A stretch of 48,897 bases of DNA, counting the filler, from Circinaria calcarea (Eukaryota): NCBI GenBank assembly GCA_051942165.1. It is 2 parts of 2 records of this genome, joined end to end, with 100 filler letters (N's around TTAATTAATTAA, not from the genome) between each part and the next. Parts side by side here need not be neighbours in the genome. Positions count along the whole stretch, not along the records: positions 24,535 to 48,897 come from JAVECS010000105.1; 1 more part is not named here. One strand, 5' to 3'. The position numbers and the translations under genes are program-made. Shown here piece by piece: positions 1 through 48,897 of this stretch; the stretch's first letter is position 1; each line of letters starts with the position of its first letter. The notes under the pieces are model-generated. The model ran no database searches. It had not been told where the DNA came from and saw only the letters and a list, made by a program, of their open reading frames with translations.

Positions 1-1112
1 ACTCCGTCTGCCGGCTGCTGCTGGATGCCCATCCCAGTTGTTCCCGCCGTAATCCTTTCTCTGGAATCTTGGTTGACTGCGTCACCCTTCCGTTGCCGGA
101 GGCCTTGTTCTTCAACTTGTCTGGTCAAAGTGGCGATTTTCTCTTTGGCGGCATCATACTGCTCCTGGAGGCTTTGATTGACGGAGGTGGCGGCTTTACT
201 GATACTAGAACTAGCAGTACCGAGAGCTGTAGGAGGGGAAGCTAGGGACTTGCTATCACTGTAAGAAGGCTCCATAGAACGATCGCGTAGAGCTGCTGAG
301 TCGGGAGCTGGAGATCCAAACTGTGGAGACGGCGAGGCATATGCTGGTGGTGCGTCTTCGTGCATATGCTACAGCATTATCATTAGACACTCTAACCCGA
401 CGTTTTGAGGAACTACGGCAACTTACCATGCCATTCACGTTGTTGCGTTGTGGAGTTGAGGTTGACTCATTCCCAGGTAAGAAGGTGACACGAATCTTTC
501 GCTCCTGAATAGAACTTTTTGCGGTTTTCTCGATGTTTTGCCACTGCCATGAGTGAGCATTCATAGTATAGCCAGGCAACCGGGTCACTTACAATGGTTG
601 TGATGTTAGGAAGCTCTTGGTCAGGGGCGATGACAACAGATTGAACGAGAAATTTGTCTCGGCATCTTGCATCAAGGGGAGGATCTTCTTTCATTGCCTG
701 CAGCAGGACTATAGCAATCATCAGCTAACGGAAGACCTCCGGGATGCATGAACACAGACCTTGAATTTCGACATCCCTGCCCGGTTCTATGCGCCCAGAG
801 TTAGGACGGACACAGTACCTGCACGTATCTCAGTATGACACGGGTAAACTTGAAGTTGGACGCATACTGCTTTGGCGCTGTAGTCTTGACCTGGAACGCC
901 GCACACGATTAGCATCATACACCGCCGTAGACGACTAGGTATTTCACCTTGAAAGCGACAGGATCGCTATTGGGATTGCGGAGTCGCAGGACCTGTGTGA
1001 CCTCGTGTGTGAAAGGACCTTGGGTCAGTCAGCATGAGGCCCTCACTCGGATTGCTGAACTGTAGAGCATACGACGAAAGCCAAGCTCTGGCGGATCAAG
1101 TTCTACGGACAT
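1..1112 (-). CDS. SCS2: VAP/Scs2-family ER membrane protein with an MSP domain; at least 6 introns; 3' end lies outside the window
   Basis: Spliced translation [53 protein letters not shown]...CRDKFLVQS contains the VAP consensus [16 protein letters not shown]. Confidence 0.93.
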
Positions 1113-1608
1113 GGTGGTTGACGTATTGGGATGTAAGAATTGGCTATACTCCGTTATGGCATGAACCGCTCTATCGTTGGGGAGTCAGCCTCGCGCGTGT
1201 TCTAGACATCCTGACACTAAGCATGAGCAACGTACAACAGTCGATGTCTAAGGCAGGATATTGCGCAATGGTTTCAAATGGTCTGATAAGAGTAGCAGTG
1301 AAGCTGATTTAAAACGGTGGCCAGTGTACTCGGTACCTTGTGTAGGGAAGTTGCCATTGGCCCTGTGAAGCCTGTTTAGCCGCGGATCACCCATCATCAG
1401 AGAGTGACGTGGGGTCCTCGGTCTTTAGTCTCCGTGCTCTCCGATAGACCCTGGTCGTGAAACCGATGCCCTACATACCCTCATGCTGCGTAGCTGAGCA
1501 ACACTCTCTTTATTTCAACAAGAAGTGAGACCTCGCTCTAGCAAAACATCACTTGCCTCATATAACTCCTTATTTCATCCGCCTTGCGTAAGGCGTCTGG
1601 GGACCAAC

Positions 1609-2675
1609 ATGGCAACTTCATCAGATCTAGATGTCCTCATCGATATGGGCTTTGACCGAGCAAGAGCTGAGCTTGCTGTCAAGAAGTCCGGAGGCTGTAA
1701 GAGTTTCCCACGCCTCATGTGGAATGCTGCTGACGGATTTCAAAGTGCAGGGAGCTTTAGAGTGGCTGGAACAAATGCAGGACAAATCCCTCGAGGAAAT
1801 AAACACCCCCGCCTCATCTGCAAAGACTGCCGTGGAGAATAACGACGATGCTAATGCCGAACCTCCTGAACTGAAGCCTGGCGAAGTGGCCAAGAGCCTG
1901 GTCTGTAACGATTGTGGCAAGATGTTTAGAAGTGTGGCACAAGCTGAATTCCACGGCGCAAAAACTGACCACGTCAACTTCGCGGAGTCACGGTTCGAAG
2001 TACCGCCACTAACGGAGGAAGAGAAAAAAGCTAAACTTGAAGATCTACGGCGTAGACTTCTAGAGAAGCGAAGTGGTGAGTCGGAGCAGGACAAGGTAGA
2101 CAAGAAGAGGAATGAGGTAAAGCATAGAGTTGTCGCGGATTACAGGTAGCTACTGACTTAATGGTTAGGAAATCCGGCGAAAGAGTACAAAGGAGGTTCA
2201 GGATATCAAGGAAGATCTACAGAAGAAAGAGCAAATCAAGGAAGCCGCGGCGAAACGCAGGGAAAAGGTGGAAGAAATTGCTGCAAAGGAGAGGATCAAG
2301 GCCAAGATTGCCGCAGACAAGGAGGAGCGACGCTTGAAGGCGGAAAAAGACAAGGCAGAGCGTGAGGGTCGAGCAGCACCTGTCGCGCCCCCGGCTGCCT
2401 CATTACCTACCACCTCAGGCCCCACTACGTCCAAACCAGCATCAGCTTACACGGAGACGCGATTGCGTCTGCAAACTGCGGGGGGAAATGTGCAGAAATC
2501 GTTTCCGGTTGAGACTACTCTATTCGAGGTGGCTGCAGCACTCAAAGCAGAAAAGGGGATCGAGGTGTCGGACTTTGTGCAAAACTTCCCCAAGAAGACT
2601 TTTGATGAAGTCGATTTTGGTGCAACACTCAAGGAGCTTGGTCTTGTACCTAGTGCTTCGTTGATTGTGCGATGA
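1609..2675 (+). CDS. UBA / C2H2 zinc-finger / UBX domain protein (UBXN1/SAKS1-like Cdc48 cofactor); 2 introns
   Basis: N-terminal UBA (LIDMGFDRARAELA...LQGALEWLE), CNDCGKMF...H...H finger, coiled coil, C-terminal UBX (ETRLRLQ...NFPKK...TLKELGLVPSASLIV). Confidence 0.9.
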
Positions 2676-3016
2676 CCAGGGTTTGAGGGGCTTATGCATA
2701 ATGATCCGATGATTTTCATTCATGGGGTCTGCATTACATTCGTGTACCCAAGGGAAGCATCTCTGCAAGGCGTGTGGTGTTGACATCTCTAAAGATGGGT
2801 CAGGGCTACCAAGAGCATTTGCTAGCAAAAGTACTACAGATACGAATGATACATGGTTGGCACGCAACTGAACATGAATGGCAGCTGCATGCTTATAGAC
2901 ACCTGAATCTAACTGATATCGCGTATTCCACATAGTAATTCTTTGAGATAGTCCATATTTGGTGGCCTTTTGAATTTGACTGAATAGGCTAGAGACGATA
3001 ACCACGTGATAGTGTA

Positions 3017-3051
3017 ACGCGGGCTAACACGAACCCATTTTTTTGGCGCGT
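3017..3051. promoter_or_regulatory. Two MCB-like ACGCG cores upstream of RAD52
   Basis: ACGCG at 3017-3021 and CGCGT at 3047-3051, about 120-155 nt before the ATG. MBF control of repair genes is established in ascomycetes; function here is inferred. Confidence 0.4.
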
Positions 3052-3172
3052 CAAGCTACATCATTCTTGGACTATCATTAGTGATTGGAGCCTAACGTCA
3101 ATATCCAGCAATGAGGAACAACTTGACCCACTAGTATTAAATTTACTATGATAGTAGTAATTCGATTTTGCA

Positions 3173-5231
3173 ATGCCAGCGTAAGTTATCTCATCATAAC
3201 CGAAAAACATCGGCTGACTATCTAGACCTGGTGATCAACATAGAGCTACGGCGAACCCATTCGAAGAAATCAAGCCTCACATTGGGGAGTACACCGCACA
3301 GGAGATCGCAACCTTACAGAGTCGTTTGGAGAAGCAGCTGGGACCGGAATATATATCGTCAAGGCCAGGTGCTGCAGGTCAGAAGGTGCACTACCTGGCG
3401 GCAGAGAAATGCATCAACCTTGCCAACGACGTTTTCGGCTTCAACGGTTGGTCCAGTGGGATACAACAGATTCAGGTCGACTTTGTGAGCGCAAGGTTAC
3501 GTCGGGCTTGCTGGGGTTCTACTGACGATGTGGCAAGGTTGAGGAGAGTCAGAGCACAGGAAAAATTAGCTTGGGATTATCGGTCATTGTCAGGGTGACT
3601 TTGCGAGACGGGACGTTCCACGAGGTAACTTTGGCAATTGGCCTTTCCGCAGATATCTGGCTCATAAGGTTGCAGGACGTTGGCTACGGTCACATTGAGA
3701 ACTGCAAAGGCAAAGCTGCAGCCTTCGAAAAGGCCAAGAAAGAAGGCACTACCGATGGATTAAAGAGGGCTCTTCGAAATTTTGGAAATATCCTTGGGAA
3801 TTGCATCTACGATAAGGATTACCTGGCAAAAGTGACCAAGTTGAAGATCGCTCCGGTACCTAAAACATGCTTGATAGACATCACGACAGTGAAGCTAACG
3901 CATAAAGTAGTCAAAATGGGACGCAGGCAACCTTCACAGGCATCCAGATTATGCACCTATCAAGAAAGAGCCTGATGCTGATGTCGATGACTCGCGAATA
4001 TCATCTTCAGATATTTGTAGTAGGCCATATCCCTATTCTGTCGTGGACCAAGACTGATTCCTTTTGTAGCTACTAGTCGGACAGCTGACGACGAATTTGG
4101 AGGTACATGAGTAGAATTTCCCAAGATATCTATGGAGACTGATTTTTCAGGTGATGACTTCGATGAAGCTGATTTTAGCGTTAACCACGGTGAGCATCCA
4201 GACGAAATCGTCCTTGATGCCAGTGTAAGGTCCGATCACTCTACGAGCAACGAAAGTCCCGTAAGGAATGGCCAGAAACCAGCCATCCGTAAGGCAGGAA
4301 ATTTGAATGCACAACCCCAAAGACCTTTAACAACCAAACCACATTCATTAACAACAGCTCCAACCACGGCGCCTCATACTCCGGTCAGTGCACGAGCCCA
4401 TAATGGGATGCCTCCCAATAGAGGCAATACAATAGCTACAGGCAAAGCCCCACACGCTTCGCAAGCACCGCAACAACAAGGCTTACCTCCAGTCAACCGA
4501 CCACCAGCTAATTCATTACAACCTCCACAATTCCAAAACCAAGCTGCACTAGGAGGCCCGCGATTACCCAACCAGTCCCCGAAACAGCAACGCCAGGCAC
4601 CCACAAGTAAACCGGCCACACATGGGAGTACACCACCTACCGATTTATCCGGGCCGTCAGTACACGAACCTACCGTTGGGTTCTTCACCGCCCGAGCAGC
4701 GGAAACCCTCCAAAACGCCTCAGCGGTACCTCCAAATGTCCCGCAGTTCAACCCCCGTCTCGAAAGTCCCTCCATACGGAAAACGGCAGGCATCGATCAC
4801 ACAAAAACCAAGCCAGTAGGCCGAGAGACAATTGGTGCCCCGCCCACAGCGATTCCAGCCGGTCCACCCGCGAGATCGAATTTTGTCAATCCGCAGGCAG
4901 ATCAGGCTCGAAGGATCGGTATGCCGGGTGCTATGGCGAGTCCACTGCAGAATCGGAATTCATACAAGCCGCCGCAAGTAATGAAGCGGCCTGCGGATGG
5001 TAGCTCTGCTCAGTACGTATATCCCTGGCAAAGTACCTCGGAGTGGACAATGACTGATAGAGCGATAGATTCTCTCGTCCTGCCCTCAACGACGTTACTT
5101 CTGTCTCTGTTAATACCTCCCTCGATATCGGCGGCGATCCTAAACGTCAGAAGGTGGGAAGTGGACCGGAAGTCGGAGCTGCTCCTGGCATTGGGAATGG
5201 GAATCACAATCCGAGTGTGGCTACGGGATGA
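3173..5231 (+). CDS. RAD52: DNA repair and recombination protein Rad52/Rad22; 7 introns
   Basis: MPAPGDQH start; [73 protein letters not shown]-terminal GFFTARAA and [16 protein letters not shown] at 5229-5231 after the last intron. Confidence 0.96.
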
Positions 5232-5621
5232 GGTCGACGCGTGCTATCTTGCTCCGAGTTTTTCTTTGTCGAGCGAACGAGCGAGCGAGCGTGCTGGATG
5301 GGTTGTTTGCATAGCGAATGGAGCTTTAGTTCGGGCGTCTGCTTTCTTTTTTTTCGGTCTCTCTCGATTTTATCGGTTGTTCGACGCTTTTGTGCCACAG
5401 ATGCCCTTTTTAGCGAGGAAGGGTGAGAAGTCTGATGGGTGTCGGGTGCGGGTACAGAAGGAGGAATTTTTTTTTATGGATATCATAGAAAAGTCAGGGT
5501 GAAAGTGAAAGTGAGAGTGAGAGTAGGGAGAGAAATTATAAACGGTATTCATTCCTTTGATTTTACCGATTTACAAAACGAGGGTCATGCATGAAACTGC
5601 CTTGCCTGTTCTTCTTGCTCT

Positions 5622-5772
5622 GGGCTAGGGCTAGGGGCTAGGGGCTAGTGGACAGAGGTCCTGGACTGGACTGGACTGGATTGGACTGGATGCAGGACGT
5701 TGTAAGTGTAGGTGTAGGACATGTAGATTTATATTCTAGATTTATATTCTAGATTCTAGATTCTAGATTTAG
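5622..5772. repeat. Cluster of simple repeats: (GGGCTAG)n, (CTGGA)n, (TTCTAGA)n
   Basis: Tandem units read directly from the sequence. Confidence 0.85.
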
Positions 5773-6412
5773 AAAGCTTGAAACTGACTAACTAACTGCT
5801 TGCTTCCATGTTTTGGATTCACTGGCTGGTTTGGCCGCCCGGGGGGGAGGGGGGGCCCGGTTTCGCTGTTACGGTTAGTATCGCTGTGCATTGCATCTTG
5901 GACTCCCCAAATTGTCGAGGTGAATTGATTACATTAGGACTATGGCGTGGTTAGTTGGGTTAGTATAGTCCACCCGTTCCGTTCTGTTCTTTTTTTAGAA
6001 AGGAAGGGAAGGGAAGGGAAGGGGCATGCATCATCGTTAGTCACTTATCACGACAAACGCTCAGAGCTATGTGGGGCTGGCTGGAATGTCCTTTTCTTAC
6101 CTCTCTCACTTTTCTTTTCTCTATATATACATAGGATTAGGATTAGGATTAGTGCATCTTACGTGTCATACATACATCGTAGCACATATTTCTCACTACA
6201 CACTTCACATACGTCTCACTACATGTACTACACTCACGACTCCAAAGGTTTCATTGATGACCGTTTTTTTCCATTTCAGCAGCAAAGGGGGGGCCAGGGA
6301 GAAACCCAAACTAGAACTAAAAAACTTTTCAAATGTACAACAGCTCACAACCATTAATGCCTGTACATTTCTTCCCCTCGAAAAGTAAATCCATCGGAAA
6401 AGATGATTTCAA

Positions 6413-6430
6413 GGGGGGGGGGGGGGGGGG
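6413..6430 (+). repeat. G18 homopolymer followed by C-T8
   Basis: Seen directly; the exact run length may be a sequencing artefact. Confidence 0.85.
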
Positions 6431-6465
6431 CTTTTTTTTGGTTTTTCATTTGGGGTATTTTCGAA

Positions 6466-7187
6466 TTTGTGACACATGAACATGGGCGAACAAAAAGAAG
6501 TCGACATCCACCAAGTCTAACTGCCACACACACTTCTCTCTAGTAGTTCTCTTTTCTGTTCGCCCATGCCGGTGTGCAAATGCTCAAGGTGTTTGGGGGT
6601 AGTGGTGAAAAAAAAAGCCTGTTGTGTGTGCCAAAGAATTATTAGGGGAAGAAATAAAGACACATCGGGGTTTTTGCACACAGCCAGGCGGGCAAGTCTG
6701 TCGAATATTTTGGCGGATAGGTAGACGAACAGTTGCGAGGCAAGTAAGTACAAGACACCGAATGATGTTGAGTAAGTGAAGAAGACACCACGGTTTTCTA
6801 GACAGCCAGGCGGGGTAAGTCTTTTGAGCCGTTTGGGTGGCTCAGATGACGAACGGTTGCCAGGCGTGCAATACCCAACATCGAGTGTGGTGTTGAGTGG
6901 ATGAAAAATTTAGAGCGTCGGCGAACGGCAACATCACCAATCTACCTTTTTCTTGTAGATCTATTTTGTTCGCCCGTGTAATGCTCATGTGTGGAGCAGT
7001 TTCTTAATGCAGAGAAAAGCTTGGGAATGGTAAGAAGCAAATCATGGTTCGATGAAAAAGGTAGGTAAAGTTTTCGAATTGTTGAGGATTCGAAGACGAA
7101 TGTTAGTGGAGCGTGCAAGTACAAAACACCGAGGGGCGTTAAGTGGGCGAAGATACGGTTTGCAAAAGTAAAACGTGCGGTTGCAAA
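6466..7187. repeat. Degenerate A-B-B-A-B repeat array with internal hairpins, downstream of the 7210-11041 gene
   Basis: CAGCCAGGCGGG at 6681 and 6803; GACGAA at 6724, 6848 and 7095, each closing a hairpin; GGCGAAC...GTTCGCC inverted arms at 6481-6568 and 6920-6974. Confidence 0.75.
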
Positions 7188-7209
7188 TCCTAAAGCTGAC
7201 GATCACGAA

Positions 7210-10200
7210 CTAGGTTCTGGAGGCCTCATTTGACTGCTCGTTATCCTTTTCTGCCTCTGCAACAGCGGTGGATGGTGAACGGCCAGTGTTATTAGCAGAA
7301 CCAGGTCCGCCATATCCAGGTCCCCCATATTGAGCTCTAGCCGCTGCGCCGGGATCGGCTGTGGCGGGAGGAACGAAAAGAGGAGCACGAGCAGAGAGCT
7401 GGTTCCCATGATCTAATCTAGGTGTAGAAGAAAGGTTAATACCTGTAGAACTCCCTCGGCATTGATGTTCTCTTGCCCCGCCACCACGGGGTTGGACGGG
7501 TGGGAAAACAGGAATACGGCTGGCGGTATTGTTTCCGCGGTTTGGAATAGATGTCTCGGGTATAAGTGGGCGATTGCTACTGGCTAGAGCTCTAGCAAAC
7601 TCATCCCTCACCGCTTCTCCGTGGTCCCTTTGAGGTTGCATAGCAATCTCAGCTTCAAGCCACGCAGGTAGTTGCTGTAGGGTGGGTCGTCGGTAGGTGC
7701 TCATACTCGGCTCATATTCTTCTGGCAATCGAGAACCTCTAGTTGTTGGAGAGCGTAGAGTCCTCTGTCTCGTGGTAGATGAAGACGCGTGAATGCTCTG
7801 AGTTGCAGGACGAGGTGCTTGGAATACTGGTGCGGATTGTCCAACCGGTCCAGGTGGCTGCGTAATGGCGCAAGGGCCTCGGCAACCTTCTGCTCCGTAG
7901 ACTGTCTGGGACACAACAGATTCACCACGGTGAACTATGGCCATGGTTTCTGTCAAAGGCGTTGGTGGATCTACGTACCGAGGCGAGGGAAGATCCTGCG
8001 TTGTTGATGCCTGGAGATGAACAGTCTGAGGCTCAGTCATTGGATTTTGGCCAGTAACTGACAAGGTAGTCGTGAACGTCGAGCTCAAAGCAAAGAGCCC
8101 CGGACGTTGCGTATACTGGCGGGTGATAGCATTATCCGGGAACGTGGGAGTTGACCTCATTCGGACGTTCGGTCTAGCAATATTACCAAGAAATGGATCA
8201 TTTGCCACGGTTGTCACTGTCGGTCGGTTTTCGATGATTGGAACCCCGTTGAGCTGAATTTGTGGCAGTTCAGGAGTTGTATGGACGCTCTCCGTACGGA
8301 GATGACTCGAACGTTGAAGGGGTCTATTAGCTGGAACGTTTGGATTACGAACGGCCTCACCGTGCACAGCACTCCCGCTCCCTTCGTCACCAATTTTTAA
8401 TTCAGCGAGCTTGTTTACAAGCTCGTCAGACTCTGCTTCTTTGACGGTGCTGCTCTTCGCCTTTTCTTCAGGCTTCTTCTGAGCTTGTTGAACGCTACCA
8501 GGGTGACCAATCGCACGGTTGTGCTCTCCGATTATCCTATCCTTCTGCTTTTGTTGGCTGTAGACATCCTCATCCTTTGGAGGATCATAGACACCAGGGT
8601 AGTGCTCTGATTGTTGTAGGTTTCCGGCTATTGGCGGACGTCCCAGAATGACTCCCTGGCCTTCAGCAACATGACTGGTCCACTCGTCGCGACGAGATTC
8701 GGCTACAGCGCCAGTAGAGGAACGGTCCGCTGTACCGTTTGGGTTTCGTACATGCGTCATCCGAGGTTTAATCGTAGTGTGCATGTCTTGTTGAATGGTT
8801 GCACCTTGGGATGCTGAAGCAGTAGAGGTTGTTTCGACATCCCCTTCAGGTCTCCCGGTATCAAGACTTTGAGTTATCACATTCGAGGCTTCGTCAGAGA
8901 TAGTTTCATCTTTGCTTGCAGTTGATACTTCATTGCTGGTTTGTCCTTCGAGTCGACTTTGTGATGGCAATGGAGTTGGTTGTGGCACCGCAGCACCAGA
9001 GTCCATTAAAGTCCTAAGTCCCATCAATCGGGCAATCGCTATTGCTGGGTCTAGTGTCGGAAGCAATTCCGAAAGTCGTATCAACTGAGCCTGCATATCA
9101 GCCATATTGGATTGAGCAGGTGCTTGAGTATTCTCGTTAACACCTCCAACCTCAGCATCAGCCTGGTAGTCTGGCTGGGTCCCTGGCTGCACCTCCAACC
9201 CAAGAAGATCAACGGAGTAGGATTTTTTAGTTTCACTCGCCGGCGGTGGGGTTTGTACCCGCAGGCCAACGGGTGCCTCATCTATTTCAGGACTGAAGAT
9301 GAAATGGGCGTCACCTGAGCACACAATAATAGTTAGTAAGACTTTAATTGAGATCGATCGGGTACATGGTGTACTTACGGTCTGTATCTTCATTATTACT
9401 GTCAGTGTCTATGAGTAACTCTAGATCTTCAGGTCCTGCGGCAGTTCCTGCAGCTGCGTTTTGGCTGGCGCTATCAGCGTCAACTAATTCGGTAATTACA
9501 AATCCTTCCGAATATCCTGCTGTAGTATTCTGGCTGGTAATATCATCATCTTGATGTGCTTCGGGTTCCTCGGATTCTTTGGACGTTGCCGCAACTGTAT
9601 TCTGGATAGCACTCTCAGACTCTTCATGTGCCTGGGATTTCTCAGATTTGTCAGAGGTCTTAGTAGCTTTAATAAGCTGAACACTATCGCCAGGCTCTGA
9701 GGCAGATATGGACGCATTCTGGCTTTCTGAGCGTGTGGTTCCTGTACATGCTGTACTTTTACCAAGTGTAGAAGCAAAACCTCTCAGAAAAGCATCGGGT
9801 GTCGCCAGCATACGCGGTGCCCATGTAGTATCCCTTTATCTTGTCAGCACTCGAAGTCCCAAATGCGAAGAAGGAACTTACTGGGATGGTCGAACTTGTA
9901 CAGGAGTAACAGTCTGTTGCCGTACAGGAGTAACAGTCTGTTGCTGTACAGGAGTAACAGCCTGTTTCCGTGCAGGAGTCACAGCCTGTTCTCGTACAGG
10001 AGTAACAGCCTGTCGCCGTGCAGGAGGAACAGCCTGTTCTCGTACGGGAGTAACAGCCCGTCGCCGTGCAGAAGTAACAGCCTGTTGCCGCACACTCTGG
10101 TTGTTGGATGATTGACCAGTAGACCTCATACTAGCTCGGGCTGGTGCACGAGGCAGAGTATGCACGTAAGATGCTACCGGTGGATGCCAATTTCCGCGAG

Positions 10201-11041
10201 TTAAGTTGCCACGGGATGCTCCTCTTCCTCGTGATCGGTCGCTCTCTCGAATTCTAGCTGCCTCTGAATTGCTAGCTGCACCACCTTGTGGTGCAGCCAA
10301 CACAATGGCCGAATCAGGAGACGTAGCCGCTGACTGCTCTGCACGAGATACCCTGTGTGGTCTGTCAGTAGTGCTGACAATGTGTCCTGTAGGATGACTT
10401 ACCTCGCAGACAAGCTTGATTGACGATCGCCACGACCGCGACTTCCAGCGGCCCCACCTCCTCGGGCCCCATGGCCGTGGCGGCCTCGAGTCGCAGGGAC
10501 AGTTCCACGCCGATCGTGTGCACGTCCCTCCTGGTCTTTATCCAAAGCAGCAAGCTTCACTTTCAAGTCGCCACGATGAGTCTGGCCACCTGCAATATCA
10601 TCGTTGGCCGTACCGTCATCTTCAAGATTACTAATAGCGGCTTAGGAAACCGAGTCAGCTCATGGAAGATCATGTAAATCTGTAATGGGAAATTCTTACT
10701 GCGCCACGCACCCAACTTCACCTTATCTTTCTGAGCTTGGTGCCATTCGGGCGATCCTTGCCGGTTGGATGCTCTGCCTTCCTCCAATGCCATCATATCA
10801 ACAGTGTGGTAATTCTCTGGAAAATCAGCCAGGAGAACAGATTCCATACGAGTATTTGAGAGGTCGGCCTATAAGTGTGATTCAGCAGTGTTCGGAGCTT
10901 GCAGGATATCTGCTCAGATAGCGTTACCATCTGTATTTGTTGTAGGCGCTGTATTTTCTTGGCCTCGACCTCAGCCATGCTACCGGATTCACCATTGTCG
11001 GGATTGTATTTGCCATCCGGCTTCTTATCCTCTTGACCCAT
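7210..11041 (-). CDS. Large, mostly disordered uncharacterised protein (over 1100 aa, about 5 coding introns, probable 5' UTR intron)
   Basis: ORFs 10793-11041, 10563-10847, 9878-10303, 9344-9811 and 7210-9393 join through canonical GT..CTRAY..AG introns. RG-rich segment, S/T/P/Q-rich body, C-terminal LSARAPLFVP motif. Confidence 0.72.
9901..10092 (-). repeat. Coding minisatellite, 8 x 24 nt, encoding QAVTPVRE-like octapeptides
   Basis: Unit CAGGAGTAACAGCCTGTYKCCGTR repeated 8 times on the plus strand. Confidence 0.92.
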
Positions 11042-12898
11042 CGTTGGTCGATGGTACGATACCTAGTCGTTGTCAGTGACCTGTCGGTACGGCATCCAAA
11101 ACCTGAAAGTCGAGAATATTAGGTGATGGGGGGTCGGTAGTGGCTCAAATGACAGCCACTTAATGAGTGTAAGTGGGTGTACTTGCTACTGTTGATGACT
11201 ATGAACATGCAGAAGCTTTGTGCCCACATGGAGTCGAAGTTAGAGATTACTCACTGTGTATGTTCTGCTGTGGACTCTGACCCGAGAGGATAATGTTGAT
11301 GCTTTTCTACCGGCCTTAATGAGCGTGATGAAATATCAGTATCGAGAAAAAGCCAAGCTGACGGGCAGGAAATGGATGAAAGGAATGAGTGTGGGCTGCA
11401 ATTCAAGCGAATGTTCAGATACAAAGGAAGTGGACTCGTTCACCGAGTGATGGAGGTGCTAGAGAGGGATGATTTCGTTGGCGGAAGAGTGGGGAAGGGA
11501 CGGAAGGTGACGGAAACACACGGGCAGTTTGTCCCATCTGGCACAATCACCACAGCACAGCCACTCATAGGAGATGATAGCAGGCTGCTATTTTCAGTTG
11601 CAGTGCCAGTCAAGAGATGTGCCCTTGCTTGAGTAGGATGTGCAGTGCAGTGTAGTGAAGTCCACCAGGGTCTCCAACCAAACTCTTGGCACATTGTGGG
11701 AAAGGTCACTTACTTTGTTCTTGTGTGCTTTAAACTCAAGAGCTGCACGTAACTTAGCGATACTCTTTGTTCTTCTCTACAGCTTGGTATTGCTTCTAGG
11801 TAGAACGGTGCAGCACACAAGGTTGAGGATCTGGTGGTGAAGCTGTGTCAACGTGGGTGAGGGAAGAGTCCTCTGGAGAGGAGCCCCAACGTGTGGGTGA
11901 CGCTCAAAAAGTAGGATAGGTCACAGATGATCTGTGATGGCTCAAGGGAATGGGTTGGGTAAGTGCATGGGAGAGAAGGTGGAGGTTGAGGGAGGATGTA
12001 TGTGTGGTGAAAGTTTAGGGAGGATGGTGAAAGAAACGGAATTAAGTAGAAGACGGGAAACGAGGTAATTTCCCAGCCAGCGTTACGCAGAACGCATAGG
12101 GCTCGTGGCAGGATCGGTCCCCCAGCCGACAGTCGATGGTTAGGCAGCCCCAGCGCTGTAACTGCCTATCACCATGATCGCTTGAGACCAAGACTGCTTC
12201 GAGTTGGTACTTCTTTGACTTTCTTTAGCCCTGACTGTAGGAACATGTGCCTCATCTCACGACTCTATGTGCATCACCCCTTTATCTGAGCTGGGGAACT
12301 CGACTGCAATGACACTCCATATCAAATGGTCTTGTGTCTCTTGAGCAATGCCAGTTCCGTGGAGGCACTCGCCGATTCAGCATCAGCCCATTTAGCATGG
12401 GCCCATCCTCATAGAACTTTGAGAGCTTTTCATAGCATATTAACCCGATAGGAAACCATGAGCAGAAGACAATCGTCGTTTCCCCACATCTTTAATCGTC
12501 TCCTTCTCAGCCGCCGAGTCTGCAAAGGAGCCCTCAACATCGATTAACAGCGTCATTGATGGACAGGGCAGATACCGTACGCGGCTCTCTAGGTGCGTTA
12601 GATTATTGTAGGAAAGGCTATAACCCACAAGAGGGCAGTCTGCAGGATTGGGTAATAGAGTAGGGATAGTACTAAAGTAAGTGAGCATTGCACCTGAAGT
12701 TACGCTGCCGTTCTCGAAGTGCAGCCATCGAATTCCAAGATGACACAGAAGAAGAGCATTTGAATACTGATTTGTTCTCTCTCCTATTACTTAGACCAAA
12801 CGACCACACATCAAATTGCGTACCTACCTCTCTTCTGTAGGCAATAATCTGTACACAAAGCAGATGCTGATTATACGAGATGTTTCCTATCTAGGCTA

Positions 12899-15120
12899 TC
12901 AACACGTTTGAGTTCCACCTTCATCTTCGAGAACACGTCAGCGCAGCCGAGTCTGGTAGAGCATGGAGTTCCTTACTTCGGACGATTTTGGACACAGCTT
13001 GGATAAGACTGATCCCCATAACGGTCACACCAAATACTACACACACAACTGCAGGAATGGTCTTCCAGCTTCGCGTACTCAACTTGATATAACACAAAGG
13101 CGGAAGAATGTAGGCAAGCGCAGAAGCACTTGTAGCACCTATCAACTCGAAAACAGCTCCCAGGTCACAAGTTAATAGAGATAAGGTCACTGCTGAGACC
13201 ACAAGAGCGGTGGTGAAAATGAGATGCCGATTTGGATTCCAGGGGTCATCGGGAAACCAGTAATTAATCATGACTTCTCGGCATACGAAAGCTTCGAGTG
13301 GAAGGGTGGTGAGCATATTCAGGCCGAAGCAGCTGCGAGAAGTCAACAAGGCTCACATCGAATAGATCGATTGGCTTACAATCGAGCAATATTGACCATG
13401 ATGTTGTCATTCGGAAAATTATTGAGTACATTGCCCAAAGTCTTATCTCCGAAAGTCAAAAATCCTGACAGTGCCATTGCCAGGCATGCAGCCATTGAAA
13501 TAGCTGTCGAATAATGCGTGACCTTGGCAAAACGATCCATGGTAGGCTTCTTCAACGAGCCATAGATCAGGAGACTATTGTGATCTTTCCAAGCAGTTAG
13601 TCTCTCATTGCCGGCAAACGATTCCCTATATCAACGTACGACAGACGAACGCTGATCATCGTCAGTATAACCCAAACCCCGCTCACCTACGTGTTCGGCT
13701 TACCAAATGAGATGACACCAATAGCTTGGAAAACACCCCCTCTGATCAATAGTGATCCCCGCAGGTTCCCTTTCCGATCCGCCGAAACACGAACGCCTTG
13801 CGTGATGACTGTTATCAGTATAACAAGCATGCTGATCAACGCCAGTGTGGATGCTTTCGCTAACTAAGTCCTGTGAGCCCCTTAGTACCGTGAGAGGAAG
13901 TAACACAAGTCTTACTTTTGCAATATCACGGTACAACGAAAGAGGATAGGAAACACCAAGAACAAAAAGCATAATAACAGCCCGTCTATCCGTGAGGAGC
14001 CAAAGGACGGTCATATTTGGTAGCGTGGGGAATATGGCTACCATAACGTGGGGGATCGTATCACCCACGATGATACAGAAAGCTATCATGCCACCAAAAG
14101 CACTGCAGAAAGCCCCTGTTAGTCTTTGAATTTATGTGGGCCATATCGGAAGCTACCTTACAAAGCCCATTGTGCAACCTGTGGTTTCCAGTCAGCCAGC
14201 AGCGCTTGAGATTAGAGAACACCAAACAGACCGAAATAGCTATCAGGCCAGGCTTGCCATAGCAAGATTCCACAGTAGCCTGGAAAGAATTTGCACCACT
14301 GAGCTTTGAGTTTACAACGATCAAGCGGATGGTCCAGTCAACCTAGGCCAATTGTCAGGATGTTGGCATATACTGGACATTTAGCTTCGGCCAACCGTGA
14401 TAGTCAAAGCAACAAGGAGTAAGATGCCAGTGGTAAGACCGGCTTGACGAAAAGCATAGGGTTGCCCTGAAATTTTTCAATGAGTCTTGCCCGGGGACGA
14501 TTGGAGTTCTCGGGAGGAAGGGCTCCTACCAATTATACCTGCACCACTTTAAAGCGTTAGTAAGGGGGTCCTAAGGGGTAATGGAGTTGCTTATCACACA
14601 TAATGCTATTGGCCATATTCATGAAGGCACTTCTCATCCCACTCTTCGGTCTTGCACTTTCGAGCAGATCCTCTGCATTAAACCCCAAGTCCGCACTGGC
14701 AAGAGTGACACTCGGAGCTTCAATGTCCGTCAAGAGAGGAGCTCGTTGCCCTGTACTACTTCTTCTCCCACCACTTGAGTGATGTGACAGATAATCTTCT
14801 TCCTCCAGCCATGCCCCAGGTCTTGTTGACTCCGGCGCATGGCCATTGGGGGCCTGCTCGCTATTCCTTCGTTCTTCAATGTCAAAGCGGACTCTATTGG
14901 CGGTTCGGGGGGTTCGTGGAGCACCATATCCAGGGGGTCGGGACAAGGAGGACTGCCTACGGGGCGCTATCGAGAGTTGCTGGGGGCGTGGACCGGGCTG
15001 AACGACAGGGTCGGCTTCTTCGTCGTTGGTGGTGCCAGAGAGCAGAGACTCGGCTTCTTCGTGAGAAATGTCACTACTGGAATGGTTCTTGCGGACATGA
15101 ATCACACCGTCTTTGGGCAT
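12899..15120 (-). CDS. AVT2: Vacuolar amino-acid transporter, AVT2-like (Aa_trans/SLC38); 10 introns, 3 micro-exons
   Basis: KSGMRSAFMNMANSIIGAGIIGQPYA, AFGGMIAFCIIVGDTIPHV, ISFAFVCHHNS, NMLTTLPLEAFVCREV; ends NEGGTQTC-stop. Confidence 0.88.
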
Positions 15121-15353
15121 AGCGTCATCGTAGTAGCATGGCGATGGATTTGCTTTCGGCGGTTCTACATATACTGCTCACTCACGCAGATCCAACATTA
15201 CAGGTAACAAACTCGCTTACAGCCAGCCCGTGCCACAAACTACGCTGTTACGCTTTAGGAAATCACGAACATGTTGGTCTTGTATGTAATAGTGTAGATG
15301 TCTTTCAAGATGGAAATGCTCTATTTGACATTCGTTGCTACTTGGTTTGTTCT

Positions 15354-17354
15354 CTAAACACAAATCGTGTAGATTAGAAAGGTCAGAAGCACAATGACCC
15401 ATAGCACTTCATCGCCAAAAGCAGCCGCCACGGACATGTTCTCGGATGAGATAGCAGTTGTCCCTGAGGCAGAAGCTACACTAGGTCTATTGGAGTTGGG
15501 TATTGAAGAGATCTCTATAGAACCCGTAGCAGGAGAGGCACTGAGTGTTGACTGTGCAGACTCTGAGGGCTTTAGGCCTGTTGTCGGCACTGATACAGGA
15601 AGCAACGGCAGAAGCGTAGATGGCAACGAATCAGAAGCCACTACCGATAGCGATTCGATAGTACTACTAAACGCACCTGGGCCAACTGGCGAGGGCGTCA
15701 TTGAGGTAGTCGACAGAGGAGCATTTGAAGGAACAGAAGACGGAAGTGTTAATGAAGCCAACAAAACACTCGATGTTGCCTTTGTTGATAAAGACGCAGA
15801 CGCGGAAGTAGATGGATCATGGGGAAGGCTTGCAGAAGCCGATTTTTTGGCGCCAAAGCCTGTCTTTAGTCAGTAAATGTCAAGATAACCAAGCTAATCA
15901 GGCTGACCGATTCGATTATTATCCATGTCAAACACCGTATAGACGTTTTTCATAAAGGTATCACCAAGAAGCCACTGGTCTGGTCCTCCTATACGATATC
16001 CTATAATCTGGCTCTGACACCCTCCTCCTTGAATCGGGGCTCCAATGTAGTCCTTGGGAGAGATACTGTATGCCACTTTGGAAAACACGATTTCTATTGA
16101 TACCGTGGTAGAGCAGGGAATATGATAGACGGCCCCGGCTGATTGCGAGCCAGTTATTTGAGCATGTAGCACCTTCGCGTCGTCTGGAGGAAGGAGCATG
16201 AAGGATGTACCCGTATCGATGATTGCGGTATTTCCCGTCAGTTTGCAAGGGACACCATTGACTATTGCGTCGTCGACAGGGATTTCCCACTGCAACTGGT
16301 CTGATACAGTATCCGTAAAGGACAAATCACCGATGTACCTGGTGGCATCAGGGCTACCAAAGTTAATCTCGCCGTCATTGGTTCCATCGCTCGCCCTCTG
16401 CAAACTGAAGCCAAAGAGGTTTGCAGGCAGCAGCTCAGCGTCGGCCACAACCTCCATCAAGGTAGGAACACCCATGCTGTTCAGCTTCCCCCTTCCTAGT
16501 CCTATGATGCCATCCATCGGATTGTTGATAAAGTGATCTGAGGCCTCTCTGGCAGATCCAAAAGACAGCTGTAGGCTCATGCCGGCCAAGTTCATGGTGT
16601 CACTAACGACAACGCCTTCCACATCACCGGTACCGTACTGGATGGTGAAAGGCTCTTGCGTGATTTCCAAGGTACCTGAGTCTTTATTGCCGAACGTTGT
16701 ATGGGTGATACAAGCTTCAGTTATACAGTCATCTCCCATAACCCACGAACTTGGAGAACCGGTATCCATCAGCATCCAGAACTTCTCTCCCTTTGAGCCA
16801 ATGTTAACGGCAGAAAAGTATGAAAAGTCAGTGCCATCATTCTCTAGTGCTAAACTGTTCTTTTCCTTCGGCAGCACAGCGGGAACACCGTTGAACTCGT
16901 TTCCTCGCTTCTAGTACGTGATGTAGAATTAGCTCATAATTAACCTGAAACAGGACTTCCCACTCAAAGCTGAGTATGTCATATATAGACCTCTGATAAT
17001 TGCATACATTCTTAATGATCTTGCTGGCGTATTGTCGCTTAGGCATTATCATGCTTAATTAACTTGCCGCTAACTTTGGGCAGCTTGACGTATGAAGTGG
17101 TATTCTATTGCAGCAGAAAAAACGTAGAGACTTACTGCAATTGCCATTCGTCTGACCTTTAAAGTCGGAGGCGAGCCCTGACGTGGTTCTGGTGTACTGG
17201 GTCCATCGAATGCTTGGAGGATATTATCCCCCAATGATACCTCGTGTTTCTGCTGTTTGGTGAAAGCCGAAGAAGGTCGCCAGAAAAAGAGTCCCTCGAT
17301 GGACGTAATTTGACAGCCCAGCACAGAGAGCAGAAGCCATGAAGAGGAACGCAT
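15354..17354 (-). CDS. Secreted, GPI-anchored pepsin-family (A1) aspartic endopeptidase, CtsD-like
   Basis: Signal peptide, two catalytic motifs (LMDTGS, IIDTGTS), WLLGDTFMKNVYTVFD, Ser/Thr-rich stalk and hydrophobic C-terminal GPI signal. Confidence 0.9.
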
Positions 17355-18601
17355 TTTGAAGACGGGGCTAAAGGTTTGTAGGCTTAGACGTGTTGCATCA
17401 AAGCGAGTGTGCTCAAGGCGGCCTGGTTATTGCGTGTAATGACCGCCAAATATTCGCCCCAGGTTAGGCTATGTACTGTCGAAAGTTGTGAATTGCAGTC
17501 AACTTCGTAGGTCCTAAAGGTTCGTTTTAAAAAAGTGGGCTTACCCCGTCCAGATACGCCAGGCGGGAAACGAGCTCGTTCCTTGGAGATGCGAAGAGTA
17601 TTTAAGGAATTAGATATTACAGTTGACCTTGGGATTAATGTATGATACTGGCGGTGGATCCCGCCCACGCAATGTGTGTGCAAAGGCCCTCAACTCGTCA
17701 AATCAATGAGAGCCAGAGAAGGATGCGCTGGCAGCAATCAAGAGTGGTGAAACTCTCCGTGTATAAACAACAATGATCCACGATTACTGAAAAGCTGAAA
17801 TACGAACATCAAGCAAAAGAAGGAGAAGTAATCGTGTGGATAACGGACGAGATACTTGCAGACTCCAGACTTCCATTCAATCACATCGAGTACACCAAAT
17901 CAATCACCCACTCGATCTGCAACCGGGAAGACTCCTTGCGACCCCAGAAACCAACAGGCATGCTGACATCGGGCTAGTCTCAGAGGAACCCCTGGAATTC
18001 GACCACCACACGTGGAGACTCACCCGAGGACTGGTCGAAGGTCCACCAGAAGAACTCAGGGGCCGATAGATTGAGACAGAGTATGCTAGCTCAGGGGTAA
18101 AGTCGACCGTATTGGGACCAGCAAACAACCCGCAACAACCAGGTGTCTTAGCGCTTACTATCCTCCAAAGCGCCTCGGCCACGCCCGCGATCAAATCTCC
18201 TACTTGTACGACTCTTCACCATAAGGTACTTATACACTAAAGGGCCTCCGAAGCTGTTACTCTGCAATCCTGCTGGTTGCCGGGCTTGGAAGTCAGGCAA
18301 AGACTATCGACTACTAGAGTACATGCGAAGATTCCGAGGACAGTGCTGATAAGTTTCTGGAATGCTCTCTGATCAGTTGCGTATCTTGTTTCTTGATTTC
18401 AATCGTGCTCTCGTTATGCTACCAGAAAATAGAGCGACAGCTCAAAATAACATCATTACGAAGTAACGAGCGTTCGGCTCAATAAAAGGCAGGTGAAAAA
18501 CTCGCCAATTCCCCGGCCAAATGAGTCCTGTTGAACAACCCACTCCCATCGTCGCTAAATGAGCATCATAAACCACCAAGCCCTCAATACCGATGAAAAC
18601 C

Positions 18602-19279
18602 TCAGGCTTTCGCCACTTTCTTCACTCCCAACAAATCGTCGAGCAGCCCAGTCCATAGTTGCTTCACTATGCCCTGCTCCCCCGCCACTTCTTCTTTGAC
18701 ATTTCCCATAACTCTTTTCGCAGCCATGGAAACCTGTTTCGTCAGATCATACGGGTCAAGCTCTACGGCGTCGTTGTCCGTAACTTCACTCATCGCGCTG
18801 ACCCGATGAGTGTCATCGGCACTGGTGGTCGAGATCTCCGGGCGGATGACCTCCTCCACCGCTTCCTGAAGGGCACCACCCTGGCGTGGAGGATTGTAGT
18901 TGTCCGGGAGAAGCGGGATACGGAATATATGGGATGGCGAGGGTTCCTCAAGGGTGTACTGGGGCATATAGGCGAAGTCAATGGTGGACGAGTCCTTGAC
19001 TGCCTTGAGAGAGCGAGAGGTGTTGAAATGACGAGTTGCTTGAGGTTGGGCAGAGCTATACAATGATTAGCCCATATGCTTCAATCGTGGCCGGGAAATG
19101 CCGGGTTACGAGGTTGGCACGGTGGCCTCCGCCGTTGGACGAACCGGCTGGTCCGTATTCACCAGACGAGAAGAGGGAGTGGCAATGGAACCGGTAATGT
19201 GTAGACGGCGAACTTGCTGGAGGGTATTCGTGGTACGGAACCCACGAGCCACACGGACTGAACTTCGAATTGCAGCCAT
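18602..19279 (-). CDS. Conserved fungal hypothetical protein with a mitochondrial-type presequence; 1 intron
   Basis: Arg-rich, acid-free N-terminus MAAIRSSVRVARGFR; RHFNTSRSLKAVKDSSTIDFAYMP and RIPLLPDNY motifs. Confidence 0.75.
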
Positions 19280-19804
19280 TGTTTTGAACCTAGCCTCGAC
19301 AATGTTCAAGCGGATATAGAATGCAGCAGAGTAGCAGAGTCAAGACTAAATGTTTTGTCTGATCAATGTCTATCCGCTCAACGACGTCGGTCACCGACTT
19401 TACTTAGGTAGATATCATACCCCTCCCATTACTCCATGACATGTGGTCCAAGCTCCCTCAACGGGTCGGCTACTGTTGAGGGCGGGGAGATAACGGGCAT
19501 AATCGCAGTAATGGCGACTCTCCAATCAGGAATCAGAATGCCAGTTTGCTCCGCATGCTTACCTCACGTACACTACTCTAGTCATTTCCATTTATGCAAT
19601 AGCTTCTCGAGGTCACAATGTACTGTATCTTCACAAAGAATGTCAGCAACGATGACGATATCCGCAGCACCTAGTACGCGCTTGCGGGAACCTTGGGGGA
19701 AAAGAAGCCAGCGAATTCTATGTTGAAGTGTAATTGTCAAACCCTGGAACAAGTAGATATGCTCTACAGAATATCTGCTACATCAACTACCACAGCGGTG
19801 GCTA

Positions 19805-21818
19805 TCATGATGTGGGTAAAGTAACTTGCTGCACTCCATCGGTCACAGCGTCTACCAACTCCGTCCCGGCTTCCACCGGCGCTGCACCTTCTACCGCCGT
19901 CCCTTCTATGCTCTTTTCTTCCGCCTTCTTCGCTCTCTTGGCATCCTTTTTCGCCTTCTCCGCAGCCTTCTTCTCGGCTTTCTTGGCAGCAGCTTTGGCT
20001 GCGTCCTCCTCCCTTTTGAGCCTCTCCGCTTGGGTACCTCCGAACATTTCTCTCCATTCGTCCTCTTTCTTGGGGTCGATTGGCTTGAAGAGGTATTCGG
20101 CCTTTCCGATCTCGTGGCCTGGCTTAATATCGTCAGCGGTCCAGTGGTCAGGTATAAATAGGAATGGTGCGTTTAGTTGCTTGAGAATTGATTTTGATGT
20201 CCCAGGGAGATAAGGCTCGAAGATGCTGGCGCATAAGAGAATCAAGTTGACCGCAATACCGGTGACTGCTGCGGCCTTTTCTGGCTCATTTGCGGCTAGC
20301 TTGTTATCGAAGCCGTTGTCCTGCAAAAAGACATTGCCTTCCTGCGCTATTGCCATAGCGCTCTGCAGTCCCGCTCTTAATTTAACGGATTCGAGATCTT
20401 CAAGATATCTCTGAAGGTGCTTGTTGACTTCTTCCTTGACTTTGTTGAAAATTGGATCCGAGTGCATTTGGGTATAGTCCGGAATGATTGAGTTGTAGAT
20501 CTTGCTGTTGACCAACTTGATAACCCGATTCACAAAGTTACCGAGCCGAGCCACTAACTCGCTGTTATTCTGTAGGATGAAGTACTTCCACTCGAACTGG
20601 GTATCGCCCGTTTCTGGTCGGTTCGTGAGAAGGTAGTATCTCCATACATCTGCAGGTACGCCTGTATCCTTGGCGTTGTTGCCGAAGACTCCAACGCCAC
20701 GGGACTTTGAGAACTTGCCATTCTCATAATTCAAGTACTCGGTGGTCGAGAGATGATGCAGTTTAGTCCATTTATCACCGGTGGCCATCTGGCAGCCAGG
20801 AAATATGACAGTATGGAAAGGTACATTGTCTTTGCCCATGAATTGAAATAGTTGAACATCTTCTGGATTTCTCCACCATTGCTCCCACTCGTCTGTGTAG
20901 TTCGCAGTAATAGAAACGTACCCTATGCATGCATCAAACCACACATAGAAAACTTTATCTTTGTAGACTTCTTTATCCTCTTTTTCTGTAAAAACGTCGA
21001 GAGGTACCGGCACGCCCCATTTCAGATCCCGCGTTATACCCCTGTCTTTAAGGCCTTGCTTTAGCCATGAATTTGTTATTATCCTCCCATTGCTTGACCA
21101 TGCCCCCTTTTGACTCGCACTATTGACCCACTCCTCTATTCGGGGCTGGAGCTTATCGAGCAAGAGATGGATGTGCTTTGTATCCCGAGCGACTGGCGTG
21201 ACGTCCGGGTCTACTTTGCATCGAGGATTGATCAAATCCAGCGGTTCGTAGTCAACAGATTGGCATTGGTCACACTGGTCTCCACGGGCATCTTTATACC
21301 CGCACTTGGGACAGGTCCCCTCGATGTACCGATCAGCGAGAAAGGCTTTGTGCTTTTCACAGTACGGCTGTCTCGAGGTCTTTTGTACCGTAAAGTCCTG
21401 GTATAGTTTACGGAAGATACTCTGCGTTATATCCTTTTGCTGAGGTGTTGACGTACGGCCAAAAATGTCGAAGCCAATCTCGAACCACTCGTAAATCTCG
21501 GCATGAACTTTGTAGTATTTATCGCATAGCTGCTGGGGACTAACGCCCTCTTCGAGGGCCTTCGTCTCCGTGGCTGTGCCGAATTCATCTGTCCCACAAA
21601 TGTATAGAGTTGGTCGACCTCGGGCCTTGTTATACCTAGATGTTCAGCGCATTTCCGAGAAGGGTTGAGTGGTTTTCTAACCTTGAGAATACATCGGCGC
21701 TGAGTACACTTCCGACAATGTTTCCAAGATGGGGCACGTTGTTTACATATGGCAGGGCACTGGTGATTAGGATGTTTCTCTCGCCTTGCTTCGGCAGGGT
21801 CTTGATCTGCGCTTCCAT
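19805..21818 (-). CDS. MES1: Cytosolic methionyl-tRNA synthetase; 1 intron
   Basis: [18 protein letters not shown] (HIGH), zinc-knuckle cysteines, [19 protein letters not shown] (KMSKS). Confidence 0.97.
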
Positions 21819-21880
21819 GTTGATGTGCTTGAAGTTGTGAGCGTGATTAATTCCTTCATCCCGTTCCAAGCAGTGTACCA

Positions 21881-21887
21881 TGAGTCA
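21881..21887. promoter_or_regulatory. Gcn4/CpcA response element TGA(G/C)TCA in the MES1-LTO1 divergent promoter
   Basis: ATGAGTCAG about 63 nt upstream of the MetRS ATG. aaRS genes are established cross-pathway-control targets. Confidence 0.6.
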
Positions 21888-22117
21888 GACCAAGGTCAAT
21901 AAAGGATAAACGATCCAAGAACCCCCCCAATCATAGGGCTGACTTTCGGATCCTTATCTGATCCAAGTCTTCCCCCTACGACGCCCCAGATTGTAGAGGC
22001 AGGTCAGCATCAAATATCTAAGCATCTTTTACAAGCAGTACATTATACACAAGCTCGTATATATGCCAGGGTTAAATATCCGAAAGTTAAGTTGAGGAGT
22101 AACAAGTACTTGACCAT

Positions 22118-22768
22118 ATGGACGACGATCCATTCGACAGCCTCCTGGGCTTGGAGGATGAGTATTACAATGAAGGCTACACACTAGGAGAAGCCGATGG
22201 GCAACGGGCTGGTCACATTGAGGGCCGACTATTCGGACTGGAGAAGGGATTCGAAAAATATCTGGAAATGGGAAAGTTGCATGGCAAATCTATCGTATGG
22301 GGTAGCAGAGTCCCTAATCTGGAAGCGCAGCCAAAGGTAGGCGGTGGACATACGACAGATGCTGTTGGTGGCGATCATGGAGAAAATATAGGACAAGATG
22401 ATGCCAGGTCTTATCAATCTAGGAATAGTCCGGTAATAGGTGCACCGGGCTCTGCTACTGCCTCTCAACTACCCGTTCTCCTGGGGAATCTGCGAATCAA
22501 AAAACACCTCCAGACATTTCACGCTCTCGTCGAGCCCGAGAGTCTCTCTACCAGCAATAATGAGGACAGTGTATCGGACTTTGATGATCGGTTAAGGAGA
22601 GCAGAGGGGAAAGCTAAAATTATCGAAAAGCTCATCGGTGAAGAAGGTCCTTCAGCGCGTACGAGTACCATCGTTTCGCCGTCATTAGCTGGAGATCGTC
22701 GCGCTGGGACTCAGGCGAGTGGAGACGGTAGTATCGAGGACTTTAGCAGTTTGCAAGCCAGACATTGA
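22118..22768 (+). CDS. LTO1: Lto1/ORAOV1-like protein (Yae1_N, deca-GX3 motif), adaptor for Fe-S insertion into Rli1
   Basis: DPFDSLLGLEDEYYNEGYTLGEADGQRAGHIEGRLFGLEKGFEK shows a GX3 repeat; no introns. Confidence 0.75.
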   Translation: MDDDPFDSLLGLEDEYYNEGYTLGEADGQRAGHIEGRLFGLEKGFEKYLEMGKLHGKSIVWGSRVPNLEAQPKVGGGHTTDAVGGDHGENIGQDDARSYQSRNSPVIGAPGSATASQLPVLLGNLRIKKHLQTFHALVEPESLSTSNNEDSVSDFDDRLRRAEGKAKIIEKLIGEEGPSARTSTIVSPSLAGDRRAGTQASGDGSIEDFSSLQARH

Positions 22769-23618
22769 GAATGGGCACCTGATTAGTTTGTTGAGGAGAG
22801 AGCTTCTACCAGCGTACACACAGGGCTCGTCTAGAGTCATAATTGCTGCTATATGCCCTCTCTGCTGGATGTTGCCTCCAAAACGCCGGAGAGCCAATAC
22901 GGTGGCAGCTATGGTTCGAACATGATATCAAGATTTCCTTAGAAATAAATGTATGCTCCGAAAGCTCCTCTGTAGCTGCGGGTGATGAATAGCTTCCCCC
23001 TGGCTCAGGAGTAGTCAGAAAGACTGTGTCTGGAGTCAAGTGCCGTGATATATATAGGTTCGAATCAAAATCGCACATCGACAGCATGATCAACTACAAT
23101 AGGATCTCTTAGACGTCTTATTATATCGATCAAGGAGTGTTCCGGTGACTCCTGCATATCCAGCAAGTGCATCCACCATTCCAGGCATTGGAAATGTTCT
23201 TTGTTGCAAGAATCATTTAATCCCATTCACAGTCAGCTGTCTGCCTCAAGACAAACAACCGAGGACCTGGCCAGGTGACAGCTTGAGCAATGTCAAAATA
23301 CCCGACGCACGAACATGACTCCATATGCTAGCCCTCAGGCTTTTTACGCTTTCAAGTCTTCCCCTCCTGATTCTTCTACGTCGCTTGCGAAGCCGATGGG
23401 GCAATCGTCTTCTTCCCCGTTCAATGGGTTCACGTACGAAGTTGTTTTAGAAGGGGTAGGAGATGGCTGGCCTGTTTGAGCGGAGGTGCGATGTGAAGGA
23501 GACGGAAGAGTGGAAAGTAAGAGGGTGGCCGTGGAGTGAGAAGGGAGAAACGGGGAGACGGAGTTTTGTAATGAATTCGGGCATGACACCAATAGTCATT
23601 GTATAAGGAACTTTTTTC

Positions 23619-24434
23619 TTAGCTAATCATACTCCTCCTCGCCATCTCCATCGCCCCTTCCCTCGTCTTATTTCCCCCAATAAATCCACTAGCATGCACA
23701 AACACGCATCCCTCGATCCCGGTCTTCTCACTCAGCTCCTCATCCCGCACACCCCTCCACTCCTCCCTTAACGGCCTCCTACTCTCAAAACTATCTTTTG
23801 TGATACTGACGCATTGCACGCGCCATTTCGCGCCCTCGTTGGGGCTTTCGGGGTATAAAACATAGAGTACCTTTTCCTCGTCCGGTCTCGATGCTTCAAG
23901 AGAGTAGAGATGGTCTTTCCAGGGCACGCCACCATTTTTGAAAATCATTATTTGGCCAGAAGGGTCGTTTTGGTGGCGGAGGTTATAGGCGGAATGCACA
24001 AGGGTTCGGGCGGGAAGCCAGGCTTTGTGGTAGTAGGCAAGTTTGCGCAGGAACGTGGTGCCCATCAGCGATGACGCTTCGAGGAAGCGGGCGTCTTCTT
24101 CGGCTTGGAGTTGGTCGGGGGTCTTGTTTTTAAGGGATTTGGGAAGGGGGTCTGATGGGTTTGACGGTTCTTCATCATTGTAACTGTAATTCAGGTCGCT
24201 GACCAGGCTACCGAGCGTGACGCCGGAATCGTTGAAGCGCTTCTGTAGGGAAGCCGCCGATGCGGGATCGTAGACGGAGATGCCGTTGTCATTAGCGTCG
24301 AGGGCTTCGATAAATTCGGAGTAGATTTTTTCATGGAGGACGGACACTTCGGGGCTAGATTCGGGAAGGGAGGTTCGGTGCGCGATGATGGGTTTTCCAA
24401 AGTGGAGGTAGACGAGACCGGCGGAGGAAAGTTT
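23619..24434 (-). CDS. MYG1: MYG1/UPF0160 family exonuclease; 5' part lost in the assembly gap
   Basis: KLSSAGLVYLHFG, EALDANDNGI, PWKDHLY, FESRRPL..WRG.RD, FVHASGFIGGNKT. Confidence 0.93.
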   Translation of the reverse strand, partial: KLSSAGLVYLHFGKPIIAHRTSLPESSPEVSVLHEKIYSEFIEALDANDNGISVYDPASAASLQKRFNDSGVTLGSLVSDLNYSYNDEEPSNPSDPLPKSLKNKTPDQLQAEEDARFLEASSLMGTTFLRKLAYYHKAWLPARTLVHSAYNLRHQNDPSGQIMIFKNGGVPWKDHLYSLEASRPDEEKVLYVLYPESPNEGAKWRVQCVSITKDSFESRRPLREEWRGVRDEELSEKTGIEGCVFVHASGFIGGNKTREGAMEMARRSMIS

Positions 24435-24534
24435 NNNNNNNNNNNNNNNNNNNNNNNNNNNNNNNNNNNNNNNNNNNNTTAATTAATTAANNNNNNNNNN
24501 NNNNNNNNNNNNNNNNNNNNNNNNNNNNNNNNNN
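24435..24534. other. Artificial scaffold linker N44-TTAATTAATTAA-N44
   Basis: Exactly 100 nt, symmetric, with stop codons in all six frames; it truncates genes on both sides. Confidence 0.95.
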
Positions 24535-25856
24535 AGGTCCGCATGACGAACCAGATCTTTAGTGCTCGGAATCTCCGAGATAATCCGATTCCCCAGTCAC
24601 GATAATCGGTAACTTGGCCGGAGTCGGAATATTTGTTCTGAAGGTAGGATGCATTGCTGGACAAGGGGTTGGTCAATTGTCTCCGTGACTTGACAAAGAG
24701 GCAGCTGAAGACCGGTCAGACATATTTCGGCTGCATCGACTGAATTCCAGAGAAGCCGGATAGGTGGTACTGTACCTTGCGTCTAGGGTCACAAGAAGCC
24801 ATTTGGACATGTTCATATTAAAACTATCAAATGCCTCAAAATTCTCTGTGAGATGTTTGTATTCTTCGAATAGCAATGCTGCTCCCGCATAGGCAGCATC
24901 AACATGTGTCCAGATTCTTGGATGAGCCATGAGTACCTTGGCAGCTTCATCGAACCTATCCACGGCACATGTGGTTGTGGTCCCTAGAGTAAGTGTCAGG
25001 TAAAAAGGCTCAAGCCCATCATGATAGCACCGTTCTATCGTATCTTGAAGGCTACTTCCGGTCATGCTGAATCGATCCTCGATTCTGACCGGTACTGATC
25101 GATATTTTGTACCAGCAACCAAGGTGGCCTTTTGAGTGCTACTATGAGACATCTCACTTCCTAGAGCCACCAGCCTTGCTCTTTTCTGCGAAATGGCCAC
25201 CTCTTTTTCTTCGCCTTCCAGGTGCGATGTAGCTTCTTCAAGGTACCTATCCCGTGCGGCGATCATGACGATAGCTATTGCCTCGGAAGCAGAAGCATGA
25301 ATCACTCCTCCTCCATTAGTGAAAGAGAGGTAGCACGCTGGCAAGTGAAGGAGCTTAGCCAGCCAGTCCAAGACTATTATCTCGAGTTCAGTGGCGGCTG
25401 GCGAACATTCCCAATTAAAGCCTGGAGCGGTCAAGGCTGCCGAATACAGTTCGCCAAGTATACCCGGATATGTGGACGGAGAAGGGAAAAATGCCATGAA
25501 GTGGGGAGATTGCCTAAAAACTCAGTGAGCACTTCTTGTCCTTATATGGGTTTCTCGATGATCGATCTGAAACGGGTGGGAGGGTGTCACCAATGGACCA
25601 TTCCGGGCATTATTTTTGACTCAATATCCTGCTGAATATCCTCCCACTTCTCGCCAGATTGGGGAGGGCCATCCGGGAGAAGCTTTCCAAGGTAGCCCGG
25701 CTTGACATCAGGGACAACACGACGATCTTGGACAGTGTCGTAGTAATTGATGACTACTAGGATAAGTCAAGCAGTCAAAGTAAAAGAAACAGAGGGTCGG
25801 TACAGACTTTCGTCAATGGCAGCATGTGCGGCCCGCCGAAACTCATGAGAGTTCAT
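24535..25856 (-). CDS. PLP-dependent group II aromatic L-amino-acid decarboxylase-like protein; 3 introns; 3' end in the gap
   Basis: MNSHEFRRAAHAAIDE, V.PGYL, HWQSPHFMAFFP, SPAATELE, HSS, HVDAAYAG, PLP lysine in NMSKW, DYRDW...RRFRALKIW. Confidence 0.92.
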
Positions 25857-27141
25857 ACTGACTCCGGGGAAAGGCAACGAGATACTGACTGTGCAAGTAA
25901 AAATGACCCACGAAACCAAGCCCCTCACCTCTTAAAAATCGAATTTCAAGCGTGTCTTGGAACCAAGCTTGTCCTCGTGCTGTTTATCAACAACACCATT
26001 CTTGCAGGTTGGAGCTGGTCATACTCTCCTACCGCTTCCATGTTGACATTGTCAAGCCCAGATGCTTTTGGGCTTCTTCTCCGACCTGAGATACTCTAAA
26101 GTGTCTCGCTAGGCCGGTTGAAGTTGATTGGCTTTATTGTAGTAGCCAGACTGTTACTCACAGTACTAGTAATGTCCAGCTGCAGCGGAAGAGTCTTACA
26201 TAAGGGAGAGATGACACCACATTTCTAATGTGCTGCTTCGATTTAACACGACTTGACGTGGCAGCATGAGGGTCAAGGGAACGGAAGGAGATGCCCAGTC
26301 AAGAATAGAGGCCGGGACTTAGCATTTCTGACACATATTAAGCTACGAAATAGCATCAGATGATCGAATGCTCGATCTGATCTGGAGCGGACAGCAAGTT
26401 TTGATGGCAGGCCATAGGATGAATGAATATAGTGGGTTGCGGACGACTTGGCGCTTCCATGGCGCGATTCTACCCGTTTCACGCGCTCTCCGCTTCGTAT
26501 CTCCGCTTTTCTCGTATTGATCCTTCAGCAGCGCGTCCTCCTTTTGCTTCTCCTAATCTATTCCTTAGGTACGCGATTACTCAAGTGGAATAGACTTGGT
26601 CGCTCAGTTTCTAGTCTAAGCTTGACCATCCTGACCTTGTATTCAAGAAAGCCCGGTCCACTCCGCTTCTGCAACAGCTCGAGGGAGAATACTCGATAAC
26701 GGGCTACAGTATCCTTGGGGCCCTTGATCCTTTCGCTGGCTGCAGAATACAAAGCAGGCCTCGGAGTTGGTGATGCCTCCAGCCAATAGGTACCCTGAAG
26801 CCACAGCTTAGCTTTACAGGGCCTCGGTTGTAGGCTACAAAGGAACCATGCTGTGCTTAATGGGCTTTTACGGCCAATAAGATATGGTATGTTCTGTATC
26901 AGCGTGCTATGGCTACCATTTGGACTACATAATATCAGACTTAGGGTACCGGTGCCCGGGCTCCCCTATATACAAACGTTTCACAATAATTACCAAAACG
27001 CCCCGTATGCATTTATGCTATAGATCTTGCTTGCTAAAATAGCCATCGTCATTTAGAAGCCATTTGGTTTCCATTTCTGTAGTAAAAGGTAGTCATATCT
27101 CTTAACGAGGATGACAGCTTTTAAAAAAAAGGTGTAAGGAA

Positions 27142-29045
27142 TTAAACCTTTTCTTCTATGGCTTCATTACCATCTGTGTTACGACGAGATCTCTTTGTAA
27201 ATGAGCGGCCGGTGAAGATAAACTGAGAATTCTGATCAGCTAATCTCTTTTGCCAGTCCATCCGAGTACATACCACCGGTATGGCGCCCGATGCATTAAA
27301 TACACCTAGTACCAGTGACATAGTGCCCCAGCCAGTTCTCATCGCAAGGATCCCGGCGCAGAATGGTGCGAGCATCGATGCAAGGGCCAGCGCACACGTA
27401 TACAGTGCGAAGGTTTGTCCGTACGGGCCAGTTTTTCCGAATATGCCGGGTTTCTCTCTTTCCAGTCTCTCGACGACATATGTCAACTCCGCTCCCAATG
27501 GCGATAGTAGAAAGCTGAGAGGGATCCCTATGGACACAAAAAGAAGTTAGAATGGATCTAATGTTCGGGCATTCGGGTGAGAAGCGGTAGTGACGAGTGA
27601 ACATACCAATCAAGGTTAGTAGGACGCAAAGAAGCACAACCTGGCCCATGCCATTGTGTGTGACGAGTCTGAGCAGTATCATGGGGGGTGCCGGGAGAAT
27701 CAATCCGCATATAGAAAACCAGCGTGGCCCGTACCTGTCAGACAAAGCCCCAACGAGAGGTGAAAGGAGAGCAGGAAGAGCGATGCAGAGCGAGATCAAG
27801 CCAGCGCCAAGCGAATTCCAGCCGAAGGTATTCTGAACAAAGGGGGGGAGGACGGCATTGAAACTGGCTACAATTGCATATTCTATGAAGATCCCATATA
27901 GAGCCGCTAATAGTCGAGGACTTTTCAAAAGAGTTATCAATGGGGGTGTCTTGGAGGTATGTTTAACCGTCGAGGACTGTTTTTCATCCGGGGTCGAACT
28001 TGAGGATGACGTCTCTACACCCGAACTCGTGGCTTGTTGGATGGTACTGCTCTGATATTTGGCTTGAGTATCGCGCAAATGCGAATCCTGCTCTAGTGAT
28101 GTTGCACTCTTGGTACTAAGGTGCTCACTCGTCATGCTTGGGCTTGGCAACGACCATTTCCTCGCGTGCTTTCTTTCTACCAGAATGAGCCGCAAAACAA
28201 TGTCGAGCCCAACCAGCGCAAACAGCATAGCAAACACAGCGTAGTATCCAGCTTTTGCATACACTACACCACCCAGGAGAGGCGATACGAGGACCCCCAT
28301 ATTCGCGCTTGACTCGAAATATCCTATAAATTGGCCGATGTCCTTGCGATCCACAGTATCGGTAAGGAGAGCGAGTCCGATGGCGAAAACAACCGAGGCG
28401 GATAAGCCTTGCAGGAAACGACTGACAAGGGCAAAGTAGATGTTGGTGGCGACGCAGAGCAGTGCTGTTCCTGCACCAAGCATCACGAGGCCCACGAGCA
28501 GGGGTACACGTCGAGACGAGCAACGATCGGAAAGCCACCCAAAAATAGCTTCCCCAATTATCAGTATCAACATTCCTGCTCAAGGAGCAGTTCGGTGACT
28601 TACGAGAACCAACCAAAAGACCGAACCCATAAGCAGCGAAGAGTAATGACGTCCAGAGTTGCACTTCACGTCCACATCAGATACCTCCTCTTTCAAGGAG
28701 AATGTAAAACGCGCTGCAGAGCACAAACCTTTATCCTTTGAGACCTCGAAACGTTCAGTTATCACAAACGGAAGGATAGGAACAATCTGGGAATAATGAA
28801 TAACAAAACACCTTCAACGATGTAGCTGTGGGAAGTCTCACGACACCGTAGAAAAAGCCATCCTAATCCCGGGTTGTTAGCAGCTCTAAAGTGATGTATG
28901 AAAGTAGTGTATTCCCTGAGCATACCGTGAAAACGGCCATGCAGACCGCTAATAAGATAGTCCACTTTGATGATCTAAATTCGAGCAGTAGCGGCGCCTT
29001 TTCTACTTTTGACCCTTGTACTCGAGAATGCCGTTGAACAAACAT
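27142..29045 (-). CDS. MFS transporter of the fungal vesicular amine transporter-like (SLC18-like) group; 6 introns
   Basis: EFRSSKWTIL..AVFTDGFFYGVIVPILP (TM1), motif A GWLSDR..SRR, SRFLQGLS, GALSDRYGPR, GPYGQTFAL. Confidence 0.82.
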
Positions 29046-29730
29046 GGTCGAAGCCAAAGAGATAGCTTGAAATGATATAAAAAATTGCACACGAGTTGAA
29101 TATTCAGAAGAACGATGCCCCGAATCTTGCCTATGATATAGCAGATACTTGGGAATAATGCGAAGAGCTTGTGGGTATGGGAAATACCGGGGACCATGAA
29201 TACATATATATTATATATGCTAAGAGTACGGTATTATATATCGTAGATCTCTTGGCATATGGCTATATACTTTAGTGAGCTGGAAAATAATATGATAACC
29301 ATATTCTCCGCAATTTTTTTGTCCTCTAGGGCTACACCCTCAACGCCATATCGAGTAGGTGTGATATTGAGTAGCGTGGCCGCTCGACTTAGGAAATGTG
29401 CAACCAAACTTGCAAACGTCAAGCCATCAATCCGCCCATTCATAAGACTCACAAGCGGCACGAGAAGCTTCCGAATAAGCACAAGACAGCCGTACGCTGT
29501 AAAGTAATAGGATGCTCTACACGAGAAGAATAAGTACACCAAGGCCAATCGGGATATTCGCTCCGAGACGAAGTGAAATGAAGTCCACACGGCCATGGCC
29601 GAATATCTCCAGTCTCGGGATGAACAGCATGATGGTTGCCAACTTGATTGATAGAAGAGTCCTCCATTATGCATTATGATATCATCCGAGATGAAGTCTC
29701 GACTCCTCGGCAGAGCTCTGCCAACTACTA

Positions 29731-29917
29731 CGGTAGAAGGCAAAACAATTCGTAGCTTCTTGGCAGGCTTGGCAATGCTGCTTTCATGTATAGGTAATAG
29801 ATTTCACTGCCGAATGTCTACGCTCGCATAGTAAATCATAATAGGTGGCCCTATAAATTGGCAAGAAATTAGCCCTTGCAAGATCTGCAGCGCTACGAAT
29901 TGTTTTGCCTCCTACCG
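29731..29917. mobile_element. 187-bp Tc1/mariner-type MITE, 26-bp TIRs, TA target duplication
   Basis: TA|CGGTAGAAGGCAAAACAATTCGTAGC ... GCTACGAATTGTTTTGCCTCCTACCG|TA with 1 mismatch between arms; no coding capacity. Confidence 0.82.
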
Positions 29918-30012
29918 TAGTATGGTAAAGAATGGAAATGGTGTTAGGATCTGGCGCTAGGCAGGACGGGGTTAGTTCTCCCGCCCAGACCAATTATCTA
30001 TTTATGCAAGGG

Positions 30013-30268
30013 CACGCGGGTGACAAAAATTCTCGACATACCAAAACTCCGCCCCATCTAAATTCTACGCAACACCACATACAATTACTTAGTAGGTGTA
30101 GGGAAATTCGTGATTGAATTTGTGATTCCAAGAATAGGAGAGGTGACTCGACGTTTCCTTGGTATTTTGCATAGAATTTGTATGTGGTGTAGCGGAGAAA
30201 AGTCGTTGTGTTGCGTAGAGTTAGGTGGGGAGAAGTTTTGGTGTGTCAAGAATTCTGTCACCCGCGTG
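30013..30268. mobile_element. 256-bp non-autonomous TIR element, CAC...GTG termini, ~60-70-bp TIRs, 5-bp TSD AAGGG
   Basis: AAGGG|CACGCGGGTGACAAAAATTCTCGACATACCAAAACT ... AGTTTTGGTGTGTCAAGAATTCTGTCACCCGCGTG|AAGGG. Confidence 0.82.
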
Positions 30269-30538
30269 AAGGGGTCCAATCCGGTGTGGAACGGCTGATC
30301 AGCCATCCGATATTGGCCACCCCTTTTCGGGGGGTTGGAGGAAGTTAGGTAGTCATCTGATGGAAGGTTTGATCGGCGAATAGCTGAAACCATATCGATA
30401 TCTCCGGTAGGAGTGGCGGCATAAGTATTCAAAGTCTTGCTACGTGGGCTAACGGGGGGGGGGAAGACCTGTATTTTGAAACAAGATGCCATAGCGTTTG
30501 CCGCCAACTAGAGACGAGGGGCCGAGATAGTTACTAAT

Positions 30539-32219
30539 TTACTTCTCCTGACTAAGTTCACCACTCTGCTTTTTGCTCCCCATATCAGCCTGGCGCCTTC
30601 GCCGCCACCATTGCCAGACCGCGAAAACTAGACCCGTCAAAGGAATGGTGATGACAAAGTAGTACCACAGCTGTGGCGCCGCATTCAAGGTAGTTTGCCC
30701 GGCTCGGTTCGTACCAAGGCTGAAAAAGACCATACTAAAAACTGCCTGCGGAAGATTTAGTGGAACGTATTTGCAAGACGCCAGAGCATAGATAGCTTAC
30801 GGAAATAAACGTGCCTGGCAGAAAAATCATGGTAACAGCAGCAATGGTAATCATCGACGAACTGTCTCTCTTGGTTTCGATGGCGATTTTGGAAGTAAGA
30901 TTTGCAATATCCAGATTATTACGGTTGTCCATTTGCGAAGCGATGCTGAAAAAGAGATTCATCATAAGCTGCGTACGTTCCCCATAATTAGCTATCCATC
31001 GCTTCCAAATACGACAGCGAGAGCTCAGGAATTCCAAGTTTTCGATAGCCGGATATAAGGCAGGCGTTTGAATGGACGAGCTAGAGGTGGAGTTCGACAA
31101 GACAGATTCATGCTTTCGGGCGATTTCGATAAGGAAGTCGAGACGTTCTCGCAAGTCCTCCACATCTTCAACAATCGTACGGAAATTTCTGAAGAGGCCG
31201 TGTAATCTCTCAGTTGCAGATGGGGTATAGATAATGGACTGTAGGGGAATGCCTTGTCCGCCATTATTCTCCTTCAAGCCATTTTAGCATAACCGCATTT
31301 AAAGCCTTCGTACTAACATACTATAATAGAAATAAACATACCCAGTCTAGCAAAAGCTCTCTCTCTTCGTCTACCAAGGCTCTCCATGAAGAGGCACATT
31401 CATTCGCGATTAGCAAGTCGATTACGAAGGGACAGAACAGCGGAATGTGGGTATCTTGAGAAGCGGCAGATCGCAGTATGTCGATTTTGGCACCTTCTGG
31501 ACAATCAACAAGGAAGTATGTCGACGATCCCGTGTCCATCTGATGGGAAAACCATACACTCGCCGGTCCTGTGTCCGTCCACCCATTGATGTATTGATAG
31601 AATCCCTCTTGACACAGCAATTAGTCAAGATGCGGTGGTTATTCTGAGTAAAATATATATACCAGTTGCTATAAGTTTCTGGCCGGTATCAAGTCTAGAG
31701 AAGCTTCCGTGACCAGCCTTAGCCCATGGACTAGGTTCCAGGGTACTTTCCAGGAAAGGGAGTGAGAACTTAAAACGGGAACAGAGCCGCTCTAGGGTGT
31801 TTTTTTCAACATGTATTCGATAAGGGTTGCGCATATCTGAAATCTTCAGTCTTTACATTTATTTATATCAGACAGAATGCCCAACCCTGATGACTTACCA
31901 AATCCATTTCGAATCGAGGTAATGAAACTTAGATGACCCCAGTAAGCTTTAGATTCCTCTGTTATTGAGGCTACGCGCTCACAAGACTCGAAGCGTGGGA
32001 GTGACGGGATCCTGGGCGATGTTAGCTCTCTGCCACGGTTAATGGGAAACCACCAACCATCAGATATGGTAGTATTCCACTATCATCCAGTCCCGGGTGC
32101 CAGACGGGGGATGCCCCCGGTGATAAATTCAGCTCTAGGACATCAATCCGCGTGTTCGCTTGCTCCAGCCCACTGCGATCTAGCAACTCTTGAATCGCCG
32201 ACTTGGAGTTTAGTGCCAT
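30539..32219 (-). CDS. Fungal CorA-like (Mg2+ transporter C-terminal domain) membrane protein; about 5 introns
   Basis: Coiled stalk, then KRDSSSMITIAAVTMIFLPGTFISAVFSMVFF and a second TM WYYFVITIPLTGLVFAVW; the canonical GMN motif is replaced by SMV. Confidence 0.75.
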
Positions 32220-33060
32220 GATGTAGATGAGTAGTACAGCTCTCGTGGTAGGCTTGGGTTTGCGAATGGTGAAGAGAGTAGCTGAACTCAGATCGAGGAG
32301 GGGGACTACGATGAAGGACCTTCCTGATGGAGATTCTCCTTGAAGTGGAGCCTGGTAGGGAAGCTTGAAAGCTGTAAGATGAGAAACTAATAAAAGTAAG
32401 GGAACGTAACACTTATACCAACGCCACAGCCTCACCCTACGAAAAGTTCAGCCTGACAACACTTCAGCCTTACGAGAATCCAGCCTTGGCAGAGAACCAT
32501 CGGACAACTTGCTTTCCCGGATTTCTCTTTCCCATCCCTACGATTAATGCTTTCTTTGGGGAAGTTGCTGCTCGATGCCCTATACGGATGGAAAAGAAGC
32601 AAAAGCTACATTAGCAATATTTAGAATTTATCCTGACCCTGGAATTGGGGGAAGGGTCGGAGCGTGTGGCGCATGGGTGGGTGAGACTGTCGCAACGGAA
32701 AATAGTTGGTTGTATGACAATTCCAATCAAACAATCTGAAATTTCAGATCGTGGATCATGGATTTATTATCAACATCTTTTTGGAACACATGCGACTCGT
32801 ATGGGTGCCAGCCCAACGCTTTCTTCCCCATCCAACCGGGCCATAAGCCACTGAACATGGTCACAAAGGCACGCTCCGACTATAGATAAAGACTTGGCCA
32901 AGAGCAAGAGTATGTTCAACATCCACAATGCAAGTCGCTAGTAGGAAATCAAGTTTCTCGTTTATTGCTTATGAAGCCGCCCTGTATAACTGTTAGATGG
33001 TGCAACATTGAGAGATGTGTGTGCCTACATATACACACAAAACCCTGATGCCACAATAGA

Positions 33061-33870
33061 TCAATCGGAAATCAAAAAACCAACTTCTCTTACCGCTTTG
33101 TAGAAGAGACTCTTGTCCCATGAAAGCCTACCACTCGAAAACGTCCAACCACCTGCCGCCAGACGATACAGTGGTTGGTCACCCCGACTGACTGGATCGT
33201 GCATCATAGTAAGGCGGGGTCGGAGTGTTCTGTTACCTCCTCTCTGGCTTTTGTTACATCCCCAGTACCACCTCATACAATCTGCCACGTCGCCCATTGT
33301 AACACCATTCTCATTCTCCACTCGTATGATAACGCTGTTCCAAGCCCTAACTCCTATCCACCGGTGCGGTGGTTGGGTGATAAACATCTTTTGCCATGAA
33401 GCCTCCGGACGGAGAAAACAGGGTTCTTCAAGATGCATGCAAGGGATATCCGGTCCCACGGAACTGGTTTTCCCTAAGCGCTTGCGAGTTGGATGATCCT
33501 CATGCAGCAAAGTCATCTTGATGTCTTCATCCCAGTGAACAGACCAGCAGCAAAACTGCTTTGTTAGCAAAGTATTGACCTCAAAATCTATAGTCGCCGC
33601 GGGAGTTTGTTTTGTCTCAGTCTCGAGCGTCATTGTGGTGCTGGTCTGTTTCGTACGGATTGCGAGGAGTATATCTGGGTCGATCGGGCCTCGGCTTGGA
33701 AGTGAAAAGAAAAGGGAGCGCTGGATGGCGATAGAGCTTGCCATCACCTCTTGCCAGTGCGTACATGTTAGGTGTAGCGGGAGGAGATCATCCACTTGGA
33801 GGTTCAAGAGGATCTGTTCGAGTAGTTCCACGGTCTGAAAGACCTGGTGAGCTGCAGAACGGCTAACCAT
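33061..33870 (-). CDS. F-box domain protein; no introns
   Basis: VFQTVELLEQILLNL..DLL..HLTCTHWQEVM..S..IQRSLFF, plus ASWQKMFITQPP and NENGVTMGD typical of expanded fungal F-box families. Confidence 0.8.
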   Translation of the reverse strand: MVSRSAAHQVFQTVELLEQILLNLQVDDLLPLHLTCTHWQEVMASSIAIQRSLFFSLPSRGPIDPDILLAIRTKQTSTTMTLETETKQTPAATIDFEVNTLLTKQFCCWSVHWDEDIKMTLLHEDHPTRKRLGKTSSVGPDIPCMHLEEPCFLRPEASWQKMFITQPPHRWIGVRAWNSVIIRVENENGVTMGDVADCMRWYWGCNKSQRGGNRTLRPRLTMMHDPVSRGDQPLYRLAAGGWTFSSGRLSWDKSLFYKAVREVGFLISD

Positions 33871-34779
33871 TTTGACAGAGAGCTCTCCGAGTAGAGAAGA
33901 TATGAGTGGCTGATCTGAGAGATAACGAGACGAAGGGTACGATACGTAGACGATTTTACGTCAGAAGAAGACCAATGATGGAAATGAATTAGAATGTATC
34001 TTGATGATGGATATAGATTCACCCGAAAGAACAGTGAATCATACCGCATGTGTCACTAGGAAAGTGAAGTATTAGAGGGGTGCCATGTTAGGTACCCTAC
34101 GTGTATCCAATACCCCCTTATAACACCGAATCTCTCTTGCATCATTTATACGAGAGTTAGCCACATTCCGCGTCTCCATCTACTTCGCAAGATCTACTCA
34201 TAAGAAATGTTCTAATGGTCTAAGTTTGACGTGAAGACACTATTTCAAGACCGTAGGTTAACCAAATAGATCTCCACGGAAGAATCTCCTTCCTGCTAGA
34301 AACCAAAGCAGCTGCATCGTCAAGAGGGCTGGGTGCTTAGGTATGGCAAATGGATCCTTTGGCGTTTACGTTATTCGTCCCCTAAGAGATTGAAGATCCA
34401 GGCAAACATTGGAATCTAGCGGAAAGCACTAAACATAAGCTTCTTTTATGCAGTGCAATCCTTGGGTTCCTTGAAAACTTTCTTTATTTTGTTTACCGCT
34501 CTGCATGAAGTGGGCAAGCTACATGTTCATGATTATTATGGAAGAGGTCATTAAGCCCATCGTAATCCGATAGCTTCTACCCATTTAACCGTTAAAATCA
34601 ATGCCTTGGCGCAATGTGACCTTGAAAATTCCCATACGAATGGATCATCTGAGTAGCGAGATTGTGTTATTGCATTGTGTTTCAATTGTACAAGTTTCGT
34701 ATGAATTTCACCTAATGCTATACCCGAATAACTAGACACTGCCCCAAAACCCGTACCTAAAATCAAATCTCTTGCAAAG

Positions 34780-36246
34780 TTAAAACGGTAATGCCCCTAA
34801 GAAACTGTCGCCGAAATCGTTCCTCGCCAGTTCACTTACATCTGTTCCAGAATCGCTCCCATCATCCGTTCCGGAATCGCTCTGAGGTCCGTAACGATTT
34901 CGTTGACTGATCCTCCAATCTTCTAGATCGGGGTACCTTCCCTCAAGCCGTTCCCAGTAAACGTCCAGGACCGTTGATCCTTGTGTCAGGATATGCAAGT
35001 TGGACCGGGGTCTAATGGTTAGCTTGTCTTTGTAGTAGGGAATGATATGTGGTTTACCAATCATCTTCATGAGATCGAGGACGGTGAAGTCTGGGTCGGT
35101 TGAAGACTGCATGCAGAGCATCAACACGTGTGCTGATGATGCCTCATGGGCAAAGTTCAACAAGCCGATGATGAAGTCGGCCCATGCACCGATGTCTTGC
35201 GCATCCAGTGAGCCGGGGTGCTGACGCATTTCGATGGTCAGAGTTGGGTCCCGAGGGTTATCTTCGTGCATGGCCACAAGAAGGTTCTGAAAATTATAGG
35301 CCCACTCCCTGGTTCGGTTAGGGTTAATCATCTGCATGAGAGAAGGAATGTCGCTACACTCCTCAATCCGTAAGAGCCGTTCCATCATATTCCAACACTC
35401 GAGCTTGCTGCTCGTAGAAGGGGATTTGGCGAAGATTCGGCAGTCGAGCGAAAGCATATAATCATCCGGGTACAAGGATTCGATGGTATGCTCGAATGCC
35501 GTAACCAACTGAATAAACTTTCTGACGGTGTTTGCCGAGTATCCCCTACTTTGGTTACCCGCATGTATGTGCAATGCGGTAGTGTTGTTTGGAAACGCAT
35601 TGAATTTAGCGTGGATGCTGCCCAAGCCAGTTTGAAGCTCTTGAAAGCCTTCACTACCGTATGGTAGAATCCGGGTAACGATTTCTGTAGCAAAAAGCAT
35701 TTTCTCTTCTTCGGCACCTACTTCTGGTTTGCTTTCCTCTTTCCTTTCCTCCTTGCTAGATGTTGATATGTCCTCACTAGTTGATAGCTCTGATGACTCT
35801 CCCCGTGCTCGTCGGCGTCGTATGTCGTCCATTTCCCTCTCCTCTCTTGTGAGTCGCTGTTCCAGGGTAATTCTTTCCATCTCCAAAACCGCGGCACATT
35901 CCTTTGGAGTCAACGGCCTGACGGAAGCATCGTTCTCGACTGTCCACTTTGAATAATCTGGCCTACCAGCAATATACTCGGGGTAAGCTTCGTTATTCCT
36001 GGGATGAGTCGGATCATTTGTCGGGATCCCTGCATCCGTAAGGACGCGACTTATAGTGTAATGAACTCGCTCGCGATCCGTCTCTTCTTCTTCTTCAGCC
36101 TCGCGGCCCTTCAATCGTCCATCCGAATATTTAAGGTACTGGTTCTCCCAATCTGCGCGAAAGCTTTGGAACTGTTTGCGAGTCACCGCAACTACGCATT
36201 CCATTTCAACGCCGAAGGTAAGGTTCAAGCTGGGTTCGAGAGACAT
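34780..36246 (-). CDS. Putative amidoligase (Amidoligase_2-like carboxylate-amine ligase); no introns
   Basis: TFGVEMEC, W.V..DAS, EIVTRIL, N.T.ALHIHAG, YNF.NL, TIEMRQHPGSLD. Confidence 0.8.
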   Translation of the reverse strand: MSLEPSLNLTFGVEMECVVAVTRKQFQSFRADWENQYLKYSDGRLKGREAEEEEETDRERVHYTISRVLTDAGIPTNDPTHPRNNEAYPEYIAGRPDYSKWTVENDASVRPLTPKECAAVLEMERITLEQRLTREEREMDDIRRRRARGESSELSTSEDISTSSKEERKEESKPEVGAEEEKMLFATEIVTRILPYGSEGFQELQTGLGSIHAKFNAFPNNTTALHIHAGNQSRGYSANTVRKFIQLVTAFEHTIESLYPDDYMLSLDCRIFAKSPSTSSKLECWNMMERLLRIEECSDIPSLMQMINPNRTREWAYNFQNLLVAMHEDNPRDPTLTIEMRQHPGSLDAQDIGAWADFIIGLLNFAHEASSAHVLMLCMQSSTDPDFTVLDLMKMIGKPHIIPYYKDKLTIRPRSNLHILTQGSTVLDVYWERLEGRYPDLEDWRISQRNRYGPQSDSGTDDGSDSGTDVSELARNDFGDSFLGALPF

Positions 36247-36739
36247 GATGGTATAGTCGTTTCGGAAAAGTATGATATGGTATAGGTGGTTGCTTCGTAA
36301 TGGTAATAGGAGATGGTCTAATTGAATATTAGATTGTAGCTACGGCCCACGACTTGTTATTTGTATCTTCACCGAAAAATGATTTCTTTCTGCTGCGTGT
36401 TCTTGATATGTCTCCTTTGTTTTGGTATAATGAAAAGCTCCATTTCTTTGTGTACCATTCATCTTTCAAGGCATGTTCTTTGTCAGAACAATAAACAACC
36501 CACAATTAAGGTAACCATCTTTGTTGAGACTTCACACCTATTGTTGGGTAACAGGTGGGCCGCTCTATCCACTGTGGTGGTAGCATGGGAATGCCTCGAT
36601 GCAGCCATGGAAAGAGAACATTAATGACAAGGTATATTCCGGGGTCATGGAATGTTGCCAGAGCGAAATTTGTGGTCTAATTAATGTAGTAGAAACCCCT
36701 TCATATGTTTAGTACCTCTCCATCTTACGCAGCTATTAA

Positions 36740-38532
36740 TTACCGACTCCTCCCAGGGCAAGCTCTCATACACTGCACCAAGTCCCCAGCCTTCACCCTC
36801 GAGAATCCCTGCGCTCGATCATCAATTCCAATCCCCAGTATGACCTCATCATCGAGGTATCCCAGATTCATATCCTGCGGCTCAACATCTCCTCTTCCCC
36901 AGGCCCACGCCATACTAACCGTATATGTGAAATTTGCCCAGTATCCTTTCCCGACTGGTAAGTTCGTCGAATTTGGGTTGCTAGATGTCTGGTCCGCAAT
37001 GATCTTGGCATTCACGGGGTCGTCATCCCAGTTTTGATCCATAGACCACCCACTAGCTGTCTCGTTAGCCATTAGTATTGGATGTTGGGAGATCCCAAGC
37101 ATGCCGAACGGAGGAGTAGTGGCCCAGACGATAAAATAACGTTCGTACCTCAAAGGAAGCTTGAGGGCATTAGCATGCTTGCGATGGACGACGGCAAGGA
37201 AAACTGTATTGTATGCGGTCGAACGGCAGGATTCATCTCCACGTTCACAGAGAACAAGACGAAGCGAGTTCGTTGCTTGATGCCAATGCCCGTATTTCTT
37301 AGCAGGGTCTGGCACATCTCCAGCCATATCCGAGATGCATGGCAGCTCCAAGGGATCTGTGAGATTTGTGGTTGTAAGTCCCCCGCCAAGTTCCTTGGCA
37401 AACGTTCGACCCTTTTTCGGTGTCCGCGGGTCAGATATATCATAGTGAATGAAAGATTCACCAGTGGAAGGGTAGAAGAACATCCAATTCTTCTCCATGG
37501 GCGAACGTGATGATGGTGGGTTGCGAGTGAGTTCGGTAAGAGCTGGGTAGGATTTAAGAGGGCCAAGCGATGGGAAACGAGGAGAGGAAGTAAGGAGCGA
37601 GGATAGAGTTGAATACAAGGAGCGCAGGTCGATAAGCCAGAGGCCGAAGCAGGCATAGCGGGACCTGCAGCCGTGTAAGCCTTTGCTCACAGCCGTGTAT
37701 GTTACGCAAAGGTTTACTGAGTATTGACCATCATCAACGGTTCACCCTTACCGCTCCAGAATATCCGAGGATCATGAAAGCCCGGAATGTCAGTGTAGCT
37801 GCCAAACCTCCCAACACATCGCTTTGCAGGTGTGGGTGGCACACTAAGACCGACGGGCATCGAGGCACATCTCATCCCACCAGCTGGGCCAATGTACTTG
37901 ATGTCATCCTCTGTGCATGGCTCCTCGCCTCTGCGCGGATGTTCCCCCGATCTAGTGTAGCAAACGTTGGCTTCGCAAATGACATTTTCCTGGTGGAGTC
38001 CATTGGTCACGATTCTGCTCACAACGAGATACTGATTTTTTGACCAGTACGGAAGAGAGATGATGGTCGGGTTCCAGAAAGTTCTACTCTCAAGCATCGG
38101 AGAATCGACTGAGACTTGCGAGATGTTTTGGACGAAATTGGGAAGGCGGATATGGTTGGTATACTTGTTAGGTCGCGTGCGGCACTTCCACAGGATATCG
38201 AGACTTGGATTCGAGATCGGATGTCTCCATCCAGAGCCGGCAATCATGCCATTTGCCGTCTTGTGATCCGCTCCAATGTTGTGGTTGTAGTAGTAGTGTT
38301 TTGGAGGGGAGAGATGGTTTTCAGAAGCGTTGGTGATTGGCAGCGAGTGTAACTTGAGTTCTGCGATGGGAACGTGTATACCTTCTGGTGGCGGCGGAGG
38401 TTGATGGAAGACGAAGGATGGGACCGAACTTGGTAGTCGCAAGCTGAACCGGTAGAAAGCGGCAAGCGTGAAGAACGCGACGGCTGGCAGCACTAGACGG
38501 CGTAATGGCGGAAGGTGTCTCATGGTGGACAT
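36740..38532 (-). CDS. Type II membrane protein resembling beta-propeller mannosyltransferases (BMT/GT91-like); 1 intron
   Basis: N-terminal signal anchor, FWNPTII, GFHDPRIFWS, EKNWMFF and VILGIGIDD motifs. Confidence 0.6.
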
Positions 38533-39070
38533 TGGGGGATATCAACGTTGATTATATGGATACGTTTCTTTGGACGGTGTCGTTGGGAGAATTTTAGAGA
38601 TTAGGTCCATGCGGCAGCACTAAAGTAAGCGAGGTCGAGGATTAGGGCTGTGTCGGTGTTAAGGCATCAGGGTGAGCCTCGAGGCCCTCTCTTAATTGAC
38701 GATCATCAGGCAACTCCAGCATTCAGCCATGCTGCGATTTATCATGGAATTATCGTCCATCTAGGGATGTGCCGAAGCATAACGTAAAATTAACATGCAG
38801 CATGGGGAACAACCAAAGTAGGATTTACCGGCGTGACGGCCATGTACACTGATAGAGAGGGTAGGTAAATCTATAATTGGGCTTTTCTATTCTCATAGAA
38901 TGGCTAGGTTAGTGTACATGATGCTTATGTAGAAACGTACAAATCTTTTACTTACAGCCATCAGTCATTCTAGCCTGTACCAAAGCAGACAGGTGATGCC
39001 ACCTGAACGCCAGCGCATTGCAAATCGCCTCATGTGACCAGCGGTAAAGCCGGTCCGTACCTTCGCCTTG

Positions 39071-40913
39071 CTACCGTCTCCCTTCTCCGCCTTCCTCACC
39101 ATCCTCATCGCCTTCGCCTTCGCCTTCGCCTTCGCCTTCGCTCCCATCTTCCTCGTCCCATCCCGCTGCTTCTAATTGAGCACCACGAATGCCCAAGCTC
39201 ATCAAGAATCCAACGAAAGCAATGCCACCAAAAACCCCGAAAGCCAGGACTTCGCCTTTAGGCTTCACGTGCGTAGCGAGCGAGAAGAGGCCACCAGCAA
39301 GAAAGGGGCCTACAGAACGTCCAGCCGCCGAAAGCGTTTGGGCAATTCCATTGATTTTACCCAGGACAGAGGGATTCGGGGCAGAATTGGTAATCTGAAC
39401 CCGCAGGATTAGTGTACTGGTACAAAACACGGGGTATACGATGCGGATCACTTACCAAAAGTAGCGCGCTGGTCAGTCCGCCTACAGCTGCAACAGTCTT
39501 GATCAACAGAACGGCTCCCAATTCTACCCAGAGCCATATCTTCCCGTCTGACATGCCTCCGTCTCCGTTGCTGCTATGCTTGTATCCCACAAAGGGTGTA
39601 GTCAAATAGGCCAGTACGAACCCGCCCAGACTGACGCGATATGTAGTTTTGTTTCCCATCTTCTCCCTCAACTTACCGAAAAGAAGAACTTGAAAGACTA
39701 TGGTGACAATCCCAGCAAACGCCAACGATAATCCAATCTCTTTGGGTGATAGGTTTCGGCCAGTAGGTGGAGGTGCCTGGCTAAATACCGGGTAAAGGGA
39801 GTTGTAGGAGATATTCGAGAGCTGAAAGATTAGGTAGGTTGATAGGAGCAGAATAGTATCCCTGTTTATAACATGTTTGGTCGTCAACTCATGCACCTGC
39901 TGAGGAAACAGTGCTGGTAGAGAGGTCTGGGATTGAACATCAGAGTCGGAATCATCTTCTTCTTCATCCTCTTCAGCGGCATCGCCTCCCATTCGCAACA
40001 TATCCTTTCTATGGCGACTTTTGCTTTCTTTCCCAAGTCGTAAGTAACTTGGCCTACTAGAAGTGGCGAATTGCCAGACCCAGCTAAACAAGCTTCCTAC
40101 ACGTTTGCCCAAAGGAGGTAGATCTCTTGCTTCTTCTAGACTCTCGTCCAGGAAGACCATTATTATTATGAGATCAACCACAAGTACTGCAGCAGAAAAA
40201 AGGTTGGGGGCCAAGTAGGGGTACTTGTAGCGTTTGGTTGCAGCTTTTGGACTCAATTTGGAGACCAAAAGACCTCCCACAATTGGTCCCGTAATGCCAC
40301 CGAGGCCGTATATCACCGGTAGATACGTAAACGCTTTTGACTGGTTACTTCGGTCGGTAATCTCGCCCAGACATGTAGATATGACACCCTGATTTCCATT
40401 GACTGCTCCCATTAGTGCCTGTACTAAAACGGCCTGCCACAGCGTCCTGCAAAACCCAAATGCCACGAAGCACGCGGCGGTTAGTAGAGTTCCCGTCAGG
40501 ACAACGGGCTTCCTCCCTATCCTGTCGGACAACCAGCCCCAAAAGAAGCCTGTAGCCAGTTGTGCCAGGGCAAAAGCCGACGCTATCGTTCCCACATAAA
40601 CTCCGACTTGCCCAGAATCGACCTCGGGAAACGTTGACGCCATCTGGGGTAAGTATGGGCTGATCGAGTTGAGGGCTGTTTGTTCGGAAAGGGCGATGAT
40701 TGCAAGGACGATGAGCTGTTTCTTAGGTAAAGGCGATTCGATTTGATTTGAGCTATTGGAGGCGTGTCGGCCATGGCGACTGCCATCGGATGAAGATGGA
40801 GGGGATTTGGATGGCGGACGGCCCTTCGATTTGGGCGCAGGAGTAGGAAATGTTTGGTAATGAAGAGTGGAAGATCTCCGTCTATCGGTCGGGCTGGGCC
40901 TCGAGAGCTTCAT
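39071..40913 (-). CDS. MFS transporter (YCR023C/ZIFL-like); 1 intron
   Basis: SISPYLPQM, WGWLSDRIGRKPV, GEITDRSNQ, YPYLAPNL, LGKINGIAQTLSAAGRSVGP; acidic (EG)n tail. Confidence 0.88.
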
Positions 40914-41547
40914 CGTACCCTTTTGCTGTTGGCTGAGAAGACGATGGGAAACCTATAGGATATGGATTCCACCAGTTCACAGGCCGTCCGATTTTGGTAT
41001 CAGCTTGTCCGTCATTAAATTGATCTTCTGGCTCACTAATATGCAAAGGCTGCCTTGGGTAGGTCCTCGATCTCTGAACTTTGTCCTAGGCATGGGACGG
41101 CAAACATCAATAATCTAGGCGCTCAATGCATGAATGGAGGAGTTGGCTCAGAGTTGTGAGCATGCTCATAGTAGCGAGCGTGTATTACACTTATGACTCC
41201 TACATTGTCAAGTAGCATGGTCACAAATTTGGACGACAACCGTCGGTTACATAAATGACGCTACCCTACATGATGCATTACATGCAAGATCTATGGGGAT
41301 CGTTCCTACAGATTCGATTTGTACGTTTTTCTGGGACGCGAACAAAGGTAACTCAAACCTTTCGCATTGTGCGAGGTATGCAGACAGCTCTGTCACTTAT
41401 GTTTCAGAGGCTCTTTTCTAATAAATTTATTCCGCTGTTGGTAATTGCAGCTCGAGCCCCTCCATATTTATGGTAAGACCTCTCCGAGGTAAGGGACTGT
41501 CGTGATGTTGTATATAGTGCGAGTTTCCTGCGATAATCAGAAGCTTG

Positions 41548-43824
41548 TTAGGTAGATCCTGTGTCCAGCCGAATTTCCTCTTCCTTAGTGTCCCAGAACA
41601 GTTTTTTCAGTTTCCTCTCCTTCTCCGCTTCGATATAACGATCGAAAGCTGCTGTCTCTGGATTATACATCTTGCCCTGGTACACTTCTGGGGGAAGAAA
41701 AGCGCAGTGGTCCTGATCATAAGCAAGGTATCGGCAAACATGCATATGTAGGAAAATAGCAACCTTCTGGTTGCCTTGTTCTGTGAGTCTCCAGGTAGGA
41801 GGCACGACACTCTCGTCTAGGAAATAGTCCTGCACAGTGCCTGCATCTTCAGCGATGTCGAGCCAACCCGACGTGTCAAGCCAGAATACAAATTTGTCTC
41901 CATCCACCCGGAGCCTGTTCACTGCGCCTTGTGTGGCATGCTCGAGTTGACCGCGAAATGGTCTTACAATGAAGATGGGAATAGACGCTAGGGCGTCGTT
42001 GGAATCAAAGTCAGGGCGCCGATTCCTCTCGGCGTTAACGGTGGTAGGACGTTTTGGATACGCCATGCGCCGAATTGCTCGAATAAGAGACACGTATGTG
42101 TCCTCGAAGCTCTCGAATAGCTCAAAGGACGTTTTGTTGTATTCGGCTCCGTGGGCCTCGAAGGAGGCGTAGTCGGAGCCACCTAGATTAAGAATCTAAG
42201 CTGTGGTCAGATATCGCCGATGGATGCAGGTGAGCGAGAGAGCCTACCAACACGTCTGGAACTGGGCCATGGAAGAGCCAGGGATGCTCGAAATATTGTG
42301 AACCGGGAGGACCGCTTTATCGTTTCTGCCATCAGTAAGGTGCAAGCAATCCCTCGTGGAACGGGCCAGTCTGACCTGCGGAAGAAAACATCACCCATTC
42401 CAGACGGCTCCCCGCTTCCACTAATACAGTCCTGTATAAGGCACATCCCGTCGACAGCTATACTTACATGGTCGACATCAAACATATCCCCAAGTAGGTA
42501 CTCCCAGCCCATTACTCCGGCTAGAAGTCCGTCGGCACCTCCGGTGCGCTTTCCCATACTCTGACCACTGAGCGAACCAGGGCTATCAGTGATGACTTCT
42601 AATAACTTCTTTCTCTTTTCTGTAACGGGAGATTCTCCAGCTTCTTCACCTTTGGATATATCCTCTTCGCCTTTACGTCCTCTGGTATACCGCATGATTG
42701 AGCTCAGCCCCAGCCGATGTTTTTCTCCAATCTGCTCATTCTGCGCATCAAAGTTATCTTCATCTTCGAACTCTCTATCGAAAAGAGCCCCTTTCACCGG
42801 TAACAACTTGCCACCTTTACTGAGCCATATGCCTTCCAGTTGCACCAAGCCCTTGCCATGATCATCTGTCATTGGTGCAATAATCCGAATCTGGTGCTGT
42901 TGGTTCGGATCAAGATCTTTTGACCGTATTTTTACGAGCACCGAGGAGTTTGGAAGTAGGATGTACTCTTCTTGATCAACTCGAGCAAGGAGTGAGACGG
43001 GGAATGCCGGTGCGTCAAGTAATGGCGAATGACGAAAGGTCAAGCGGGCTGGGCTTGCACGTAATTTCGGATTAGGTAACAAGCCTATCGTCGGTGTGGG
43101 AGAGTTGACGGGCTCTGCATCCTTCAGCGCTAGAGAATTACGAAGGGACAGAAGCAAAGTAGTCGTGTTGGTGAAATTTAGATCGAAGTAGGCGCCTTTC
43201 CAAGCATTAGTCGAACCTCTATTTTCCCGGACTTGGACATTATAACGATATACCTACCTGGAAAAGACCCGTCGTTTCTTAGTCGATTCGGAGTCGATGT
43301 CCATCTTCCAACGTACTTCCATTCTTAGTCAGTCGTGCCACCCCAGGAAATTGAGGTTCTCTTACATGAATCTTCGGATTTGCAGCTGGGAAGAATTGGA
43401 GATCTTTGGTTGCCTCCAGCTGGAAAACCTGTGTTCCGAGGCCAAATTCACTAGCACTCATTCTCACGATCTGCAGCTCTTCCGTCCAGCCTTTACTTAG
43501 CCACCATAAAAAGCCAACAAGGGAGAGCAAGCATAATAGCAATCGACTGGCCAACACCCGACGAATTCGGAACGAGGTAGAGTCACGGTATTTAGGTTTT
43601 GCTGCCTGTTTCGATGGCGTCGAGGCATGCGATAGGAGGCTGACAGATGAATTCGGTGGCTTTAGGCCTGCTGAACGGAAAGGAGAATATTTTGTCCTGA
43701 TGGATTGCGTAGAAGAGGGACTTGGAATGGGCGTTGACTGTGTTGACGGAGAAGGGGTCGCGAAGAGAGGTGTGAGGCTGAGGCGTAAGTTAGGACGACT
43801 ACGAAAGGGAGGTGTTTGTGCCAT
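41548..43824 (-). CDS. Membrane-anchored SGNH/GDSL-fold protein with a CE2-like N-terminal domain; 4 introns
   Basis: TM anchor, IHYVGRW...SFPGAYF, EVITDS (block I-like), ILNLGGSD (block III-like), FWLDTSGWL, LTEQGNQKVA (block V-like). Confidence 0.68.
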
Positions 43825-44159
43825 TGTGACGAGTGTAACCTGACTGAAAACGATCTTCGGCTGTAAGATATCGGTGCTTGAAGAGTGGTAGTGAAAGAAA
43901 TGTGGAAGTAGGAGTAACGAGCTATCTTAATGGCGTTTTAGGGCAGGCGCGCTTAGCGATTTTGACTCGTACCAGGATAATCACTCGCATAGACTTGCTC
44001 AAATGGAATATCGAACAATTAGACGGACCGGATTTGATGCTCCTCGACATCAATTGCATCCTATGAACACAGAGGGGTATCCTGTGAGAAGACCAAAATC
44101 AACATACTATGTGCCGCTAATTATGTAATATTCCGTGGGCCGTTTCCTATTCTTAAGCC

Positions 44160-44879
44160 TTATGCTGTAGCTTTCAGCGCCAAATATACCCCCCAACCAA
44201 GTCCCACCACACTCGCGACGACCACTCGCCTTTCCACCGGAACCACGGTGAAGTTAAGCAGACTGACGAGAGGCCAGAGTTTATATCCTGCAGTCATGAT
44301 AGGCCAGAATTGCTGCGACGATCATAGCTTGTTAGCAACCATACAAAGTAAGTGGGTTCATGATTGGCTCACCTCACGCAAAACCTCAATGCACTTTTCC
44401 AAGCCTCCTCCTCTCAGAAGCTCCAGGACCACGAGGAACAATGCCGTGTTGGTCGCAGCTCCGAGCGTTTGATCCAGCAGAAACTTGGTAGCGGTGTTAC
44501 GGATATCCAGTCTCTTCTCAACCGCAATACTCTGGATTTTGTCAGCTGACTGCGGTTACCTTTTGGAAGTCCTGCTGGACCCCGTGCAGCTTACCTTGCC
44601 CTCATCATCGAGCTTAAACTTCGGCTTCCCCTGCTGCACTGGATAGCCGGGGAACTCCCTTTCCAAATACTCTTGCCACAGGAAATTGGGGGGTGTCGAC
44701 AGGAGGCAGAAAATCAAGAACTGGATGATGGGGGTCAACTGAAGGCTGAGGGGGTTCACGGCACTGGCGGAAGATGCAAAGTGACGTTTTCGATACGAGG
44801 TCATGAGCTGAGCAAGAATGCTGGAGGTGACATTGAGGACCGCTGCTTGGATTGTTGCCGTCTGAAGATGAGAGGGCAT
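44160..44879 (-). CDS. Mpv17/PMP22 family membrane protein; 2 introns
   Basis: QAAVLNVTSSILAQ, PPNFLWQEYLE..FP, KFLLDQTLGA, GYKLWPLVSLLNFTVVP, WGVYLAL. Confidence 0.88.
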
Positions 44880-45126
44880 GGTTGTTGACTTGGGGGACTT
44901 GATGAGGTGGGTAGGTCAATCGATGCCTTGAGCTGGCCAACTTAAGGAACGCGGGGCCGATTCGATTTCGATTATCACCTTGATGCCAGTTCAGCAAGTC
45001 CCCAACGAGTGTCTGTGAGCTCTCTCACGTAAATGGTAGATGCACATGTATTTACAACATGATCTACTATTGTCAGGAGGATCCAACCCTTCAAGTCAAC
45101 AATGGAGACGTTTTCGGCTACCGTAC

Positions 45127-45528
45127 TACGGTATAAGGCAAAACAATCCCTACGGAGTAGCGTGGTTTTTTCTAACCCCCAAGAACCTCAACCACAACCG
45201 TATAAAAATAATAGTAAAGCAGAGAGCTGTTACAAGCGCATGAGCCGGGGTATTCCTATATTTTTCTGAGGATTTAAAGCGTGGTTCGGGTGTGCTGTGA
45301 GAGCTGTCAATATTTCGCGCTAGTAATTTTTTGGCAAGCGCGAGGGTGTCAGGCAAAAATAAACGCGGACACACAAATCTGCCCGACCGTAGAATTACCG
45401 CCCAGTTCTTGCCACTAAGTTTGTGAGGACTGCGGAAGCTCAGGGGCTTCTTAGGCTGGACGGCATCGCTAACTACGGTCGGCGAATTCTGGGTGTCCGC
45501 GTTTTTTTGGCAAGCGCGAGACACCGTA
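45127..45528. mobile_element. Cluster of Tc1-like TIR relics and a ~180-bp imperfect inverted-repeat element
   Basis: TACGGTATAAGGCAAAACAAT at 45127 resembles the 29731 TIR; perfect arms 45361-45372/45493-45504 and 45383-45392/45473-45482; several TACGGT/ACCGTA ends. Confidence 0.55.
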
Positions 45529-46020
45529 CAGCGCAGTAGAGAGTGGCCGGGGTAAGTGTTACTCCGTCGCGTTGATGATCATCCGAGAGGTTCCGTTTGA
45601 TTAACGTCACTCGGGAAAAGGGTGCGGTGCTGCAGGAACGAAAAAACGAAAAAGAGATAAGGCAATCAATAGCCAGGTAGCAAAAAAGGTAGCTAAAAAG
45701 GTCCCCACTGCATGGGCGATATCAAGAAGCCCCCTAATTACACTTAATGTGCCCCAATGCAGGCACATAAGCCCTCGTAGCATACATGTAACAGTAGTAC
45801 TCTGCGCTACTAAAAAATTTCAGAGCCCTCCACAAGCTTCGAGGGACGGAAGTGATTAAATTCCGCGATGCCGACGAATGATGTCATCATCCTCTCAAGG
45901 CAGCAATTCCCGTCGAGGTAAGGCCGCGTGGATGGTGAGGAGAGAATACTTACTCGCAGGATTTCTCCTCTCTACTTGCCTTGAAGCTATCCAACATCTT
46001 CTTGACTTACTACTGCAACC

Positions 46021-47456
46021 ATGAGGATCTCATTCGTATTGCCGCTCGCGGCCCTGACCACTGCTTTTGTCATTCCTGATGACGCGATCATGAACCAGGT
46101 CGCCATCGAATCCCACCGGTCCTCCAACTCCCTGCTCGAGAAACTTCCCTGCAAGCATGATTCAGTCCACAAGGTCGAAGACACACTCTCAGGGATTGCG
46201 CACGGTTCGAAAAATGCTGTTGACCGGGCTATGGAATTTGCCAGCAAGACTGCTGAGAGGCTGTCACAAACCTTCGAGGAGGCCTCCTACGACTCCAAGG
46301 CATGGCTGAACAGTGCCTCGGATACCCTCATGGGACATGGAAGGCATGATGCCCCCAACATGACGGTCTACCAGTTGATTTCGGAAAGCAAGTACACCAC
46401 TAAGCTTGCGGCGCTCATCAACGAATACGACGATCTCGTCCAGCTCCTCAACGGAACCGCGGCAAACTACACCGTCTTCGCACCCATCGACAGCGCCTTT
46501 GAGAAAGTACCTGATAATGCCCCCAAGCCATCAAAGGAGATGCTCAAAGATATACTGACCTACCACGTCTCTTCGGATTATTACCCGGCAGGAAGGGTCT
46601 TGGTGACACACACGGTCCCGACGTTGCTGGTTGGCGAGCTCTTGGGAGGGGAGCAGCAGCGGTTAAGCACCAACATCGGTCTTAGGGGACTGACTGTGAA
46701 CTTTTACAGCCGAATCATCGCTGTTGATATTGTGGGTATACTGCACGCTCTCGCAAGATTTACGCTAATCACCTACAGTTTGGCACCAACGGCGTCATCC
46801 ATGGTGTCGACAGCATTCTCGTTCCGCCCCCCAAGGTTGCCGACATAATCGACTTTTTGCCGGGCGAATTTAGCACCCTCGAATTAGCACTCATCAAAAC
46901 CGACCTGCTTGAGGCAATCAACGATACATCTAACCACGTTGGAGGAACCCTCTTCGCTCCCTCCAACTTTGCCTTCCAGAAGCTTGGCCCTAGAATCAAC
47001 GGCTTTTTGTTCAGTAGCTACGGCCAAAAGTACCTCAAAGCTCTCCTCATGTACCATGTCGTCGCCAACCACACTCTATACTCGGACGCATACTATAAGG
47101 CCGATGATGCTGAGGTGGCCAACATTCCCAAAGGCTATTTTCATGTAAGTTTCGGCGCATGCAGGCTATGACATTGCTGACTTGTTCAGATTGACCTGCC
47201 GACCCTTCTCGAAGATAAATCATTGAGCATTGATGTTGGGCGTTACGGTCGCATCATCAGCATCAAGATCAATGGCTTCAGCACTGTCACGATTGAGGAT
47301 GGCATTGCTAAGGACGGGGTAATCCAAGTTGTAAGCAACGTCCTCATCCCGCCCAAGCAGGTTGGGGGTATTGCGGTGGAGTGGCAGGGCGAGGAGCTCA
47401 GTGAAGATGACCTCATCAAGAGACTTGAGCCGTTTGTGGCAAAGGAGGAGCTATAG
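46021..47456 (+). CDS. Secretory protein with two fasciclin (FAS1) domains; 2 introns
   Basis: Signal peptide, YTVFAPIDSAF, ILTYHV, NGVIHGVDSILVPP, TLFAPSNFAF, LLMYHVV, DGVIQVVSNVLIPP; ends KEEL. Confidence 0.9.
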
Positions 47457-47835
47457 ATTGTTGGCTAAAAGTAGATCATGGTCAATTCGCGGCGGGCATA
47501 TTTAGGCGTATTATATGTCGCATGAGATTTCACTCTTGGTACCTTGGCAATAAATAAATATGCATCAAGGGCAGTAACCAGCGGAAACAGTTATGAACCC
47601 TTTGTTCAGGCACAACTCACTATGACGTACCCTTGCATAATCGGTCCTAGCTAATCCCTACCTCCGCTTATCTCAGGTGGTAGTCGAACACCTGAAAATG
47701 CCAGGATAGATCATCTGCCTTTCTCATGTTCTATCATTCTCTACCTTGCCTGTGATTGTGAATTTGGCCTTCGCAAACAGAGACAGTCCAGAACTTTGTC
47801 TGGAGAATCTGCGAAACTCACGCCTTCAGTCTAAA

Positions 47836-48549
47836 ATGTCAGCTCTCAAAGTCGGGGATACATTCCCAGAAGGCGTGGTCTTCTCGTATGCTGACTTCAC
47901 CAAAACCCTCCCACGCTGATGATCCTCACTGACCCGAGTTGCCTTCCACAGCTGCGTTCCCTACACCGAGGAGAAGAACTCCTTGACCTCATGCGGAGTC
48001 CCAATCAGCTACAATGCCAGTAAGGAGTGGGCAGACAAGAAAGTTGTGCTCTTTGCCGTTCCTGGTGCGTTACTCGAGCCACCGGCATAGCACGAGTTCC
48101 CAGCTCATGATTCCATAGGTGCCTTCACGCCCAGTTGCTCCGTCCAACACCTGCCCGGCTTCATCAAGAACTTGGACAAGATCAAGAGCAAAGGAGTGGA
48201 CATCGTCGCTGTGCTTGCATACAACGACCCCTTCGTCATGAGTGCCTGGAGCAAAGCCAATAGCGTCAAGAATGATGACATTGTGAGGGCACCCACTTCA
48301 TGTCATATTTCCAAGGCTGACATGTTAGCTTTTCTTGACCGATTCGGAAATCAAGTTTTCCAAGAAAATCGGCTGGACGATGGGCGAACGGACAGGGAGA
48401 TATGCTCTCATAATTGATCATGGAAAGATCACATACGCAGAAAAGGAAGCCAGCGGAGGCGAAGTCTCGGTTGGTAGTTGTCACAAGGAGTTGACTAATG
48501 CTAACAACCTTAGGTTTCCGGCGCTGACGCCGTCCTGGCAGAACTATAA
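47836..48549 (+). CDS. Prx5-type peroxiredoxin (Ahp1/Pmp20/Asp f3-like); 4 introns
   Basis: TSCGVPI (resolving Cys), [10 protein letters not shown] (peroxidatic Cys), [18 protein letters not shown]. Confidence 0.92.
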
Positions 48550-48689
48550 TTGGTGGACGTATAACTTACGAATAACGAAGCATATATAGCGTCGTGGGCT
48601 GTAGTCTGCAAACACCGTGCGATAAACAAATACTAGAATAAAATACTTATCCACTTAAGATTTCCCTTCTATATAAGAGCGCTGCAATC

Positions 48690-48897
48690 CTTTGAAACCT
48701 ATTAAAAAATATAATAAACCTCGATTAATAATATTATTATTACGGAGTCCTCCGGACATCCTATAAAATTAATAAAAATAAATTATTATAAAAACTTTAC
48801 CCGAAAACTTTTATAAATTTTAATATTCTTTTTCTTATTATAATATTAACGCCGTAATATATTTTAAGGCCCGAATAAAATTAAACCCGGAATAAAA
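48690..48897. repeat. Start of an AT-rich, RIP-degraded repeat or transposon relic
   Basis: Abrupt AT enrichment. In 48700-48897 I count one CpA and no TpG, with abundant TpA and CpG retained. Confidence 0.75.

Follow-up and report, generated by a model that had tools for sequence, protein, structure and literature searches.

Gene content and host of the window

The window, by which we mean the whole 48.9-kb stretch of DNA that was analysed, is gene-dense fungal DNA, and its products are an aspartyl protease, MetRS, MYG1, a PLP decarboxylase, two MFS transporters, an amidoligase-like protein and a fasciclin protein. The MetRS ORF (19805-21643, minus strand) shares 83% identity with Lignoscripta atroalba and 81% with Xylographa and Bachmanniomyces. 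Because the named matches listed for MetRS are lichen-forming Lecanoromycetes, the host is a lichen-forming ascomycete of that class. In a public metagenome set (P0001), an 8.3-kb contig encodes a protein with 97% identity to this ORF; therefore, a very close relative of the host has already been sequenced and could supply an empty-site test for the element described below. At 24434-24535, 88 N bases form two runs flanking TTAATTAATTAA at the edge of the MYG1-like ORF, and these runs look like an assembly gap or linker, not biology.

The feature of interest is a 256-bp element bounded by AAGGG on both sides (30008-30273). It is intergenic, lying 466 bp past the stop of ORF 30735-31283 (minus strand) and upstream of the MFS transporter ORFs (27296-28676, minus strand). 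The nearby ORF 29234-29803 (minus strand) gave no family match and does not resemble coding sequence, and no transposase domain was detected among the 21 ORFs scanned of the 34 ORFs of at least 150 aa in the window.

Two other inverted structures were observed in the window. A second MITE-like element of 197 bp (29726-29922) lies 90 bp upstream of the 256-bp element; its 31-nt inverted ends show 97% complementarity (beginning TACTACGGTAGAAGGCAAAAC), and a 96%-identical copy of its terminal 24 nt lies at 45124-45147. Taking CTACGG as its start would leave a TA at either outer end, a signature of the Tc1/pogo type. Further along is a 36-nt inverted pair with 81% complementarity (45357-45392/45473-45508), bracketed by two exact direct copies of the 18-nt sequence TTTTTTGGCAAGCGCGAG (45327-45344 and 45503-45520). 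Such a direct repeat is far longer than a usual target-site duplication (TSD) and could be a local duplication or reflect insertion into a repeat.

Structure of the 256-bp element

The interval 30008-30273 reads AAGGG, CACGCGGGTGACAAAAATTC ... GAATTCTGTCACCCGCGTG, AAGGG. The element proper (30013-30268) is non-coding, and both of its termini are exactly CACGCGGGTGAC. Its parts, with the evidence for each, are as follows (strand in brackets where one applies).

30008-30012: left TSD copy (AAGGG); the left flank ends with the 5 bases that open the right flank
30013-30268: MITE, 256 bp, non-coding; inverted arms, DNA fold and TIR profile matches
30013-30078 (+): left inverted arm, whose bases 1-17, CACGCGGGTGACAAAAA, are the family-conserved motif; 84.8% identity to the right arm over 66 columns, and position counts over 28 arms
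30072-30084 (+): left half of an inner perfect 13-nt inverted pair; BLAST, partner at 30178-30190
30178-30190 (-): right half of the inner perfect 13-nt inverted pair; BLAST, partner at 30072-30084
30205-30268 (-): right inverted arm; repeat search, BLAST and arm comparison
30269-30273: right TSD copy (AAGGG); matches the left flank pentamer

When the region was compared with the window by BLAST, a single inverted self-match was returned (30013-30078/30205-30268, 84.8% identity over 66 columns, E = 5.7e-14). The right arm is identical to the left over the terminal 13 nt, after which it carries a 1-nt deletion and differences that are mostly transitions. The repeat search resolved the same arms into a terminal pair of 16 nt at 94% (30013-30028/30253-30268) followed by pairs of 34 nt at 85% (30028-30061/30221-30254) and 18 nt at 89% (30061-30078/30205-30222), together with an inner pair of 27 nt at 85% (30063-30089/30173-30199). 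As single-stranded DNA, the 266 nt that include both flanking pentamers fold at -63.6 kcal/mol, compared with -26.6 +/- 3.6 kcal/mol in dinucleotide shuffles (z = -10.27), and none of 200 shuffles folded as well. The flanks of the element are identical for k = 5 alone among all k from 1 to 10. The arm match, the fold and the flank match thus go far past what chance would give, and both the inverted repeat and the duplication are real.

These results agree in detail with the initial annotation, which had described long imperfect terminal inverted repeats (TIRs), here recovered as arms of ~66 nt, an inner perfect 13-bp pair, which BLAST found at the same positions, and an exact AAGGG duplication, with lengths of 2, 3 and 6 bp not fitting. 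The A-tract motifs that it had pointed out are likewise present, ACAAAAATT in the left arm and ACCAAAACT in both arms. Its description of the locus as a non-autonomous TIR element is supported.

Within the 48.9-kb window the element is single-copy, as judged by BLAST and by a TIR profile that was derived from 26 arms at other loci and excluded the window element. That profile matched just the two ends of the element (E = 3.6e-6 and 2.4e-5), the next best match in the window having E = 1.9. One match to the terminus with 3 mismatches (35550-35565) lies inside the amidoligase ORF and was judged to be a chance occurrence. Overall, the results show that 30013-30268 is a MITE, a non-autonomous cut-and-paste DNA transposon without coding capacity. 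In its size and setting it may be set beside PdMLE1, reportedly a 199-bp MITE of Penicillium digitatum described by Sun et al. in 2013; both are small ascomycete MITEs in an intergenic or promoter region, and no relationship between them is claimed.

Relatives, target-site duplications and hosts

Relatives of the element were sought by scanning metagenome contigs for both 12-nt ends at a spacing of 215-245 nt, which returned 17 loci that were taken with 1-kb flanks. The first 12 nt and a length range of 239-269 bp were imposed by the scan pattern and are therefore uninformative on conservation. Sixteen of the 17 loci are elements that have a common terminal sequence beyond the pattern bases. 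The remaining locus (L001, 887-1131) lies on a 76%-GC bacterial-type contig, where the same 12-nt ends sit inside a much longer perfect palindrome that extends into the flanks; this locus has no relation to the fungal family and was left out of all counts. After identical sites had been merged (L002 = L005 = L007, from three assemblies, and L008 = L012), 13 independent sites were left, or 14 with the window copy. The relatives are 251-267 bp long, a range bounded by the scan pattern, and no further termini were found in the 1-kb flanks of their loci.

An exact 5-bp TSD is present at 10 of the 14 independent sites (9 of 13 without the window copy). One further site, L013, has a 4-bp TSD (CCAG), and exact TSDs of 3 bp or of 6-10 bp occur at none of the 14. 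Flank matches of 2 bp were seen at two sites, both of which have a 5-bp TSD, and matches of 1 bp at seven; since four of these seven are also 5-bp TSD sites, we regard the 1-bp matches as chance matches. The four sites that do not have a clean 5-bp TSD are L013 and three others, namely L010 (flanks GTAGG/GCAGC, 3 of 5 bases matching), L011 (CCAGA/CCACA, 4 of 5) and L015 (CCTGG/GCACG, 2 of 5). As controls, the flanks were compared at 20 offsets, each of which gave 0/14 matches, and in mismatched pairings of left and right flanks, of which 2/182 matched. Thus, the 5-bp rule is a property of the family and not an accident of the window copy. The combination of CAC...GTG ends and a 5-bp TSD, which the initial annotation had noted for one element, is not confined to that element: of the 14 independent insertions with the same terminus, which come from several fungal hosts, 10 have it. 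Relatives having been found, the family consists neither of a lone copy nor of copies whose TSDs are of other lengths, two of the outcomes that had been named as speaking against the earlier reading.

The ten clean TSDs have a GC content of 64% (32/50 bases), compared with 47.5% in the flanks (binomial p = 0.023); G is the commonest base at position 1 (6/10), C at position 2 (6/10) and A at position 3 (5/10). With ten sites, this is only a lean towards GC-rich targets. We also observed that several sites of subfamilies B, C and D (defined below) fall in pentamers resembling CCAGC/GCTGG, namely CCAGC at L016, GCTGG at L017, CCAG(C) at L013, CCAGA at L011 and CCTGG at L015, which in this small sample hints at a corresponding target preference.

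Several positions that the scan had left unselected are conserved: positions 13-17 are A in 27, 26, 28, 28 and 24 of the 28 arms, respectively, and three positions further in favour one base each, T at 21 (21 arms), G at 23 (22 arms) and C at 24 (25 arms). From these counts the conserved family terminus can be written as CACGCGGGTGACAAAAA-nnn-TnGCAC, in which 5'-CACGCGGGTGACAAAAA precedes a TnGCAC-like box located at about bases 21-26. By whole-element identity, the relatives form subfamily A (L002, L003, L004, L008 and L009; 79-95%), subfamily B (L006 and L016; 95%), subfamily C (L011, L013, L014 and L017; 86-96%) and subfamily D (L010 and L015; 62%). The window copy stands alone, its whole-element identity to the others (54-59%) being that of background, and only the terminal ~26 nt are common to it and the other subfamilies. 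In subfamily A and in the window copy, pairing extends through most of each arm; in subfamilies B, C and D the TIR ends at ~30 nt. A resemblance between the window copy and subfamily A beyond the terminus (CCCC..TTCTACG) was noticed by eye. Because BLAST gave no pair of at least 40 nt with the window copy and the overall identity is that of background, no homology between the two is claimed beyond the terminus.

Several members are near-identical. L013, L014 and L017, on three contigs of one metagenome, are 94-96% identical and have different TSDs; and L006 and L016 are 95% identical, with the TSDs GCTAG and CCAGC. That copies so alike lie at different sites and carry different TSDs shows that insertion occurred repeatedly. 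L005 and L012 are two sites within one assembly.

The hosts of the relatives were assigned from the genes that flank them. In subfamily C the flank carries a Fung_rhodopsin domain, for which the nearest Atlas clusters are ascomycete. In subfamily B it carries the start of a NACHT protein, for which the named HMMER matches are all Pezizomycotina, mostly Leotiomycetes, with best identities of 60-72% (relatives in Pseudogymnoascus, Hyaloscypha, Phialocephala and Rutstroemia). For this protein the commonest phylum of the nearest Atlas clusters is Basidiomycota, in conflict with the HMMER search, and the HMMER result was followed. The contigs that carry subfamily A reach 677 kb and have 46-50% GC, and the one flank ORF that was searched there had no named relatives. 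From the flanking genes and the MetRS of the window, it follows that the terminus is common to at least one Lecanoromycete and two other ascomycetes. As a check on specificity, a 20-base terminal pattern was run against 596 Gb of prokaryote genomes and against viral contigs, and neither set contained a hit. Overall, the elements form a genuine MITE family that has CAC...GTG ends and 5-bp TSDs and occurs in several ascomycete hosts.

Candidate transposases and their implications

The structure of the ends suggests how such copies would move. A transposase supplied in trans would recognise the conserved terminus of ~17-26 nt and cut exactly at the CAC/GTG ends; the two 3' ends would then be joined to target phosphates staggered by 5 bp, and repair of the gaps would yield the AAGGG duplication seen at the window copy. 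Judging from the end and TSD hallmarks, we put at roughly 0.55 the probability that this enzyme belongs to the CACTA/Mirage/Chapaev/Transib (CMCT) clade, either as Transib proper or as an undescribed sister lineage with a 5-bp TSD. In the parts of Kojima 2025 (PMC12730594) compared here, the CMCT clade is characterised by 5'-CA..TG-3' termini and TSDs of 2-5 bp, and the present family has both. The hallmarks therefore fit the CMCT clade, in which Transib is the only named 5-bp lineage; membership is unproven.

Transib is also the group with which the initial annotation had compared the element. In the sections of Kapitonov & Jurka 2005 (PMC1131882) that were compared, Transib elements have CAC ends, 5-bp TSDs, a RAG1-like transposase and a preference for GC-rich targets, and Transib is described as the sole superfamily with 5-bp TSDs. 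The present family resembles the non-autonomous Transib elements of that paper (Transib-N of insects and sea urchin) in its 5'-CAC...GTG-3' ends, which were observed in the window copy and fixed by the scan pattern in the other loci, in a TSD of exactly 5 bp that is rarely 4 bp, tentatively in a lean to GC-rich targets, and in having small non-coding copies that would likewise be mobilised in trans. The arrangement within the TIR differs. The 38-bp Transib TIR is described as a CACAATG-like heptamer and a AAAAAAATC-like nonamer separated by a 23-bp (or 12-bp) spacer (PMC1131882), whereas CACGCGG agrees with the heptamer in CAC and the last G alone, 4 of 7 positions, and the A-run occupies bases 13-17, with the nonamer-like ACAAAAACC in subfamily A at bases 11-19 after a 3-bp spacer. 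No conserved A-rich box at 12- or 23-bp spacing was visible in the compared arms. The hosts here are ascomycete fungi, and no RAG1-like transposase is linked to the present elements. The Transib/RAG reading may thus be called partly supported: its two cheapest hallmarks, CAC...GTG ends and the 5-bp TSD, hold across the family, and the Transib/RSS architecture of the TIR does not. The part of the earlier proposal that stands is that of a little-known DNA transposon family with 5-bp TSDs.

Published reports of Transib in fungi, in the sections of each that were compared, are few. In 2005, Transib transposase was reported among fungi in soybean rust only (PMC1131882), and in 2017 Transib (RAG1, PF12940) was reported absent from a survey of 1,730 fungal genomes (PMC5751038). 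A list published in 2022 has 20 fungal Transib-like proteins, one of them from the ascomycete Erysiphe pulchra, and TIRs were not identifiable for it (PMC9435367); the Austropuccinia and Erysiphe Transib-like entries in the supplement of that paper are likewise given without identifiable TIRs. CACGCGG strings in this supplement were judged incidental, and its layout in 10-nt blocks could hide matches. The 12-nt terminus was not found in a transposon context in the main text of the literature. We consider it possible, and on balance doubtful, that the MITEs represent an undescribed Transib/RAG1-like (CMCT) lineage with 5-bp TSDs that extends across Pezizomycotina, in Lecanoromycetes, probably Leotiomycetes, and others. 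It is equally tentative that such a lineage would use a compact terminus, consisting of the CAC end and an A-run 5 bp further in, instead of the 12/23 heptamer-nonamer layout.

A credible alternative, to which we give somewhat less than even odds, is that the same MITE is moved by a transposase outside the CMCT clade, be it a fungal hAT5-like enzyme, a member of a known superfamily with an atypical 5-bp stagger, or an undescribed superfamily. The TIR that does not have the 12/23 bipartite layout points in this direction, as does the Transib-free survey of 1,730 fungal genomes, which, as far as the sections of PMC5751038 compared here go, weighs against a PF12940-recognisable partner in a family found in several ascomycetes. 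Several features speak against the named superfamilies. For hAT, the third terminal base is always G according to the Figure S7 legend of PMC1131882, and here it is C; an 8-bp TSD was seen at 0/14 sites. The hAT5 group, compared by its description, is alike in its 5-bp TSD but clusters with animal hAT families (PMC12730594, in the part compared). TSD lengths differ for KDZ (7-8 bp), IS3EU (6 bp) and Harbinger (0-3 bp), and CAC ends with a 5-bp TSD were found in no named non-CMCT superfamily in the sections of the literature compared. A TA duplication was present at 0/14 sites and the flanks of the window copy are AAGGG/AAGGG, and Tc1/mariner/pogo was rejected. Within the CMCT clade itself, the fungal lineages EnSpm/CACTA, Plavaka and ESTA described in the sections of PMC12730594 compared resemble the present family in their hosts and in CA..TG (often CAC..GTG) ends, but have TSDs of 3 bp (EnSpm), 2-3 bp (Plavaka) or TA (ESTA), not 5 bp, and the present terminus is neither CACTA-like nor CATCA-like. 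CACTA/EnSpm was accordingly rejected, with a 3-bp TSD at 0/14 sites, a 2-bp match only at the two sites that also have 5 bp, and a terminus of CACGC, not of the CACTA/CACTG type.

Two further explanations deserve very little weight even when taken together. That the element is of integrase type (Ginger2/TDD-like) or an LTR-derived fold-back is highly improbable. TDD-4 and TDD-5 do give 5-bp TSDs (Bao et al. 2010, PMC2836005), Ginger is reported to be ubiquitous in fungi (PMC5751038), and TIRs of tens to hundreds of bp are a further likeness of Ginger elements (PMC2836005); but in the sections of these papers compared, Ginger and Gypsy termini are TGTNR, whereas all arms here start with CACGC, and most Ginger2 TSDs are 4 bp in AT-rich RTATAY targets, compared with TSDs of 64% GC here. 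The arms of the present elements do not have an LTR-like structure. That the locus is not mobile DNA at all is harder still to credit; on this view it would be a hairpin, either arisen by chance or functioning as a regulatory palindrome or structured RNA, and the 5-bp match of its flanks would be accidental. This view would agree with the single copy in the window, but the same terminus occurs at 13 further sites in unrelated flanks, 9 of which have an exact 5-bp TSD, near-identical copies lie at different sites, and the element showed no Pfam signal, 0 matches in Rfam at E <= 1 and 0 tRNA matches.

As it stands, this is a solid but ordinary MITE family with a putative place in the CMCT clade. 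The conserved terminus of 17-26 nt is a ready-made probe for full-length elements in any ascomycete assembly, and the question of the enzyme is therefore directly testable. If the enzyme proves to be of another kind, then CAC ends with a 5-bp TSD would not suffice to identify Transib, a point of consequence when transposons are classified automatically. If the partner enzyme is RAG1-like, a widespread branch of the transposon group ancestral to the V(D)J recombinase would so far have escaped notice in fungi; the family would fill in Transib, the one cut-and-paste superfamily that the compared sections of PMC5751038 report as missing from 1,730 fungal genomes, with a branch whose end signals are arranged differently and which would bear on the evolution of heptamer/nonamer recognition.
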